From a virus: DNA of 64,000 nt. Below are positions 1 through 64,000 of this stretch, piece after piece; positions within the stretch are counted from its first letter, which is position 1; every line of letters begins with the position of its first letter. A program made the position numbers and the translations under genes. Under the pieces are notes generated by a model that saw nothing but the letters and a program-made list of their open reading frames with translations, ran no database searches and was not told the origin of the DNA. The DNA is taken from IMG/VR virus record IMGVR_UViG_3300021426_000003, positions 39,151 to 103,150 of that record; one strand, written 5' to 3'.

Positions 1-261
1 ATTATCTACATTTCTTTCAAGTGCTCCCACTTGTGCATCAACAGCTGTAGTACCACTTTTTGTTGTTGATTCTATTAATTTTAAATTTTCTGCTACTTTC
101 GATAATTGTTCTTTTAAATCAGTTGCATCTTCTGCTATTTTGTCAAAACCTTGTGCTTTCTGACTGGCAGATTGTATTTCTTGAAGAGCTTCTCTCATTC
201 CTTTAACAAAATCCTTAGCATCGGATACAATTCTAATTACCATATTTTTACTATCTGCCAT
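1..261 (-). CDS. hypothetical coiled-coil protein, N-terminal part; the ORF runs off the window start and may be the start of a tape-measure or tail protein
   Basis: ATG at 259-261 (minus strand) preceded by a GGAGG RBS; the ORF stays open to position 1; A/Q/E/K-rich heptad-like sequence. Confidence 0.4.
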   Translation of the reverse strand, partial: MADSKNMVIRIVSDAKDFVKGMREALQEIQSASQKAQGFDKIAEDATDLKEQLSKVAENLKLIESTTKSGTTAVDAQVGALERNVDN

Positions 262-278
262 TATTATACCTCCTTAAA

Positions 279-758
279 TTATTTAAAATTTAAAATAGAA
301 TATGAACCAGATTTTGCATTGGCAATAGCATTACTCCCTATTCCTCCATCATTTGAGTCTATTGAATCAAATAAAATTTTTTGATAAGTCAACATATGTT
401 CTAAAATCCATGGAGGAGTAATTTCTATTGAAGGTTCACCATGAATACCCATCAATGAAATATTTAAAACATAATCATTAGAATCATGGTGTTTACCCAT
501 TTTATCTGGAAAAATTTCAACCCCTCCATAAAACCTAGTTCCATGAGGATTTTTATAATATTTTTTACCAGTATTATATAATGAATATTGACGTTTATAA
601 TCTTTGGGATCATAAGACGCATAAAATTGTTGTACGGAATAATTATACTCTTCAGTTAATGCATCTCTGACCTGTATTGCTATATTTTTGGCAATATTAT
701 TTCCATATTTCTGCACATCTTTTTCTAATTCTTTTGGTATTTCTAATTGAATAGACAT
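279..758 (-). CDS. hypothetical protein (tail module, possible assembly chaperone by position)
   Basis: 159-aa ORF, tightly packed with its neighbours in the minus-strand structural block. Confidence 0.45.
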   Translation of the reverse strand: MSIQLEIPKELEKDVQKYGNNIAKNIAIQVRDALTEEYNYSVQQFYASYDPKDYKRQYSLYNTGKKYYKNPHGTRFYGGVEIFPDKMGKHHDSNDYVLNISLMGIHGEPSIEITPPWILEHMLTYQKILFDSIDSNDGGIGSNAIANAKSGSYSILNFK

Positions 759-1337
759 TTATTTCACCTCTTTAAATTTGTCAATCAATTCATTCCAATC
801 AACCTCTTTACTAATCTGTTCAATTCCTCCTAAAAATTTATCAATCACTCCATGAATTATAGGAGCATATTTAAGAACCTGATTAGAAATAAAAGCATGA
901 GGTTCATAATAATTAGTCATCATATCATCACTCTTCATTTTTAATATACTATCCAAAGTTGTAATTAAATTCTCAGGCATTAATTGACAAACAGCTTCAA
1001 CCAATCCTGCTTTAGAAAGAAGATTAAATTCCTCCATCCATTTATCAGAATGAACAGTAATATTAGTATAATGATTAAAAATAGTATAAATATACATAAT
1101 ATATTTTTTACATGTATTAATTTTTACGTTGCCATTTTTGTCATAACAACTATTAGCAAGAATCTGGTCACATAATACTTCAACTACTTCAAAGTTAATA
1201 TAATCAACAAATTTAACAGCAGTTTTTAAATAAGATTCTTTAACAGTTGCCGTACTAAACTTAGTATATTTATTTACAAAATCCCTAACATCAATTTCAA
1301 TCGTATTTTTAATTTCCATATCAATTCTCCTTTTCAA
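759..1337 (-). CDS. hypothetical protein (tail module)
   Basis: 192-aa ORF abutting the 279-758 gene. Confidence 0.45.
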   Translation of the reverse strand: MKRRIDMEIKNTIEIDVRDFVNKYTKFSTATVKESYLKTAVKFVDYINFEVVEVLCDQILANSCYDKNGNVKINTCKKYIMYIYTIFNHYTNITVHSDKWMEEFNLLSKAGLVEAVCQLMPENLITTLDSILKMKSDDMMTNYYEPHAFISNQVLKYAPIIHGVIDKFLGGIEQISKEVDWNELIDKFKEVK

Positions 1338-1381
1338 TCAAAAAAATAGAAGAGAAGAGCACATTATTCTATTTACTCTTC

Positions 1382-1930
1382 CTAACGCCAATCACAATCG
1401 TTTACATACGCTTGTCCAATATTTATAGCATCAGCTTCATTATCATCTACATCTTTATTATATATGTCTTTTATTATTTTAATTGAAGCTGCTTTACAAT
1501 CATCTCTTTTACGAGCAGTAATTCCAACTAATTTTCTCCATTCAGATGGAGTGTATTCTACATAATACACATTAAATTCCCCAGTCTGAAAATTCATTGG
1601 AGTATCCATATTCAATTGTACACAATATGCCCATACACCACCAATTAATTTAACCAGTGTATTAATTGTAGACATATTTTGTCTTTTACCCGAACCCACA
1701 ATATCCTTTTCTATAACTAGAATATCTGGCTCATATTTATTAATAAGTTGAATTATATCTATATACATTATTAGTAATCTGTCTTCAGTTTCTTTTACAT
1801 GAGACCAATCTAAAACTCCCGATTCTTCATATATACCATTCCCAAATATAGCCCACCCCGTCTTTGTGGAACTCGTATCTAAAGATAGAAGAATAGTTTC
1901 TTTATTATGTTTGCCATATTCATTATTCAT
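1382..1930 (-). CDS. RuvC-like Holliday junction resolvase
   Basis: N-terminal LSLDTSSTKTGWAIF resembles the RuvC first-Asp motif; internal VIEKD acidic residue; C-terminal DDNEADAINIGQAYV resembles the RuvC D-x-ADA-x-AIA motif. Confidence 0.6.
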   Translation of the reverse strand: MNNEYGKHNKETILLSLDTSSTKTGWAIFGNGIYEESGVLDWSHVKETEDRLLIMYIDIIQLINKYEPDILVIEKDIVGSGKRQNMSTINTLVKLIGGVWAYCVQLNMDTPMNFQTGEFNVYYVEYTPSEWRKLVGITARKRDDCKAASIKIIKDIYNKDVDDNEADAINIGQAYVNDCDWR

Positions 1931-2172
1931 ACAGTATTTTCCTCTAAAGCATAATTAAGCCAAAGTTTATACGCTTCTTGTGTTTCTTCTTTTAAAAACA
2001 CCATAACAAGTACCGATTCTTCTTTTTTATTTACACTAGTATATATATCTATGGGATATATTTTATTACTTATATATAATTTGGCTTGCTTCATATTAAC
2101 TAATCTAACAACCTCATTCGCATTATATGGTCTAGGTTTTAGATTTGATTGAATATAATCTATATCTTTCAT
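1927..2172 (-). CDS. hypothetical small protein
   Basis: 81-aa ORF overlapping the upstream gene by 4 nt (coupled start). Confidence 0.4.
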   Translation of the reverse strand: MKDIDYIQSNLKPRPYNANEVVRLVNMKQAKLYISNKIYPIDIYTSVNKKEESVLVMVFLKEETQEAYKLWLNYALEENTV

Positions 2173-2284
2173 CCCTTTCCTCCTTTATAAAAATACAAAA
2201 AAAGGGCATAACTCACGAACAGTGAGTTACACCCTAGTATTTCATTTTTAAAAATCACTGTTCAATTAATACAATAAATACGAA

Positions 2285-2725
2285 TTACTTACCATGCTTA
2301 TGAGCAATAGCTTTAGGATATACCTTCTTTGATTCTGATTGAAGATTAGATTTAAAATTAGATACAGTATCATTTGCCATATCTTTTACAATATCTTTTT
2401 TTATTTCTTCATTTTTGATATTATCTTCAAACTTTACTTCGGTCTTATCTTCGGAATCAATTTCTTCCATAATTTCTTTATAGGCTTTACCATAACTTCC
2501 TTTATACTTCATATGTCTGGAAGTATCTTTGGTATCAATAATTTTTTTTGCGTCTTCTTTAGAAATTTTATTATAAATATAATCAGTTAATAAAGAAGTA
2601 ATGTCTTTACAATCTTCACTACAATAACTAAACATCCATACAGGCTTATCTTGAAAAGCGCTGCATGAATTACAGTACTCATATACTTTGCCACATAAAA
2701 TGCAGCTCCTATCATATCTTGCCAT
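2285..2725 (-). CDS. Cys-rich zinc-finger-like protein
   Basis: CILCGKVYEYCNSCSAF...CSEDC cysteine cluster near the N-terminus; K/E-rich C-terminus. Confidence 0.45.
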   Translation of the reverse strand: MARYDRSCILCGKVYEYCNSCSAFQDKPVWMFSYCSEDCKDITSLLTDYIYNKISKEDAKKIIDTKDTSRHMKYKGSYGKAYKEIMEEIDSEDKTEVKFEDNIKNEEIKKDIVKDMANDTVSNFKSNLQSESKKVYPKAIAHKHGK

Positions 2726-2785
2726 ATCTGTTTATCTCCTTTTTGAATGTTTATTTATTTATTATATATTATATACATATTAGGA

Positions 2786-3985
2786 TTATTTTATAATACC
2801 TAATTCTTTTCCTTTTCTAATATAACGTCTAACGGTATTAGTGCAAACATCTATCTTTTGAGCTATTTTAGAATAATCTATACAACCATTATTAAATAAT
2901 TCACATGCAGTTTTTAGTCTGTTACACTGAGCGTATTTATCTGCCTTTTCAATATCTATCTCTTTTAAAATAGTAGATAAATTAGATTCTTTTATTGAAT
3001 TAACTATATACCAATTTTCAGACAAACTACAATCTAATTCTATGTATTTATCTATTCCATTGCTTAAAGCCAATTGACGTTTTGTTTTATCAATTTTTCT
3101 TTGCAAATCAACTTTATACCAACCATCTTCATAATGTTGTCTACCATGTGTCTCTATAATCCAATTGTAATCTGGTAGATAAAAATCATATTTATATTTA
3201 CCACACCAATCATAATCACTTTTAGATAATTGGTATTTAAAACTGATTTTGTTTTGTTTTAAAATATAAACTAAAAACTTTTCAGGATAACTAAATCCAT
3301 CTGAACAATAAGGACATCCAAAACTCTGAAAATATAAATTATAAAAGGACATCTTCTTTTCATATCCACAAGTTGGACATTTCATTAAAGTGGATTTATT
3401 AGTCGTTTTTGTATGATTATATCCAAATTCTTTATCAACTAGATATACCATTAAATCAGGAGCAGTAGTACTAATATCATTAACACCTTTAATAACTTTT
3501 GTTCCTGCACAACAACTACAGCCTTTTTTATCTTTTAAATCTGTTTCGTTAATCCAAAAATCATCCATAGTACAATCATAACCACATACGTTACATTTAT
3601 ACTGATACCATTTATAATTACGTTCGTATCCTTTTTTAAAATCAGGATTATCTTTAGAATAATATTTAGCAGTGATTGTTATATCTGTTTTATACCCTTT
3701 TTTATCATATTGAATATTTTCTCCAATATGATATTTCCAATCTACTTCTTCATCAAATATTTTAGCAATTTTTCCTTTACGAATATATTTACCATAAACC
3801 ATTGTGGTTTTATTATTATATTTTATATACACTTTATCTCTACTTTCGTAATTTATGATTTCAAAAAAATCTTTTAACCCATCATATTCAAATGGAATTT
3901 TTAATCCAATTGCTTTACTCCAGTCATATATAATTCGTGTATCATTTTTCTTTGTTGGGATTTGTGATAAATCACATTTTCTCAT
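2786..3985 (-). CDS. putative homing endonuclease: two zinc ribbons, a Vsr/DUF559-like PD-(D/E)xK nuclease core and a C-terminal HTH
   Basis: CNVCGYDC..CSCC and CPTCGY..CPYC ribbons; DFYLPDYNWIIETHGRQH matches the DF-LP...IE-DG-H pattern of Vsr/DUF559-like endonucleases; C-terminal TNTVRRYIRKGKELGII is HTH-like; strong AAGGAGG RBS. Confidence 0.55.
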   Translation of the reverse strand: MRKCDLSQIPTKKNDTRIIYDWSKAIGLKIPFEYDGLKDFFEIINYESRDKVYIKYNNKTTMVYGKYIRKGKIAKIFDEEVDWKYHIGENIQYDKKGYKTDITITAKYYSKDNPDFKKGYERNYKWYQYKCNVCGYDCTMDDFWINETDLKDKKGCSCCAGTKVIKGVNDISTTAPDLMVYLVDKEFGYNHTKTTNKSTLMKCPTCGYEKKMSFYNLYFQSFGCPYCSDGFSYPEKFLVYILKQNKISFKYQLSKSDYDWCGKYKYDFYLPDYNWIIETHGRQHYEDGWYKVDLQRKIDKTKRQLALSNGIDKYIELDCSLSENWYIVNSIKESNLSTILKEIDIEKADKYAQCNRLKTACELFNNGCIDYSKIAQKIDVCTNTVRRYIRKGKELGIIK

Positions 3986-4014
3986 TTAATTATTCCTCCT
4001 TAAAATAATTTCTC

Positions 4015-4052
4015 CTAATTAATAAAAGAAGAGGGGTAGGAGTTCCCCTCTT
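4015..4052 (-). terminator. intrinsic terminator (minus strand)
   Basis: Perfect 8-bp stem AAGAGGGG/CCCCTCTT with an 8-nt loop, followed on the minus strand by CUUUUAUUAAUU. Confidence 0.55.
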
Positions 4053-4094
4053 ATCAATACAGTTCATGACGCTGTATCTATCTTTTAAGAAATA

Positions 4095-4122
4095 ATATGG
4101 TGCGTTTTGAGGCGCACCATAT
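4095..4122 (-). terminator. stem-loop, possible second terminator
   Basis: 10-bp stem ATATGGTGCG/CGCACCATAT with an 8-nt loop, followed on the minus strand by UAUUUCUU. Confidence 0.4.
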
Positions 4123-4639
4123 CTAATATTTAACATATATAATATATACATATTAATTATATATATTATTCATATAATGTCAAGAGATTAATCTTCCTCT
4201 GCATCTTCTGTAGCATAGTAAACCTGATACAGAGTCTTATCAACGGAACAGTACAATTATACCCTCGGTTTCCCGATATTTCTTAGGGGTTTAGAGCACA
4301 TCATCATCTTGTATTAATAAACAAGAGCAAGGCACTTCAGATAAAAGAATTTCACTTTTATCCTACAGACTTCATCATCTCATTAAGATGGTATGTCCTG
4401 CTCGTTTGACCTTCAAGAATATTACTATTCAAGCTTGGCACTGGATTGCCATTTTAAAGGTTTCCCAGTTAGCATAATTTCTAATCGTCATTTCCTACGA
4501 TTCCTAAACGTAAATTACACACCATATATTTATATGTTCACCTTGTTTAACGTGGACAACTTGTCCCGAATTTTATCCACCTGTAAATCACCTGTAAAAT
4601 CAATAGAGGTGTCATCACCACCCAGCGCAATAGTAGTCT

Positions 4640-5000
4640 CAGGACTAGGCTGGAAGGAAGGAAGCACAATATAAACCATTCTGTTACTTTCCCTGTGCAA
4701 AGGGTACTGACCATTTCTGGCGAGTAGGAGTTTCCACCTACTTCTCACGTTTCTTATTTAGATTATTGCGTGAGGTCGGACTATATATCATCCCTACTAA
4801 ATTAGGGCAACAGCTTCAATAATATAATTACTTATATCATCCTGTAGTCTCTGCGGATTCTTGATGTAATATCAAGTCTTTCCTCAGGATTACCCATCTC
4901 TGAGCTTCCCCTGATATAGCTGTTATTGACGTTCGTTTTTTAACGATACTGAACGTACATAGATTACTCTATGATAGCCATTTATGATTTCGTAATAACG
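4640..5000 (-). ncRNA. group I intron-like ribozyme core (boundaries approximate)
   Basis: On the minus strand: GCAGAGACUACAGG (R/P7-5'-like, rc of 4841-4854) and GAUAUAUAGUCCGACC (S/P7-3'-like, rc of 4775-4790) about 60 nt apart. UCAGGGGAAGCUCAGAGAUGG (rc of 4904-4924) is very similar to the Tetrahymena P5b segment UCAGGGGAAACUUUGAGAUGG. Several hairpins lie between; GC is elevated and there is no ORF. Confidence 0.5.
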
Positions 5001-5647
5001 TTTATAAATAAACGAAATCCCGAAGCTCTAAGCGTATCGGCTTCGCATGGATCAACACACAGACCCTTCATTGTAAGTTTAACAGTCTTAGGGAACTTAT
5101 CAGCGGAGTTCAGAATATAAACACCTTCGTTCACATTTCTATCAAACTTAACAACATACTGTTCCTCATTTGTATCTGTAGGAGCAGTAAGCTTTGTGCC
5201 AGCAAGACCAAATGCTGTAGCAGAAGCTGTAGCATCCTGAGTATAAGCCTTACCCATAGCACCATTAGTAGCAAGAGCATTAACAGTCAGTCTAGCACCA
5301 GCTGTATAACCAGTACCAAGGTCAACTGTTTCACCTCTCTTAACAGTGATAATCTTAGGCATCAGAATAGGAGCTTCAGTAGTAGCAAGTTTAGCATCAT
5401 TACCAGACTGAGCAGCCAGAACGTTAAGGTTCAGCATTGCGTTAGTAGCGGTAAATGTACCAGTCTTAGCTCTCCAGAATCTCTTAATCAGAGTACCATC
5501 TTTATCAGTTGTATCTTTGGACTCAGCAGAAATTTCGATAGAAGCATCGGAAAGCTGAGTAAGAACATACAGAGGTGTTCCATCGAACTTTTCAGCCATA
5601 GCCATTTGGATTCTATCAATAATCAAATCACCTAATTTAAAAGCCAT
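4982..5647 (-). CDS. putative major tail protein (abundant structural protein); the 3' end is possibly intron-derived
   Basis: 221-aa ORF with GC-richer, highly-expressed-style codon usage and strong RBS; lies upstream of chaperone-sized genes and the tape-measure-like start. The last ~12 codons switch to AU-rich sequence and run into the ribozyme-like region. Confidence 0.5.
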   Translation of the reverse strand: MAFKLGDLIIDRIQMAMAEKFDGTPLYVLTQLSDASIEISAESKDTTDKDGTLIKRFWRAKTGTFTATNAMLNLNVLAAQSGNDAKLATTEAPILMPKIITVKRGETVDLGTGYTAGARLTVNALATNGAMGKAYTQDATASATAFGLAGTKLTAPTDTNEEQYVVKFDRNVNEGVYILNSADKFPKTVKLTMKGLCVDPCEADTLRASGFRLFINVITKS

Positions 5648-5668
5648 GATAGTATTCTCCTTTCAAAT

Positions 5669-6481
5669 TTATTTTTTATTTGCGGGTTTTATATCTCTCA
5701 TGAAATCAAACTCTTCTTTATCAATTCCTTTTGTATCAATAAAACCACTATACATTCCTTTAAGTAGAGCAGTGGTAGATTCATAAACCTGAAGACGTTG
5801 TACACTTCTCATAAATTCATAAATACCAACTTCTCTTAATTCATTTTTTTTATATTTAAAACCAGCATGACAACAACAAGATTCAATCAATGGTAAAAAG
5901 GTAGAAGTAGTATCTTCTTTTTTAGCATTAGCTAAATTCATTCTATCTTCTTCAATAATCCATTTCTTAGTTGTTTTCCCTTTGGCTTTTTCAACTTTAG
6001 GAAAGATATTAAACATCGTTCTTATATATAGAGCAATGTTCTTATATATATCTTCATTTATTTCAATGTCTAATTCAGAATTCCAAAGAACCATTTCCTG
6101 TTTAGGTTCTGATTCTTCTTTATTATCAGATTCATCCTCATTTGGAATTTGTTTCATGTAAGCATCAAATGAAGATAAATCTAAATCCCCAAATAATATT
6201 TCTGTATTTTCAACTTTTAAAGTTTTAATTAATAATGAAAATAATTGAAAATCGGATATCTCATTCCAATCAATTCCCATGTCCCACAGTAATAATCTAT
6301 AAGATGTTGTATTTCCAATAAATACATTGAGCATTGACCAGAATTCAGATTCTCCAAATTTTTTATCATATTCTAATATTCCACCAATAGTAGGTTGGTA
6401 TACAAGAATTTTATCTGAGACTTGATATGGGTCACCAAAATATAACTGTAATAAACTAATATCAGAATTTGAAGGTGTCAT
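5669..6481 (-). CDS. hypothetical structural protein
   Basis: ORF 5669-6514; the internal ATG at 6479-6481 has a GGGGAG RBS and removes most of the overlap with the upstream gene. Confidence 0.45.
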   Translation of the reverse strand: MTPSNSDISLLQLYFGDPYQVSDKILVYQPTIGGILEYDKKFGESEFWSMLNVFIGNTTSYRLLLWDMGIDWNEISDFQLFSLLIKTLKVENTEILFGDLDLSSFDAYMKQIPNEDESDNKEESEPKQEMVLWNSELDIEINEDIYKNIALYIRTMFNIFPKVEKAKGKTTKKWIIEEDRMNLANAKKEDTTSTFLPLIESCCCHAGFKYKKNELREVGIYEFMRSVQRLQVYESTTALLKGMYSGFIDTKGIDKEEFDFMRDIKPANKK

Positions 6482-7076
6482 ATTTATTATTTCTCCCCAT
6501 ATGTTTATTAACAAGATTAGGAGTTTTAATTAAAAAACGCATTCTTCTACTATAATAATCAGCATCCAGTATATAAGGTCTATCTTCTTCAAGAACCACT
6601 TGGAATCCTAAAGCATTAGTCCAACATAACAAATCTCTGACTATATAGCCCAATAAATCAGTTCTTACAATTCCATATTCTGTTTCCATATCATCCTCAT
6701 GAACAACACACATAACTTCAATGTATTGTTTTTTAATAGTGTCATTATAATAATCAACACCATCATCTCTGATATCAAACATAACAAAATTTAAAACTTC
6801 TTTTTGCAAACCATTAAGTTTTAAAAAAGGAACAATTTGTTCATGTTTAATTTTTTCATTATATTCAATTATTTCCTGTCTTTTTTTTAATTCTTCTTCA
6901 GTTGGATTATCTACATCTGAATATTCATTCAATGGCTTAGGTTCTAAAACACCAAGCACATCTTTTAAATCTGGGTCTTCATTAAACATTTTTAATAGTT
7001 TATCTTTTTTATATATTATGTCATTGTTATTTCTATCATCTAAGTCCCTAGAAATTCCTTTTATATCCCTTTTCAT
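6462..7076 (-). CDS. hypothetical structural protein
   Basis: 204-aa ORF, start coupled to the stop of the upstream gene. Confidence 0.45.
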   Translation of the reverse strand: MKRDIKGISRDLDDRNNNDIIYKKDKLLKMFNEDPDLKDVLGVLEPKPLNEYSDVDNPTEEELKKRQEIIEYNEKIKHEQIVPFLKLNGLQKEVLNFVMFDIRDDGVDYYNDTIKKQYIEVMCVVHEDDMETEYGIVRTDLLGYIVRDLLCWTNALGFQVVLEEDRPYILDADYYSRRMRFLIKTPNLVNKHMGRNNKYDTFKF

Positions 7077-8290
7077 TTTTGAACCTCCAACTCAATAGAA
7101 GATACATAATCACCATTCGAGTCTTGAACGGATAAAATAAACTTTTCACCCACTAACTTATTAGTTTTAGCAGGTTTAATAGAAATAGTAGATTTATCTA
7201 TTTGACGCATTACAATTAAATCACATAAGTGTTTAATTTCTTCTTCTGATAATTCAGAAGTGCCATTATAATCAATACGCCATTCTGCATTTAAATCTTG
7301 AAGTTTACCTTTTAAGAAAAACTCAACATTAAAATAAGAAGTTTTTGCTATATGTAATATCTTGTCCTGCGCACGATTTCGTTGTAATACACCATCCTCA
7401 TCAATAATAGCAGACCACAAATAACTTCTTGCGGTATCATCTACATGAGATTCTTGTTTAGTAACAACTTCACCAGAACCGTTATAATAATTACAAAGCA
7501 TCAAATCTACATTATCTCTAGTTTCATCTAATTCATCCTGCTTTAAAGTTAATTTAATAACCCCTTGAGGTATTAAATCTTGAACTTTTGTAACAGAATA
7601 AACTTTTGGGTCAAGCATATTATGTGTAAGCATGAATCTATGCTCATGTTGAAGATAACGAGTATCACAAAGATTATAATCAGACAACTTATCTCCATAT
7701 AAAAGATAAGTATCTGGTAACCATGCGTTTGTAATATTATCCAAAGCCGTTGAATAATCCGCAGTCCAAACACCACTCGTATAACTATTAGCATTTCTAA
7801 TTGCTGACCATACATTTAATATTTTATTCTCACCATTCACTCTTGCTACCCATCTTAAATTCCAATTGCATTTAATAATATTATATCTAACAAACTCATT
7901 AGCATCATTTCTGCCAACTATCATCCATAATTTATTAACATCAAAATTTTCATCTTTAAAAGGGTCAGATGGTTCATAATCTTCAAAACCAATTTCATAA
8001 TCTTCATCATTAGGAATAAACACATATGTTCCAACAGGATAATGAATACGAGGTCTGAATTGAAGATAATAATCAACCGCATCTTTTAAAATTGATGGAG
8101 TAGCATGTTTAGAATATTTTGCATCTTCATAAATCCATCCTTCTTCTTTATCTAATATATATACTCGTTTATATCCTATATCCCCTGTAAAAGTAGCATT
8201 CATCACCATAGCAGAATTATACTGTCTAACCTGTGATAAATTCCTACCTTTGTTATTTAACATAGTTTGATACATATCAGAAGTAATCAA
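7073..8290 (-). CDS. hypothetical structural protein (405 aa)
   Basis: Long ORF in the head-tail joining/tail region with coupled start and stop. Confidence 0.5.
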   Translation of the reverse strand: MITSDMYQTMLNNKGRNLSQVRQYNSAMVMNATFTGDIGYKRVYILDKEEGWIYEDAKYSKHATPSILKDAVDYYLQFRPRIHYPVGTYVFIPNDEDYEIGFEDYEPSDPFKDENFDVNKLWMIVGRNDANEFVRYNIIKCNWNLRWVARVNGENKILNVWSAIRNANSYTSGVWTADYSTALDNITNAWLPDTYLLYGDKLSDYNLCDTRYLQHEHRFMLTHNMLDPKVYSVTKVQDLIPQGVIKLTLKQDELDETRDNVDLMLCNYYNGSGEVVTKQESHVDDTARSYLWSAIIDEDGVLQRNRAQDKILHIAKTSYFNVEFFLKGKLQDLNAEWRIDYNGTSELSEEEIKHLCDLIVMRQIDKSTISIKPAKTNKLVGEKFILSVQDSNGDYVSSIELEVQK

Positions 8291-8622
8291 TTAGATACCT
8301 CTTGTATTTTATCTACTAGCGAGTGGGCATCTAGGATACATTTTCTATAATTATGATAATTAAAAGGATTCTGCTTTGTTTCTCTATATGCTGTCTGCAA
8401 TAAACAAGTAATCTCTACAATCTGTGGAGGATAGAAGAGTAGTTCATTTAAACTGTCTATCTCTTGCATTAAAGAAACAAAATATTTATTAAAATCTACA
8501 TTAGGATATTCATTTATTTTTTTAGGGTCTTTATATAGAATTAACCAATGAATTTTACTATGTAGTTGTTTTTTAAATTGTTCAAACTGCTCATCACTAA
8601 AGTGACCATATAAATATTTCAT
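8287..8622 (-). CDS. hypothetical head-tail protein
   Basis: ORF 8287-8661; the ATG at 8620-8622 has a GAGGTGAG RBS and avoids overlap with the upstream gene. Confidence 0.45.
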   Translation of the reverse strand: MKYLYGHFSDEQFEQFKKQLHSKIHWLILYKDPKKINEYPNVDFNKYFVSLMQEIDSLNELLFYPPQIVEITCLLQTAYRETKQNPFNYHNYRKCILDAHSLVDKIQEVSN

Positions 8623-8623
8623 A

Positions 8624-9169
8624 TTACTCACCTCGCAGTCTTGAACTTTTAGATGTACCATTAATATATGAATTATTAGAATAACCTCTATCTCTAATTA
8701 AACTCCTTTGATGATTAATTAAATCATCACGAAGATTTCTTAATTCAGATAAATGAGTTTGTTGTGCATAAAATTTTTCATCCGAAGTACCAAAAAATTG
8801 AGCAATATTAGTCAAACTATATATCTTCGGTTCAAGCCAACAAAGTGCCATACCATAAGCAAGGACTTCAATGACAAATTGTTTATCACCAAAGTCCTCA
8901 TCTATTACATTATTTAATTCATATTCTATCATACCGTCTACATCTATTAATTCCCCTGTATCAGGGTCTTCATCTTGATAAGGGTCTGATAAAGTGACAG
9001 TCGAAAACAATCTATTAACATAAGGTTTCCCAATAGAAGAGTGCAGCCAACTACACAAAAGAGCCTCTCTATATTCATCACTTATATTCTTATCAAAGAT
9101 GTCATATCCTTCAATCTTTAAAAAGAATTGAGAATAAACTTCTTTATAGTTAATGGTCTGAAGAGGCAT
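8624..9169 (-). CDS. hypothetical head-tail connector-region protein
   Basis: 181-aa ORF downstream of the capsid gene. Confidence 0.45.
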   Translation of the reverse strand: MPLQTINYKEVYSQFFLKIEGYDIFDKNISDEYREALLCSWLHSSIGKPYVNRLFSTVTLSDPYQDEDPDTGELIDVDGMIEYELNNVIDEDFGDKQFVIEVLAYGMALCWLEPKIYSLTNIAQFFGTSDEKFYAQQTHLSELRNLRDDLINHQRSLIRDRGYSNNSYINGTSKSSRLRGE

Positions 9170-9180
9170 TGTGTACCTCC

Positions 9181-9804
9181 TTAATCATTGTTATACAATT
9201 CAGTCAGAAGCATTAGTTTTGTTCCAAAGTAATCATCCAAAGCTTTAATACGAGCAACACTATCAAAAGTCTTATTACTAATCTTTCCAGCTGCCATATT
9301 TTTAATAGTCTCTCTTACACCCACTGGCATATTATTTAAAGCTTCTTTCATTTGAGATGGAGTAAGTCTAAAGAACTCTTCAAAATCTTCAGGTGTATAC
9401 ATAGAATCATAAAAATCTTTCAGCTTAGTCTGTTCATTAATAAAGTCTTCATCCATAACCATAATAAATGGTTTAAAAATAATAGAACTTCTTGAACGAA
9501 CAGCCGCAATTAAATCTTTATATTCAATATATTCTTCAGCTCCAAGCGCCTCAAAAGTATAAATCTGACCAGTCTTAATTCCTTTTACAAAAGTCTTACC
9601 AGAAGCTACTGATTGACATAATACTAAATCATCAGGTTCAAACTTCTTTATATTCTTTTTAGATGTAACTGGAGCAGCTACTTCTTCTTCTTCGATTTCT
9701 GCCTCAGGCTTTTCACTAATTACTTCAGTATTTCCGTCTACAATTTCAACTGTTTTGGCTTTAGAAGCAAAAGCATTTGTTTTTTGAGTTGTTTTCTTTG
9801 TCAT
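9181..9804 (-). CDS. hypothetical head protein
   Basis: 207-aa ORF directly downstream of the putative capsid gene; acidic EEEEV tract. Confidence 0.45.
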   Translation of the reverse strand: MTKKTTQKTNAFASKAKTVEIVDGNTEVISEKPEAEIEEEEVAAPVTSKKNIKKFEPDDLVLCQSVASGKTFVKGIKTGQIYTFEALGAEEYIEYKDLIAAVRSRSSIIFKPFIMVMDEDFINEQTKLKDFYDSMYTPEDFEEFFRLTPSQMKEALNNMPVGVRETIKNMAAGKISNKTFDSVARIKALDDYFGTKLMLLTELYNND

Positions 9805-9834
9805 TTATCTTCTCCTTTTAATCAATTATATTTT

Positions 9835-10971
9835 TTATTCAAGTACCCATGCACCGAAATAAGCACCAATCTTAGTTGTAACGCCAAAGCTTCTTTGCAT
9901 CTCATACTTCATAACGTCATCAATACGACCATGCTCTTCACCACGCTCTGTGATTTCGTCAATAAGAGTCTCACCTTGGTCAACAACCCAGACGAACTTA
10001 TTATCAGAAGTCTTAGGCATGATAAGCAGAATCTTGTCATCAACCAGTCTCTTTGTAACATCATTATTATCAAATCTCTGAGGGATTTCAATAAGGTCTG
10101 TTGTTTCATAGAAACCAAGTCTGCCAAGACGAGCAACATCTTCCTTCTGAATTTCTGCTCTCCAATCAACTTCTGCAAGAGCATTCAGTTTCTTAAGAGC
10201 AGTACGAGTACCAAGAATATAAACGTCAGAATCATTCAGACCACCAACGTTTTCGATAATAGTATCAAGTTCATCTTTAACAAGAGCACCATTACCAATA
10301 AAATTCTTTTTCTTATCTTCAGCTACAGGAATCTGCTTATAAGCATCCATAACAGATTCATAAACCATATCTGTCAGTTTCTTTGTGAAAGCCTGACCCA
10401 GCTTAGTTACCAGTTTAGCCCAATCTTCCTGACCTACAAGATAACGAGCAATATCTGCACCAACAGCTGCACCATATGTGCTCATAGGAATAGTCGTGGA
10501 CTCACCAGCACCAAGTCTTTGTAATGAAAAGTCATGATGATGACCTGCGACTTTACTAACAGACAGAATGGTTTTATCCTCTGTATAGAACTCTACATCA
10601 TCACCAAGTGCGATATTACGGTAATCAACAAAATCATTAAAGAAATCATTCTCACGAAGACCAGTATTAACCTTCAGGTCAACAAGCTCTTCAATTACTT
10701 CAAAGAACTCTTCGCCATGACGATTAAGCGCTCTTTTAATATCTCTTTTTGTGGGAGTTTTATTAGTATCAAGACCAAGAACTGAGAAGACGATATTACG
10801 CATCTTGGCTTCAGCTTCTTTCTTATTTACTTTATTTCCTTCTTCATCACAAATATCCAGACCATCACTCAGGTCGAACATCAGATTCTTGACAGAATCC
10901 CATTCATAACCATTCTCTCCACCAGAAAAGAGGTTATTTAAATGAGTTGTACTAAATTTCATAATAGCCAT
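9835..10971 (-). CDS. putative major capsid protein
   Basis: 378-aa ORF with the highest-GC, highly-expressed-style codon usage in the block; positioned after the scaffold-like gene; no motif-level proof. Confidence 0.5.
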   Translation of the reverse strand: MAIMKFSTTHLNNLFSGGENGYEWDSVKNLMFDLSDGLDICDEEGNKVNKKEAEAKMRNIVFSVLGLDTNKTPTKRDIKRALNRHGEEFFEVIEELVDLKVNTGLRENDFFNDFVDYRNIALGDDVEFYTEDKTILSVSKVAGHHHDFSLQRLGAGESTTIPMSTYGAAVGADIARYLVGQEDWAKLVTKLGQAFTKKLTDMVYESVMDAYKQIPVAEDKKKNFIGNGALVKDELDTIIENVGGLNDSDVYILGTRTALKKLNALAEVDWRAEIQKEDVARLGRLGFYETTDLIEIPQRFDNNDVTKRLVDDKILLIMPKTSDNKFVWVVDQGETLIDEITERGEEHGRIDDVMKYEMQRSFGVTTKIGAYFGAWVLE

Positions 10972-10995
10972 TTTTCATTCCTCCTTTCTTCAAAA

Positions 10996-11475
10996 TTATG
11001 CACCAATTACAAGCTTGCCATCTGCATTGCAAGAAGTAATCTTTTTACCAACCGCAGGTTCACCTACGAAACATTCTTTAGAATATTCCATAATGTCACC
11101 ACGAATCAGAGTATAAGCTTTAGCTACAGTACCAGCAGGAAGGTAGAAATTCTTTTCATCAGCGAACCTCTTAGTAAAATCTTCTGCAATAATAACAGGC
11201 ATGTGGATAAACAGAACATCAGCATCAGCATCAACACTGTTAACCTCTACATACCAATTGCCATTAGTAGCTTGCTGTTTAATTTCAAGTTCAAATGTAG
11301 GAGCAGCAGCTTCAGCATAACGGTCAAGTTCCTGCCAAGCACCACGACCAACAATTTTTCCGTTAGGTGTATCTTTCTCCAAAGTAATGTTATAGATATG
11401 AGGAGAGCCAGCAGAAGCGGCTACTTTGGTCGGGAATGATACACCAAATGTTTCAATGGTATACTTAATTGCCAT
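10996..11475 (-). CDS. hypothetical head protein (decoration or scaffold-like by position)
   Basis: 159-aa ORF with a strong RBS between the scaffold-like and capsid genes. Confidence 0.45.
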   Translation of the reverse strand: MAIKYTIETFGVSFPTKVAASAGSPHIYNITLEKDTPNGKIVGRGAWQELDRYAEAAAPTFELEIKQQATNGNWYVEVNSVDADADVLFIHMPVIIAEDFTKRFADEKNFYLPAGTVAKAYTLIRGDIMEYSKECFVGEPAVGKKITSCNADGKLVIGA

Positions 11476-11503
11476 ATCTTCATTCTCCTTTCGATTATAT
11501 TAT

Positions 11504-13237
11504 TTACTTTTTACTAAACAGATTTCCGTAACGACTCTTAGGTTTTTTAGTATTTTGTGTTGGTAACCTAAACATATTCGTCTTTGTAGTCTCTGTTGTA
11601 TTCTTATTTTCAAAATTAATCTGATTTCCAGCTTTAACATATGCAAGAAGATATGCATCACACTTTTGCTGAACATCTTCAATTGTATAATTAAGATGGA
11701 GTTTATCATCATTAATTTCATTTACAAGATTATCATAATCTTCTGAATTTCCAGCTAATAAAGAAAATTCGGGCTTAGTTATAATAGTTTGTTTTTCAAC
11801 TTTAGCTTCGGCGTTATGATACTCATTTAATTCTTTTTCATATAAAGAATAATTGGTTTTCATTTTATCAACCTCAGCCTCTTCATCGGCTGTAAGATAT
11901 ACCGCTCTAACAGCTACTCTGTCTCCTGTAAGAGAATAAACTCCTTTACGAACTTTATAACTTTGTCTATAAGCAGTACCAGTCCAATAATCAACCATTA
12001 CAACACAATCATCATAAACAATACAAGAATAATAAGTTCCATCAGATTCAGAATATGTATCATTAACAAGAGTTGTTAATGCATATTGAATATCATTTAG
12101 ACTTGTTTTAAAATTCATATTATTTACGGAATATTCAATACTATATTCTTGTGTGTCTTCTGCATTCTCATTATCGTTTTCTTCTTGATTATCATCAGAA
12201 TCATCTTCTTGATTGTCATCTTCTTGATTATTATCTTCAGATTCATTTTCCTGATTATCTTCAAAATTTTCAGAATCATCTTCAGTCGAAGGAGTATTAT
12301 CCTCGCCACTAGATTCTCCAAACAGCTCTTCAAATTTTGTCTCTAATTCTTCGTCAGACATAGATTCATAATCAAAATCAATGTCTTCAGCAGTTTTACC
12401 ATACTTGGCAAGCAGCTCTTCAAATTTATTCATTTGACTTTCTCCTCCTTTCTCCAAAGATTGTATATTGAAAGATGCAAGTGTCTCATTTAATTTATTA
12501 ATAGCATCTAACAAATCATTATTTAAACTAAACATACTATTTTTTTCTTTGCTGAAGTCTGTTAGTTTTATATTACTTCCTTCCATACCTTCTTCCACAA
12601 TATTTCCCTCTGAGTCTTTTCCCAAAATAGTCACACCATTTAAATAGAAATCTTCAATTAATAGAAGTTTTTCTTTGGCATCATATGAAAGTTGGGTAAC
12701 ACTAATTTCAATACTTACAGCAGCCTGTCCCATTCTTTCTAAAATATCTTTCGCATTAGAATATTCTTCGTAAAGATAACCATCTACATTTACATAATAT
12801 TTTTTCTTTTTATCATCATATTCTAGAGAAGGGGAGCTTGATTCAGGAATAATACCAACCATACGTTCATCGTATACAGTATTTCCGTCTTCATCTTCAT
12901 GTATAGCGTGCCATCCAAACACCTCTTCCTCTTCCCCATCTTCATTGGTTATTTTATGAATATAAGCTAAAATAGGTTTATTCTTAAAAGTAGGAAGAGC
13001 TTTTTTCATAACCTTAGTAGTAATAGAAGAACCATTCCTATTACGGTCTGTATGACAAGCTTGTAAATGTACAGGCGCTAATCCTTCATATACATTTTCA
13101 TTTTCAAAAGATAAAGAACCTAATACTTGAACAACTATTTCAGTATCAGATTCTTTAGAATTGAAATTAACATTTTTATTTTGTTTTAGGAAGAAAGAAT
13201 ATAAATCATCAAATGTAAACAATTTCCTGTTTGGCAT
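11504..13237 (-). CDS. putative scaffold or prohead-associated protein with a long acidic D/E/N/Q tract
   Basis: 577 aa; EDNTPSTEDDSENFEDNQENESEDNNQEDDNQEDDSDDNQEENDNENAEDTQ tract; sits between the portal and the capsid gene. Confidence 0.45.
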   Translation of the reverse strand: MPNRKLFTFDDLYSFFLKQNKNVNFNSKESDTEIVVQVLGSLSFENENVYEGLAPVHLQACHTDRNRNGSSITTKVMKKALPTFKNKPILAYIHKITNEDGEEEEVFGWHAIHEDEDGNTVYDERMVGIIPESSSPSLEYDDKKKKYYVNVDGYLYEEYSNAKDILERMGQAAVSIEISVTQLSYDAKEKLLLIEDFYLNGVTILGKDSEGNIVEEGMEGSNIKLTDFSKEKNSMFSLNNDLLDAINKLNETLASFNIQSLEKGGESQMNKFEELLAKYGKTAEDIDFDYESMSDEELETKFEELFGESSGEDNTPSTEDDSENFEDNQENESEDNNQEDDNQEDDSDDNQEENDNENAEDTQEYSIEYSVNNMNFKTSLNDIQYALTTLVNDTYSESDGTYYSCIVYDDCVVMVDYWTGTAYRQSYKVRKGVYSLTGDRVAVRAVYLTADEEAEVDKMKTNYSLYEKELNEYHNAEAKVEKQTIITKPEFSLLAGNSEDYDNLVNEINDDKLHLNYTIEDVQQKCDAYLLAYVKAGNQINFENKNTTETTKTNMFRLPTQNTKKPKSRYGNLFSKK

Positions 13238-13260
13238 ATGATATCCATCCTTTCTATATA

Positions 13261-13440
13261 TTAAATAAACATCTGATTAGTATATTCTATATTATCTTTA
13301 TCATGATTAGAAAAATTAAATTCCTTATCATTAAGAAATACCCATTTACCCCCCTCTTTTGGAAGTTCGGTATATCCTTCTTTTTTTAATAATAACCAAA
13401 TTTCTTTATCAGATGTTTTGATAAAATTTTTTTTACTCAT
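13261..13440 (-). CDS. hypothetical small protein (59 aa)
   Basis: ATG at 13438-13440 with an AAGGAG RBS; fills the gap between the portal and the 577-aa gene; below the ORF-track cutoff. Confidence 0.35.
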   Translation of the reverse strand: MSKKNFIKTSDKEIWLLLKKEGYTELPKEGGKWVFLNDKEFNFSNHDKDNIEYTNQMFI

Positions 13441-13453
13441 TTAATTCTCCTTA

Positions 13454-15004
13454 TTATCCATTTGAACGGTCTCGTTTGTCACGACTAGCTTCTCCGCTGT
13501 CTGTAAGGTCTTCAGGGTCTTTTTTTAAATCTTCTCCACCTACATTACTTGTTGTATGGGAAGACTGAAGAGGAGAAGTAAATATATTTCCAAGTCCTAA
13601 TATATCTTCCTCAAAATGATTCAGTGCCAAAGTTTCTAATTCAGAAAAACCAGACAATGTATTTACAGCAAGTTTTGTCGGAAGAGAATAGGTGGCATTT
13701 TCTAAAAGCTCTTTTCTTAAATCTGGTTTAGTAAAATAAGATACTTCAAAGAATTTAACTCTACAAGGGCTACTAAGATAATAACCAAGAAATCTATTTA
13801 ACCATCCTTGCACTTGAGGCAGAAGAGAAGAGAGTGCCATCTTTGTATCTAATTTAGTTGCTGCTAACAAACCAGTAGTACCTTGAATAGCTTGAGAGTT
13901 AAGCAATTGAGCACCACCACTATTATTCAAAACGTTTTTTGTAGCATTAGATACTTTATTAATATCAGTTGTTTTATTGTCATCAAATGAAATTGTGTCC
14001 AATTTTCCTGGCACTATAGCAGCAGATGTATAATCTGGAATAGCATCTTCACACATTCTGTCAAAATATTTAATTATTAACTCGGGGTCTACTTTCCAAT
14101 CATCAACTTGTTTACCAAGCGTCTCCATGGATAAATAAATCATTTTATAAATATCTTGCTCATCTGCTATAGCTTGAACATTTTTTGTATCTTCTAATGA
14201 AATAATATCATTAAGCAAACCACTAAAAGGCGGGACAATAACCATCCAATCTTCAACGTTATGCTTAAAACATGCTGTATATTTTTCTGGCATTAACATC
14301 CAGCGATTATTAGTTGTATCTTTAAGATATTCCTTATACATAGTAGTAAAAGGCTCGCCCCAATAATCAAGCAAATCTCTGTTTGTGCCATTAAAATACA
14401 TCATATTAAAAGCATATGCAAAATCTCCATTTGTAAATTGTCCGACAATCTTACAATATTCTGGAGGTAATGGCATAATATATAATCCGTCATCATTATA
14501 ATAAGCCACACCATAAAACACATCTTGTGTAAAACAAGTTATAAATATTTTTAGAAAATTGGCTTGTAAACTCATATTATCTAACATAACAGCCGTATCA
14601 TAATAATTTTTTAAAATCTGTTTATCATTATTATTTTGAGTTAAAGAATAACTGGGTATTATACTTCTTGCTCCAAGTTCAAACATACAAGCATTATATA
14701 TAATAATCCTTCTATATGTTTGACTACGATAAAACATATACCATGAAAGATTTCTTAAATTATTTTCGTTACTTCCTATATTTCTTAAATAACTAAGTAA
14801 TTGCTCCTTATCAAAAGTGGCAATTGATTTTCTATAGTTTTTTGTTATATCTCCAAGTTGATGTAACGCATTAATAGCAGTTGTAAAATTATATTTTTGT
14901 TCATCTGAAAACTGCTCTTTAATTTTATTTAATTCTTGCAGATTTATTTGTTTATTTGATGCGCTATTCGCTGCATCGTATTCGGTTGTCTTTCTTCGAG
15001 CCAA
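13454..15004 (-). CDS. putative portal protein
   Basis: 516-aa ORF immediately downstream of the terminase large subunit; call is by position and size only. Confidence 0.5.
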   Translation of the reverse strand: MARRKTTEYDAANSASNKQINLQELNKIKEQFSDEQKYNFTTAINALHQLGDITKNYRKSIATFDKEQLLSYLRNIGSNENNLRNLSWYMFYRSQTYRRIIIYNACMFELGARSIIPSYSLTQNNNDKQILKNYYDTAVMLDNMSLQANFLKIFITCFTQDVFYGVAYYNDDGLYIMPLPPEYCKIVGQFTNGDFAYAFNMMYFNGTNRDLLDYWGEPFTTMYKEYLKDTTNNRWMLMPEKYTACFKHNVEDWMVIVPPFSGLLNDIISLEDTKNVQAIADEQDIYKMIYLSMETLGKQVDDWKVDPELIIKYFDRMCEDAIPDYTSAAIVPGKLDTISFDDNKTTDINKVSNATKNVLNNSGGAQLLNSQAIQGTTGLLAATKLDTKMALSSLLPQVQGWLNRFLGYYLSSPCRVKFFEVSYFTKPDLRKELLENATYSLPTKLAVNTLSGFSELETLALNHFEEDILGLGNIFTSPLQSSHTTSNVGGEDLKKDPEDLTDSGEASRDKRDRSNG

Positions 15005-15014
15005 AGCGCACCTC

Positions 15015-16775
15015 CTATAATGTTCTCATATTTAAACGTCCTTTTTTTATAGTTAATCTTTCTACTAAAGATTGAGTATCTTCATAATGGGGACGTAGTT
15101 GTAATTCTAATTGTGAAGCACACCAGTAATTATAAGCGATAGAAGAGTATCTATCCTTCCTACAACCTGATGGTTCAAATACGGTTATTTTATTGTTTTT
15201 AATATAATATTTTAATTTAACCAATTCATATACACCTAGCGTACATTGAGCATATGGCATTTTCATTCTGGCTTGTTCCATTGGGGTCATCTTTTTAAAT
15301 GATTTATATTCTTCAGCAATTACTTCATCTGCATTTTGTTCTGGAATTAAAAAATTAATTCTACCATTGTTAATGGCATTTCTTAACAATACACAAATTG
15401 TATTATTAAAATCAGCTGTTGCTTTTACTGACCACACCACCCTCAAGGCGTTAGGAACTTTACATCTAGCAGCCATTTCATCATTATTACAACAGCTTAA
15501 TGCTCCATATACTTCTCCTGTCTCTGGGTCATACTGGTCTTTAGCTATAAAATCTGCTATACCTAAACCTACTCCATTGGTATCAACTACTAAGTCGGTA
15601 CATTTGTACTTATAAAAATATCTCATTATTATTATTCCTAATTCATCAGTAGTTAATCCTTCAAAATTCTCTCCATAAACAAAATTAGATTGGTAAGTTG
15701 TAGTAGTAGTTCTTATAGCATCATTTATATAAATAGATGAAGCATCATTTTTCTTTTTGTTTGTTGATGCCATAAGTGCAATATCTACAGACATAATTCT
15801 TTTACCACCAGCAGGAGGATTGGGTATTGAAAATTTCTCATTATAATAATCTAAAGGATAAAGACAATGTTTAACTCTTCTTATTTTATTTAAAGAATCA
15901 AATTTAAATAATCCACCTTCAGTATCTCCATACCATAAACATTCATCTTCCATCGAAAAAGCAATTTCATTAAAATCTGCTTCAGACATTTGGTCTTCAA
16001 CTTGTCCTCTATCCAACAAATGCTCTCTAATAGATAATTGATATGGAAGTCCGCATATAAAGTATTTTTGTTTATCACTAAAAAAATTTGCAGTATAAGT
16101 TTGAGCTTTGGTATACGCCCATGAACTTTTAAAATATGCAGATGATAAATACAATTCTTTGTTTCGTTCTATTAAATGAGCATATTCTGGTTTATCCAAA
16201 TATTTAGGATGTCTAGGAGCTTTTAAAAATTCTCTTATAACACTATCAAGTATTTTTTTATCTACCATTCTAAACTCATCTACAACAATTATATTAGCTC
16301 TGGCAGAACGAGAGTTTTCAGTACTAGTTCTTGTTTTAATCCAAGACCCCCCTTTAAATCTAATAGTTGCATCATTTTGCCCTATTTTCATTTCTTCAAT
16401 ACAAGATTGAAGAATAGGAGAGTGTGGATATATTTCATCTTGAATTTTTAAAAGCACTTCATTTGCTTGTTTTAATGTTGCTGATGTTACTACAATTTTA
16501 CTATTAGGATATAAAATACATCTACACACACAAAACACCGCAGTTAACCAAGTTTTTCCAGCACCACGGGCAGCAATATACATAAAATAATTATAGTGCA
16601 TCATTGCCCAGATAAGAATTGCTTGAAACCATTTTAAATTTATATTTAATATATCTTTACAAAACCTTTGAGGATTAGCACGATAATAACCAGCTCTCCA
16701 AGCTATAGTCTCCATTATTTTCTGAGACTTTTCTTGCTCAAGTTCTTTTATATTTTTTTTATTTTCAACTACCAT
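15015..16775 (-). CDS. terL: terminase large subunit
   Basis: Walker A YIAARGAGKTWLTAVF and Walker B IIVVDEF in the N-terminal ATPase; 586 aa; followed by the portal gene. Confidence 0.8.
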   Translation of the reverse strand: MVVENKKNIKELEQEKSQKIMETIAWRAGYYRANPQRFCKDILNINLKWFQAILIWAMMHYNYFMYIAARGAGKTWLTAVFCVCRCILYPNSKIVVTSATLKQANEVLLKIQDEIYPHSPILQSCIEEMKIGQNDATIRFKGGSWIKTRTSTENSRSARANIIVVDEFRMVDKKILDSVIREFLKAPRHPKYLDKPEYAHLIERNKELYLSSAYFKSSWAYTKAQTYTANFFSDKQKYFICGLPYQLSIREHLLDRGQVEDQMSEADFNEIAFSMEDECLWYGDTEGGLFKFDSLNKIRRVKHCLYPLDYYNEKFSIPNPPAGGKRIMSVDIALMASTNKKKNDASSIYINDAIRTTTTTYQSNFVYGENFEGLTTDELGIIIMRYFYKYKCTDLVVDTNGVGLGIADFIAKDQYDPETGEVYGALSCCNNDEMAARCKVPNALRVVWSVKATADFNNTICVLLRNAINNGRINFLIPEQNADEVIAEEYKSFKKMTPMEQARMKMPYAQCTLGVYELVKLKYYIKNNKITVFEPSGCRKDRYSSIAYNYWCASQLELQLRPHYEDTQSLVERLTIKKGRLNMRTL

Positions 16776-17829
16776 TTAATTCACGGTCAGCTTCTTCTCC
16801 GAATATTTTATTAAACAGAGTTTCACTGTCAGCTCCTTCATCATATTGAGGTTTTGTAACAGTATATTTAGACATAAATTTTTCATATATTGTAGAAAAA
16901 GCATTTTTAATTCCCATCATTACAGCCATGTGACCTTTAAAGAAAACATCAACTAACATTCCAATATGGTCAATATCTTTAAATTCCCCTTCAGGTTCTG
17001 GAACGGGTTTTTCTTCTTCCCATTTTTCAATCAATTGGTCAAATGATAATTGACTGGTCAAACTATCTCCACTACTTTGATTAGGTTTAATACCCAAAGA
17101 GCCTAATAAATCTTGTAAAGATTTATCTAAATCTTTTGTGTCTCTATTAGCTTTAGTTGCTCTATCAATTTCTAATTGTTTAAAACAAACACGTTTAAAT
17201 AATTCTTCTTGAGCTTTATTATCACAAGGATATCTAGTTACCCAATCTTCATATTCTTTTTCAAGAAAATATAATTCTTCAGATGGATATTTACCAAACC
17301 GCTTACGACCAGTTTTTATTAATTCTTTAATTTCTTCATCATCTTCATCCGTTGATTCTGTATGAGTTCCAAAATCAGAATTAGCAAAAGTTTTATCTGT
17401 ATATTGTGGGAGAGAAGATAAAGCAACAATCATCTTTTGCCACGCTGTTTCTATTGTTCGTTCTCCTACATCTGCTTTAACAGCTTGTAACATTTTATTA
17501 TATAAAGCATCATCAAACGGTTTATCCATCATCCTTAAAACATTAATAGTCTTTTCACGATTGTCTTTATACGTTCCATCTTTTTTATTGTAATCAGTAG
17601 CAGCTTTCATAGTACATTTTTTACACATATGAAAATAACCACTAGCATTTGTTTTACTTTGATAAAAATTACTTTTAGACTGAAACGTATTACAACAATG
17701 ACAATAATAATAATCAAATTCAATTAAATGATTATAATCAGTAGCAAGTGTATTATATGCTTCTTTTACTTGCTTTACTGTCATTTTCTTTATTTCGTCT
17801 TCAGTCTTTGCTTGTTTCATAAAAGCCAT
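16765..17829 (-). CDS. putative terminase small subunit or packaging-associated protein
   Basis: 354-aa ORF overlapping the terL start by 11 nt; Cys cluster CHCCNTF...CKKC; assignment is positional. Confidence 0.4.
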   Translation of the reverse strand: MAFMKQAKTEDEIKKMTVKQVKEAYNTLATDYNHLIEFDYYYCHCCNTFQSKSNFYQSKTNASGYFHMCKKCTMKAATDYNKKDGTYKDNREKTINVLRMMDKPFDDALYNKMLQAVKADVGERTIETAWQKMIVALSSLPQYTDKTFANSDFGTHTESTDEDDEEIKELIKTGRKRFGKYPSEELYFLEKEYEDWVTRYPCDNKAQEELFKRVCFKQLEIDRATKANRDTKDLDKSLQDLLGSLGIKPNQSSGDSLTSQLSFDQLIEKWEEEKPVPEPEGEFKDIDHIGMLVDVFFKGHMAVMMGIKNAFSTIYEKFMSKYTVTKPQYDEGADSETLFNKIFGEEADRELNGS

Positions 17830-17866
17830 TTAATCCACTTCCTCCTTTTTAATCATTTTTTATTAA

Positions 17867-17939
17867 AGCTCCCAGACGGACTTGAACCATCAACCTATTG
17901 ATTACAAATCAATTGCGCTACCAATTGCGCCATAAGAGC
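17867..17939 (-). tRNA. tRNA-Thr (anticodon UGU)
   Basis: The reverse complement folds as a cloverleaf: acceptor GCTCTTA/TGGGAGC, D arm GCGC-AATTGGTA-GCGC, anticodon arm ATTGA-TTTGTAA-TCAAT, T arm GATGG-TTCAAGT-CCGTC. Confidence 0.7.
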
Positions 17940-17946
17940 AAAAGTA

Positions 17947-17992
17947 CATTAGGAAGTATAAATGACGTATCATGCCGTTTATACCTCCTAAT
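17947..17992 (-). terminator. long stem-loop, possible terminator or processing site
   Basis: About 15-bp stem (ATTAGGAAGTATAAA / TTTATACCTCCTAAT, one mismatch), followed on the minus strand by UACUUUUG; lies downstream of the metallophosphoesterase gene and upstream of tRNA-Thr. Confidence 0.4.
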
Positions 17993-18023
17993 CCCATATA
18001 ATCTAATTCGAAGCAACTCGAAT

Positions 18024-19235
18024 TTAATTTAATATAAACTTATAAGTTTCATTATGACCTTCATATTCATGGAAACCATAAATCATCACAGCGGCTTTAC
18101 TTCCTTTCATTATTGAATCGGCAAAAGGGTCACTGCCCACAAACGAAGGACTGACTAATACTTCCGTGTCATAAGTACATCCATCATTTCCTGTAATAAT
18201 TTTATGATTGTGTTGATGTCCTAAAACAATATAATCAATCATTTCATTCTTTTTAGAAGATATACTATTTAATAGGGTATTTATATCTTTAACCTGATGA
18301 CCATGCATAGCAATTATCTTATATTGTAAAATTTCAAATTCTTTATAATCACTTGCTTCTTCATCAACAAACACTTCTATATTTTTATTATTAGCAAGAC
18401 TGTCTTTAATATAATGTCCTATAATGTATTCCATATCTTCGCCCATAAGTTCACTGGCTTTTGTGCCAAGATATCTCATTTGAGAATGGTTCGAAGAAAT
18501 AATATGATAATAATACACATGAGTATATTTAGAAATATTATTTAAAAACTGACTCATTACCTGACTTACCTGAACAGTAGCTTTCACAACTGTTGAATCA
18601 TTTATTTTTAAATCATTCATATGAATACACCCTTGAATAAAATCACCAAGTCCAACAACATATAGAACTTTACAATCATGCTTCTTAATAAAATTAATAG
18701 TCTTCTCGGTTAAATCGACAAATCTAGCAATCATAATATCAGGTGAATATTCATTGTATTCAGTTTTAAAAGTAGCACCAGAATGTATGTCTGCAATAGT
18801 TAAAAGATATTGCTCTTCATCATCTTCGTATATTTGGGCTAAATCAGAGTCATACTCTATGTCAAAAACAGGAGATGGAAGAGTAGTAACCATATTACCA
18901 ATCTGTTCATAATATAATTCTTTTCTTGCTTGTATCCTGTCTATTTTATTTCTTTCAATATTTAAAGTCTGTAATTTAATACGTTCTTTTTTTAATTCAC
19001 TTATTTTTTTTTCTAAATCGTCATTATGTTCTTCAATAACCTTGGCTTGACTATCATTATATCCTTCAGAATATAATCTAAAATTTTTTCTATATTTAGA
19101 TTCAGTAAAAGTTGTACCAAGTATATTATTAATTATATCTGCGACATCTTGCCAACTCCCGATATTATCTTTTTCAGAACAAATACGATTAATTAAATCT
19201 TTATCAGATTCATTTTCTAATCGGTTATATTCCAT
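18024..19235 (-). CDS. calcineurin-like metallophosphoesterase with an N-terminal coiled coil
   Basis: Motifs DIHSG, GLGDFIQG, SNHS, AMHGHQ and LGHQHNH; the ATG at 19233-19235 has an AAAGGAG RBS. Confidence 0.7.
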   Translation of the reverse strand: MEYNRLENESDKDLINRICSEKDNIGSWQDVADIINNILGTTFTESKYRKNFRLYSEGYNDSQAKVIEEHNDDLEKKISELKKERIKLQTLNIERNKIDRIQARKELYYEQIGNMVTTLPSPVFDIEYDSDLAQIYEDDEEQYLLTIADIHSGATFKTEYNEYSPDIMIARFVDLTEKTINFIKKHDCKVLYVVGLGDFIQGCIHMNDLKINDSTVVKATVQVSQVMSQFLNNISKYTHVYYYHIISSNHSQMRYLGTKASELMGEDMEYIIGHYIKDSLANNKNIEVFVDEEASDYKEFEILQYKIIAMHGHQVKDINTLLNSISSKKNEMIDYIVLGHQHNHKIITGNDGCTYDTEVLVSPSFVGSDPFADSIMKGSKAAVMIYGFHEYEGHNETYKFILN

Positions 19236-19246
19236 ATTCACTCCTT

Positions 19247-19858
19247 TTAATAGATATAATCCATTGTACAATCTTCTCCAATTATCTTATCTACAACACC
19301 ATATTCTTTTGCTTTATTTCCAAAAAAGAAAAATTCAATATCATAATGAGCATCATAGAATTCTTCTGTCATTGAAGTAGAAGATAAAACATGATTTTTA
19401 TAACGATTATCAAGTTCTTCAATAAACTTCATAGTATCTTTAGCTTTGCTTGTGCTATTACTAATAGTTACATCTCCATCGTGCATTAAAAAGATTGTAT
19501 TGTTAAAACAAATTCTTTCATGACCTGCGATAAAAATATGAAAAGCTGCACTAGCTACTAATGACATACCAACTACTTTAATAGGAGTCATAGATGTTTT
19601 AATAATATCTACTAATTGCATAGCAATAATGCTATCTCCACCTCCACTATTAATATAAATAGTAATAGGTTTTCTATCTTTAGTAGAAAGCCCTTTATCA
19701 CATTGATTCCATTTAAGAATATAAATAATACAATTTTCAATTAAATTGTCAGAAATATCATCATTAAGAAGTAAAATTCGATTATCATAATAATCTCTAA
19801 TAACTTCATCATAAAAAGTACTATCACCAGTTGTATCAAGAATTGATTTTAAATCCAT
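19247..19858 (-). CDS. ClpP-family serine peptidase (possible prohead protease)
   Basis: IYINSGGGDS, VGMSLVASAAF and LMHDG resemble the ClpP/S14 Ser-His regions. Confidence 0.7.
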   Translation of the reverse strand: MDLKSILDTTGDSTFYDEVIRDYYDNRILLLNDDISDNLIENCIIYILKWNQCDKGLSTKDRKPITIYINSGGGDSIIAMQLVDIIKTSMTPIKVVGMSLVASAAFHIFIAGHERICFNNTIFLMHDGDVTISNSTSKAKDTMKFIEELDNRYKNHVLSSTSMTEEFYDAHYDIEFFFFGNKAKEYGVVDKIIGEDCTMDYIY

Positions 19859-19884
19859 ATTTATTTCTCCTTTTAATCCTTTAT

Positions 19885-19925
19885 TTTAAAATAATGGGGT
19901 TAAAAAATTTGACCTTTTTAACCCC
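19885..19925 (-). terminator. intrinsic terminator (minus strand)
   Basis: 11-bp stem GGGGTTAAAAA/TTTTTAACCCC with an 8-nt loop, followed on the minus strand by AUUAUUUUAAA. Confidence 0.55.
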
Positions 19926-19980
19926 AATAGTAATCATTTTAAATCCCTCAATGAGGAATAATACACCTTTAGGTGTAGAG

Positions 19981-20056
19981 CGATTTAGGAGGGATTTGAA
20001 CCCTCGCTCCCCAGCGTGACAGGCTGGTGCTTTAAACCGAACTAAGCTACTAAACC
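19981..20056 (-). tRNA. tRNA-Asp (anticodon GUC)
   Basis: The reverse complement GGTTTAGTAGCTTAGTTCGGTTTAAAGCACCAGCCTGTCACGCTGGGGAGCGAGGGTTCAAATCCCTCCTAAATCG folds as a cloverleaf with anticodon loop CTGTCAC and discriminator G. Confidence 0.7.
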
Positions 20057-20097
20057 ATAAAAAATGGGGAGATAGATATTCTATCTCCCCATATAAT

Positions 20098-20511
20098 TTA
20101 CTGACGTTTAAGCTCATCAATACAATGTTGTATTGTCGCTTTATCCTTAGATGTCGCATCTTGTAACATCATCTCAAGTTTATTAATCATTTGGTCTGTA
20201 GCTGTATGTCTACTGTAACCATTATCATAACCATAACTATTATTACGACCACCACGATTATTATAAGAATTATAATCATTATCATAATAACCATAAGACG
20301 GATTCATACGATAATTACTATAACCACCTCTATAAGAACCTTCTTCGTCATAACCCATACGTTCTTCTTTTTCACAAATATCCATAATATCTTTAATAAT
20401 ATCTACAACAGTATCTGCGATTTCAAGAGTAGTAGGATTAAGTTCTCCTTGAGCATTAATTTTTCTCACTTCATCACAAAGCATATTTTTTAAATTATCT
20501 AATTCTTTCAT
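20098..20511 (-). CDS. low-complexity Tyr/Gly/Asn-rich protein
   Basis: 137 aa with a central RGGYSNYRMNPSYGYYDNDYNSYNNRGGRNNSYGYDNGY tract between structured termini. Confidence 0.45.
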   Translation of the reverse strand: MKELDNLKNMLCDEVRKINAQGELNPTTLEIADTVVDIIKDIMDICEKEERMGYDEEGSYRGGYSNYRMNPSYGYYDNDYNSYNNRGGRNNSYGYDNGYSRHTATDQMINKLEMMLQDATSKDKATIQHCIDELKRQ

Positions 20512-20528
20512 ATCTACTACCTCCTTCC

Positions 20529-20960
20529 TTAAGCAGTTCTATCTACTGTCAGATTAGAATTCTGAACATTAATAGGAACACCGCTTGTATTTTCTACAGA
20601 GATAGTAAGACAGCAGCCAGCAGGAACTGTAATATTCGCAACACTGGTCACATTAAAATACGCCCCTAATGCAGTGGGAGTCACACGAGCACGACTTGTT
20701 TGAATAGCTTCTCCATCAATTGCAAGAGCGAGACTTATTTCTCCAGCCGCTCCAGAATCAGGAATAGCTATATTGCCATTAAATTCAACTTTATATCTTG
20801 CAAATTTGGCACAAGGGTTGTTAACGATACCTCTAAGAGTAAGGATTCCAGAACCATTCCTATGAATCACATAACCACGAGTACAAGGAATAGAATCTTC
20901 AAGTAATACATTTTGACCAGCTTCCACAAGCTGAATCGGATTGTATACATACTCAGCCAT
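20529..20960 (-). CDS. hypothetical beta-rich protein (fibre or C1q/TNF-like C-terminal domain possible)
   Basis: 143 aa, Gly/Asn/Val/Thr-rich with no charge clusters; strong AGGAGG RBS. Confidence 0.4.
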   Translation of the reverse strand: MAEYVYNPIQLVEAGQNVLLEDSIPCTRGYVIHRNGSGILTLRGIVNNPCAKFARYKVEFNGNIAIPDSGAAGEISLALAIDGEAIQTSRARVTPTALGAYFNVTSVANITVPAGCCLTISVENTSGVPINVQNSNLTVDRTA

Positions 20961-20974
20961 GATATCACCCCCAA

Positions 20975-21751
20975 TTATGCATTACATCCACAACCGCAGC
21001 CATAATTTGGCTGACAGCAATTAGGATTCTGGACGATCCATGCGGGTCTAGGCGTGGGCATGAGATATTGTTCTAATATATTTGTCTGGGCTGCATTATC
21101 AGCAAGAATCTGTGCTGTCTGTGCATTCTGAGACGCAAGTCTATCAGATGTGTTGATAGTAGAACGAAGAGCATCAATCTCATTCTGCATACCAGCAATA
21201 CGATTTTCATAATTCTGCTTAATACCATCCATTTCAAGCTGGCAAAGCTTATCCATAACAGCCTGTACTTTTGCATCTGTGTTAGCACGAGTGGCAGCTG
21301 CTTCAGCAGAAATCAGCTGTTTTGTTTCAGCTACTGCAAGCCTGTTATCACAACAACAATTTTGGAATGCCATTCCTACATCATTAAAGCTCTGCATTGT
21401 AGCCGCTTGATTGTTTGCCATTGTTTGAAGCAAATTTGTCTGAGCATTACAACGAGAAATTTCTGCATTTGCAAAACCATTAGAAACTGTACCGTTAAGA
21501 CCAGTAATACCATTCATAATTGCGGATTGGTCAAATCCTCTTTGAACATCATTGTTGATAACATATGGCATTGCACCACCGCCATTATTACCAAATCCAT
21601 TACCACCCCAATTACCCATCAGAGCGAATAAGAAAAGAACGATAATCCAAAAAGAACCATCACCCCAATTACCAAAACCGTTACCATTACCAGTCACCGC
21701 AGCAACATCTGCTGCACTAAGTCCACCATTGTTACCATCAGTTAATCCCAT
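20975..21751 (-). CDS. Gly/Asn-rich membrane-anchored coiled-coil protein with a C-terminal Cys cluster
   Basis: GNGNGFGNWGDG repeats; hydrophobic segment SFWIIVLFLFALMG; Q/A-rich coiled coil; C-terminus CCQPNYGCGCGCNA. Confidence 0.45.
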   Translation of the reverse strand: MGLTDGNNGGLSAADVAAVTGNGNGFGNWGDGSFWIIVLFLFALMGNWGGNGFGNNGGGAMPYVINNDVQRGFDQSAIMNGITGLNGTVSNGFANAEISRCNAQTNLLQTMANNQAATMQSFNDVGMAFQNCCCDNRLAVAETKQLISAEAAATRANTDAKVQAVMDKLCQLEMDGIKQNYENRIAGMQNEIDALRSTINTSDRLASQNAQTAQILADNAAQTNILEQYLMPTPRPAWIVQNPNCCQPNYGCGCGCNA

Positions 21752-21832
21752 AATTAATTACCTTCCTTTAATAACTAAATATAATATCAACGAGTTACTA
21801 TACATAAACTTTGCAAAGTGTTAGTACCGTTT

Positions 21833-22060
21833 TTATCTAAATAAACCACGCATTGATTGAGCCATTGATATAATCTGATTTAATTGCTGATTATTCATTG
21901 CTCCATTATTAACCATGTTTTGAAATCCAGCTTGAGGATTTTGAAGCATCTCTTGCGGATTATTAACATTTCTTGAAGCTAACCATTGCATTGGATTATT
22001 TTTAAATTTATTATATTCAGACATGATATACTGCATGTTCATGAACGGATTATTATTCAA
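21833..22060 (-). CDS. Asn/Gln/Met-rich small protein
   Basis: 75 aa, prion-like N/Q/M composition; overlaps the upstream gene by 4 nt. Confidence 0.35.
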   Translation of the reverse strand: MNNNPFMNMQYIMSEYNKFKNNPMQWLASRNVNNPQEMLQNPQAGFQNMVNNGAMNNQQLNQIISMAQSMRGLFR

Positions 22061-22521
22061 TGTTTTTCCTCCTCTCCAAATCGTCTATCAAATTCATCTG
22101 AAACAATTTTTCTTATATCTTCTAAAGAAAAGACAGGTTGAGTTACATCTATCTCTTCTACGAATACATATTTTCTTTTCTTATTAGGGGAAGACCCATC
22201 TAATAAAATAAATTCTTTCTCATTTTGATTATTTGGTTGAGTAGGATTTTGAGAAAAATTCTGTGTTGGCATATTATAATTACCATTCCAAAAGTTTTGA
22301 TTATTATTTTGTGGTATAAATTGAGGAGGAGAAGAGTGAATCATATTATTATTTGATTGTGAAATCATATTCTTTCCTCCATTCATATAACTATTATCAA
22401 TTGGAGTATTTTGTGGAACTCCTTGATAATTAGGATTAACATTATTAATCCCAACATTATTGTTATATGAATTATTTTGATTTAAATGTGTTTGATTTAT
22501 ATTATTTGAAGTCATATCCAT
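22057..22521 (-). CDS. Asn/Gln-rich protein
   Basis: 154 aa; about 40% N+Q in the first 100 residues; structured C-terminus. Confidence 0.45.
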   Translation of the reverse strand: MDMTSNNINQTHLNQNNSYNNNVGINNVNPNYQGVPQNTPIDNSYMNGGKNMISQSNNNMIHSSPPQFIPQNNNQNFWNGNYNMPTQNFSQNPTQPNNQNEKEFILLDGSSPNKKRKYVFVEEIDVTQPVFSLEDIRKIVSDEFDRRFGEEEKH

Positions 22522-22916
22522 TATTTATTAATTTCCTTTCTCCAATAATAAAGTGGGAAATCATTACCTGAATCCCACGTATCAAAATAATTACCATCTT
22601 CAATTGCAACCACATGCTGGTCAGTAGCCAGCAAATATATACCTTTTGGATTATCTATACAGAATTGTTTTACAGTATATCTTTTAGGATAAGTATCAGG
22701 AATAATATATCTTCTAAAACCTTTAGTAAATAAATAACCTCCCCAAACACTGTTTGAAGAGGGCATATCATGCATCATAAAACCTTGAACACATACTTCC
22801 ATATATGTTCTTTCCCAGTCTTGGTCGGTAACTTTAGATATTGCTCTAACAACACAATCACCGACTAATTTATTTTCAGGATTAGAATTATATTCTACAT
22901 ACATATTATTCTCCAT
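22521..22916 (-). CDS. hypothetical protein with a Cys...His dyad (possible papain/CHAP-like hydrolase)
   Basis: LVGDCVVRAIS ... ATDQHVVAIEDGNYFDTWDSG arrangement; 131 aa. Confidence 0.35.
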   Translation of the reverse strand: MENNMYVEYNSNPENKLVGDCVVRAISKVTDQDWERTYMEVCVQGFMMHDMPSSNSVWGGYLFTKGFRRYIIPDTYPKRYTVKQFCIDNPKGIYLLATDQHVVAIEDGNYFDTWDSGNDFPLYYWRKEINK

Positions 22917-23028
22917 TCTTTTTATAATTAAAAAAGGATAGAGCTAATTAAAAATAAATATAAGAAATCCCCATCACGTAATTAAACATGACAGGGATAA
23001 CTCGCTATTTTATATATTTAATTTTATA

Positions 23029-23313
23029 TTACTTGATATTAGCAAGGAGGTCTTTAACAGCCTTACCAAAACGAACAGAAGCTTTCTTCTTTGCAGGAAT
23101 ATTAATTACTTCACCAGTCATAGGGTTTCTACCAGTTCGTGGAGCAGTATCCTTTACAGAAAAAATAACACCGTCAAAAAGCTTTACGTCATCCTGAGTC
23201 TCAAGAGCTTCATAAAAAACTTCCTGAACAATATCAAAAATTCTCATAGCTTCCTTGTGAGTAATATCAGCTCTACCAGCAATTTCTTTTGTCAGTTCTT
23301 TCTTTGTAATCAT
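23029..23313 (-). CDS. hup: HU/IHF-family DNA-binding protein
   Basis: 94 aa; MITKKELTKEIA...GRNPMTGEVINIPAKKKASVRFGKAVKDL matches the HU fold signature (arm with GRNP-TGE and R-PxF-like tail). Confidence 0.85.
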   Translation of the reverse strand: MITKKELTKEIAGRADITHKEAMRIFDIVQEVFYEALETQDDVKLFDGVIFSVKDTAPRTGRNPMTGEVINIPAKKKASVRFGKAVKDLLANIK

Positions 23314-23319
23314 AATCTT

Positions 23320-23531
23320 TTTTCTCCTTTAATCTTTTTAATCCTATAATCATTTATATATTTATATATAAATAATTATTATATTTATAACTCTATATAT
23401 TATTATATATTATATTAATAATTATATATTATATATAATAATTATATTCCAATACTTAGAAAATATATTTATTATAAAAAAACCTAATAAAATAAGGATA
23501 TTTTAATAATATAATTTATTTATTGATTTTA
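23320..23531. promoter_or_regulatory. AT-rich repetitive intergenic region (ATTATATATTATAT-type repeats); promoter or origin-like
   Basis: More than 200 bp of nearly pure A/T with short direct repeats, between the 893-aa gene and the HU gene. Confidence 0.4.
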
Positions 23532-26213
23532 TTAAATATTATTTACTTCTTTGTTTTTGATATTTTTTGAGAAACATTCTAAAAACTGCTTTGAATTTAA
23601 TTCATATAAAGTCTTTAATAATAATGGTCTATTTTTATTTAAGTTTGTTTTTATTGGTCTACCTTTATGTTTTACTTTAGAAGATGTATTAAAAGCCCTA
23701 TTGATTAAATAAGACATTAATCCTAAATACTTTTTAGTAAAAGTTATTTGTTTTATATCTTCAATTAATTGGTCAAAATCAGAATTGAGTAATAAATAAT
23801 CTTCTTCATTTTCAGTGTCATCAATTTCATTATTTTTATTATAATTAAAAATCCTCAATGAATATTTATTTATTAGTTCTTCAACTTTTCTACTCTTAGT
23901 TTTACTAATATCTAATTCATAAGTATTTAAAAATTTATCTATAGAATAAGTAGAAGAATTAGTACTTATTCTTGGATTAATATTCATATTATACAAAGAA
24001 TTCATTGGACATTTTATTTCTGAATTATACATTGAATTTCTTCTTTCAATCTGTTTATCAGTTAATTCAGATAACTTAACACCATTACGTTTATCATTTT
24101 TCTTTTTAATTGCTTTCCAGAAAATAGGATACCCATTCGTATTAATATTCATATCACGTTGAATTCTGTCTATTTCTTCTGAAATATTTATATTATATGT
24201 ACGTTTACTATTGTCAATTGCAGCCTGAGCTATAACTGATAATATACATACATAATCTGTAAATTTTTTGTCTAAATAAGAATAAGAATATGATAATGCC
24301 AATTGCGCTAAATTTGAAGAACCACCTATATCCCCCTGACTAGCAGCCAATTTATTATCTATTTTAGCAAAATCTTCTAATGAATTTGTATAAATATTTT
24401 TTTCTTTAGGAATATTATTTACAATCGTGGGATAATTTTGAATACAATATTTAGCATGAACTACGATATCTGATTGATTTGTTGTATATATTGAATCGCT
24501 ATCCTGATCACTACCATTGTTTCTATCTTGAAAATCTGTACCAATCATATTAATAGCTATACAATTTTTTCCAATATTAAAATATTTTTCCAATCTCCAA
24601 TCATAATGATTATGTAAATATCCTAAATTATTACGACTATTAAAAGGATTTCTAAATTCTGCAAGATATTCATTATCTTCAAATCTTTCCGTATAACATT
24701 GTATACATCCGTCTTCGTGTTCAAATGTTGGGTCAGATTCTGGGTCTTCTCCAACAGTATATAATAACATCGCAAAAGGAGAACCGACTATTGTAAGATT
24801 ATCTCCATTATTAATTATTCTCCCCATTTTAGCATTGGCTATATAGCTTTGAATTATTCTATCTCGTCTATCTTTAAAATAAGAGCATTGTTCAAATTCA
24901 GAATCCTGTTTAATTAATGCAATCAATACTTCAAAATCATTTGAAAAATTTGCATTTCTTTTTAAATAGTCTAAAAAAACATTTATATTGTTTTTTAATT
25001 GATAAATATAATCCTTGGTACATTGAACCGCACCTTCGATAGTGTTTATATCTAAAGCATTCACCATCTGATAAGACTGATATTGAACATTGCCAAGCTT
25101 ACTTGGATGAGCAGTTTTAACAATTCCAAACCAATTATCGTTATCCTGTTTAACTCGCTTGCACCAATACTCATAAGTAATACCATTAAATTTTATCCAC
25201 TTAATAGCGTTATCTGTAGTTACCATTTTAATATCAGTAACTTTATGTTCATTACCCCACATGTCTTTAATCACTGCATTTTCATATTCATCTCCATAAT
25301 AATCTTTAAACCATTGTTGAAGATAACAATCAAAAGCAGCCGCTTTAAACATATGTTGTCTCAAAAGAATATAACCATTTCCCCATGTTGGAAATAAACT
25401 ATGGTCAATTAATGCTTGTCCATCAAATAAAACATTGCCCAATTTATAATTCTCTTTTTTAACAGCTTGACAATGACCTTTATCATCAAGTTCTATACTA
25501 ATTGCGCTTCCTAAAAAAGATGATTCAACATCTTTTAATATTAATATATCCTTTGGGTCAATCTTAACTTTCCCGACAATAGAAGAAGCAACCAATGAAG
25601 AATAAGCTCCGATTTCAACAATGGGAGCATTTTCTTTTGGGAGCTGAATTCCCATATATAAATAATCCCTTGCAATATCATAAAGTTCCTCACGAATAAA
25701 CATACATGAGCCAGTTTTGGCTTTACCAGTAGAGCGGAAGAGCATTTTATAATGTATCTTTTCTGTATCAGTTATTTTGCCTTTTTTACTATATACATTA
25801 TAAAAAATATCTACTCCCTGAGTATAATAAAGAATTCTAAGCTGGTCTTTTGTATATCTTACAAATTTATCTTTATTATCTTCGGCTTTAGATTTTAAAG
25901 AATTTAAAAAATCAATCTTTTGTTGTTTTTGCTCTTCAGATATTTTTTTATCTTTTTCATATGATTTAATTCGTTTATTTAAATGAGCAATTTCTTCTTC
26001 ATAAGTACGGCTACCATATTTAAAAGTAATACAAATTATATCTCTAGTTGATTCACCCTTATAAACATCCAATCCATGCGCTACCATATAATCTTTAAAA
26101 AGGCTGTTAATCAACATAGCTTCAGTAATATCATATCTATCACGCACTCCTATATTTTTTTCCATAATTGAGCCAGCTGCAAAATTATTAATGCGTAATC
26201 CAAACTCTGACAT
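23532..26213 (-). CDS. large hypothetical protein (893 aa)
   Basis: Uninterrupted ORF with a strong RBS; no Walker A or polymerase motifs recognised; last gene of the desulfurase/radical-SAM transcription unit. Confidence 0.55.
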   Translation of the reverse strand: MSEFGLRINNFAAGSIMEKNIGVRDRYDITEAMLINSLFKDYMVAHGLDVYKGESTRDIICITFKYGSRTYEEEIAHLNKRIKSYEKDKKISEEQKQQKIDFLNSLKSKAEDNKDKFVRYTKDQLRILYYTQGVDIFYNVYSKKGKITDTEKIHYKMLFRSTGKAKTGSCMFIREELYDIARDYLYMGIQLPKENAPIVEIGAYSSLVASSIVGKVKIDPKDILILKDVESSFLGSAISIELDDKGHCQAVKKENYKLGNVLFDGQALIDHSLFPTWGNGYILLRQHMFKAAAFDCYLQQWFKDYYGDEYENAVIKDMWGNEHKVTDIKMVTTDNAIKWIKFNGITYEYWCKRVKQDNDNWFGIVKTAHPSKLGNVQYQSYQMVNALDINTIEGAVQCTKDYIYQLKNNINVFLDYLKRNANFSNDFEVLIALIKQDSEFEQCSYFKDRRDRIIQSYIANAKMGRIINNGDNLTIVGSPFAMLLYTVGEDPESDPTFEHEDGCIQCYTERFEDNEYLAEFRNPFNSRNNLGYLHNHYDWRLEKYFNIGKNCIAINMIGTDFQDRNNGSDQDSDSIYTTNQSDIVVHAKYCIQNYPTIVNNIPKEKNIYTNSLEDFAKIDNKLAASQGDIGGSSNLAQLALSYSYSYLDKKFTDYVCILSVIAQAAIDNSKRTYNINISEEIDRIQRDMNINTNGYPIFWKAIKKKNDKRNGVKLSELTDKQIERRNSMYNSEIKCPMNSLYNMNINPRISTNSSTYSIDKFLNTYELDISKTKSRKVEELINKYSLRIFNYNKNNEIDDTENEEDYLLLNSDFDQLIEDIKQITFTKKYLGLMSYLINRAFNTSSKVKHKGRPIKTNLNKNRPLLLKTLYELNSKQFLECFSKNIKNKEVNNI

Positions 26214-26226
26214 AAATCACCATCCT

Positions 26227-27387
26227 TTATTTTTTATCATCCATATGAAGCTCCTTCAAAATCTTAACATTCTTAACTAATGACTCAATTAAATTTTCAA
26301 CATCTTTTTCTGTAGTATATTCATCAAAACTTATTCTAATAGTAGAACGAGCTTCATCATCTGTAAGACCAATTGCCTTTAAAACTCTGCTAGGAACATT
26401 TTCTCCAGAGGAACAAGCGCTTCCAGCAGATACAATAACCCCATCCAAATCCATAAGAGTAATTAATTCTTGAGCAGGAATATTCGGAATCGTCAAACTA
26501 ATAATATGTGGAGAACAATATTCACCATTTTGCTTAATCCCCTCAATTATTTTATTACCATCAATAAGACCAAGTTTTTTCTTAATCGACCAACTCGTAT
26601 CAGCAATATTTTTTAATCTAAGAGCTTTTGTTTTTTTAATTTCTTCAAGACGATTTCCCATTGCAGTAATTAAATAACTTGGTTCAGTTCCTGCACGAAG
26701 ATTATTCTCTTGATGTCCACCTGTTAATAATGGCTGTAATTTAATTCCTTCTTTTACATATAAAAATCCACAGCCTCTAACACCACCAAATTTATGAAAA
26801 CTGGCAGATAACATATCAATACCCATACCTTGAACATCTATATCCCTATATTCAATAGCTTGTGTAGCATCCACTAATAGACGTCCTCTATACTGATGAA
26901 CCAATTTTGAAATCTCATAAATATTTTCAGTAGAACCAATTTCATTATTAACATATGAAACACACATAAGTTTTGGGTTAGTAAAAGTATAATTTGTTTC
27001 AATATACTTTAATACTGCTTCAAACTTATCTAAATTAATTTGCCCTCCAGAAGATACGGGTACATAATAATTTCCAACGCAATAAGACCAACCCATAGTT
27101 TTATAAATAGAAGGGTGGTCAATAGCAGAACACATTACAATATCCCAATTACTTCTCATAACAAGATTATTACTTTCGGTTGCACCCGATGTAAAAATAA
27201 TTTCTTCGGGCTTACAATTAATATAATCAGCAACTTGTCTTCTTGCATGTTCAATTTGCAATTTTACTTTTCTGGATTCTTCAGAAGTGGAAGAGGGATT
27301 ATACCAGTAATCCCTCATACCTGTTTCTATATCTTTAATAACTTGTTTTGTCGGCTTAGTAGTAGCCGCACAATCAAAATATGCCAT
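26227..27387 (-). CDS. cysteine desulfurase (class V aminotransferase, IscS/NifS-like)
   Basis: PLP-lysine context SASFHKFGG and active-site loop VSAGSACSSGENVPSRVLKAIG (compare IscS [21 protein letters not shown]). Confidence 0.85.
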   Translation of the reverse strand: MAYFDCAATTKPTKQVIKDIETGMRDYWYNPSSTSEESRKVKLQIEHARRQVADYINCKPEEIIFTSGATESNNLVMRSNWDIVMCSAIDHPSIYKTMGWSYCVGNYYVPVSSGGQINLDKFEAVLKYIETNYTFTNPKLMCVSYVNNEIGSTENIYEISKLVHQYRGRLLVDATQAIEYRDIDVQGMGIDMLSASFHKFGGVRGCGFLYVKEGIKLQPLLTGGHQENNLRAGTEPSYLITAMGNRLEEIKKTKALRLKNIADTSWSIKKKLGLIDGNKIIEGIKQNGEYCSPHIISLTIPNIPAQELITLMDLDGVIVSAGSACSSGENVPSRVLKAIGLTDDEARSTIRISFDEYTTEKDVENLIESLVKNVKILKELHMDDKK

Positions 27388-27399
27388 AATTAATTCTCC

Positions 27400-27597
27400 T
27401 TAGTATAAAGGATTATAATCGTTTATATTTAAAATTTCACTATCGTAAATATAATCCTGTATTGCAATTTCTACTCGCTGATGCAAATCTTCAGAAATAT
27501 CCTCTAAATCAACGCATGATTTTGGTTTAACAGCTTCACACAAATCCATAACTAATATTTCAAAATTTAAACCATCACTAAATGAAATCTTACTCAA
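27400..27597 (-). CDS. hypothetical small acidic protein
   Basis: 65 aa, translationally coupled between the radical-SAM and desulfurase genes. Confidence 0.35.
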   Translation of the reverse strand: MSKISFSDGLNFEILVMDLCEAVKPKSCVDLEDISEDLHQRVEIAIQDYIYDSEILNINDYNPLY

Positions 27598-28499
27598 TCT
27601 TTTTCCACTTCCTCTCTAATAATTTCAAACATCTCGTCAATAGTCTTGTCCCCAATAGGATATGTAATAGGGGACAAACTACTTCTTGCAAATACACCCT
27701 TAACTAAATCAATAAAAAAAGTTACAGTCCCATCGTCACCACCATAAAACATATTCCATTCTTTATCGCTAAGTCTGTCTTTGATATGTAACTGCTCAAT
27801 GGCAAGATTATCAAAACTCACAATCTTAAACCCATTGATAACCTCATCAAGTCCACCTTCAAGATATTTCATCTGAGTAATGATAGGTATAAACATACCA
27901 TCATAATATTTTTTACCCCTACCAGTTTTCTTATATCCAAGAATTAGGATTTTTAAACCATGCCCCATAAGATACTGAATATCTTCCCAAGGTGTAATTC
28001 CAGCAATAACATGAATTATAGCGTTTGGATATTCTTTTACTTTTTCAATAAACCCTTCCTGCCTTGGATCTGTAAGAGAAATACCAATCCCTTTAATATA
28101 TCCCTGCCTAATCCACACATTCATCTGTTTTCTTACATCATCGTCCATAAAATGATTCTGATTAATAGTCACATTGCAGATGATATGATGATGATTCATA
28201 AGGTATAAGAACGTGCTAAAATCGGGATGAACAGGCTTCTGAAGATTAATTGCAATTTCCGTGTAAGGACGCATTGAGCCAAAGAAACGCCAACCTAAAA
28301 TCTGACCATGTCTACCAGTGGGAGAACATCCGTAATAACACCACTCACATCCATTATCGCAACACTGTGAAACTTGCACATCCATAGATTCTGGGAAGTC
28401 AAACTTGAACTCATCATCCATTGTGAAGTGTTCTTTTGTACCATCTTCATAAATAGTTGTGTATGTATTACCATTCTTATATGTAGCTATTCTTTTCAT
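27594..28499 (-). CDS. radical SAM protein (QueE-like CX3CX2C cluster)
   Basis: VSQCCDNGCEWCYYG contains C-x3-C-x2-C with an aromatic residue before the third Cys, as in B. subtilis-type QueE CDYSCSWCD; 301 aa. Confidence 0.6.
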   Translation of the reverse strand: MKRIATYKNGNTYTTIYEDGTKEHFTMDDEFKFDFPESMDVQVSQCCDNGCEWCYYGCSPTGRHGQILGWRFFGSMRPYTEIAINLQKPVHPDFSTFLYLMNHHHIICNVTINQNHFMDDDVRKQMNVWIRQGYIKGIGISLTDPRQEGFIEKVKEYPNAIIHVIAGITPWEDIQYLMGHGLKILILGYKKTGRGKKYYDGMFIPIITQMKYLEGGLDEVINGFKIVSFDNLAIEQLHIKDRLSDKEWNMFYGGDDGTVTFFIDLVKGVFARSSLSPITYPIGDKTIDEMFEIIREEVEKD

Positions 28500-28508
28500 T
28501 ATTACCTC

Positions 28509-28997
28509 TCAATCACAATCTGTATGCAACCATAAATAAGGGTTAAAAATAAAATTGATTAATTGTTCTGTATCATATAAATTAATAATACAGTTTTCAG
28601 TATCATATTTACCATAAGGTATTGATTGATGGTCTAAATAATCACCAGCCATTTCATCCCCATCAAACATGGTTTTATCAATCCATATTCCTTTACAACC
28701 ATTCCCTACATAATTCACAAAAGATGTATTAAATCTTTTCCATGAAGACCCTTTAAATAAATCTTCAAGATTACAACCATAATAGATATACATCCAAGTA
28801 ACTATATAGGTCAGTTTTTCACGCTGACCTTTATAGTCCTTTTCATCTTTTCCATAATATTTTGTAAGGCTAACATGGACATATCCGTCATCTGCAATTT
28901 TCAATTTAGATTTATGCATATGTTTTTGAGATATCTGAAGAGTATGAATACTAGAACTGTTTGTTTCAAATGTCTCAAATCTAATTTGTCTCTTCAT
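28509..28997 (-). CDS. ETNSSS-family paralog A (hypothetical)
   Basis: N-terminus MKRQIRFETFETNSSSIHTL shared with two upstream paralogs. Confidence 0.5.
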   Translation of the reverse strand: MKRQIRFETFETNSSSIHTLQISQKHMHKSKLKIADDGYVHVSLTKYYGKDEKDYKGQREKLTYIVTWMYIYYGCNLEDLFKGSSWKRFNTSFVNYVGNGCKGIWIDKTMFDGDEMAGDYLDHQSIPYGKYDTENCIINLYDTEQLINFIFNPYLWLHTDCD

Positions 28998-29008
28998 AAT
29001 TTCTCCAA

Positions 29009-29320
29009 TTATCCATCATAACCATAAATAGAAACTGCAACCACTTCATCACCATGTTCTGTTGTATATTCTGTAGTTTCTATGTCATAATAATTTCCAT
29101 AAGGGCTTTCACAAGGGTTATCCCAAAAGTCATCTGAATATTTTTCATATTCTTTACTTTCATTTTTATTAACCCATGTGTCATTCATCCAATCCCATAC
29201 CCAATCAGGGTCATTCCATTTCCTGTTCCAATCTTCATATTCTTTTTTAGTCATAATAGTAAGAGTATTTACAGAACTTGAATTAGTTTCCCATACGCTT
29301 GTTCTAATCTGTTTTTTCAT
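29009..29320 (-). CDS. ETNSSS-family paralog B (hypothetical, acidic and Trp-rich)
   Basis: ATG at 29318-29320 with a GAGGAG RBS gives MKKQIRTSVWETNSSSVNTL...; the rest is D/E/W-rich. Confidence 0.5.
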   Translation of the reverse strand: MKKQIRTSVWETNSSSVNTLTIMTKKEYEDWNRKWNDPDWVWDWMNDTWVNKNESKEYEKYSDDFWDNPCESPYGNYYDIETTEYTTEHGDEVVAVSIYGYDG

Positions 29321-30137
29321 TTTCGCTCTCCTCATAAAGGAAATAATCGAAACTTCCCCTTTTGGGAAATTGTAATACAATAGAATCTTTATTAATTAAT
29401 CCACACTTAAACATATCAGAAAGGGTACTATATTCATCCCCCGTTATAATCACAACAACATCTTTCCTAACAAGATAATCTTCTAATGACAGATTATTAT
29501 CTTTTAAAAATCTTTTAAGTAATCCCGCAGATTGATGGTCTATTCCTCCAAACTTTGGTACATCAAACCAAGCTTCTTCAATAGGTCTACCATCTATATC
29601 TACATTTTTATACATACCCCTAACCAAATCGTCTTCAGATGAATCTTTCCGTTCATCTTTATCTACATAAATAAGTTTCTGATAAGGCACTTCTTCAACT
29701 TCATCAAGATTATCTCCACCACCTACATAGACTTCAAAAGGTCTATCATCCCATCTGTCCCATTCAATATCGTCACATCCAATAAGACGAATGAGCAAAG
29801 GTTTAAACATCTCATCAAATGTCTTCTCGCTTTCAAGATAAGACTTAATACTGTAATTATTCCCACAATACTCTGCTACAGCATAAGCAAGTTTATCTGT
29901 AAATGTCACAAGAACATTGAAAGGAGAGCGTCCAAACTCATTATCCCAAGGGTCAATCTTTACAACTTCCTTTTCATCATTTTTATGATGTTCTTTGTAC
30001 CAATCCTCATTAAGATAAAATTCATTACGAATTTCTTCCTGTGTCATTCGAATGTTTGAATTTTTCTTTGTAACCACTAAGCTATGCATCGATGAACTGT
30101 TAGTTTCGAAACAACCTTTTCTAACTTGATATTTCAT
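29304..30137 (-). CDS. ETNSSS-family paralog C (hypothetical, acidic)
   Basis: N-terminus MKYQVRKGCFETNSSSMHSL; 277 aa, D/E-rich. Confidence 0.5.
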   Translation of the reverse strand: MKYQVRKGCFETNSSSMHSLVVTKKNSNIRMTQEEIRNEFYLNEDWYKEHHKNDEKEVVKIDPWDNEFGRSPFNVLVTFTDKLAYAVAEYCGNNYSIKSYLESEKTFDEMFKPLLIRLIGCDDIEWDRWDDRPFEVYVGGGDNLDEVEEVPYQKLIYVDKDERKDSSEDDLVRGMYKNVDIDGRPIEEAWFDVPKFGGIDHQSAGLLKRFLKDNNLSLEDYLVRKDVVVIITGDEYSTLSDMFKCGLINKDSIVLQFPKRGSFDYFLYEESENEKTD

Positions 30138-30140
30138 TTT

Positions 30141-30467
30141 TTACCTCGTTAATAATTCAATGGTTTTTGAAATAGGAGATACACGCCAGCTCACTAAGTC
30201 AACAACCATATAAGGAGTTATAACAATTCCTAAAACTAATATGACTCCAATTACAAGAATTAATATTATTCCTCGCCAACTATCCAAATTAAACCATCTT
30301 TTTTTTGAACCTATAACAAGAATAACAACCGCTAATACTAAAGCAGTAATCCAAAACGCCAGACCAATCTTGTCCATTGTTGTATAATATCTACAAAGTT
30401 CATCTACCAAATAGTTTGCTGTTACTCCAAATTTCTCACAAAGTTTTTCAATAGCCTGTTCCCCCAT
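30141..30467 (-). CDS. small membrane protein (2 TM helices)
   Basis: Hydrophobic segments LAFWITALVLAVVILVIG and GIILILVIGVILVLGIVI. Confidence 0.45.
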   Translation of the reverse strand: MGEQAIEKLCEKFGVTANYLVDELCRYYTTMDKIGLAFWITALVLAVVILVIGSKKRWFNLDSWRGIILILVIGVILVLGIVITPYMVVDLVSWRVSPISKTIELLTR

Positions 30468-30688
30468 TAATCAATTCCTCCGTTCTTATATATACAATCT
30501 TCAATTTTATCTGTAAAACTAACTGGAAATTCTTTGTTAATAGTTATAGTTGGAAACTCATTGTCATCGAAACAAATCTCAACATTCAGGGTGGTATCGT
30601 ATTTTGTATTACCAACAATATCTTCCGCATTATTCTCAATGTCTTTGCAAGCCTGTTTTAATAATTCAATTCTTAGTTCTTTATTCAT
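30467..30688 (-). CDS. hypothetical small protein
   Basis: 73-aa ORF coupled to the downstream gene. Confidence 0.35.
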   Translation of the reverse strand: MNKELRIELLKQACKDIENNAEDIVGNTKYDTTLNVEICFDDNEFPTITINKEFPVSFTDKIEDCIYKNGGID

Positions 30689-30698
30689 TTATTCTTCC

Positions 30699-31493
30699 TT
30701 AAATATGGCAATCAACAATAGTACAGATTAAATCACTATCAAGATTTGGTTTAATAAATCTATCATAAAATTCCAAATCCCATTTAAGTTCATCTTCAGG
30801 TTCTCCATCTGTACAAGCCCACCAGCCCATATTAGATGGAGCATGCCATTTTCCATCAGGGGTTATAACTGCAAAAAAAGTAATCATTTCTTTAGTTTTT
30901 ATATAAGTATCTGCGTCTCTATATCTTCTCTTATACCAATCTGGATTCCAGAAAAAATATTCATCTTTTTTTTCTCCATCTTTAAGTTCGTCTTTTTCAA
31001 CATTGATTTCCCACCAACGTCTTAATTTTTCTTTTTCAATAGGAGATGAAGGAATAAACCATTGAATATATTTAAGAGGAGCAACATTTACATATCTCAT
31101 ATAATGAAAATCTTCACGTAAATTTTTTATATCAATATCAGTGCAATATTTCCTCTTAATTTCATCAACAGCATTTAATCTACCTTCATCAGTCAACATT
31201 AATTCGCCATCAAATCTGCCACCAATCTGATACCAGTCCCATTTAGAGTTTGGGTTATATGTAGAGTACAAATCACCATTAATATCAATAAGTCCACAGT
31301 CATTAGCAAAAATTTTAAGAAGTTCTTTATTACTACGATGTTTATATCCATATTCTTCCTTTGCCTTTTTAATGGCTTCATCATACTCATATTTTAAATA
31401 AGGCTCTACTTCAAGATTTTCATCATAAGGAGCAAGAAGTCCTTCAATGTCTTGATTTTCTTTATGAATTACTAATACCGCATAATGACTCAT
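30699..31493 (-). CDS. hypothetical protein (264 aa, Trp-rich)
   Basis: ORF with coupled arrangement to the SPFH gene. Confidence 0.45.
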   Translation of the reverse strand: MSHYAVLVIHKENQDIEGLLAPYDENLEVEPYLKYEYDEAIKKAKEEYGYKHRSNKELLKIFANDCGLIDINGDLYSTYNPNSKWDWYQIGGRFDGELMLTDEGRLNAVDEIKRKYCTDIDIKNLREDFHYMRYVNVAPLKYIQWFIPSSPIEKEKLRRWWEINVEKDELKDGEKKDEYFFWNPDWYKRRYRDADTYIKTKEMITFFAVITPDGKWHAPSNMGWWACTDGEPEDELKWDLEFYDRFIKPNLDSDLICTIVDCHI

Positions 31494-31496
31494 ATT

Positions 31497-32480
31497 TTAT
31501 TCCTCTTTACTTTCTTTAGGAGATGAATTTATATCAAGCATTGGGACAGAATTCCCTCCAACTACAGAAGGTCTCCAATTCCCAATAGATTCAGCTTGGA
31601 CTCTTTCAACATCAATTCGTTTTAATTCAATAAGTTCTGGTGTTAAAGATTCTGCTATTTTTCTATTAGATTCAGCTTCAGCCTCTGCTGCAATTCGTTC
31701 TCTTTCAGCCGCAGCTTCTGCTTCTTGCTTTTTTCTTGCAATTTCTGCATCAGATTTAATCTTTGCTTCTTTTGTTTCAGCTTCAGCATCTGCAAGTTTC
31801 TTTTCATTTATATATTTAGCATTTTCTGCTTCAAGTTTAGCGAGGTCTCTTTTTTCAAGAGCGGCGTTATACTCTTCGCTAAAATCCATATTGCCAATAT
31901 TAACAGAATTAACTGTAAGGACTGATTCTTTATAATACTTATTAATTTCTTCCTGCAAATATTTAAGTGTGAGAGGTTCAATATAACTTCTATTTGTCAC
32001 TTGGTCATTAGGAAGTTCTACGGCAGCACGTTTAATAGCAGTACTAATAATACTTCCTTTTAAAAGTCTATAATCCCATTCTTCAACATTAGACCAAATC
32101 CAAGCTGCTTTTTCTGAATTAATTTGAAAACTAATTCTAATGTTTTCCGCATATACAGGGGTTCTTTCAGAACTTTCTCCCCAAATCTTATCTTCATATT
32201 TTGTATCCTGTTGTTTACAATTTATTTTATCTACATGATAAATAATAGGAATAGAAAAATATTGCCCAGAAGGAAGTACTTCTCCCGAAATCTGACCATA
32301 TGTTGTTTTAATTCCTACATACCCACTTGGGACAATAACAATTGAAAATCCCCAAATAAACAATACAGCTCCTAAAACAAATCCTATAACTCCAAATGCT
32401 TTTCCTTCATCAATTATTACCAACCACGCAACAGATATTCCTAAAATAATCAGACCAATAATCACCAACAATAATTTCAT
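31497..32480 (-). CDS. SPFH/band-7 (stomatin/prohibitin/HflKC-like) membrane protein
   Basis: N-terminal TM segment, band-7-like core, and a C-terminal Ala/Glu/Lys coiled coil (EAEAAAERERIAAEAEAESNRKIAES). Confidence 0.7.
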   Translation of the reverse strand: MKLLLVIIGLIILGISVAWLVIIDEGKAFGVIGFVLGAVLFIWGFSIVIVPSGYVGIKTTYGQISGEVLPSGQYFSIPIIYHVDKINCKQQDTKYEDKIWGESSERTPVYAENIRISFQINSEKAAWIWSNVEEWDYRLLKGSIISTAIKRAAVELPNDQVTNRSYIEPLTLKYLQEEINKYYKESVLTVNSVNIGNMDFSEEYNAALEKRDLAKLEAENAKYINEKKLADAEAETKEAKIKSDAEIARKKQEAEAAAERERIAAEAEAESNRKIAESLTPELIELKRIDVERVQAESIGNWRPSVVGGNSVPMLDINSSPKESKEE

Positions 32481-32512
32481 ATTAAATCCTCCTTTTGTAT
32501 ATTATATGTAAT

Positions 32513-33043
32513 TTATCTATTAATCACATTAAAATGACAATGTTCCAATATATCTAATGCTTTTTCATGCCATTCTGGAGTAGACCCAGCACAGCAAGCT
32601 GCATCAATAGTGATAGGAATATTAGGGAATGCTGCTTTCAATGTCATAGCATTTGCTAATATACAGAAGTCAGTGTCAAGTCCTACTATTTCTACTTCTG
32701 TAATATCTTTAACTAAAGATCCGTCAGGGTAAGGGTATCCAAAAGTTTCTTTTTCTATATAAAAAATATTATCACGACTTAAATAACTGGATATTAAATT
32801 TAAAATATCTTCATGTATTTGCCATCCTTTTGTTTTATAAAGACAATGTTTAATAGGAAGATGTTTTCCTTCTTCTGTTTCTAAGTAATCAGTATGATGA
32901 GTATCTTGAGTTAAAACAATAAAATCAAAATTGACATTTTTAATTTTTTCTACTACCTTAGGTACAATAGCTTGAGCTTCGGGGCTACCTAATACTCCAT
33001 CAATAAAATCATTCTGCATATCAATTACAACTAAAAGCTTCAA
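32513..33043 (-). CDS. pncA: isochorismatase-family cysteine hydrolase (nicotinamidase/pyrazinamidase-like)
   Basis: VVIDMQNDF N-terminal motif and VGLDTDFCILA catalytic-Cys context typical of PncA/isochorismatase. Confidence 0.7.
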   Translation of the reverse strand: MKLLVVIDMQNDFIDGVLGSPEAQAIVPKVVEKIKNVNFDFIVLTQDTHHTDYLETEEGKHLPIKHCLYKTKGWQIHEDILNLISSYLSRDNIFYIEKETFGYPYPDGSLVKDITEVEIVGLDTDFCILANAMTLKAAFPNIPITIDAACCAGSTPEWHEKALDILEHCHFNVINR

Positions 33044-33085
33044 ATAAATACCTCCATATATATTATATACATGTTAGCATTAATA

Positions 33086-33325
33086 TTAAAGATTGTCAAG
33101 GTCTATTGGAGTAGCAGGAGATTTACCCCATTTCATCCAATATTCTGAACACTGTGATAGAGTACAATTCTTGTCTTTTGTTCTTTCAAAGTTTTCACAC
33201 AGGTCACAACCAGTTCGATGAACAATAAAAAATGCGAGTTCTGCATCATTCATTTTTCGTACCATATCAAAATTGGTTTCTTGAATTGGAATAATTGTAT
33301 GTTTGTCTTTTTTAAATTTCTTCAT
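33086..33325 (-). CDS. hypothetical small protein
   Basis: 79-aa ORF with CDLCENF...CTLSQC cysteines. Confidence 0.35.
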   Translation of the reverse strand: MKKFKKDKHTIIPIQETNFDMVRKMNDAELAFFIVHRTGCDLCENFERTKDKNCTLSQCSEYWMKWGKSPATPIDLDNL

Positions 33326-33507
33326 TCGTTCACCTCTTTATTTAACCATACGATAGTAGCTTCTACGGCATCTTCAAATATAAACCATTCAATTCCTGAT
33401 GGGTCTGCGTATACATCATTACCATCTATATCTTGTCTTACAAAAGTAACAAGATATTCTGCCAAATCATAATCATCTAAATTAAATAAGTAGTCTTTAT
33501 TTATCAT
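33322..33507 (-). CDS. hypothetical small protein
   Basis: 61-aa ORF, coupled overlaps. Confidence 0.3.
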   Translation of the reverse strand: MINKDYLFNLDDYDLAEYLVTFVRQDIDGNDVYADPSGIEWFIFEDAVEATIVWLNKEVNE

Positions 33508-33709
33508 TTCTTTTCCTCCGTTTACTAAGCTTAAGATATTGTCTAATATCAGTTTCTTTTAATGCTAATATTTTTTTAGATTTATTTTTATCATAAATCC
33601 TAACTGCTTGAATCTTATCAATCATTGTGTTATCAAGATTTACCGAATTGTTATTCATTGGGGCAGTACCGATTAAATCAATCCGTATCTTTACCTGTTT
33701 CTTCTCCAT
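33497..33709 (-). CDS. hypothetical small basic protein
   Basis: 70-aa ORF, K/R-rich C-terminus. Confidence 0.3.
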   Translation of the reverse strand: MEKKQVKIRIDLIGTAPMNNNSVNLDNTMIDKIQAVRIYDKNKSKKILALKETDIRQYLKLSKRRKRNDK

Positions 33710-33917
33710 TTAAATACTCCTGTTCTTTTTGTTCTAATTGAAGCTGTTTCTTCCTATATTTATGTAGCCTGTTTGCCAAGCACCAATCACACCCCCCATG
33801 ACATCTGCATGAGGGGTCGATTGCTTTAGAGCCACGATATTCTTTCCTATACTCTTTATGATGTTGAATTCCTTTATCTAAACTCATTTTTTCTTTCATG
33901 CTCCAATTGCAAATCAA
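33678..33917 (-). CDS. hypothetical Cys-rich small protein
   Basis: CRCHGGCDWC cluster; 79 aa. Confidence 0.35.
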   Translation of the reverse strand: MICNWSMKEKMSLDKGIQHHKEYRKEYRGSKAIDPSCRCHGGCDWCLANRLHKYRKKQLQLEQKEQEYLNGEETGKDTD

Positions 33918-34152
33918 AAGCGTAGAAAAACAGTGTTCTTATATCTTCTGATATTTTTAATAATTTGTTATATTTTGTTTCATAAAGAGCATAATTATTA
34001 TCGCTTATATTTGTAATCTTAAAACGCCAAAAAGAAGAAGCATCACATCTCCAATCTATTTTTGCTGTTTTTTCTTTAGGTTCATACCATTGCATTTTAT
34101 TCTCCTGTATTAAATATAATTGTGCCATCTTTAAGCTCACTATTAGAAACAA
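33874..34152 (-). CDS. hypothetical small protein
   Basis: 92-aa ORF in the compact small-gene array. Confidence 0.3.
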   Translation of the reverse strand: MFLIVSLKMAQLYLIQENKMQWYEPKEKTAKIDWRCDASSFWRFKITNISDNNYALYETKYNKLLKISEDIRTLFFYAFDLQLEHERKNEFR

Positions 34153-34420
34153 TTTTAATTAAATAATCATATATATATTTATTATCTGCTGTTGAAGTCA
34201 AAGGATTAATCTCTGATTCAATTGGAGTATTAAATAATCTAAATAACCAATTATATGTATTATCATTCATATTAATCGATTGGATAAAAATACTATTTTT
34301 TTCACAATCATTAATTGATTGAAGAATCTTTTTTGCAAGACTGGGTACATATCCAGAACAAAAATAATAAGATGCAGGACAGTGAATATTTTCATTAAAA
34401 GTAATTGATGTATTATTCAT
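34097..34420 (-). CDS. hypothetical protein
   Basis: 107-aa ORF with a strong GGAG RBS. Confidence 0.35.
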   Translation of the reverse strand: MNNTSITFNENIHCPASYYFCSGYVPSLAKKILQSINDCEKNSIFIQSINMNDNTYNWLFRLFNTPIESEINPLTSTADNKYIYDYLIKIVSNSELKDGTIIFNTGE

Positions 34421-34440
34421 ATATAATATCTCCTTATTAA

Positions 34441-34761
34441 TTATTCATCTTCATCTTCATCTTCGTAATCTTCATCTTCATCCATGAACATACTGTATTC
34501 TTTTTTTGTAGGAACTATATCTTCTGTACCATCTTTCTTTTTTCTTACTCTGAATATTACTGTTGATTTATCTTCGGGGAAAACCAGAAGGTCTAATGCG
34601 TTTACTGGTTCTTTTGGCTGCTTACCCAGACGAAAAGGATAAAGAGCACAATCTGTGTCTAAACATTTCTTTACTTCTTTGGTTGTAATTGAACACTGTC
34701 TGCATTTAGCAATAATTGCTGTTCTGTAAGTAAGTTTCTTAAAAGGTTTTGTTTCTGTCAT
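34441..34761 (-). CDS. hypothetical protein with a poly-acidic C-terminus
   Basis: 106 aa ending DEDEDYEDEDEDE; starts MTETK with the same first 19 nt as the next gene. Confidence 0.4.
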   Translation of the reverse strand: MTETKPFKKLTYRTAIIAKCRQCSITTKEVKKCLDTDCALYPFRLGKQPKEPVNALDLLVFPEDKSTVIFRVRKKKDGTEDIVPTKKEYSMFMDEDEDYEDEDEDE

Positions 34762-34768
34762 TTTTATA

Positions 34769-35293
34769 TTACTCCTCTTCAGTGTATGCTTTTATTTCTG
34801 TAACTTCGCAATAACCATTATCTTCAAAATCTAAATCCATTACTAAACCAAAAGAATCATATTGGTCATTTTCATTAATAACACAATATACATTTGTTAC
34901 CATATATTTATTTTCTAAAGGTATATCATTTATAGTATTGATTTTTACAAATTTTATAATATATTCAAAATCATTTCTGTTAAAAAATTCATTTTGTTTG
35001 AATAATTTTATTAATTCATCATATGCAATTTTGAAGGTAGGATATTTTTTTGCTTCTTTAAGTGTTCCAACTTCATTAGGAGCAGAACATATTTTATTTC
35101 CGAAACAATCTATTTTACTTGTTGTATTATTACCATCATAAAAACCATCATCTCTCCATTTTTCATTATAATCAAGAATTATATATTTGTATTTTCCACC
35201 TTCTTGAGGAGGTTCATCAAGCCATTCTTCAATAAAACCAAATACATAAAAACTCTGCATGTTTTGTTTTTTTAAAAGTTTTGTTTCTGTCAT
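34769..35293 (-). CDS. hypothetical protein
   Basis: 174 aa; start MTETK duplicated; coupled to the nucleotidyltransferase gene. Confidence 0.45.
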   Translation of the reverse strand: MTETKLLKKQNMQSFYVFGFIEEWLDEPPQEGGKYKYIILDYNEKWRDDGFYDGNNTTSKIDCFGNKICSAPNEVGTLKEAKKYPTFKIAYDELIKLFKQNEFFNRNDFEYIIKFVKINTINDIPLENKYMVTNVYCVINENDQYDSFGLVMDLDFEDNGYCEVTEIKAYTEEE

Positions 35294-36324
35294 TAAACTA
35301 CTCCTTCCTGATATAATACAGTTAAATTGGCATCATATAAAAAATCATTAATTCGTTTATAATCAGGGTTATCTGGAAGAGGAGAGTGGTCTTTTAAATA
35401 ATTTAATTTATTTTCCATCTCATCAACAATATCATAAAACTCTTTAGTAGGTTGTTTATCATCATCCAAATACTTACCATTTCTAATATCCATTAGGAAA
35501 TCATGTTCTTTTTTTCTATATGTAATAATCTTACCGTCTTCAAGAATATCAAAGCACATAAGATATAATCTAATAAGATGCATCATATGTTTGCTTAACT
35601 TATCATGCTCAATGGCTTTTGAATTACGTCTTCCAATTTTAGAATAATCTTTAACAATATTCTGCATCTCTGACCACATAGATTTATAATCCCTAAGTGG
35701 ATAATGTTTTAAATTTATATCCATAAAAATTTCTGTATCATAATCTTCTTGGATAGCTTTATCAATATAAAGCTTAATAGAATCTTCTGGATAATTAAAA
35801 TATTTATCTGGATAAGAATATCTTGCATTTTCAATACTTGCTAAAATATGTTTTTCTCTTTGCTCCTGTTCTACTGTACGAACAGCTTTATTAGATAATC
35901 TTCGAAGTTGTGCAGTAGCATAACCACCGAATGAATGGGCAGCTCTTTTAGATAGAAACATATCTTTATTTTTAATAAGCTCTTGACCAATATAACCTGT
36001 ATATAAATACTGCCAAGGTTCAAGACCTAAAATTTCAATTGTATTAGGATTACAATTGGAAAGAAGATTAACAATCTTTTCAAGAGAATAAACAGTTGTA
36101 TCAGTAGCTTCATTAACAACCTGTTCAAAACCTTTTCTTGTAAGAATATCTTCTGAATTATGAGTAGCCACACCTCTGATATCCAAATCACTGTTTTCAG
36201 TATTAGTGCCATAAGCATAGCTGCCACCAAGTCCTAATAGAATAATATTGTTGCCCAATGGTTTTTCTTTTAAAAAACTGTATTCAGAAGAAGCAATTTT
36301 ATTTTTAATTTCTTCAATTGTCAT
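35293..36324 (-). CDS. Pol-beta-superfamily nucleotidyltransferase
   Basis: GLGGSYAYGTNTENSDLDIRGV matches the hG[GS]-x9-13-Dh[DE]h NTase signature; 343 aa with a helical C-terminal domain. Confidence 0.6.
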   Translation of the reverse strand: MTIEEIKNKIASSEYSFLKEKPLGNNIILLGLGGSYAYGTNTENSDLDIRGVATHNSEDILTRKGFEQVVNEATDTTVYSLEKIVNLLSNCNPNTIEILGLEPWQYLYTGYIGQELIKNKDMFLSKRAAHSFGGYATAQLRRLSNKAVRTVEQEQREKHILASIENARYSYPDKYFNYPEDSIKLYIDKAIQEDYDTEIFMDINLKHYPLRDYKSMWSEMQNIVKDYSKIGRRNSKAIEHDKLSKHMMHLIRLYLMCFDILEDGKIITYRKKEHDFLMDIRNGKYLDDDKQPTKEFYDIVDEMENKLNYLKDHSPLPDNPDYKRINDFLYDANLTVLYQEGVV

Positions 36325-36444
36325 TTAAATACATCCTCCGCATTCTCCATAACGCCAATCCTGTGAATTGATTGCTGTATAAATTTCTTTTTGAATAATA
36401 AGGTCTGTTGAAATTTTATTTAACCATTCTTTATTTTCTTTAAT

Positions 36445-36657
36445 TCATTCATCACAGAATAAACCCTCTTCATATGAATCCCATACTTCCTGCCAGTTTA
36501 CAAAATGCCAAGACCTATATGTATTATATGTATTCATTGGTTCATTTCTTAATTCGTTTGGAATTAAATAAGAAACATCTTTATTATTTACTTTTAAAAT
36601 CCATCGACCCGAACAAAGATTAGGATAATCACCTGTCCATTTAGCTTCTACTTTCAT
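36445..36657 (-). CDS. hypothetical small Trp-rich protein
   Basis: 70-aa ORF. Confidence 0.35.
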   Translation of the reverse strand: MKVEAKWTGDYPNLCSGRWILKVNNKDVSYLIPNELRNEPMNTYNTYRSWHFVNWQEVWDSYEEGLFCDE

Positions 36658-36878
36658 CTTGTAACCTTTCTTATAACTATTTGATTATCTATATCAATAT
36701 TGGCTTCACATGTAGTATCTAAACAATCTTTTCTACAATGAGAGTATAATGGTAATCTATCTTCTTTAGGAAGAATAATATTTAAAATTATATCCCTTTC
36801 ATTTGGACATGAGTTTAAATAATACATCTTATCTTTAACTTGTTTTGCAATTTTTCTTCTTAATTTCTTTTTATCCAA
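36654..36878 (-). CDS. hypothetical small Cys-containing protein
   Basis: 74-aa ORF, coupled. Confidence 0.35.
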   Translation of the reverse strand: MDKKKLRRKIAKQVKDKMYYLNSCPNERDIILNIILPKEDRLPLYSHCRKDCLDTTCEANIDIDNQIVIRKVTR

Positions 36879-37332
36879 TTGTTGTAAACCTCCAAAGGTA
36901 TCTATAAATTTTAGAAATTATATTATTTAATTCTTCCTTTGTATTTTTATATATAAACAATTTATCTATTTCCTCTTTATACCAAGGATGAAGAGAAGAA
37001 TAATTTTCTTCTGGAATCATACCTATAATTGGTTTATTTAATGTATATGCATACATCATTTCCTGAGCAGTACCAATAGAAGAGAATGAATTAAAATTAA
37101 TTATTATTATATCTGAGTGTTTAATCCAATAGAGGTCATATTTCATTGCTTCTTTTTCGTATAATTGGTCTGAGTTATTTGAAGGTGTATATAAATATGT
37201 TGGGTCTATAAAAATAAAACCATTACCTTCGTGTACATTTTCCAATTTAAATCCTGTTCTCCAATAAGAAGCTTCTTCTTCTGTTAAACCTGTCATTCCT
37301 CCACTAAGAAAGACTTTTAATTTATCTGACAT
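36871..37332 (-). CDS. nucleoside 2-deoxyribosyltransferase-like protein
   Basis: VFLSGG ... SIGTAQEMMYAYTLNKPIIG matches the SGT-x-E-x-G-x-A-x-x-KP signature of the NDT/DNPH1 family. Confidence 0.55.
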   Translation of the reverse strand: MSDKLKVFLSGGMTGLTEEEASYWRTGFKLENVHEGNGFIFIDPTYLYTPSNNSDQLYEKEAMKYDLYWIKHSDIIIINFNSFSSIGTAQEMMYAYTLNKPIIGMIPEENYSSLHPWYKEEIDKLFIYKNTKEELNNIISKIYRYLWRFTTIG

Positions 37333-37489
37333 ATTTATTTGTTCCCTTTCTTTTACAAAAATCTACACAGTCATATTTAATTGAATAATAAATTAAATAA
37401 AAGAGAGCAGTAATAAAATATTTCGATATTTTTGTTTGCAGAGCAAAGTCTGAATAATTTTTATAAAGTACTGTATATTTATATCCCAT

Positions 37490-37855
37490 TTAAACCTCCT
37501 CTGGATATTCTTGATATTGGACTGTAAATAATTTTGTTGTTGATGGCTCTTCATGATATTCAAATGTGAATTGAGTATCATATAAAAATGATTGTACATT
37601 GTTAATTACAATTTCTTTTTTATTTATTTCAATATTATATTTACATATATCATCATGAGTAAAAGACAAGTATGCATTACGATGAGTAAATGTACAATCA
37701 TGAAAAATTATTTCTGAATAATGTGTCCTGTGGTTTTTATCAATAAAGGGAATATTATAAAAAATAATCATATAATGCTGAACATTTTTTTTTGATTTAC
37801 GAGTTGAAATAATTTTAATTTTAGTTGCTTTGGGAAGTAAGTTAGTATTTATCAT
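37490..37855 (-). CDS. hypothetical protein
   Basis: 121-aa ORF; the overlapping 37393-37599 ORF is less likely. Confidence 0.35.
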   Translation of the reverse strand: MINTNLLPKATKIKIISTRKSKKNVQHYMIIFYNIPFIDKNHRTHYSEIIFHDCTFTHRNAYLSFTHDDICKYNIEINKKEIVINNVQSFLYDTQFTFEYHEEPSTTKLFTVQYQEYPEEV

Positions 37856-37867
37856 ATTAATCCTTTT

Positions 37868-38158
37868 TTAAAAACAAATATAAATAATGAAAGTTACTAC
37901 TACTGAAACAAGAAACAGGATATAAAAAAATACTCTAATTTTTTCTATAGCCTGAAAGAGAGCAGTGAGTTCTTCCTTATAATAATAATGTTCTGAATAT
38001 GATGGGGAGTTTGTATTAATTTCCCAAATACTAAGATTAATATAAGAAAAAATTTCTGCTATAGCTAGGATAAGCAATGTTGTTATGGTGGATAAAAATT
38101 TTAAGTTCATGTGTACCCCCTCCTGAGGTATGTGATTTGTGGTGCGGTTGGTTAACAT
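37868..38158 (-). CDS. small membrane protein
   Basis: 96 aa with two hydrophobic helices; last gene of the minus-strand block. Confidence 0.4.
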   Translation of the reverse strand: MLTNRTTNHIPQEGVHMNLKFLSTITTLLILAIAEIFSYINLSIWEINTNSPSYSEHYYYKEELTALFQAIEKIRVFFYILFLVSVVVTFIIYICF

Positions 38159-38227
38159 TTATAAACATGTAAATAATATACATGATTTAATTATATGGGT
38201 TTAATCGGAAAAGTCAAGAGGATAGGA

Positions 38228-38312
38228 AAGAATATAGTAAAGAATATAGTAAGAAGAATATAAAATATTTAATGTGGATAAAGTGGATAGAGTGGATAAG
38301 TTTGTGGATAAG
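38228..38312. promoter_or_regulatory. origin-like element: tandem 12-bp repeats plus four DnaA-box-like 9-mers
   Basis: AAGAATATAGTAA twice (38228-38252); TGTGGATAA (38274-38282 and 38304-38312, the exact reverse complement of TTATCCACA) plus GTGGATAG and GTGGATAAG, all in one orientation about 10 bp apart. Confidence 0.5.
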
Positions 38313-38697
38313 TTAGAGAAATTTAAAAGAATTTTAAAGAAATTGACGAAAAGATAGGCGAGAATTGGGAGATGGGGGATTGAGTGATTAAATATGTAAA
38401 AATAATTAGTGTTGTGTGGTTTAAGGGGCGACCCGGTCGCTAAAAAAATCCTTTATTTATCAGGTTTTTCCTACCCCGGTACGGATCATTTTTACTCCTC
38501 AATTTTGACTTCCAAAAATCCGTATTTTTGGCACTTTTCGAGGATCGCTGCGCTGGAAAAAACGAACAGATGTACGAATTTGCCTCAAAATCCCAATTTT
38601 GCCACTATGCGACCAGCTCGTTCGAGTGGCACGGACGGGCACACACACAGACATGCCACACAAGCCACGGCGCTAAAGCGCAGAGAGGAGAAAAATC

Positions 38698-39270
38698 ATG
38701 GCAAACAAGAACACAGGCAACACACAGGTACAGGCAATCGCAATCGCACAGGCAATGGCAATCACGCAAGCTATGCTTGCGTTGGATGCGTATCGGACAT
38801 CGCTCCTCGCGTATGCAGATGCGGACGCACATGAGGATCGTGAGCGCATGAGCATGTACGCATCACTCGGCAAGGGCGAGCGCAAGGCAGTGTGGAACGC
38901 ACTTGTGAAAGCGGGCTTTCCCGTAGGGAAAGCTGTGCTTCCCAAGACCGAAGCAGCAGCGCCTGCGCCCAAGCAGTCACAGACTCCTACGGAACGTGCT
39001 GGTGAGGTGTGCATGTGGGTACGTGATGGCGCATACGTGAGCACTGCCACCGCAGGTGGCAAGTTCGTTGGTCGCAGTGGAATCCGCAAGATTCTCAACG
39101 CTCGCATCCGTAAGGCGGGTGGCACATACGACAAGGCGCACAAGGCGTACAAGTTCCCGAACGAGCAGAACGCCATTGACTTCGTCAATGCTACATCCGC
39201 TACGGTCACGGACGAGCAGTTCCGTGAGTACATGGGCACACTGGAGCGCAAGCACAATGAGAAGGCGTAA
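38698..39270 (+). CDS. hypothetical protein encoded by a GC-rich foreign cassette (190 aa, Ala/Lys-rich)
   Basis: AGAGGAGAAAAATCATG RBS; about 60% GC versus about 30% in the flanks; followed by a strong terminator; upstream TTGACT with a TCCAAAAAT/ATTTTTGGA palindrome. Confidence 0.55.
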   Translation: MANKNTGNTQVQAIAIAQAMAITQAMLALDAYRTSLLAYADADAHEDRERMSMYASLGKGERKAVWNALVKAGFPVGKAVLPKTEAAAPAPKQSQTPTERAGEVCMWVRDGAYVSTATAGGKFVGRSGIRKILNARIRKAGGTYDKAHKAYKFPNEQNAIDFVNATSATVTDEQFREYMGTLERKHNEKA

Positions 39271-39284
39271 GCCTTCTCGAGGTT

Positions 39285-39322
39285 CACAGTCGGGCTTCGG
39301 CTCGGCTGTGATCCTTTTTTTT
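39285..39322 (+). terminator. intrinsic terminator with a UUCG tetraloop
   Basis: 11-bp stem CACAGTCGGGC/GCTCGGCTGTG (two G-U pairs) with a TTCG loop, then ATCC and T8. Confidence 0.7.
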
Positions 39323-40340
39323 GTGCCTTTGAGCCCCTTGTTGATCATATGCTTATCGAAATTTTGTATAAGCATGTGATGAATAAGGGCTTCAAAAAAA
39401 CGCCCTATATGCATATACGAATCAGATAATATCGCATATGTCTGGTGTTGCAAGTCACCAATCATTTCTACTTGCGTTTTTCAAAATCGGGTCGGTCAGT
39501 ACTCGTTAACCACTGACAAAGAATAAAACCGTTATAATCGAAGGCTTTTATGTCAGCTACCTACACCGTAACGGTTACATATTGCAAAATGTATTGTGTT
39601 ATAACAATGCTCAATCAAAAAAAGAGCCAAGGACACAAATATGTCTCCAATATTTGTGATTGCAAAAACATGCACAATTCAACTTTAGAAATCTTAAGTG
39701 CCTTAAAGGTAGGTGATAGATTGCTAAGTGTATGAATATCCTGCTCAAAGAAAGGAGGTGAGAGCGATATAACACAATCCATAACATTGCAAGTTGACGA
39801 TTGGTCGGAATCAATCAATCCCTTTAGGATTTGTCCTTGTGAATGTTATTCTTGCCGTATGTACTTCCGTTAGAGAGGCATGGGTCAAAAGACTGGCGAT
39901 TAGTCGAAGGTGACAAGGGAGTAGGAGCTCCACTCGGTTATAGTCCTTCCGCAAGATAGTCAGAATGGCTTGGCACAACTTACCAAGGCTGACTGATAAA
40001 GGGGCGGTACTACAAAAGTGACCGAGAATAAAAAATAACAGGCGACTGGACAAACCTGTTATCAAACTGGCATCTGTTGAGACTAAAACTAAAAATTAGA
40101 CTCAACTGCGTATACTTAGTAACTCGCAAGGGTAAGTACCTTGGGGAGCAAAGACGCACAGTAAGGAATAAGTCCACTAAACAATTGATTTATTCGGCAG
40201 ATGAATAAAGATATATGTAATAAAAACATATATATAATAAAACACCTAATGAATAATAAAATTGCTCTTATGGCTTGTGTGTCTTTCTTGTCAAGGGGAT
40301 AGAGTAGCGGTTGCAATAAGTACATACAAGTACATTGTTG

Positions 40341-40365
40341 ACTTGTCCAATATACTTGTCCAATG
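40341..40365. promoter_or_regulatory. tandem 11-bp direct repeats (operator-like) next to a TTGACT -35-like hexamer
   Basis: ACTTGTCCAAT at 40341-40351 and again at 40355-40365; AAGTACAT is also duplicated just upstream. Confidence 0.4.
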
Positions 40366-40717
40366 TATGTATTGCGTCAACTCAGTATATCGTGAGGATG
40401 TCAGCGGTAGTGTTAAGTGGTGCATTAATATTAATTAATTATTCCACTTGCGAAGGTCTATTGACTGACACGAGGTCGCAGGAAGTACCTGCATAAATCC
40501 TAAATCACACTTATTCAGGTTGTGATTGTAGAACGAGCAATTGATTAACAGTCAATTGTCTATTGTGGCTTAACTACCCACATTAACGAGTAGGTGCAAC
40601 TCCTACCACAACCTCTTAACTATTAATAATGATTGCAATTCTCGTTATAAATCGAGGTGCTAACATCCAACTTATGACGTAGTCCCAATCATCAACAACC
40701 ATGAAAGGAGTAACACA

Positions 40718-41149
40718 ATGAACAAAAAAGACAGAGCACTCGTAAACAGGGCAGAGCATGAAGATATGGATTATATCACACCTATTAGGTCTTTAGACGT
40801 CCTTATTTTTAGGAATTTATCTAAAAAGGCTTTTGGTATCCAATTCTGCAATCGCAGAGCGACCAAAGATGCCTTAGTATTTGACCTTACTGGAAGCCCT
40901 GCGGATATCCGTAAGGGTATTAAGTATGTTGAATATTTAGGTATTACACCTGTGTATGATAACCGCCCTATTATGAGAGAGGGCAGGACATACAACCTGT
41001 TTGTTGACGAAGGTGAATGGGTGGTGACACGAGTTGATATTGATGAAGAAACATTGACAGAATCGTATACATGCGTACATGAAATGGCTCTTCTCGAAAA
41101 TTACGACGATGACTTCATCTGTGAAGAAGCAATATGTGAAGTACTCTGA
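40718..41149 (+). CDS. hypothetical protein (first gene of the plus-strand early block)
   Basis: AAAGGAG RBS; 143 aa; GC about 40%. Confidence 0.5.
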   Translation: MNKKDRALVNRAEHEDMDYITPIRSLDVLIFRNLSKKAFGIQFCNRRATKDALVFDLTGSPADIRKGIKYVEYLGITPVYDNRPIMREGRTYNLFVDEGEWVVTRVDIDEETLTESYTCVHEMALLENYDDDFICEEAICEVL

Positions 41150-41164
41150 AAGGAAATAAATAAA

Positions 41165-41353
41165 ATGTATGATATGATTAACGGTTTTTACCTTGAAACT
41201 GGATATGGATTTAATCCTCATACCAGTACAGTAACAGAAATAAAAAAAGTTGACGAGTTCGGCAGATTTGTTATGGGAGCAATGGTATATAGAGGCGAAT
41301 GGGAAGACTGTATTAAATATGCTGAAACCCACGAAAGTCCTTTAAATAAATAA
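41165..41353 (+). CDS. hypothetical small protein
   Basis: 62-aa ORF after the AAGGAAATAAAT module. Confidence 0.4.
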   Translation: MYDMINGFYLETGYGFNPHTSTVTEIKKVDEFGRFVMGAMVYRGEWEDCIKYAETHESPLNK

Positions 41354-41711
41354 TTATAAAATACAACGAAAGGAAATAAATGCCTATGGAAAATGACTGT
41401 AACTCGTTGTCACATGCAAACTGTTCTAGTCTCACATCCCCAAGCATCATTCTTTAATGGGTAGACAAAGCGTAGGAACATTTATTATTCCTGCGCTTCA
41501 ATGTACCTATTAATAGCTCAAATAGGGAAATAAATCCCAGAAAGGAGAGATATGAATTATAGTCCTATTCCCAATCCCGAAACTAATTTGGACTGGTTCA
41601 ACATCAAGGGAACTCAAGTTGGTTAATAATATATATAAATATATTAATCGACTCAATAAGGCAAATAAATTTGACCCTCAAAAAAGGAAACAAATCTCAG
41701 AAAGGAGCAAT

Positions 41712-41882
41712 ATGAACAAAGAAACAGTAGAAAGAATCAATAAGGCAAATGAAATTGCACAGTTCTTTGAAGAATGTGCAAAGATTTCTCGCAAAGAGGG
41801 AAATATTAAACTTGCCCTTATTCAAGAACGCAGAGCGAAAGAACACAGACAGAACGCTATGCGCTATGCGAAAGACAAATAA
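41712..41882 (+). CDS. hypothetical small basic protein
   Basis: ATG at 41712 with a CAGAAAGGAG RBS; the longer track ORF (41619) would need a TTG start. Confidence 0.4.
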   Translation: MNKETVERINKANEIAQFFEECAKISRKEGNIKLALIQERRAKEHRQNAMRYAKDK

Positions 41883-41909
41883 ATAAAGGAAACAGAAAGG
41901 AGTAACACT

Positions 41910-42155
41910 ATGGCTAAAGCAAATTCAGATTACATCGAAATCTACCACATTACTGGTATGAAGAATCTTCAGAAAGCATACAAGTATATAATGGAATACT
42001 GTGTAAGTAACGATGAAGGTAAGGTCTCTTACAGAAGCGAATTCTCTGCAAGAGAAACCGCTTTCACCGAGTACTACATTGCAGTTTACTGCAACGTAGT
42101 ACGCCACATGCGTCTGTGCGAGTATTTAGAAAATATTTGCGCAGACTGGAATTGA
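41910..42155 (+). CDS. hypothetical protein
   Basis: AAAGGAG RBS; 81 aa. Confidence 0.5.
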   Translation: MAKANSDYIEIYHITGMKNLQKAYKYIMEYCVSNDEGKVSYRSEFSARETAFTEYYIAVYCNVVRHMRLCEYLENICADWN

Positions 42156-42264
42156 CTTAGTGGACAGATAGGGGAGCAGAGAAACAATTCTCCGCTCTCC
42201 GATTGTGTCTATTAAGGCACGATTAACTATTAACCACTAACAGAAATAAAAGAAAGGAATAATT

Positions 42265-42486
42265 ATGATTAAAGTACAGACATTTCCCTCAATCGCTCCC
42301 ATGTGGATTCTTGTTACATATGACGAGAAAGGAAACAAAAAGTGTGAAGACCATTGTGTTGACCGTCTTCATTTAATTGGTACAGCATACTCTTACAACA
42401 GAGTACGTCCTGACCAGACATATGTAATCAAAGCAGACCTTCCCGAAGTATACAATTCTTTTGCAGAATATGAAGTCATTGCTTAA
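42265..42486 (+). CDS. hypothetical small protein
   Basis: AAAGGAA RBS; 73 aa. Confidence 0.45.
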   Translation: MIKVQTFPSIAPMWILVTYDEKGNKKCEDHCVDRLHLIGTAYSYNRVRPDQTYVIKADLPEVYNSFAEYEVIA

Positions 42487-42619
42487 TTAGTCCCCAGATA
42501 GGGATGTGTAGTAGGCAAATAAAATAAATAGCCAGATAACTATGCATCCCGATTGTGAGGGTTAAATTAATTACTCACTTGTAACTATCAATAAAGCAAA
42601 CAAAAAAAGGAGGTAAACC

Positions 42620-43600
42620 ATGAGTCCCGAAACAGAAAGAAAGCTCATGAAAGAAGCTCGAACTTTCTCCGATGCAGGAAATTTCTGGGCATGGGCTTAC
42701 ACCGATTACGGGCTTTCTACTACAGAAGCAGATGTAATTTGGCGTAACGCTAATTGGAAATTCAAATATCTCATTTGCGAATCTCGCAAGGGATATGAGA
42801 ATAGAATGTTCATCCGAGATGTAAGCAACACTTGGGATGATGGTCTTAAAAAGAAAGGGTGGTGGAATACCTTTACCCTATCTACTCGTCCTGTTACAGA
42901 AGGACTTTGGCTCTGCAACGTAGACCATTATAGGATTGACAGCAACGGATACATGAATCTAATCGTTAATCCGTTAGTCGAAATGCCAGAAGTGAAATTC
43001 CAGTTCAGCGCATGGGAAAAGAGCGAAGGAACATGGAATTCTCCTGCTTTTCATCTTATGTTTAATGGTAACAGAAAATGGTTACCCGAATATAAGTTCC
43101 CTCAATTCAAACAGGGAAATATAAAAGAATTTGTTTCTCGTTTTCCTCGTTACACATATGAAGATTATTATGGATATGAATACATGTGTGACCTTCTTTT
43201 AATGGATTACATTAAAGGAGATATTTCTCTTGAAGAGATTGAATCTGCTTTAAATGAACCCACAGACCATGAGAAGTTCGTTAGACAAATTCAATTAGCA
43301 GTGGCAAAAGGGAAAACAAAAGAGATGTTCCCTAATCATCCTTTGTTTGCAGAAAAAATCTGTCGTTCCGAAAACAGTGCTTCTCATCTTTTAGGTGATG
43401 AATACATTGGTTTTAGAGAAATAAAAGATTATGTAGAAAGAAATCTGCGTAGTTATGAACAACTGGTTAAAGAAGAAAAAATGAATGCCATTGATTCTTC
43501 TGATGACCTTGACAAAATTGAAGCTGTTCTTGCTTACAGAAAAGAAGTCAAGAAAACTGAAAAATTGGCAAAGAGAAATAAAAGAAAGGAAGGTAAATAA
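42620..43600 (+). CDS. hypothetical protein (326 aa)
   Basis: AAAAGGAGG RBS; long ORF. Confidence 0.55.
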   Translation: MSPETERKLMKEARTFSDAGNFWAWAYTDYGLSTTEADVIWRNANWKFKYLICESRKGYENRMFIRDVSNTWDDGLKKKGWWNTFTLSTRPVTEGLWLCNVDHYRIDSNGYMNLIVNPLVEMPEVKFQFSAWEKSEGTWNSPAFHLMFNGNRKWLPEYKFPQFKQGNIKEFVSRFPRYTYEDYYGYEYMCDLLLMDYIKGDISLEEIESALNEPTDHEKFVRQIQLAVAKGKTKEMFPNHPLFAEKICRSENSASHLLGDEYIGFREIKDYVERNLRSYEQLVKEEKMNAIDSSDDLDKIEAVLAYRKEVKKTEKLAKRNKRKEGK

Positions 43601-43716
43601 TGGAAATTATTGTAGATATGGCTACAAACGCAGTTCCGTTCTGCATTGTAATCGCCTATTTTTTAACAGGCATTTACTTGTTAATAAGCTGGAGCAGAGA
43701 GGATAAAGAAAAATGA
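43600..43716 (+). CDS. small single-TM peptide (38 aa)
   Basis: ATG overlaps the upstream stop (TAATGG) and has an AAGGAAGG RBS; hydrophobic core VPFCIVIAYFLTGIYLLI. Confidence 0.35.
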   Translation: MEIIVDMATNAVPFCIVIAYFLTGIYLLISWSREDKEK

Positions 43717-44021
43717 AAAATAAAGATAAAATTTACCTCATTTGTCTCTGTCTCATCTGTATGGCAATCATTATTTTAGGTTGTCACTATGAAGCAACCT
43801 ATGTAGCAAAATGTAAAGTAATTTCTAAAACAGAAACAACTCTGGAAGTAGAGAATCTTCACAACCATGTATGTTATGAATGTGAAGCAACAGAAACAGA
43901 AACAATTCATATTGATGAAATACTTTGTTGTAAATTCACCAACGAATGCACTGAGTCCGACCCATATGATGACCATTGGGTTAATTTTGGAGAGCACAGT
44001 TTCTTGTGCTTCGTTTGGTAA
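43713..44021 (+). CDS. membrane-anchored Cys-rich small protein
   Basis: N-terminal TM (IYLICLCLICMAIIILG) and 8 Cys in the ectodomain. Confidence 0.45.
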   Translation: MKNKDKIYLICLCLICMAIIILGCHYEATYVAKCKVISKTETTLEVENLHNHVCYECEATETETIHIDEILCCKFTNECTESDPYDDHWVNFGEHSFLCFVW

Positions 44022-44048
44022 TAAGTTAAACAGAAAGGAGAACTAATC

Positions 44049-44231
44049 ATGTATAAATTCGTTTACACCCGTTGCAACAGAGAAACGGGTGAGGTTCAGA
44101 AACTGGTAGAAGCCCGCTACCACAACTATGAAACCTGTATAAGGGAAGAATATTATTATTATTCCCATCTTGACCATAACAAGTATAGTGGTCATGCAAC
44201 TATTTCATATATCAGCAATATCAGCAGATAA
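44049..44231 (+). CDS. hypothetical small protein
   Basis: AAAGGAG RBS; 60 aa. Confidence 0.4.
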   Translation: MYKFVYTRCNRETGEVQKLVEARYHNYETCIREEYYYYSHLDHNKYSGHATISYISNISR

Positions 44232-44246
44232 GAAAGGAGAAACAAA

Positions 44247-44570
44247 ATGTCACTCTACTTCGACCTTCAGAAACATTTCATTAGCAACTATCACAAGGGA
44301 ATTTATCCCGACATGGAAACCGCTAGACTTGCTTTTGAAGCATATTGGAAAACATTAGAAATATATGCGTGGGAAGCATATAAGACATTACAGGACAAAT
44401 ACGGAAAGGGAAGTGGAATTGTTTCTGTTCCCACCGTTCTTGAAACAATCAAATTTATAACAGAAGCAAATGATGAATATATTATGGAAGTCTATCAGGT
44501 AATGATTATGCCCAAGACAGAATACCATGAATATATTACAGAGAAGCAAGGAGGAGGTGTTGTATTATGA
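44247..44570 (+). CDS. hypothetical protein
   Basis: AAAGGAG RBS; 107 aa. Confidence 0.5.
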   Translation: MSLYFDLQKHFISNYHKGIYPDMETARLAFEAYWKTLEIYAWEAYKTLQDKYGKGSGIVSVPTVLETIKFITEANDEYIMEVYQVMIMPKTEYHEYITEKQGGGVVL

Positions 44571-44749
44571 CAGAAGAATTAAAAAGGGAAATCATTTCCA
44601 AACTTCAATCTGAAATTTCAACGGACGAAGAGATTGAATCTCTTCATCTGCCCTATGACGATGACCATAGTTATGCATATGGTCAGAGGGCAGGACTGGA
44701 ACATGCAATAGAAATCATTGAAAGCGTTTTCAATGATTTTGGTTATTAA
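44567..44749 (+). CDS. hypothetical small acidic protein
   Basis: ATGA overlap with the upstream gene; 60 aa. Confidence 0.4.
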   Translation: MTEELKREIISKLQSEISTDEEIESLHLPYDDDHSYAYGQRAGLEHAIEIIESVFNDFGY

Positions 44750-44769
44750 GAAAAGAAAGGAGCAACACT

Positions 44770-44907
44770 ATGACAACAAAAGAATTCGCAATCGCAAAGG
44801 TAAACGAATACACAATCCTTAAGAAAGCGGCACTTGCGGTTGAAGATTATTTCCTCGCAGAATACTACGACACTTTAATCAAGGAAACTCTTGCAGAGAT
44901 TAAATAA
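44770..44907 (+). CDS. hypothetical small protein (45 aa)
   Basis: AAAGGAG RBS; below the ORF-track cutoff. Confidence 0.35.
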   Translation: MTTKEFAIAKVNEYTILKKAALAVEDYFLAEYYDTLIKETLAEIK

Positions 44908-45010
44908 TCTCTAATAGGGAAAATAGGGAAATAAATAAAAATTAAATATTGAAAAAACTAAATATAGGTAAATAAAATAAAGCAAAGTTTTAAGAAAGGA
45001 AGTAACTATC

Positions 45011-45640
45011 ATGACTAACAACACAATCACAATCAACTCCGCAATCGACATGAACTCTCTTATGTCTCTTCTTAAAGATAATAAAGCAACCATTATCATC
45101 ATCAATAATAATGGTACACCTATGAATATGAGTAATGTGTTTGACACTACAGCAACGGAAGTAAAGAAAGGACGTACTTTTGACCCGCATAAGTATTATG
45201 CAGGAAATGTTAGAAAAATTCTCAGTAATCATGACATTCAGATTAAGGCTGGTAAAGGGTGCAAAAGAGGTCACATCAGCGCAGGAGCATTTGACGAACT
45301 GGTCAATCAGCTTGAGACAAAGGAAGTAACACTTAGAAGAGTTAAATTCCTTTTCAATGCTCTTGACGAAGCAGGGTATAAAGAAGAGGGGAGAGGTCTT
45401 AAAAAGGATGTACTGTTTGAAACCTTGAGTTACATCAAGGAAAATAATCTTGCGGTAACCTACAAAGGAAAAGGAGAGAACAGTCACTCAAGAGGAAATG
45501 CCCAAAAAGAAAGATATGAACTCGACAACCTTGTAGAAAGGTTGGTAAAGATTCCCTTTACCAATGACTTTGCAGAGAAGTTCGCCACCTGTTTGAGAGA
45601 GGGAGATGAAGTTGTACATGCAACCTTCAAACTTGCATAA
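45011..45640 (+). CDS. hypothetical protein (209 aa)
   Basis: AAAGGAAG RBS; preceded by the AGGGAAAATAGGGAAATAAAT module. Confidence 0.5.
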   Translation: MTNNTITINSAIDMNSLMSLLKDNKATIIIINNNGTPMNMSNVFDTTATEVKKGRTFDPHKYYAGNVRKILSNHDIQIKAGKGCKRGHISAGAFDELVNQLETKEVTLRRVKFLFNALDEAGYKEEGRGLKKDVLFETLSYIKENNLAVTYKGKGENSHSRGNAQKERYELDNLVERLVKIPFTNDFAEKFATCLREGDEVVHATFKLA

Positions 45641-45684
45641 GATGATACATATAAATAGTATATAGTATACGGAGGGAAATAATT

Positions 45685-48063
45685 ATGTTTAGAATTGGAG
45701 ATTTAGTGGTCGGAAACTTTGATAATGGTTATTTGTTTACAAATGAAAGATCAGTATCAGTTGTAATAGATATATACGATGAAGACCGTATGAGAATAGT
45801 CACGCTTGAAGGTAATAATCTTAACGGTAATTCAACAAGAGATATGAGAGTAGTAGAAAATATTGAAGAATATCTCTCACCTTCATCCACTCATTCAGAA
45901 GAACCAGACATTAATAGAGTATATATATTCTCTGTTGGGCAGGAAAGATTCCATTTAATAAATTCCCTTGAAGAGTGGGAAGAGATAAAAAGAGAAAGAA
46001 ATATTATAATACATTGTAATCCTTATTACAATGAGATTGTAAATTATTTTAATTTGAAAGGAGATATAACTATGAACACTACAACCACAACCGCAGCAAC
46101 AGAAATCGAAGCACCTTCTGCAATCGACCTGACAGGTAAATATAATATTACACCTGAACAGGAAGAGTATATTACTTCCAAAATGAAAGAACTTTATGAT
46201 GAATATGACCATATCAATACTGAGCAAGGAATTAAAACTCAGTGGGAAGAGTACAAGGAAAATAAATCTCCTGTTCTCGCATTCCTGTCCAATCATCCTA
46301 ACTTTGACCCTGAAGTTATGGGTATTGTTCTTGAAGGTTCTTATGAAAGGAAGAAAGATAGTAAGGCAATTGAAGCTTTTTGTAATTGGTGTAGAAATGC
46401 AATACGTGATTGGGGTCTGAAAAGACAGTATAGGTACTACTGCTGTACTGTTAACGAGCTTGATGATGCAAAAGACAGGTTAGCATCAATCTGTAACTAT
46501 GTCGAAGATATTATTTATTGTACAAAATCAGGTTATCTTAATACTGTTACTGTAAATGGTTTATCATATAAAGAATTAGAAAGAGAAAAGAAAAGGGTCT
46601 ATTATCTTTGGAGATATGCTAAAGATAATTCTATTTACAGTGATGGGATTTACTTTGATGCGAGTACCAATGATTATAATAAATATAATAATGCCTATAA
46701 ATTTATTAATTTACTTGAGGCATATGAAGGAAACATTGCCGATGAAGAATTTGCTGAAAAAGCAAATAAATTAGCATCACCGTTTAACTTTGAAAAGAAC
46801 GGTAAAACAATCGGTCTCGGAGCTGTCAAAGGGAAAAAGATTTCCCGTATTGTACAGGAATTCTTCAAGAATTATGGTTTGAATAAAATCATTGATAAAA
46901 GAACCGAGACGTTCCGTGATGATAATGGAAATCTCCACACAAGAACTAAAGATTATGGTTGGAATAGTCAGTATGGAAAATACGCAGATGCCGTTAATCC
47001 TCTCACAATTAAGAGATGGACAATTATTTCCGCAAACTTCCTTGACTATCTTACTATGAGCTTTGGTAATACATGGCAGTCTTGTCATACTATTGATAAG
47101 ACAAATAAAAGAGGAATTGATTCCGCTCATAATTACAGCGGCATGTACTGCTCTGGTACTTTGTCGTATGCACTTGATGGTAACTCTATCATCATGTATA
47201 CGGTAGATGAAAAGTACAAAGGGAAAGAATTCTGGAATCAGCCTAAGATTAACAGATGTATGTTCCACATCGGAGAAGATAAAATTGTTCAGGGCAGACT
47301 CTATCCCGATGGTCGTGACGGTGGAGATAACTCCCTTTCTGCACAATTCCGTAATATTGTACAGAAAGTAATTGCAGATTGTGCAAAGGAAGCAAATCTC
47401 TGGAAATTGGTAAAAGGATGTAATACGTGCTATGACGTAACAGAAACTTATGGCACACATTACAAAGATTATCTCCATTATGATGATTGTACAGTGTCTT
47501 ACCTCAAGAGAAACGGAATCAAGAAAAATACAAAAATGATTCCTATCGGTCATAATCCAATTTGTCCTTATTGTGGTGAAGAACACCATGGTGAAGAACA
47601 GCTTGTTTGTTCAGATTGCTTAGACAAAGCAACCTGTTATAGTTGTGGATGCGTAATAAGTGAAGAAGATAGAATTTATGATGAAGATTCAGAGCATTAC
47701 TTCTGTTGTGAATCGTGTGCCGCAGATTATGGTGTTCAGTATTGTGAAAATGTGGAAGCTTATCATTCTGAAGATATATATTATGATAATTATGCTGAAG
47801 AATGGTTTTATGATTACGATGAATATGACTGTGTCCACTTTACATATCGTGGAGAAGATTATCATTATCTCGATGAAGAAAATGCCGAATTTGATGGGTT
47901 TCATTGTGTGAACGGAGATTGGTATCACGAAGATGATGGTGAAATTGTCCAGTGTACTAATTGTGATGAATGGATTCATATTAATGATGCAATTGAAATT
48001 AATGGAGAATACTATTGTTCTGATTGTACTCCAGAAGAAGAAACAGAAGACGAAATCGCATAA
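45685..48063 (+). CDS. large hypothetical protein with C-terminal tandem Cys-rich (zinc-ribbon-like) repeats
   Basis: 792 aa; the C-terminal ~200 aa has repeated C-x2-C ... C-x2-C units embedded in D/E/Y-rich sequence (CPYCGEE..CSDC, CYSCGC..CCESC, CTNCDEW..CSDC). Confidence 0.55.
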   Translation: MFRIGDLVVGNFDNGYLFTNERSVSVVIDIYDEDRMRIVTLEGNNLNGNSTRDMRVVENIEEYLSPSSTHSEEPDINRVYIFSVGQERFHLINSLEEWEEIKRERNIIIHCNPYYNEIVNYFNLKGDITMNTTTTTAATEIEAPSAIDLTGKYNITPEQEEYITSKMKELYDEYDHINTEQGIKTQWEEYKENKSPVLAFLSNHPNFDPEVMGIVLEGSYERKKDSKAIEAFCNWCRNAIRDWGLKRQYRYYCCTVNELDDAKDRLASICNYVEDIIYCTKSGYLNTVTVNGLSYKELEREKKRVYYLWRYAKDNSIYSDGIYFDASTNDYNKYNNAYKFINLLEAYEGNIADEEFAEKANKLASPFNFEKNGKTIGLGAVKGKKISRIVQEFFKNYGLNKIIDKRTETFRDDNGNLHTRTKDYGWNSQYGKYADAVNPLTIKRWTIISANFLDYLTMSFGNTWQSCHTIDKTNKRGIDSAHNYSGMYCSGTLSYALDGNSIIMYTVDEKYKGKEFWNQPKINRCMFHIGEDKIVQGRLYPDGRDGGDNSLSAQFRNIVQKVIADCAKEANLWKLVKGCNTCYDVTETYGTHYKDYLHYDDCTVSYLKRNGIKKNTKMIPIGHNPICPYCGEEHHGEEQLVCSDCLDKATCYSCGCVISEEDRIYDEDSEHYFCCESCAADYGVQYCENVEAYHSEDIYYDNYAEEWFYDYDEYDCVHFTYRGEDYHYLDEENAEFDGFHCVNGDWYHEDDGEIVQCTNCDEWIHINDAIEINGEYYCSDCTPEEETEDEIA

Positions 48064-48099
48064 GGTAAATAAGTATATAAAATAAAAAGGAGATATAGT

Positions 48100-49188
48100 A
48101 TGAACACTGTTACAAATACAAATGCAGCTACAAATGATTTTTATTCTTTCTCAAAAGATTTTACAAAAAAAGTTGAAGAATTCCCTTACAAGGGAACTCT
48201 TAATAAAACAGCTTTTCCAGAATTTATCAAAATATGTAAACTGTCTGCTAAGTCATTGAAACAATATCTTAGTGGATTGATGAAAGAGATTTATCCCGAT
48301 AACACTTTTATTGGTGATGGATATATTTATTGCAGAGGAGAAATTCCTGTATTACTTACCGCTCATATGGATACAGTTCATAAGAAACTTGTAAAAGATT
48401 TTTATGAAGATGTCCAAGTCGGTATCAATGGAAATACAACCCATACAATCAGTTCTCCTCAAGGAATTGGCGGAGATGATAGGTGTGGTGTATATGGGAT
48501 TTTACAAATCCTTGAAGCAGGATATAGACCATACATTCTTTTTTGTGAAGAGGAAGAAATTGGTGGAGTTGGTTCTGATAAATTCTGTGCTACAAAATAC
48601 ATTGATGAATTGTCTAAATTAAAATTCTTAATTGAATTGGACAGAGCCAACGCAAATGATTTGGTATTTTATGAAAACGCAAATCAAGATTGGATTGAAT
48701 GGGTAGAAGATGAAACAAATTGGAAAATGGCTTGGGGAAGTTTTTCTGATATATCTAATTTGTCTCCAGCTTGTGGAATCTCTTCCGTAAATCTTAGTTG
48801 TGGATATTATAAAGCACATACAGTTTATGAATATGTAATTGTAGAAGAAATGCTTGAAATGATAGAAATGGTTAAACATCTTCTTGACGCTTCTGAAAAA
48901 GTAGAACAGTTTGAATATATAGAAGAAACATACTCTTGGAACAAAGATAGATATTATGGTTTAGGATATGGATATGATTATAACTATGGTACTTATGGTA
49001 CATATAGAAATTATGCTGGTGAAGATTATGATAGTTATATTTTAGAAGTGGAATTTATAAATCCACTTACTAATAATAACGAAATTGTTTCTGTTTCTGG
49101 TACAACAGAAGCAGAATGTTGGATGAAATTCTTTCAACAGAATTCAGATATTTGTTTTAATAATGTATTAGATTATGATTTAATATAA
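48100..49188 (+). CDS. M20/M28/M42-type zinc metallopeptidase-like protein
   Basis: LLTAHMDTVH, GGDDRCG, CEEEEIGG and a later YYKAHTV His follow the H-D ... D ... EE ... H metal-ligand order of these families. Confidence 0.5.
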   Translation: MNTVTNTNAATNDFYSFSKDFTKKVEEFPYKGTLNKTAFPEFIKICKLSAKSLKQYLSGLMKEIYPDNTFIGDGYIYCRGEIPVLLTAHMDTVHKKLVKDFYEDVQVGINGNTTHTISSPQGIGGDDRCGVYGILQILEAGYRPYILFCEEEEIGGVGSDKFCATKYIDELSKLKFLIELDRANANDLVFYENANQDWIEWVEDETNWKMAWGSFSDISNLSPACGISSVNLSCGYYKAHTVYEYVIVEEMLEMIEMVKHLLDASEKVEQFEYIEETYSWNKDRYYGLGYGYDYNYGTYGTYRNYAGEDYDSYILEVEFINPLTNNNEIVSVSGTTEAECWMKFFQQNSDICFNNVLDYDLI

Positions 49189-49202
49189 AGAAAGGAGATA
49201 TT

Positions 49203-49385
49203 ATGATTAAACTTCCCAGATTCGCATATGAATATGCGAATTATAAAAGAGCACAAATAAGAGAGATGGATTCTCGCAATGTGTATAGACCCATGTTTCT
49301 GATGGATATTGATAACATCGTCAAGAACATGGAAAGAGGTTTGATTACAATTAATGAGGGTATGGAAAGATTAGCTACTCTCTAA
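49203..49385 (+). CDS. hypothetical small protein
   Basis: AAAGGAG RBS; 60 aa. Confidence 0.4.
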   Translation: MIKLPRFAYEYANYKRAQIREMDSRNVYRPMFLMDIDNIVKNMERGLITINEGMERLATL

Positions 49386-49469
49386 ATTAAATATTGACAA
49401 TTGAATATGGAACATGTAAATAATATATATAACATTAAATAAATTAAATAAAAGAAAGGAATCAAAATC

Positions 49470-50528
49470 ATGGCAAACATCATTACTCTTAGCAACGTAA
49501 GCACTCCCGTTTTCAATCCTGCAACAGAAACAGTTATTGATGCTGATTTCAGACCTGTCAATCCTGTGATTTCTGAATCGATTGAACAGGTTAGTTCTTT
49601 GTTTCCGACTTCCAGTTGGAGCGCATGGAATGAAAGAACTCTTCCTTGGGAAGGTGTAGGAGTTGACCTGTCTCATACTCTGAACACAGATCAGGTTTGG
49701 GATTTGTCGGGTCTCAATTATGGATTTGAAGTAGTTGACTTGTTTGACCCTTACGGAAATAAAATTCCGCTGATTGGAGTTCTTAGAGATGACAATCATT
49801 ATTTCCTTGGAAGTGGAACAAAAAGATTTGTCCCCATCGGAAATGAGCGCACAAGGGAACTGTGTGATATTCTGTTTCAGATGGGATTCCAGTATGAAAA
49901 TGCTGGTTGCTTCGATGGTGGCAAGGTAACTTATGTTTCCATGAAGTGGAAGACAAATACTATTGCAGGAGAAAAGATGGACTACTATGTAGTAGTTATT
50001 AACTCTTTCGATGGAACAAAACCGTTTGGAGTATATCTTACTCCTGTTCGAATCTCCTGTAAGAACACTATGAACCTTGCTATTAAAAAGGCAGTTAGAT
50101 TTTGGAAACTTAGACACACTACAAACGCTCATATCCGTTTGGATGAAGTTAGAGAAGGTCTTAACCTTCTTGGGAATTACGTCGGAGCATTCGAAAAAGA
50201 AGTGGACAGAATGAAACTTCTGACTTGTGACAAGGATAAAGTTAGATCCTTTGTGGATATGCTCTTCCCCATCAGTGAAGATATGAAGCCCAGAGCAATT
50301 ACTTCAGCTGAAAACATGAGAAAAGAATTACTTTATAGATATGAATATGACCCTAGTCTTAATGGAATGGAAGATTGTTGGTATAGAGTAGTGTGTATGA
50401 CAACTGATTTCATTGACCATCATGACCCCCTTAGAAAGACCTCTACATGGAGAGAAAAGAGATTCGCTAATAACATTGGTGGAAATGACCTTCTCAACAA
50501 GACATATGATTTTATCAACTCCCTTTAA
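49470..50528 (+). CDS. hypothetical protein, possibly DUF932-like phage/plasmid protein
   Basis: 352 aa; INSFDGTKPFGVYLTPVRISCKNTM resembles, from memory, the NSHDGS / R-x-VC-x-N core of DUF932. Confidence 0.4.
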   Translation: MANIITLSNVSTPVFNPATETVIDADFRPVNPVISESIEQVSSLFPTSSWSAWNERTLPWEGVGVDLSHTLNTDQVWDLSGLNYGFEVVDLFDPYGNKIPLIGVLRDDNHYFLGSGTKRFVPIGNERTRELCDILFQMGFQYENAGCFDGGKVTYVSMKWKTNTIAGEKMDYYVVVINSFDGTKPFGVYLTPVRISCKNTMNLAIKKAVRFWKLRHTTNAHIRLDEVREGLNLLGNYVGAFEKEVDRMKLLTCDKDKVRSFVDMLFPISEDMKPRAITSAENMRKELLYRYEYDPSLNGMEDCWYRVVCMTTDFIDHHDPLRKTSTWREKRFANNIGGNDLLNKTYDFINSL

Positions 50529-50720
50529 AAGAAACAAAAAAACAAGCAAATAATATAATAGCTGACCTAACGGCTTGACGGGGAGAAAGGAACATATACT
50601 GATTGGGATAATATGAATCGTAATAAGGATGATGACGAACCAAATTGTATCAAGATTGTTCTTGGTAGACAAATTGGTACAATGCATGATGATTATTGAT
50701 AAGGAGGGAGATGAAGAGAA

Positions 50721-50912
50721 ATGACAGAAGAATATATTGACATTGAATGGGATAATGCTCAAAACGCTAATGAGAAAGAATGCGTTTATAAATGTCAAAT
50801 GTATAATGGTGGAACAATATATAAATTATATAAACCATCTGTTGCAAATTTAGTGAAGAAAAGAACTGGTTTAAAAATTGAAAAAATTGAAGAAAAAGGA
50901 GAAGAGAAATGA
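50721..50912 (+). CDS. hypothetical small protein
   Basis: AAGGAGGGAG RBS; 63 aa. Confidence 0.4.
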   Translation: MTEEYIDIEWDNAQNANEKECVYKCQMYNGGTIYKLYKPSVANLVKKRTGLKIEKIEEKGEEK

Positions 50913-51433
50913 CAACTAATATTAAAAGTGTAATCTGGTCTAACTATGACCTTCACCTTGAGGACTGGGAAGACTTCCTTAATGAAGTATATCCCGAAGT
51001 AACAGATGAATATGAAAAATATAATATAATAGCAGATGAAAATAACAGATATTTAAAAGACGAAATTGATAATCTTGATTACCCCTTGCCTACGGAAATC
51101 ATTATTATCGGCAATCTTAGCTTATGGAATGGAAGAGTCCCTTGTGCATACAAAGAAACTAAATGCAGAAATTTAAAAGATTGTCTTCGATTCGAAGATA
51201 GTTGTGATTATGCAGCTTGGTATATAGATGATAAGAATAATCTTCGTGGTAAACAATCTCATCATGACGGAACAAATTATTATCTGTATAGGATGTGGAA
51301 AGAAAATCTTTCTGATACACAGAAAGAAAACTTTCTCAATAAGATTTTTAATAAACAGGTAACAAGTAAAGACATTACAAGATACACAAAAAGTCTTGGC
51401 AAGATTGTTTGTGATATTTATGGAATTAAATAG
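50909..51433 (+). CDS. hypothetical protein
   Basis: ATGA-coupled; 174 aa. Confidence 0.5.
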   Translation: MTTNIKSVIWSNYDLHLEDWEDFLNEVYPEVTDEYEKYNIIADENNRYLKDEIDNLDYPLPTEIIIIGNLSLWNGRVPCAYKETKCRNLKDCLRFEDSCDYAAWYIDDKNNLRGKQSHHDGTNYYLYRMWKENLSDTQKENFLNKIFNKQVTSKDITRYTKSLGKIVCDIYGIK

Positions 51434-51448
51434 AAAGGAGTAAATAAT

Positions 51449-51751
51449 ATGCCGAGATTAACAAAGCATTCAATTACTCGTCTTGAGCAAAGATGTGGAG
51501 TAAGCAAAAAGAATGCCCCGACAGTAGCAAAACGAGCATTTAAAAGAGGAATCACCCATGCCGAAACACACGGCAATTTACATCGATTCCTTGATACGCT
51601 TTATCTCTCACAAAAGAAAGGAACGAACATGAGGATTTACGGTAATGCAGTATATGTCTTCAAAGAAGATGTTCTCATTACTGTAATCAATATCCCTAAA
51701 AACCTTATGGAAGATGTAAATAAAATTAAAGAAGAAAAGAATATCAAATAA
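51449..51751 (+). CDS. hypothetical protein (possible DUF4258/RelE-fold-like)
   Basis: N-terminal TKHSITRLEQRCGVS resembles the H-A-x-x-R-x-x-E-R-G-I/V-S start of DUF4258 proteins; weak. Confidence 0.4.
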   Translation: MPRLTKHSITRLEQRCGVSKKNAPTVAKRAFKRGITHAETHGNLHRFLDTLYLSQKKGTNMRIYGNAVYVFKEDVLITVINIPKNLMEDVNKIKEEKNIK

Positions 51752-51778
51752 CAATTAATAAACAGAAGGAGAAATAAA

Positions 51779-52015
51779 ATGAAATATCCAGTAATGGTAA
51801 CAGAAACGTTTAGTAAATATATTATTGTTGAAGCAGATAATGAAAAAGAAGCAATTGAAAAATGTTGGGATGAGTATTATGACAAAAGATTTTCAGGAGA
51901 AAAAAGCCCAGTATATTTTGAATATCTTGATAGAGGAGATACAGAATTTATTAATGTTTCAGAGAAAAAAAGAGAAGCAATTATGAAATATGAAAATAGT
52001 TATGAACATCTATAA
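51779..52015 (+). CDS. hypothetical small protein
   Basis: GAAGGAG RBS; 78 aa. Confidence 0.45.
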   Translation: MKYPVMVTETFSKYIIVEADNEKEAIEKCWDEYYDKRFSGEKSPVYFEYLDRGDTEFINVSEKKREAIMKYENSYEHL

Positions 52016-52041
52016 ATAAAAATATAAAAAGGAGATATCAA

Positions 52042-52248
52042 ATGAAGAAAGTAAGAACAGGCAGAACAGGAACGCAGACAATGAAAGAAAAAGAAATGGA
52101 ATTGAGGAAAGCAAAAAGGGATGCGATTAAAGCCGCTTTTGAACTTGGATATATGAGTATGTTCAAAGGAGTTGAGAAAGAAATCAATGAGGCTAAATCA
52201 ATTGCAGAAGTAACTAGAATTATGACCACTTGTAGGAGAGCGAGTTAA
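52042..52248 (+). CDS. hypothetical small basic protein
   Basis: AAAGGAG RBS; 68 aa. Confidence 0.4.
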   Translation: MKKVRTGRTGTQTMKEKEMELRKAKRDAIKAAFELGYMSMFKGVEKEINEAKSIAEVTRIMTTCRRAS

Positions 52249-52407
52249 ATGAAAATAGGAAATTCAATTTGTCCTTGTATTAAATGTGAAAGAAAAGGTT
52301 GTGGTTCATATCATGACCAGTGTATCAAATATAGAAAATACAAAGAAGAAAGAATTAAAATAAAAAACCAGCTAAGGAAAAAAAATATCTATACTATAAA
52401 TAAATGA
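52249..52407 (+). CDS. small zinc-ribbon protein (52 aa)
   Basis: CPCIKCERKGCGSYHDQC; the ATG abuts the upstream stop. Confidence 0.3.
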   Translation: MKIGNSICPCIKCERKGCGSYHDQCIKYRKYKEERIKIKNQLRKKNIYTINK

Positions 52408-52418
52408 AAGGAAAAACA

Positions 52419-52955
52419 ATGACAAAACTTGACGAACTCATGGAACTAAACAAATCTATTGATGTAATTATTAATTCTGCAATGGAAGAGAATAAAAAAA
52501 TTGAAGCTGAAATTGCAGCAACAAAAATTGAACTGTGGAATAGAATGTGGGGTGATATTGAAGCATGGTATAGGAAAGGATATATTGATGTTATTAAAGA
52601 TAATGGATTAATACTTGAAATTCCATACGGATACTATGATAGAACTATTTGGACTTACAATATTAAATTATATAAACATTTTTATAAAACACCTTGTGTA
52701 TATTTAGATATAAGTGGTGGACATACAGAAATAAAAAGATGTTATTCATCTATGATTAATGATACAAGTTGGAGTAAATATATTACTGCATTGCTTCTTA
52801 ATTGGGGAAAGACAAAAGATAAAATTGAACAGGAACTAACAGATTTAGTTGCAAAAAGTATCAAAGAAAAAACTAAAAAAACAGAAGATAAAATAAATTA
52901 TATTAATTCATTAGCCGAAGCATTAAAAAATATTTCAGAAGAAAAAGACAAATGA
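52419..52955 (+). CDS. hypothetical protein
   Basis: ATG at 52419 with an AAAGGAAAAACA RBS (the track start at 52404 lies inside the RBS). Confidence 0.5.
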   Translation: MTKLDELMELNKSIDVIINSAMEENKKIEAEIAATKIELWNRMWGDIEAWYRKGYIDVIKDNGLILEIPYGYYDRTIWTYNIKLYKHFYKTPCVYLDISGGHTEIKRCYSSMINDTSWSKYITALLLNWGKTKDKIEQELTDLVAKSIKEKTKKTEDKINYINSLAEALKNISEEKDK

Positions 52956-53533
52956 AAATAATAGAAACATGGAATTATGGTGATGCTGAAGAAGGTATTT
53001 ATTTTAAATTAAAATTAAAAGAAAATGAATATCTCGATGTTAAACGTTTTGAAGATGGATATGCTTATGTCTTATATGATGCAGTCTATAGAATAGATGA
53101 AAATAAAGAAGAAGATTTATTTAGAAATTGCACACAAGAAGAATATGACTTAGCACTTAAATTGGTTGATGAATATTATGATAATAATTTAAAAAGGAGA
53201 ACAAGGAAAATGAAAGTAAAAGAGCTTATTAAACAGCTTAAAGAATTCAATCCCGAAGCAAGAGTATTTGCCGATAGTTACGAAGGTAAAGGAGTTGATG
53301 AAATCCTTTGTTCATTCTCATTTGTAGATAACGGAGATGTAATTCTCGAACACGCTGACCAGTTTGATATGAAATGTGAAATTGGTCAGATGTTGGATGA
53401 TTATTTAGAAGAAGATGCTTATAGAGAAATGTGTGACAGAGGATATACACCTGATGTAGTAAGTAAATACTATGATGAATATACAGGTGAATGCATGAAG
53501 AAATACTGTGATGAACATGGTATTGAATATTAA
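52952..53533 (+). CDS. hypothetical acidic protein
   Basis: ATGA-coupled; 193 aa. Confidence 0.5.
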   Translation: MKIIETWNYGDAEEGIYFKLKLKENEYLDVKRFEDGYAYVLYDAVYRIDENKEEDLFRNCTQEEYDLALKLVDEYYDNNLKRRTRKMKVKELIKQLKEFNPEARVFADSYEGKGVDEILCSFSFVDNGDVILEHADQFDMKCEIGQMLDDYLEEDAYREMCDRGYTPDVVSKYYDEYTGECMKKYCDEHGIEY

Positions 53534-53548
53534 GAAAGGAGATTTATA

Positions 53549-53752
53549 ATGAACAAAACATATTATGTAACTATAAAAATTTCTGGAGAATACATTGCAG
53601 AAGTTAATGCCACATCTTTTGAAGAAGCAAAAGAAAAAGCGATTAATGCTTATTATGATGCTGACTTTGGTAGTTTAACAGATATCAATGCAGATGAAGT
53701 ATATTCTGCATATACAGAAGATGAAGATATGTTTGAAGAACATTATTATTAA
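53549..53752 (+). CDS. hypothetical small acidic protein
   Basis: AAAGGAG RBS; 67 aa. Confidence 0.4.
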   Translation: MNKTYYVTIKISGEYIAEVNATSFEEAKEKAINAYYDADFGSLTDINADEVYSAYTEDEDMFEEHYY

Positions 53753-53888
53753 ACATAACATGTAAATAAAAAATCGAATAAAAATAAAAAGTTATTTTGA
53801 GGGCTGGATACTTCTTCCAGTCCTCTTTGTTATTAAAAAAAATAATGGAAAATCCATATAAATTTCACGAAAAAAAGGAGATAAAGCT

Positions 53889-54641
53889 ATGGCAATCATC
53901 AAAGATGTAAACGCAAACGCAGAGAACAAACTTCCCATGTACACTGGTTACCTTGATGAAAACACTCATATTCATATCATTGATGGCAACAGTGAAATGG
54001 GTAAGGGAATTTATCATTACTCAACACTGGCAGGAAGTACAGGTTTGGTCAAGAAAGATGGAACTGTAATCACTGATATTGAGGGAACATGTGGTCATCA
54101 TTGTGAAAAGTGTGAATCAATTTGTTATGCAAGAAATTACTCCAAGAGAAATCATAGAGGAGTTATGCCAGCTTATATTGACAATACACTTCTTCTTCGT
54201 GGTAACAGAGACCAGTTCTTCAGAGAATTGGAAGATTTCTTTCACTACAATATGGTCTCATGTTTTAGACCTCATGTAAGCGGAGAATTTATTGACTATG
54301 ACCACTTTAAAAGAATGTGTGAATTCTGTGCAAAGCATAAGGATACTAAGTTCTATTGTTACACGGAGGCAGAAGAATATCTTGACAGGGCAGAAGATGA
54401 AGGAATTGTTCCTGATAACTTTATCGTTTGGATTTCCTGCTGTGATAAGGTAAGAGAATCAAATCCTAGAAATCATAGGTTGGCATACATAGAGGATGGT
54501 AAAAATCCTAATCCCGATTTTAAAGATTATTTTCACTGTCCTAAAATTAATAAACAGGGAAATAAAACAGGAGTAACTTGTTCGATGTGTAAAGTCTGTC
54601 CTAATGGAAACAAGAAAGTTGTTGTTATGTATAAACACTAA
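53889..54641 (+). CDS. CX3CX2C-motif protein, possibly phage Gp37/Gp68 (DUF5131)-like
   Basis: GTCGHHCEKCESIC contains C-x3-C-x2-C; size about 250 aa and phage context fit the Gp37/Gp68 family as I recall it; further Cys pairs lie downstream. Confidence 0.45.
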   Translation: MAIIKDVNANAENKLPMYTGYLDENTHIHIIDGNSEMGKGIYHYSTLAGSTGLVKKDGTVITDIEGTCGHHCEKCESICYARNYSKRNHRGVMPAYIDNTLLLRGNRDQFFRELEDFFHYNMVSCFRPHVSGEFIDYDHFKRMCEFCAKHKDTKFYCYTEAEEYLDRAEDEGIVPDNFIVWISCCDKVRESNPRNHRLAYIEDGKNPNPDFKDYFHCPKINKQGNKTGVTCSMCKVCPNGNKKVVVMYKH

Positions 54642-54663
54642 AAAATAAAAGGAGTAAAAGCAA

Positions 54664-54999
54664 ATGATTTATAAATATGAATTTCAGTCAAATTTTAATG
54701 ATGAAATAATTAATGAGTACATGAATAAGGAAAATGTAGACGAATGGGGATGCGCATTAGTTACAATTAATGATAAATATGGAGCAGAATATAATCTGTG
54801 CATAGATGATAAAGATAACGAGTCGGCTATTTATTTCCAAGAGATTGATGAACTTGGTTTTTGGCAGACAGATTATAGTGGTTGTAAACATTATGAAATT
54901 GATTTCAACAATCCAAATTGGAAAGAAGATTTGGAAAAGGAAATGAAAAATTATTTATTGAAAGAATTAAAAGAAAATGAGGATATATATCCTTTATAA
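54664..54999 (+). CDS. hypothetical protein
   Basis: AAAAGGAG RBS; 111 aa. Confidence 0.45.
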   Translation: MIYKYEFQSNFNDEIINEYMNKENVDEWGCALVTINDKYGAEYNLCIDDKDNESAIYFQEIDELGFWQTDYSGCKHYEIDFNNPNWKEDLEKEMKNYLLKELKENEDIYPL

Positions 55000-55153
55000 A
55001 AGAGTACCTTAAATCTGCTATATATAAATAGATATAAATAATATATATAAATATATGTATATAATTAATAATAATATATAAGTATATATAATATATATTA
55101 TATATATCTATTCCCGCCCCACCACCCCTACATTATACACAAAAAAATAAAAT

Positions 55154-55235
55154 TTGTCAACCAATAAATATTCGCAAATATGATATTTGCGTATTTATTC
55201 ATAATAGATGGAATTAATTCCCAAGAATTAATTCC
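55154..55235. promoter_or_regulatory. regulatory region with TTGTCA and two different perfect palindromes (operator-like)
   Basis: CGCAAATAT-G-ATATTTGCG (55173-55191) and GGAATTAATTCC (55210-55221) repeated as GAATTAATTCC (55225-55235); lies upstream of the 55297 gene after a ~100 bp ATATATA-type repeat tract. Confidence 0.45.
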
Positions 55236-55296
55236 ATTATAAACCAGTAATTTAAATATGTAAATAATATAGACAAATAAAAAGGAGGAATCTATA

Positions 55297-55812
55297 ATGA
55301 AAACAGGAATTGGTTATAAATTATTCGAGATGAACTCCGAAGGAAAATTGTTTCCACTATTCATTGGCAAGACAAAAGAAACCGAATTAAACAAATGGTT
55401 ACATGCAGAATATATTCCAACTAAAGGATTTGCTTGCAGAGGTGGTTGGCATATTGGAACTATTCCTTCCGCACCTTGGTTAATATCTGCTGATGGAACA
55501 TATAAATCTCAGCGTTCTAAATACTGGAAAAGAGTATGGTGTGAAGTTCAGTATAATGCAAATCATAATTATGACGAAGAAGTAAATCTTCTTCCTAAAA
55601 AATGTTTTGTAGATAAATGCCCCGAAAACGGTTTTTATTTCTTCAAAGAAACAGGAAACAGAATCTGGGTTATTACATCTGATATAAAAGTAAATAAAAT
55701 ACTCACAGAAACTGAAAGGAAACAAATTCTTGAAGCTGAAGGATTTGATGAAGCTAAAGAATTTGAACCTTATAGATTAGCAATGATGAAACGTATGAAG
55801 AAAGGAGCTTAA
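55297..55812 (+). CDS. hypothetical protein
   Basis: AAAAGGAGG RBS; 171 aa. Confidence 0.5.
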   Translation: MKTGIGYKLFEMNSEGKLFPLFIGKTKETELNKWLHAEYIPTKGFACRGGWHIGTIPSAPWLISADGTYKSQRSKYWKRVWCEVQYNANHNYDEEVNLLPKKCFVDKCPENGFYFFKETGNRIWVITSDIKVNKILTETERKQILEAEGFDEAKEFEPYRLAMMKRMKKGA

Positions 55813-55813
55813 C

Positions 55814-56134
55814 ATGAAGAAATTTAATTATGTAATTTATCAGGTCAGAGTAGAAAGTGATTTCGCTTTTATGAGATGGGAATGGTCTAAAAATCATAAT
55901 TGGTCATTTAGACCCTATCGTTCCGTATGGAACGGAACTGAAGAAGCGAAAGATGATTATGATTTACTTAATCGTCTTTTTGAAATCTTCAACCTTAATC
56001 ATCCCGAAGGATATAGAGCACATTCAATGAGTGTAAGCGATGTTGTAAGAATTAATGATGGAAATGAAATTAAATATTATTATTGTGATTCTTTCGGTTG
56101 GGTAGATATTACAGAAGAAGTGAAAGGAGAATAA
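55814..56134 (+). CDS. hypothetical protein
   Basis: GAAAGGAG RBS; 106 aa. Confidence 0.45.
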   Translation: MKKFNYVIYQVRVESDFAFMRWEWSKNHNWSFRPYRSVWNGTEEAKDDYDLLNRLFEIFNLNHPEGYRAHSMSVSDVVRINDGNEIKYYYCDSFGWVDITEEVKGE

Positions 56135-56136
56135 TT

Positions 56137-56553
56137 ATGGAATTTATTTGGAAAATGACAGAAGAGAACTGGAAAAACATGAAACATGATATGAATATAA
56201 ATAATTACAACAACTGGTCAAAAGATTATGACTTTTATGGTCAAATGTTTGTTGGTGATTATTGTATTGAATTTAAAGTTGTTGAAGGTGATGCTTTTAC
56301 TGAGATATACCAATTATTTATTGATAATAATTATGCATATGAAATGACAGGTAACAGATATACAACAATTGATGGAACACCTTATGATTTAGTCAGTGCT
56401 CAGATTGATATTCCCAAAGCAGATAATTTTGAAGGATTTAAAATACTTTGTGAAAAAGATTTTATTTCTAAAATTAACATTTATTTTTATAAAGAATTTG
56501 CTGATAAAAAATGTGAATGGATGGGTAATGAAATTCATATGAATGATTATTAA
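56137..56553 (+). CDS. hypothetical protein
   Basis: ATG at 56137 with a GAAAGGAG RBS (shorter than the track ORF). Confidence 0.45.
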   Translation: MEFIWKMTEENWKNMKHDMNINNYNNWSKDYDFYGQMFVGDYCIEFKVVEGDAFTEIYQLFIDNNYAYEMTGNRYTTIDGTPYDLVSAQIDIPKADNFEGFKILCEKDFISKINIYFYKEFADKKCEWMGNEIHMNDY

Positions 56554-56571
56554 AAAGATGAGGAAAATAAA

Positions 56572-56862
56572 ATGAAGGTAAGAAAAAAAGAAGAAATCGT
56601 TGAATTAAAAAATAAAGTAGAAGATTTTTATGAATGGGCATGTGAATTGCCTACTTATGAAAACAGAGAAGGAAGAGCAGCTCAAGCTCATGCAATACTC
56701 TCAGTACTAGATTGGGTACTTGGAGATGATGAAGATATACAAGCTTATACAATTGATGCAGGAGATGATTTCACAAATTGTATTGATACATGGGAAGATT
56801 TTTATAGAATGCTCACAAGAGAAAAACAAATGAATGAAGACGAAGAGGAGGAGGATGAATAA
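56572..56862 (+). CDS. hypothetical acidic protein
   Basis: 96 aa ending EDEEEEDE. Confidence 0.45.
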   Translation: MKVRKKEEIVELKNKVEDFYEWACELPTYENREGRAAQAHAILSVLDWVLGDDEDIQAYTIDAGDDFTNCIDTWEDFYRMLTREKQMNEDEEEEDE

Positions 56863-57372
56863 ATGGCAACAATCAAAATTAGAAAAAGATATGAAGACAA
56901 TGGTTATGTCGTTTACGCACCAGAAGATGAAATGACATTCTGTAATATATGTGGTAAACCTGTTCTTCGTGGTATGACAACAGATGATGGAGACTGCCAT
57001 GTTCATGAAGATTGTTTTGAAAAGTATATGGATGATAAATATGGCAAAGGTAAATGGAAAGGTGTTGATGAATTTCCAGATTATGAATTTCCTGATGACG
57101 ACGGATATGGTGGTTATTATGTTTATCTTGATGAAGATAACGAATGGATAGGAACAGGTATTTATTATACAGAATGGGAAGATGAATTTGATGTTGAATG
57201 GTCTTATGATAGAGTTCCTAAAAATACATATAATTTTTATGTAAATAGAGATGATAATGGAAATATTAAATTTATTATTGCTTTTAATGGATTGGATAAT
57301 GAGGGAAATAATACATATATTACATTTGAAAATCCTACTGAAGACGAAATTAAATGGGAGGTAATAGAATGA
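56863..57372 (+). CDS. hypothetical protein with a CxxC...C..H zinc-binding-like N-terminus
   Basis: GAGGAGGAGG RBS; CNICGKP...DCHVHEDC. Confidence 0.5.
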   Translation: MATIKIRKRYEDNGYVVYAPEDEMTFCNICGKPVLRGMTTDDGDCHVHEDCFEKYMDDKYGKGKWKGVDEFPDYEFPDDDGYGGYYVYLDEDNEWIGTGIYYTEWEDEFDVEWSYDRVPKNTYNFYVNRDDNGNIKFIIAFNGLDNEGNNTYITFENPTEDEIKWEVIE

Positions 57373-57662
57373 ATTATAAAGAATTAATGCATACCAAGAC
57401 ATATGATGAAATGACTGAAGAAGAACTTGCTTTTTGTATCGCAACAGAAATTGATTATTACAGAAATAAGGTAAATGAATTAAGAGGAGAGGATGTTCCA
57501 GAATATAAAATTAGTGCTTATATTTACGACTTATGGCAAGACTATTTAATTGCTGATGACGTTGAATTAGCTGAAGCATACAATATCTCAGATGAAGATT
57601 GGGCAAAAGGACTTGATTATTGGTGGTATGTTATGGACGAACCAAATCCTTTAAAAGATTAA
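57369..57662 (+). CDS. hypothetical protein
   Basis: ATG at 57369 with a GGGAGG RBS. Confidence 0.45.
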   Translation: MNYKELMHTKTYDEMTEEELAFCIATEIDYYRNKVNELRGEDVPEYKISAYIYDLWQDYLIADDVELAEAYNISDEDWAKGLDYWWYVMDEPNPLKD

Positions 57663-57680
57663 ATAGAAAGGAATAAGGAA

Positions 57681-57908
57681 ATGGATTATAAATACAGAGT
57701 AGATTTTTATTATTGGAACTGTGAATCTGGTTTTAGTCATGTGGAAACGATTGAAAATACTAATACATTTAGTAAGGCAAAAGAGTATGTAAATAATATT
57801 GATATGGATTATTTTATTGAAATTCCATATGATGCAATCTGGGTTAAGATTGTAGATAATGAAAATGATTATGTACTGGATGACTATTGGTGGGATTTAG
57901 AAAATTAA
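57681..57908 (+). CDS. hypothetical small protein
   Basis: AAAGGAA RBS; 75 aa. Confidence 0.4.
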   Translation: MDYKYRVDFYYWNCESGFSHVETIENTNTFSKAKEYVNNIDMDYFIEIPYDAIWVKIVDNENDYVLDDYWWDLEN

Positions 57909-57921
57909 AAAGGAGAATAAT

Positions 57922-58194
57922 ATGATTAATAAAGAAATAGAATTCAAAATTTCATATAATGCAATGATGAATATGATTGATGCATATGCTAATGTAAAAG
58001 CATTTTGTTTAGATAGAGAAGAAGAATGTGCAAATGAAGAAGAATATTGGGATTTAGAAGATAGTCCTAATTATAATTATTATCGTGGTAAAGCTGAAAT
58101 GGCAGAAAATTGGTTAAGAGTGTGTGGAGTAAGTCCAGAATCTAACATTGTTCAAGATAAAATTAATAGTTATTTACAGTACAAGGAGGATTAA
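57922..58194 (+). CDS. hypothetical protein
   Basis: AAAAGGAG RBS; 90 aa. Confidence 0.45.
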   Translation: MINKEIEFKISYNAMMNMIDAYANVKAFCLDREEECANEEEYWDLEDSPNYNYYRGKAEMAENWLRVCGVSPESNIVQDKINSYLQYKED

Positions 58195-58197
58195 ATT

Positions 58198-58506
58198 ATG
58201 GCAAGAAAAGCAAAAAGAAATTATAACAAAGGTGTTTACAGATTGCTTTATGTATATCCCGATAAAACAAAATTTGATTTAGTTCTTACACATTCTGTTG
58301 ATGGCGACCCTAACGGAAAAGGATTGAATGCAGATTTTGTTTTTGCTGAAAATATTAATTGGGAACAGCTTAAGGAAGAAATTAAAAAGAATAAAATAAC
58401 CAGAGCAATTTGGTTTTCTAATCGTGAAGATGGTTATGCGATGCCGAAAGATGTAATAAGTGGTAAACATGCAGGTGTAATTATTGTTGCTGATGATATT
58501 TGGTAA
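58198..58506 (+). CDS. hypothetical protein
   Basis: CAAGGAGG RBS; 102 aa. Confidence 0.45.
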   Translation: MARKAKRNYNKGVYRLLYVYPDKTKFDLVLTHSVDGDPNGKGLNADFVFAENINWEQLKEEIKKNKITRAIWFSNREDGYAMPKDVISGKHAGVIIVADDIW

Positions 58507-58520
58507 AGGAGGAAAATAAT

Positions 58521-58778
58521 ATGAATAGAATAGAAGATAAAAGAAATGTATTTAACTTGATTTTTAAAGATAATAATTATGAAGATTGGTATATTACTTT
58601 ACATACAACAGAATTAAAAACCGAAGAAGAAATCATGTCTTTGATTAATTATTACAGTGAAATAAATGATAGAAACTATATAGATTATTCACCAGTAAAT
58701 ATCATGGATGATTTATGTGAAGACAATGAAGGATGGTATTGGACAGATATGGAATATGTTGAAATTAATGCATGGTAA
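58521..58778 (+). CDS. hypothetical protein
   Basis: ATG at 58521 with an AAAGGAGG RBS. Confidence 0.45.
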   Translation: MNRIEDKRNVFNLIFKDNNYEDWYITLHTTELKTEEEIMSLINYYSEINDRNYIDYSPVNIMDDLCEDNEGWYWTDMEYVEINAW

Positions 58779-58790
58779 AGGAGGAGAGAA

Positions 58791-58976
58791 ATGGATAAAT
58801 ACAATGATATTATCAATTTGAAATTTACTAAGGCAGAAGGTGTTACACTTGGGCAGATTTTAATGGAAGCAATTAGTAAAAGAACTTATGAACCCGACAA
58901 CGTAAATGTCGAATGGTTGTGGGCTATAATGGAAATGCTTTCTGAAAAAATGCAGGAACACGAGGAGGATGAATAA
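58791..58976 (+). CDS. hypothetical small protein
   Basis: AAAGGAGGAG RBS; 61 aa. Confidence 0.4.
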   Translation: MDKYNDIINLKFTKAEGVTLGQILMEAISKRTYEPDNVNVEWLWAIMEMLSEKMQEHEEDE

Positions 58977-59245
58977 TGACTTTATATTTAATTACTTATG
59001 ATTTAGATAATACACAATTCTTAGTTAATGCAAATGATGAAAGAGATGCCATTGAATTGGCTATAGAGCAAAATTTTTCGGAAAAATTCTTAGGAAGTTA
59101 TGATGATGAATCAGATGCAATTGAAATGAAAAAGATTACAAACTATACAATTGAATTTATTGGTGATTTTGAATCACTTTGTGAAATTATTAAAAGAGAA
59201 GATTGGTTAGGAAATACACCCAATGTAATGATTTTTAGAGGCTGA
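58976..59245 (+). CDS. hypothetical protein
   Basis: ATG overlaps the upstream stop; GAGGAGG RBS. Confidence 0.45.
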   Translation: MTLYLITYDLDNTQFLVNANDERDAIELAIEQNFSEKFLGSYDDESDAIEMKKITNYTIEFIGDFESLCEIIKREDWLGNTPNVMIFRG

Positions 59246-59265
59246 AGATAAAAGGAGAACATAAT

Positions 59266-59655
59266 ATGAATACACTTACAAGAACAAGAGAAGAAGCAAT
59301 TGATATTCTAATTGGCAATGAAATCTTTGATAAAGAAACAATTAATGAACATAATAAGGCAAGTGAATTTTATATTAAACATCTTATGGAAGGATGGGAC
59401 ATCTGCGATATTGATAGGATGGCTCATCTTAATACATTATTTGGTTATGATATTGGAGTATATAACTGGAGTGAAATAGATTCTGAATTGTGGGGAAATG
59501 AAAAGTATCAAGATGAAACAGGATGCGGTGTAGAAATTATGGAACTTAGTTATAAAGATAAAGAATTTATTCGGAATGTGTGTAAAGAAATTGGTCTTGA
59601 TTTGTCATTTGATAAATGGAGAACAGAAGATTTCAACTGTTACGAATATTATTGA
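59266..59655 (+). CDS. hypothetical protein
   Basis: AAAAGGAG RBS; 129 aa. Confidence 0.5.
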   Translation: MNTLTRTREEAIDILIGNEIFDKETINEHNKASEFYIKHLMEGWDICDIDRMAHLNTLFGYDIGVYNWSEIDSELWGNEKYQDETGCGVEIMELSYKDKEFIRNVCKEIGLDLSFDKWRTEDFNCYEYY

Positions 59656-59670
59656 TTGGAGGTAAACGAA

Positions 59671-60234
59671 ATGAAATACGCAGAAATCAATAGAAGATTT
59701 ACAGACAAAGTAAATGAATACTTAGCAAATGGTTATATAATTAATTCGGCTACAATGTCTGGTTCTCAAGGAGAAGTTGCTAAAATTGATTTAACTAATG
59801 ATAATGAAATTATTCGTATTATGATTGATGAATGTTGGGAAAATCATCATGCATATAATGGATATGAAATTATTGTAGGAAGAGCGGTTAATGCAGAAGA
59901 TAAAATTAATTCATATGGTTCTTTTAGGACAATTTGGAGTAAAGACCTTATTAAAGTTTATTCCGAAAAATTTTATCATGCTGACCATCATAAATATAAA
60001 GATTGGTTTGTTACAAAAGAAGAAGCAAAAAATAATTCTAAAATAAGAGAAGAAAGAATTAAAATGCGTAGATGTTCATTTAAATCGTTACCAGATAAAG
60101 CAAAAGATATCGCTCTTAAGTTTGTAAGAAAACAGCCTAAATGTTCACGAGCCAGAAAAGAAAGTATACGAATTGATAAAGTTAATAATAAATATTTTAT
60201 TTATTATAGAAACAACTGTTGGGAACTTAAATAA
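59671..60234 (+). CDS. hypothetical protein
   Basis: ATG at 59671 with a TTGGAGG RBS. Confidence 0.5.
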   Translation: MKYAEINRRFTDKVNEYLANGYIINSATMSGSQGEVAKIDLTNDNEIIRIMIDECWENHHAYNGYEIIVGRAVNAEDKINSYGSFRTIWSKDLIKVYSEKFYHADHHKYKDWFVTKEEAKNNSKIREERIKMRRCSFKSLPDKAKDIALKFVRKQPKCSRARKESIRIDKVNNKYFIYYRNNCWELK

Positions 60235-60251
60235 AAACGGAGGTAAGCGAA

Positions 60252-60461
60252 ATGAAAAAATCTTTACAAAATACAATTGAAAAAGCTAGAACCTATAGCA
60301 AGAACTTTCCTGATACTATTGTATATGTGGTAGATAAATATCGTTGTAAGCCTAAGATGTATACAATAGGATGGTTGGCTATGCACGCTATTAATTGTGA
60401 AGGTTATTACCCTGTAGCAACTTTTAAAAATGGTAAGAGACATGATATTAAAGAAGATTAA
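60252..60461 (+). CDS. hypothetical small protein
   Basis: ACGGAGG RBS; 69 aa. Confidence 0.4.
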   Translation: MKKSLQNTIEKARTYSKNFPDTIVYVVDKYRCKPKMYTIGWLAMHAINCEGYYPVATFKNGKRHDIKED

Positions 60462-60473
60462 GAAGGAAATAAA

Positions 60474-60668
60474 ATGAACGAAATTAAAAATGGAATAACA
60501 ACAAGACTTGGAGTAATTGAAGTAGAAGATTTTGAAAAGATTGTCAAAATATTTGGATTTGAACATCCAGTGGTTACAGCTGTATGGAATACAATGGAAG
60601 CTAATCCTAATAATCAAGAAGAATTTGAAATTATTTATCATAGACATGTAGCTGGTAAATATAATTAA
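60474..60668 (+). CDS. hypothetical small protein
   Basis: GAAGGAA RBS; 64 aa. Confidence 0.4.
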   Translation: MNEIKNGITTRLGVIEVEDFEKIVKIFGFEHPVVTAVWNTMEANPNNQEEFEIIYHRHVAGKYN

Positions 60669-60696
60669 ATAAATTAAAAGAAAAGGAGATTTAAAA

Positions 60697-61116
60697 ATGG
60701 AAGACAATAGAAATGAAATGCTGTATATTACCACATATGCCGATGATACTGGACTGTTTAGTGAAAGAGAATGTGATTTTGATAATAGTGTTGGATTTAA
60801 AGTACCTAGATGGATAATTGAAGAATGGCTTAAAGTCGGTGAAGCGGTTGGATTTGATGATTATGATTCTTTTGAAGATTGGTATAATAATTATATCCAT
60901 GATGAATTGATTGGATTTTATGATTTCTGTATTATTAAAGGATTTGTACCGAATATTTTGAATTCAGATAAGGAAGTAGAAAATAAAGTGTTTTATGAAG
61001 ATGATGAGGGAAATAAACAGATTGTATTTGAAGGGACATATGATGAATGCAGGAGATTTGGTAAGATGCAGAATTGGAGTTGTCTTGGACATGATTTGCA
61101 GTTGGAAATTGAATAA
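60697..61116 (+). CDS. hypothetical acidic protein
   Basis: AAAAGGAG RBS; 139 aa. Confidence 0.5.
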   Translation: MEDNRNEMLYITTYADDTGLFSERECDFDNSVGFKVPRWIIEEWLKVGEAVGFDDYDSFEDWYNNYIHDELIGFYDFCIIKGFVPNILNSDKEVENKVFYEDDEGNKQIVFEGTYDECRRFGKMQNWSCLGHDLQLEIE

Positions 61117-61214
61117 AATTAATTGTATTTATAATGGTTGTATTTAACAGATATAAATAGTATAATAAAATAGAAGGTAAATAATATATAATTTATAGAT
61201 TTATGGAGGAATAA

Positions 61215-62081
61215 TTGAAAAGTTGGAAAAATAGAAGAAATACATATTGGATATTTATAGCGACAGTTTTTGGTCTTATGTTTCCAAGTAATCAAACGAA
61301 CCATTATAAAAATCTTATTGGTCTTGCTTTTTGTTGGATGTTATATTTATTTTGCTTTATTCGTAATAACCAAGAGGTTGAAGAACAGGAACAAAGAGAA
61401 AGAGAAGAACATCAGAAGCGTGTTAAATTAGAACTTATAAAAAAAGAAAAAGAAGAAATCAAAAAACAAAAAGAAAAGAAGTGGTTTTATGAACATACAG
61501 AATGTCCAAAGATAATTAGTTATATAATGGATAAATATAATAGAGATTGGGAACAAGATTTATATCCAAGAAATGCAAGATATCATATTAATGATATAAA
61601 AAGAAAAATAAAAGCTGAAATAGATAATGAAAAAAGAACAATTCGTAATAATGAAATTACAATAGAACAATTAAAAACATTAAAAGAGATGCATAGTACG
61701 CAATATGAAAAGAATAAGATTGATGATAAAATTGATAGGTGTCAGTGGTGTATTAATAGGTGCAAAGAAAATATTAAAACCATCCCCCAAAAATATGAAT
61801 ATAGAATCACTTTTTATCAAGATGATATAGAACGATACAAAGACCAATGTCGAAAACATGAACAAAAAGCAAACGAATTACTTCAGAATTCCCCAGAAGA
61901 GATAATAAAGGCAATTGATTGTCACTTACATAAGATTGAGGAGGTTAAACAGAGATCTTTAAAGAGTCGTTATGATGATAGAGATATATGGGTAAAACGT
62001 GAAGAAGAGAAATTGCCTTATCTATTACAAGCAAAGTTAGACGCTATAGATAAAATTAAAGAAATGGAGAAAGTACAATGA
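61215..62081 (+). CDS. membrane-anchored coiled-coil protein (TTG start)
   Basis: TTG at 61215 five nt after GGAGG; N-terminal TM segments then an E/K/Q-rich coiled coil; an alternative internal ATG at 61278 lacks an RBS. Confidence 0.45.
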   Translation: MKSWKNRRNTYWIFIATVFGLMFPSNQTNHYKNLIGLAFCWMLYLFCFIRNNQEVEEQEQREREEHQKRVKLELIKKEKEEIKKQKEKKWFYEHTECPKIISYIMDKYNRDWEQDLYPRNARYHINDIKRKIKAEIDNEKRTIRNNEITIEQLKTLKEMHSTQYEKNKIDDKIDRCQWCINRCKENIKTIPQKYEYRITFYQDDIERYKDQCRKHEQKANELLQNSPEEIIKAIDCHLHKIEEVKQRSLKSRYDDRDIWVKREEEKLPYLLQAKLDAIDKIKEMEKVQ

Positions 62082-62632
62082 AAATTAAAGAATATAAATT
62101 AATATCTAAAGAAAAAAATGGAACTTTTCCTCAATTAGAATGTATTGTAGAGCATGAAGTAATATATGATGATGTTTATTTACAATTTTATAATGATAAT
62201 TATGAATTTGAATATATGTTTTTTGGAGACACTTTAAAGCTTCAAAATAATTATACCGAATTCTATTATGTAATGTCATATGATGAATTAAATAATCCAA
62301 TCGGTATTATACAGATATCTTCTGGAGGAAGAGATAAAACAGTAATTCCACTTGAAATTGTTTTTAGTTTTTTATTATTAACAGGAGGAAAATCTTTTAT
62401 TACTATTCATAATCATCCTAATAATAATTCAGATAAATCATATGAAGATATATCAAGTGATAATATTATAAAAAATTTAGCAGAAATGTTGAAAATTGAT
62501 TATAAAAAAGGATTAATTATAACAAAAGAAATAATGGAGGAGTTACATCAAAAAATGTACACATTTATGAAAGAATCAATAAATGATGATGATTTACCAA
62601 CATATGAAGAATGGATAACAATGGAGGAGTAA
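62078..62632 (+). CDS. RadC-like JAB/MPN-domain protein
   Basis: ITIHNHPNNNSDKSYED fits the JAMM H-x-H-x7-S-x2-D motif. Confidence 0.65.
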   Translation: MKIKEYKLISKEKNGTFPQLECIVEHEVIYDDVYLQFYNDNYEFEYMFFGDTLKLQNNYTEFYYVMSYDELNNPIGIIQISSGGRDKTVIPLEIVFSFLLLTGGKSFITIHNHPNNNSDKSYEDISSDNIIKNLAEMLKIDYKKGLIITKEIMEELHQKMYTFMKESINDDDLPTYEEWITMEE

Positions 62633-62634
62633 TA

Positions 62635-63627
62635 ATGAGTGGCAGAAATGATCATGAAATTAGAACAAATAATAATATTGAATGTATATTGAAAGAAAAA
62701 CCAGATAGTTTAAAAAAATATTATTTAAAAATACGGACAACTAAAGAACCATTAACTTGTCTTGAATATATAAGAAAAATTAGTTCTTTTTTTGATTATG
62801 TAAATAAAGATGTAAATAATATTACAGTAAAAGATATCGATGATTATATGAATTCCATTTATTATATTAAAAATAACAAAAATGAACAAAAAAGGTCATC
62901 CAGCTCTTATAGGCAATCAGTTTATTCTGCATTAAATTCCTTTTTTGGATATTTGTATTCAAGAGGCGAAATTGAAAAAAATCCAATGCTTGAAATTGAA
63001 CGTCCAAAAAGTACAGACCATGTTATTAGAAAAGCTTTAGATATAAATGATTTTAATAATATTTTAACTGTTATAAAAAAAGGAGTTGGTTCAGATAGAG
63101 CAAAAGCCAAACAAAAAAGATGGGTTGAAAGAGATTTGCTCATTATGTATTTATTTATGAATACAGGGATGAGAAAAACTGCTTTAAGTGAAATCAATAT
63201 TGAAGATATTGATTTTGAATCTAAAACTCTAACAGTAATTGATAAAAGAAACAAAAAACTAGAGTATAATATAACTAATGAATTGGAAGTTATAATTAAA
63301 AATTGGCTTATAAAAAGAGAAAAAATATTAAATGGTAAACAGTTAAATGCTTTATTTATTTCTGATAAAATGAATCGAATTAGTGAAAGAGCTATATATA
63401 ATTTAGTACAAAAATATTCAGAAGGTGCATTAGGATATGCAATTAGTCCTCATAAATTAAGAGCATCTTTTGTTACTATTTTTTATCAAGCCAGTGGTTG
63501 TGATATAAAAGCGACATGCGAAGCTGTTGGGCATTCTAATATTTCAACAACAAGCTTATATATCGTTAATAAAAATAATTCAAGAAAAAATGCTGCTAAT
63601 TATATGTCATCAAATTTAAAAATTTGA
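62635..63627 (+). CDS. tyrosine site-specific recombinase (XerD/phage-integrase family)
   Basis: C-terminal HKLRASFVTIFYQASGCDIKATCEAVGHSNISTTSLYI matches the H-x-LRH ... LGH-x-x-x-x-T-x-x-Y catalytic box; the ATG at 62635 has a GGAGG RBS. Confidence 0.8.
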   Translation: MSGRNDHEIRTNNNIECILKEKPDSLKKYYLKIRTTKEPLTCLEYIRKISSFFDYVNKDVNNITVKDIDDYMNSIYYIKNNKNEQKRSSSSYRQSVYSALNSFFGYLYSRGEIEKNPMLEIERPKSTDHVIRKALDINDFNNILTVIKKGVGSDRAKAKQKRWVERDLLIMYLFMNTGMRKTALSEINIEDIDFESKTLTVIDKRNKKLEYNITNELEVIIKNWLIKREKILNGKQLNALFISDKMNRISERAIYNLVQKYSEGALGYAISPHKLRASFVTIFYQASGCDIKATCEAVGHSNISTTSLYIVNKNNSRKNAANYMSSNLKI

Positions 63628-63652
63628 TTCAATAAAAAGGGAACTAATTTAA

Positions 63653-63886
63653 ATGACAACTTTTACAACACAATACAGAATAAGATATATAGTACCAACT
63701 ACTAATGATAATAAAGAAATAAGGTCTATTATTTGTAATAATAGATATGAAGTTCAAATTAATATTAATAAGATTATTACTATGAAAGATAAGGGATACA
63801 GTTTTATAGGACTTGATGATAGAATTATTAGTTCTAATAATCTTATTAATGATAATTATGGTTGGAATAAAATATTTAATTTTTAA
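63653..63886 (+). CDS. hypothetical small protein
   Basis: 77-aa ORF with a weak RBS. Confidence 0.35.
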   Translation: MTTFTTQYRIRYIVPTTNDNKEIRSIICNNRYEVQININKIITMKDKGYSFIGLDDRIISSNNLINDNYGWNKIFNF

Positions 63887-63909
63887 TATTAAAAAGGAGA
63901 CTAAAACAA

Positions 63910-64000
63910 ATGACAAAGACAGAACTTATTAAAAATGAAATGATTAAGGCACTTAAAGCACATGATAAGGAAACAAAAGAATCTCTCTCAATGTTACTTC
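63910..64000 (+). CDS. GatB/YqeY-domain-like protein, N-terminal fragment (runs off window)
   Basis: AAAAGGAG RBS; MTKTELIKNEMIKALKAHDKETKESLSMLL resembles the YqeY N-terminus (L-x-x-D-M-K-x-A-M-K-x-K-D-K-x-x-L-S-x-L-R-M). Confidence 0.45.
   Translation, partial: MTKTELIKNEMIKALKAHDKETKESLSMLL

Follow-up and report, generated by a model that had tools for sequence, protein, structure and literature searches.

The window, a 64,000-nt stretch of viral DNA (positions 39,151 to 103,150 of IMG/VR record IMGVR_UViG_3300021426_000003), contains a gap of 1395 nt at 39323-40717, which lies between a small gene with its own intrinsic terminator and the first gene of a rightward series (Table 1). The + strand carries the upstream gene and its terminator as well as the downstream genes; the label "early" for the first rightward gene is an assumption. 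Measured between database gene calls, the gap is the largest on the source contig (1448 nt, the runner-up being 843 nt). An earlier note, made from the sequence of the window, had described ~1.4 kb of gene-free, hairpin-rich DNA of intermediate composition here, and this description holds. The GC content of the gap is 38.1%, compared with ~30% for the rest of the window and 57-61% for the ORF of the adjoining GC-rich "cassette," and no ORF is present in any of the six frames of 39323-40717.

Each of these frames carries 19-35 stops, with all three kinds of stop codon present. Because all three are frequent in every frame, stop-codon reassignment rescues no ORF, and an alternative genetic code for the gap was excluded. 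Among three types of related sequences, no ORF within the gap is common to all, and a search for a pseudogene revealed neither an ORF cluster across the types nor a frameshifted ORF. The relatives tolerate indels of 1, 2, 23, 30, and 48 nt, and indels fall within loops or represent the gain or loss of whole hairpins. Small conserved ORFs and type I toxins were likewise excluded by the absence of an ORF common to all types and by the presence of frame-breaking indels.

Table 1. Positions of features in and next to the gap (window coordinates).
Feature	Position	Strand	Remarks
Conserved leftward promoter, TTGACT-16-TATAAT	38217-38190	-	Outside gap
DnaA-box cluster	38270-38315		Outside gap
Upstream gene, 190 aa	38698..39270	+	57% GC; a subtype of the same family stands before the gap in every relative
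Intrinsic terminator of upstream gene	39284..39325	+	12-bp GC-rich stem and T-run; 5ʹ limit of gap
Palindrome/hairpin GCTTATCGAAATTTTGTATAAGC	39351..39373		Core ATCGAAATTTTG kept in all types, near-palindromic (TATCGAAATTTTGATA in type B)
Hairpin AGGGC-(A-rich loop)-GCCCT	39386..39406	+	All types, stems altered (AAGGCG/CGCCTT, AGGGCG/CGCCCT)
Block common to types A and B	39462..39570	+	Small hairpin with covarying stems GTCAGT/ACTGAC (A) and CCAGTA/TACTGG (B)
Domain 1, type A only	39570..39785	+	Long-range helix 39589-39603/39768-39782; hairpin CACAAATAT/ATATTTGTG; other helices with compensatory changes
Hairpin YGCUC/GAGCG	39742..39766	+	Loop of 15 nt (39747-39761), AAAGAAAGGAGGUGA, resembling a long Shine-Dalgarno sequence
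Domain 2, types A and B	39785..40185	+	Three-hairpin unit at 39787-39842; hairpins 39918-39931, 39966-39991, 40035-40062
Universal block, types A, B, and C	40061..40157	+	TCAAACTG...GCGTATACTTAGTAACTCGCAAGGGTAAGTA; hairpin with GNRA tetraloop 40126-40129 (GCAA or GUAA)
Two AT-rich hairpins	40189..40233	+	TTTATTC/GAATAAA; ATATATGT/ACATATAT
Domain 4, universal	40290..40700	+	88-93% identical in all types
RBS AAAGGAG and ATG of first rightward gene (143 aa)	40704..40720	+	

The relatives are ~10 distinct rumen metagenome sequences of three types (A, B, and C), and the set used for covariation comprised 11-12 sequences in three clades; the Logan contigs are metagenome assemblies, not RNA assemblies. 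Every relative retrieved has an ORF-free gap of 1430-1570 nt, preceded by a homologous small gene that has a terminator and followed by the first rightward gene, and an equivalent stem and T-run follows the small gene in all three types. Across the relatives, the identity of domain 4 to the window exceeds that of the downstream gene (65-73% at the nucleotide level, 51-67% at the amino acid level) and of the upstream gene (60-83%), and domain 4 is kept even in type C, where the downstream gene is a different one. The universal parts of the gap are accompanied by 5ʹ modules that occur in at least three exchangeable types. The phages that share this conserved noncoding element form a small SPbeta-like group from the rumen of sheep and cattle. 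DNA searches of GenBank phages (blastn, megablast) gave no match, and protein and motif scans of IMG/VR found no relatives; the sole IMG/VR match, L028, is an unrelated GC-rich coding sequence and was discarded as a chance match. Motif scans of GTDB genomes were also negative, so no prophage copy and no host was found there. Within the window, none of the gap motifs recurs elsewhere in the manner of dispersed SPBRE-like operator repeats, and nhmmer profiles detected no second copy of the gap.

The gene preceding the gap had been taken for a foreign GC-rich cassette. There are related phages whose homologue at the same place is divergent and of lower GC content, and the gene is a resident, fast-evolving member of a conserved family. 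Its product has no match in Pfam or PHROG and none in the PDB by Foldseek at E < 2, and the AlphaFold model is poor (pLDDT 55). One member of the family is labelled as coming from a Methanosphaera MAG. An archaeal host was set aside in favour of a bacterial one, to which the TTGACT-16-TATAAT promoter, the DnaA boxes, and the intrinsic terminators point. The phage itself is SPbeta-like, its terminase being 43% identical to YonF. The DnaA-box cluster is the likely origin, and the picture of the locus changes both in the status of the "cassette" and in the place of the probable origin. The notion of a regulatory or origin hub in the gap survives in part: its location immediately before the rightward genes suits a regulatory leader, whereas the DnaA boxes and the divergent promoter lie outside (38190-38315).

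A search of both strands of the window and of five homologous loci with the 4227 models of Rfam 15 returned no family match. In particular, the models for introns, ribozymes, and ROOL/GOLLD-type RNAs, which the earlier note had proposed to scan, gave no match at gathering score or at E ≤ 10; this includes the group I (RF00028) and group II intron models at the window and all five loci. ROOL, GOLLD, OLE, raiA, and the other large RNAs of Rfam 15 were unmatched on either strand, as were the riboswitch, T-box, ribozyme, and leader models. The matches at E 0.5-10 are to eukaryotic snoRNA and miRNA models at chance level, none of them common to the homologues. Nor do the flanking genes indicate an intron insertion, the upstream gene having its own stop and terminator and the downstream gene its own RBS and ATG.

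These results bear on the idea that the gap is a decaying remnant (a degenerate group I or group II intron, a ribozyme, or a pseudogene) that arrived with a GC-rich cassette of foreign origin; a ribozyme or gene remnant had been suggested earlier. Intermediate composition and two strings resembling the group I "S" element speak for a remnant. The S-like strings do occur, but they pair within local and long-range helices of the element itself (CTCGGTTAT with GTGACCGAG, AGTCAG with CTGACT), and no group I model recognizes them at E ≤ 10. Moreover, conservation of the gap exceeds, rather than falls short of, that of the adjacent genes; every frame is interrupted by stops, with none preserved among the relatives; the supposed cassette is a resident gene, and relatives in which that gene is divergent have a gap of the same length. 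A remnant is therefore very improbable.

The hairpins named earlier are all present (39351-39373, 39386-39406, 39902-39916, 40035-40062, and 40077-40107), and two of them, AACAGG/CCTGTT and GACT/AGTC, are backed by compensatory changes in the relatives. The hairpin GTTGAGACT/AGACTCAAC is optional, being cleanly missing in type B. At the 5ʹ end, the palindrome at 39351..39373 is a candidate operator or transcript 5ʹ end. The block shared by types A and B additionally carries a conserved CCGT(T/G)ATAATCGAAGG, which resembles a TATAAT box and has a weak -35. Domain 1 is replaced by unrelated sequence in types B and C. Its Shine-Dalgarno-like loop is followed by no start codon, and the motif GAAAGGAG(G)UGAG is found in all three types.

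In domain 2, the long-range helix 39933-39941/40018-40026 contains four covarying pairs, is 100% paired, and occurs in four versions, and the domain is closed by the helix 39849-39855/40161-40167. The second of the AT-rich hairpins that follow also covaries (TGCATGT/ACATGCA, ATACATGT/ACATGTAT), and the AT-rich linker between these hairpins and 40290 is poorly conserved. Domain 4 opens with the hairpin 40313-40337/40361-40375, with three covarying pairs, and contains two long-range helices, 40381-40386/40468-40474 and 40517-40524/40607-40614, the latter enclosing three hairpins. It also includes GCAGG/CCTGC at 40478-40492, a hairpin at 40644-40678, and a GNRA loop at 40450-40453 that reads GCGA, GCAA, or GUAA.

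Covariation exceeds the controls in both domains. As counted on the same alignments from which the structures were predicted, 16 of the 71 pairs of domain 2 are changed on both sides (8.1 ± 1.8 in shuffled alignments, 1-6 in slid ones), as are 14 of the 98 pairs of domain 4 (7.4 ± 1.6 shuffled, a count reached by 0/500 shuffles; 0-3 slid), where 99% of cells are paired; with ~10 distinct sequences in three clades, these counts rest on few independent events. The two long-range helices of domain 4, that of domain 1, and the four-version helix of domain 2 all covary and span ~70-160 nt. Alignment to related phages, which had been suggested as a way to separate covariation from decay, thus reveals covariation together with conservation above that of the flanking genes. 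Of the outcomes named in advance as speaking against a functional element, absence of conservation, absence of covariation, and a pseudogene were each looked for, and none was found. The element is noncoding, more conserved than neighbouring coding sequence, and richer in compensatory changes than the controls, and it has long-range helices and GNRA loops, all of which supports the earlier candidate of a large structured noncoding RNA.

The proposed comparison of folding energy with shuffled sequence shows both strands to be more stable than dinucleotide shuffles (z = -2.7 to -6.2 for domain 4, ~-0.8 to -2.9 for domain 2), so that folding energy cannot separate the strands; for the domain 4 of the window itself, z is -2.7 on the + strand and -4.8 on the - strand. 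Consensus folds do distinguish them. Covarying pairs number 14 versus 10, 16 versus 5, and 25 versus 12 on the + and - strands, respectively (~1.4- to 3-fold), and the corresponding energies are -76.7 versus -60.8, -51.8 versus -40.1, and -94.3 versus -59.8. Additionally, two conserved + strand tetraloops vary within GNRA only, and formation of a third, at 40042-40045, would compete with helix h9. Neither GNRA nor UNCG loops occur on the - strand. A strand call from counts of G.U and A.C pairs was discarded as circular, because the prediction for each strand gathers its own wobble pairs. Consensus folds, covariation counts, and GNRA-restricted loops thus favour the + strand.

A functional RNA from the - strand, an antisense or leftward transcript that would start from the extended -10-like sequence TGGAATAAT near 40443 and oppose the rightward operon, is improbable. 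This box is invariant in all 12 sequences and the domain 4 of the window folds better on the - strand; furthermore, the Shine-Dalgarno-like motif read on that strand is CACCUCCUUUC, identical to the usual 16S rRNA 3ʹ tail. However, the box is part of a predicted helix that is itself invariant, which offers another possible reason for the conservation of the box. The - strand consensus folds have fewer pairs, higher energy, and fewer covarying pairs, and the strand has no conserved terminator. On the + strand, no sigma-A-type promoter is common to all types; type C lacks the TATAAT at 39533, whose -35 is weak.

The gap might instead act as DNA, with hairpins that form in single-stranded DNA or represent protein-binding palindromes: a headful packaging start (pac) of the kind located in the SPbeta yonP-yonR gap, an origin of replication or site of single-strand initiation, or conserved linker DNA for module exchange. 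The genome of SPbeta phages is opened within an intergenic gap, at the switch between divergent clusters (bioRxiv 10.1101/2021.11.22.469490), and the present locus resembles that region in having a large noncoding gap at a switch from a leftward late to a rightward cluster in an SPbeta-like genome. Both strands fold about equally well, and the region is a mosaic boundary of exchangeable modules, interrupted by AT-rich tracts of variable length. Nevertheless, duplex sites give no reason to expect compensatory changes between arms ~70-160 nt apart, loops confined to GNRA, or an asymmetry in favour of the + strand, and the covariation points to RNA, unlike the case of the SPbeta packaging gap. 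Comparison of the element with the yonP-yonR gap and with SPbeta 60-95 kb, by sequence and by nhmmer profiles, found no similarity. The SPbeta-like, purine-rich repeats are at 38200-38400 in the window and, like the DnaA boxes, lie outside the gap, separated from it by a gene. A DNA-level role is accordingly unlikely. The Goe14 record begins at the integrase and gives no help in placing the SPbeta opening point.

The reading we prefer, with a probability of about one half, is that the gap encodes a new, modular, highly structured + strand RNA of ~1.2 kb, most likely the long leader of the rightward operon. The RNA would extend from ~39480 to 40700, possibly starting near 39350, and its universal 3ʹ module would be the 5ʹ leader. 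This module reaches to within ~20 nt of the RBS of the leading gene of the rightward series, whatever that gene is, and no terminator was found between domain 4 and the 143-aa gene, which is why it is taken as a leader. Such a leader could control early-gene expression in cis, by letting transcripts elongate past terminators, by affecting RNA stability or processing, or by influencing how ribosomes load. Specificity may be determined by the type-specific 5ʹ half and the co-varying small protein encoded upstream. Further points weigh against this reading: a leader of 1.2-1.4 kb would be unusually long, parts of the element may be separate RNAs, and the analogous SPbeta gap holds the packaging start, a DNA-level function.

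Structured leaders that control phage early operons offer one parallel. Like them, the element heads a phage operon, lies 3ʹ of a terminator, and has conserved structure. Lambda nut, HK022 put, and the P4 CI/seqA-seqB-seqC leader immunity RNA measure ~60-400 nt, the element being 3-10 times larger, and its type-specific segments, with the concerted changes in its long-range complementarity, are reminiscent of P4-like RNA immunity determinants. Unlike in those systems, no antiterminator protein was identified, and no recognisable fold was found for the upstream protein. ColE1 RNA II and the R-loop primers of phage origins are likewise long structured RNAs, and here too the RNA would lie near an origin-like DnaA-box cluster; unlike in ColE1, the DnaA boxes are upstream, with a gene and terminator in between, and no RNase H or primer site is definable.

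Alternatively, the locus may give rise to a large noncoding RNA, or to several, that would be stable and free-standing and act in trans, comparable to GOLLD/ROOL or the phage K lncRNAs and possibly processed from a leader. Instead of controlling the downstream genes in cis, such RNAs would act on the host (for example, via the exposed 13-nt Shine-Dalgarno-like loop) or build a larger particle. The size, the ornate multi-helix architecture, the long-range helices, and the GNRA loops fit, as do the exchangeable modules, the Shine-Dalgarno-like loop kept in all types, and the retention of domain 4 before a different type C gene. Noncoding RNAs longer than 500 nt are rare in bacteria and phages, and each one found so far (GOLLD, ROOL, OLE) is structurally remarkable, with its function open. 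Large phage RNAs of unknown role provide a precedent (PMC12286853, PMC9241854), and rumen metagenomes were also where ROOL first came to light (PMC5737381, PMC12286853). With GOLLD and ROOL, the element shares a large size (hundreds of nt or more), a multi-domain organization, carriage by phages, and the character of a GC-richer noncoding island in an AT-rich genome. Unlike them, it matches neither Rfam model even at E ≤ 10; it is ~1.2 kb with exchangeable modules and abuts an operon RBS with no terminator or other 3ʹ-end signal of its own; and, whereas ROOL and GOLLD are frequent neighbours of tRNA genes, the only tRNAs of the window (17867-17939 and 19980-20056) are ~20 kb away. We regard free-standing RNAs as a possibility well behind the operon leader.

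A bolder form of this proposal, also tentative, treats the whole of 39480-40700 as one ornate RNA of ~1.2 kb, larger than GOLLD, which would found a new class of giant phage RNAs acting by themselves. Its Shine-Dalgarno-like loop might dock 30S subunits or 16S tails, or the RNA might be an immunity or specificity determinant working with the co-varying upstream protein, in which case the exchangeable 5ʹ modules would define the types.

Whether leader or giant RNA, the candidate of ~1.2 kb is under stronger selection than the neighbouring genes, has helices backed by covariation, and occupies a clear position at the head of the rightward operon, adjoining a DnaA-box cluster and a co-varying small protein in SPbeta-like phages. 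Public, unstranded metatranscriptomes of the same sheep (SRR873450-SRR873465, SRR1206249, SRR1138694/697/702; TSA GALQ/GALT), with rumen metagenomes (SRR873595-610) alongside, make it directly testable.

The ORF-free gap at 39323-40717 is most economically read as a structured, very long leader through which expression of the rightward operon is controlled in cis. This is suggested by its 3ʹ end, domain 4 (40290-40700), which runs with no intervening terminator up to the ribosome-binding site of whichever gene opens the rightward cluster, and by its start, which always lies just 3ʹ of a terminator and of a near-palindrome that is conserved (ATCGAAATTTTG core, 39355-39366). The main rival, an unlikely one, is a free-standing giant RNA, ahead of a DNA element and, lower still, a - strand RNA. 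A structured leader would control the rightward operon in cis, possibly through elongation past terminators, RNA stability or processing, or ribosome loading. Any mechanism has to account for the type-specific 5ʹ modules, a pair of mutually exclusive helices and a Shine-Dalgarno-like loop, AAAGAAAGGAGGUGA, about 13 nt of which are complementary to the usual 3ʹ tail of 16S rRNA.

The earlier note's description of this gene-free, intermediate-GC DNA is correct, as judged by composition, stop codons, gap size, hairpins, Rfam and folding. The gap is 38.1% GC, has 19-35 stops per frame, of all three kinds, and is the largest between called genes on the contig. All hairpins named in that note are found in the sequence; the "S-element-like" strings are likewise present, but both are arms of the element's own helices. 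No known RNA family was detected by Rfam at gathering thresholds in the window and five homologous loci, where E ≤ 10 returned only noise. On either strand, folding is more favourable than in dinucleotide shuffles (z of -2.7 to -6.2 for domain 4 and about -0.8 to -2.9 for domain 2).

Relatives were collected from contigs carrying homologues of the upstream 190-aa protein (79-88% identity) and the downstream 143-aa protein (49-90%), together with a single motif scan of metagenomes at JGI, yielding some 10 distinct sequences, every one of them assembled from sheep or cattle rumen; protein and motif scans of IMG/VR and motif scans of GTDB genomes yielded none. Every relative has the same layout of a small gene, a terminator, a 1430-1570-nt ORF-free gap and rightward genes. 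Across three variants, types A (the window), B and C, the gap is a mosaic: domain 4 and a central block (40061-40157) are common to all, domain 2 (39785-40060) and 39462-39570, the opening 100 nt of conserved sequence, are confined to types A and B, and 39570-39785 is specific to type A, B and C having in its place sequence of comparable length but no relation to it. All comparisons put the identity of domain 4 to the window at 88-93%, against 65-73% nucleotide identity (51-67% amino acid) for the adjacent downstream gene and 60-83% for the upstream gene, and type C retains domain 4 before a different first gene. These sequence comparisons show purifying selection at the nucleotide level. A protein-gene remnant is contradicted by the relatives, which share no ORF and tolerate indels of 1, 2, 23, 30 and 48 nt. 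A second intergenic stretch, 41354-41711, is also conserved above its neighbours (80-98% identity to relatives) and holds two mini-ORFs with good ribosome-binding sites (starts 41381 and 41553).

The proposal of a structured RNA was supported by alignment, with conservation above that of the flanking genes and base-pair covariation above controls. RNAalifold gave 98 pairs for domain 4 (12 sequences; 99.0% of cells paired) and 71 for domain 2 (11 sequences; 97.8%). Double-sided changes, counted over sequences that form three clades and on structures predicted from the same alignments, affect 14 pairs in domain 4 versus 7.4 ± 1.6 when shuffled (0/500 reach 14; sliding the 3ʹ partner gives 0-3) and 16 in domain 2 versus 8.1 ± 1.8 (slid controls 1-6). 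Inserted sequence is confined to loops or forms an additional complete hairpin (e.g., GGCUUUUAAAGCC in type C), and type B lacks precisely one hairpin through a 30-nt deletion. Of the mutually exclusive helices AAUCACA/UGUGAUU and GGUUGUG/CACAACC, which have 4 nt in common, covariation backs only the second. UUUGUCC (39830-39836) is complementary to GGACAAA (40048-40054) in the loop of hairpin 40035-40062; invariant apart from one G.U in the homologous locus L014, these arms may form a pseudoknot. The window and locus L024 also share, inside a conserved hairpin's loop, a tandem duplication of 23 nt (40327-40366; repeat unit ACTTGTCCAATRT). Two JGI contigs from the same phage are broken, and overlap, at precisely this point, suggesting a heterogeneous population.

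Single-sequence folding energies do not discriminate between strands, and wobble counts were rejected as a circular test. Consensus folds obtained by an identical procedure have more pairs and lower energy on the + strand, where covarying pairs outnumber those on the - strand by about 1.4- to 3-fold (14 vs 10, 16 vs 5 and, for the whole region, 25 vs 12). Conserved tetraloop hairpins with GNRA or UNCG loops were not found on the - strand. Together with the GNRA-restricted + strand loops, and with flanking genes on both sides and a preceding terminator that are all on the + strand, these results favour, short of proof, an RNA read from that strand. An antisense RNA is improbable, though TGGAATAAT, which does not vary and lies near 40443 on the - strand, speaks for it.

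Coordinates of features in the window and of upstream-protein homologues
Feature	Position	Strand	Details
Promoter TTGACT-16-TATAAT, near-consensus	38190-38217	-	Precedes leftward cluster; hexamers and spacing kept in all relatives, spacer sequence varies
DnaA-box cluster	38270-38315		Two perfect TGTGGATAA, two near-perfect; only three perfect boxes in whole 64 kb
Upstream-protein family	window 38698-39270; L024 3945-4436; L023 456-941; L031 4902-5444(-)		160-190 aa; GC 41-57%
15-bp helix	39589-39603/39768-39782		Within type A alone
13-nt Shine-Dalgarno-like sequence in loop AAAGAAAGGAGGUGA	39742-39766		Hairpin loop, no start codon behind; motif in all three types
Helix, four compensated versions	39933-39941/40018-40026		CUCGG/CCGAG, CUUGG/CCAAG, CCCAG/CUGGG, CUCAG/CUGAG
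Conserved tetraloop	40126-40129	+	GCAA/GUAA; always GNRA
15-bp hairpin	40313-40375		Three compensated pairs, type C
Helix	40381-40386/40468-40474		Variants A-U, G-C, intermediate A.C
Conserved tetraloop	40450-40453	+	GCGA/GCAA/GUAA; always GNRA
Helix enclosing three hairpins	40517-40524/40607-40614		U-A to C-G in four sequences, two types

The gap had also been proposed as a regulatory or origin hub. Its leader position, with no terminator before the first gene, agrees with a regulatory role, but the DnaA boxes (3-6 copies of TGTGGATAA in every relative) lie outside it, at 38200-38400 upstream of the small gene. The cluster coincides with the GC-skew and strand switch and is thus likely a replication origin or DnaA-controlled promoter region. 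Purine-rich repeats at 38200-38400 resemble the SPbeta yonP-yonR gap, to which 39323-40717 shows no sequence similarity. In SPbeta phages packaging begins in the equivalent gap between genes (bioRxiv 10.1101/2021.11.22.469490), so that a DNA-level role for part of the region, though rather doubtful, has something in its favour; it would leave the long-range compensated helices and GNRA-restricted loops unexplained.

With no counterpart in Rfam 15, GenBank phages or IMG/VR, the element is a new family among large structured phage RNAs and leaders, of narrow distribution and putative function. Metatranscriptomes of the same animals are public (PMC4158751), so the decisive data already exist.

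The upstream 190-aa ORF, formerly regarded as a foreign cassette that may have brought the gap in, is protein-coding, its changes showing codon periodicity. In types B and C its position is taken by homologues (31-36% identity, 41-49% GC), and the family's 31 clusters fall into three subtypes, in parallel with the RNA types; the gene is therefore not the importer of the gap but its resident, fast-evolving partner. Family members have in common a basic C-terminal domain of ~80 aa (..AR.RK.GG.YDK..K.Y.F..), and the 190-aa protein had no match in Pfam, PHROG or by fold (poor predicted model, pLDDT 55).

The window, of ~30% GC, derives from a 108-kb scaffold from a sheep rumen metagenome (ERZ28612969 scaffold_226), and its genes change from the - to the + strand at ~38.2 kb. 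GenBank phages gave no nucleotide match to it; a large terminase that shares 43% identity with YonF from the Bacillus phage SPbeta indicates an SPbeta-like tailed phage. A bacterium, probably a Firmicute, is the indicated host, given strong AGGAG-type ribosome-binding sites, rho-independent terminators and a conserved promoter accompanied by a conserved perfect-DnaA-box cluster (38190-38315); the promoter argues for a bacterial sigma-A host. One upstream-protein family member, P0029, lies on a 76-kb contig labelled a Methanosphaera MAG by NCBI, probably a binning artefact in which a low-GC phage contig was binned with a low-GC archaeon. An 893-aa protein (23532-26213, -) matches phrog_8308, a family of unknown function, and from SPbeta kinship is possibly a YonO-like RNA polymerase. 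Just left of the strand switch are genes for an RlaP nucleotidyltransferase (35293-36324, -) and a nucleoside 2-deoxyribosyltransferase-like protein (36871-37332, -), and the leftward cluster includes tRNA genes Thr-TGT and Asp-GTC (17867-17939 and 19980-20056, -).
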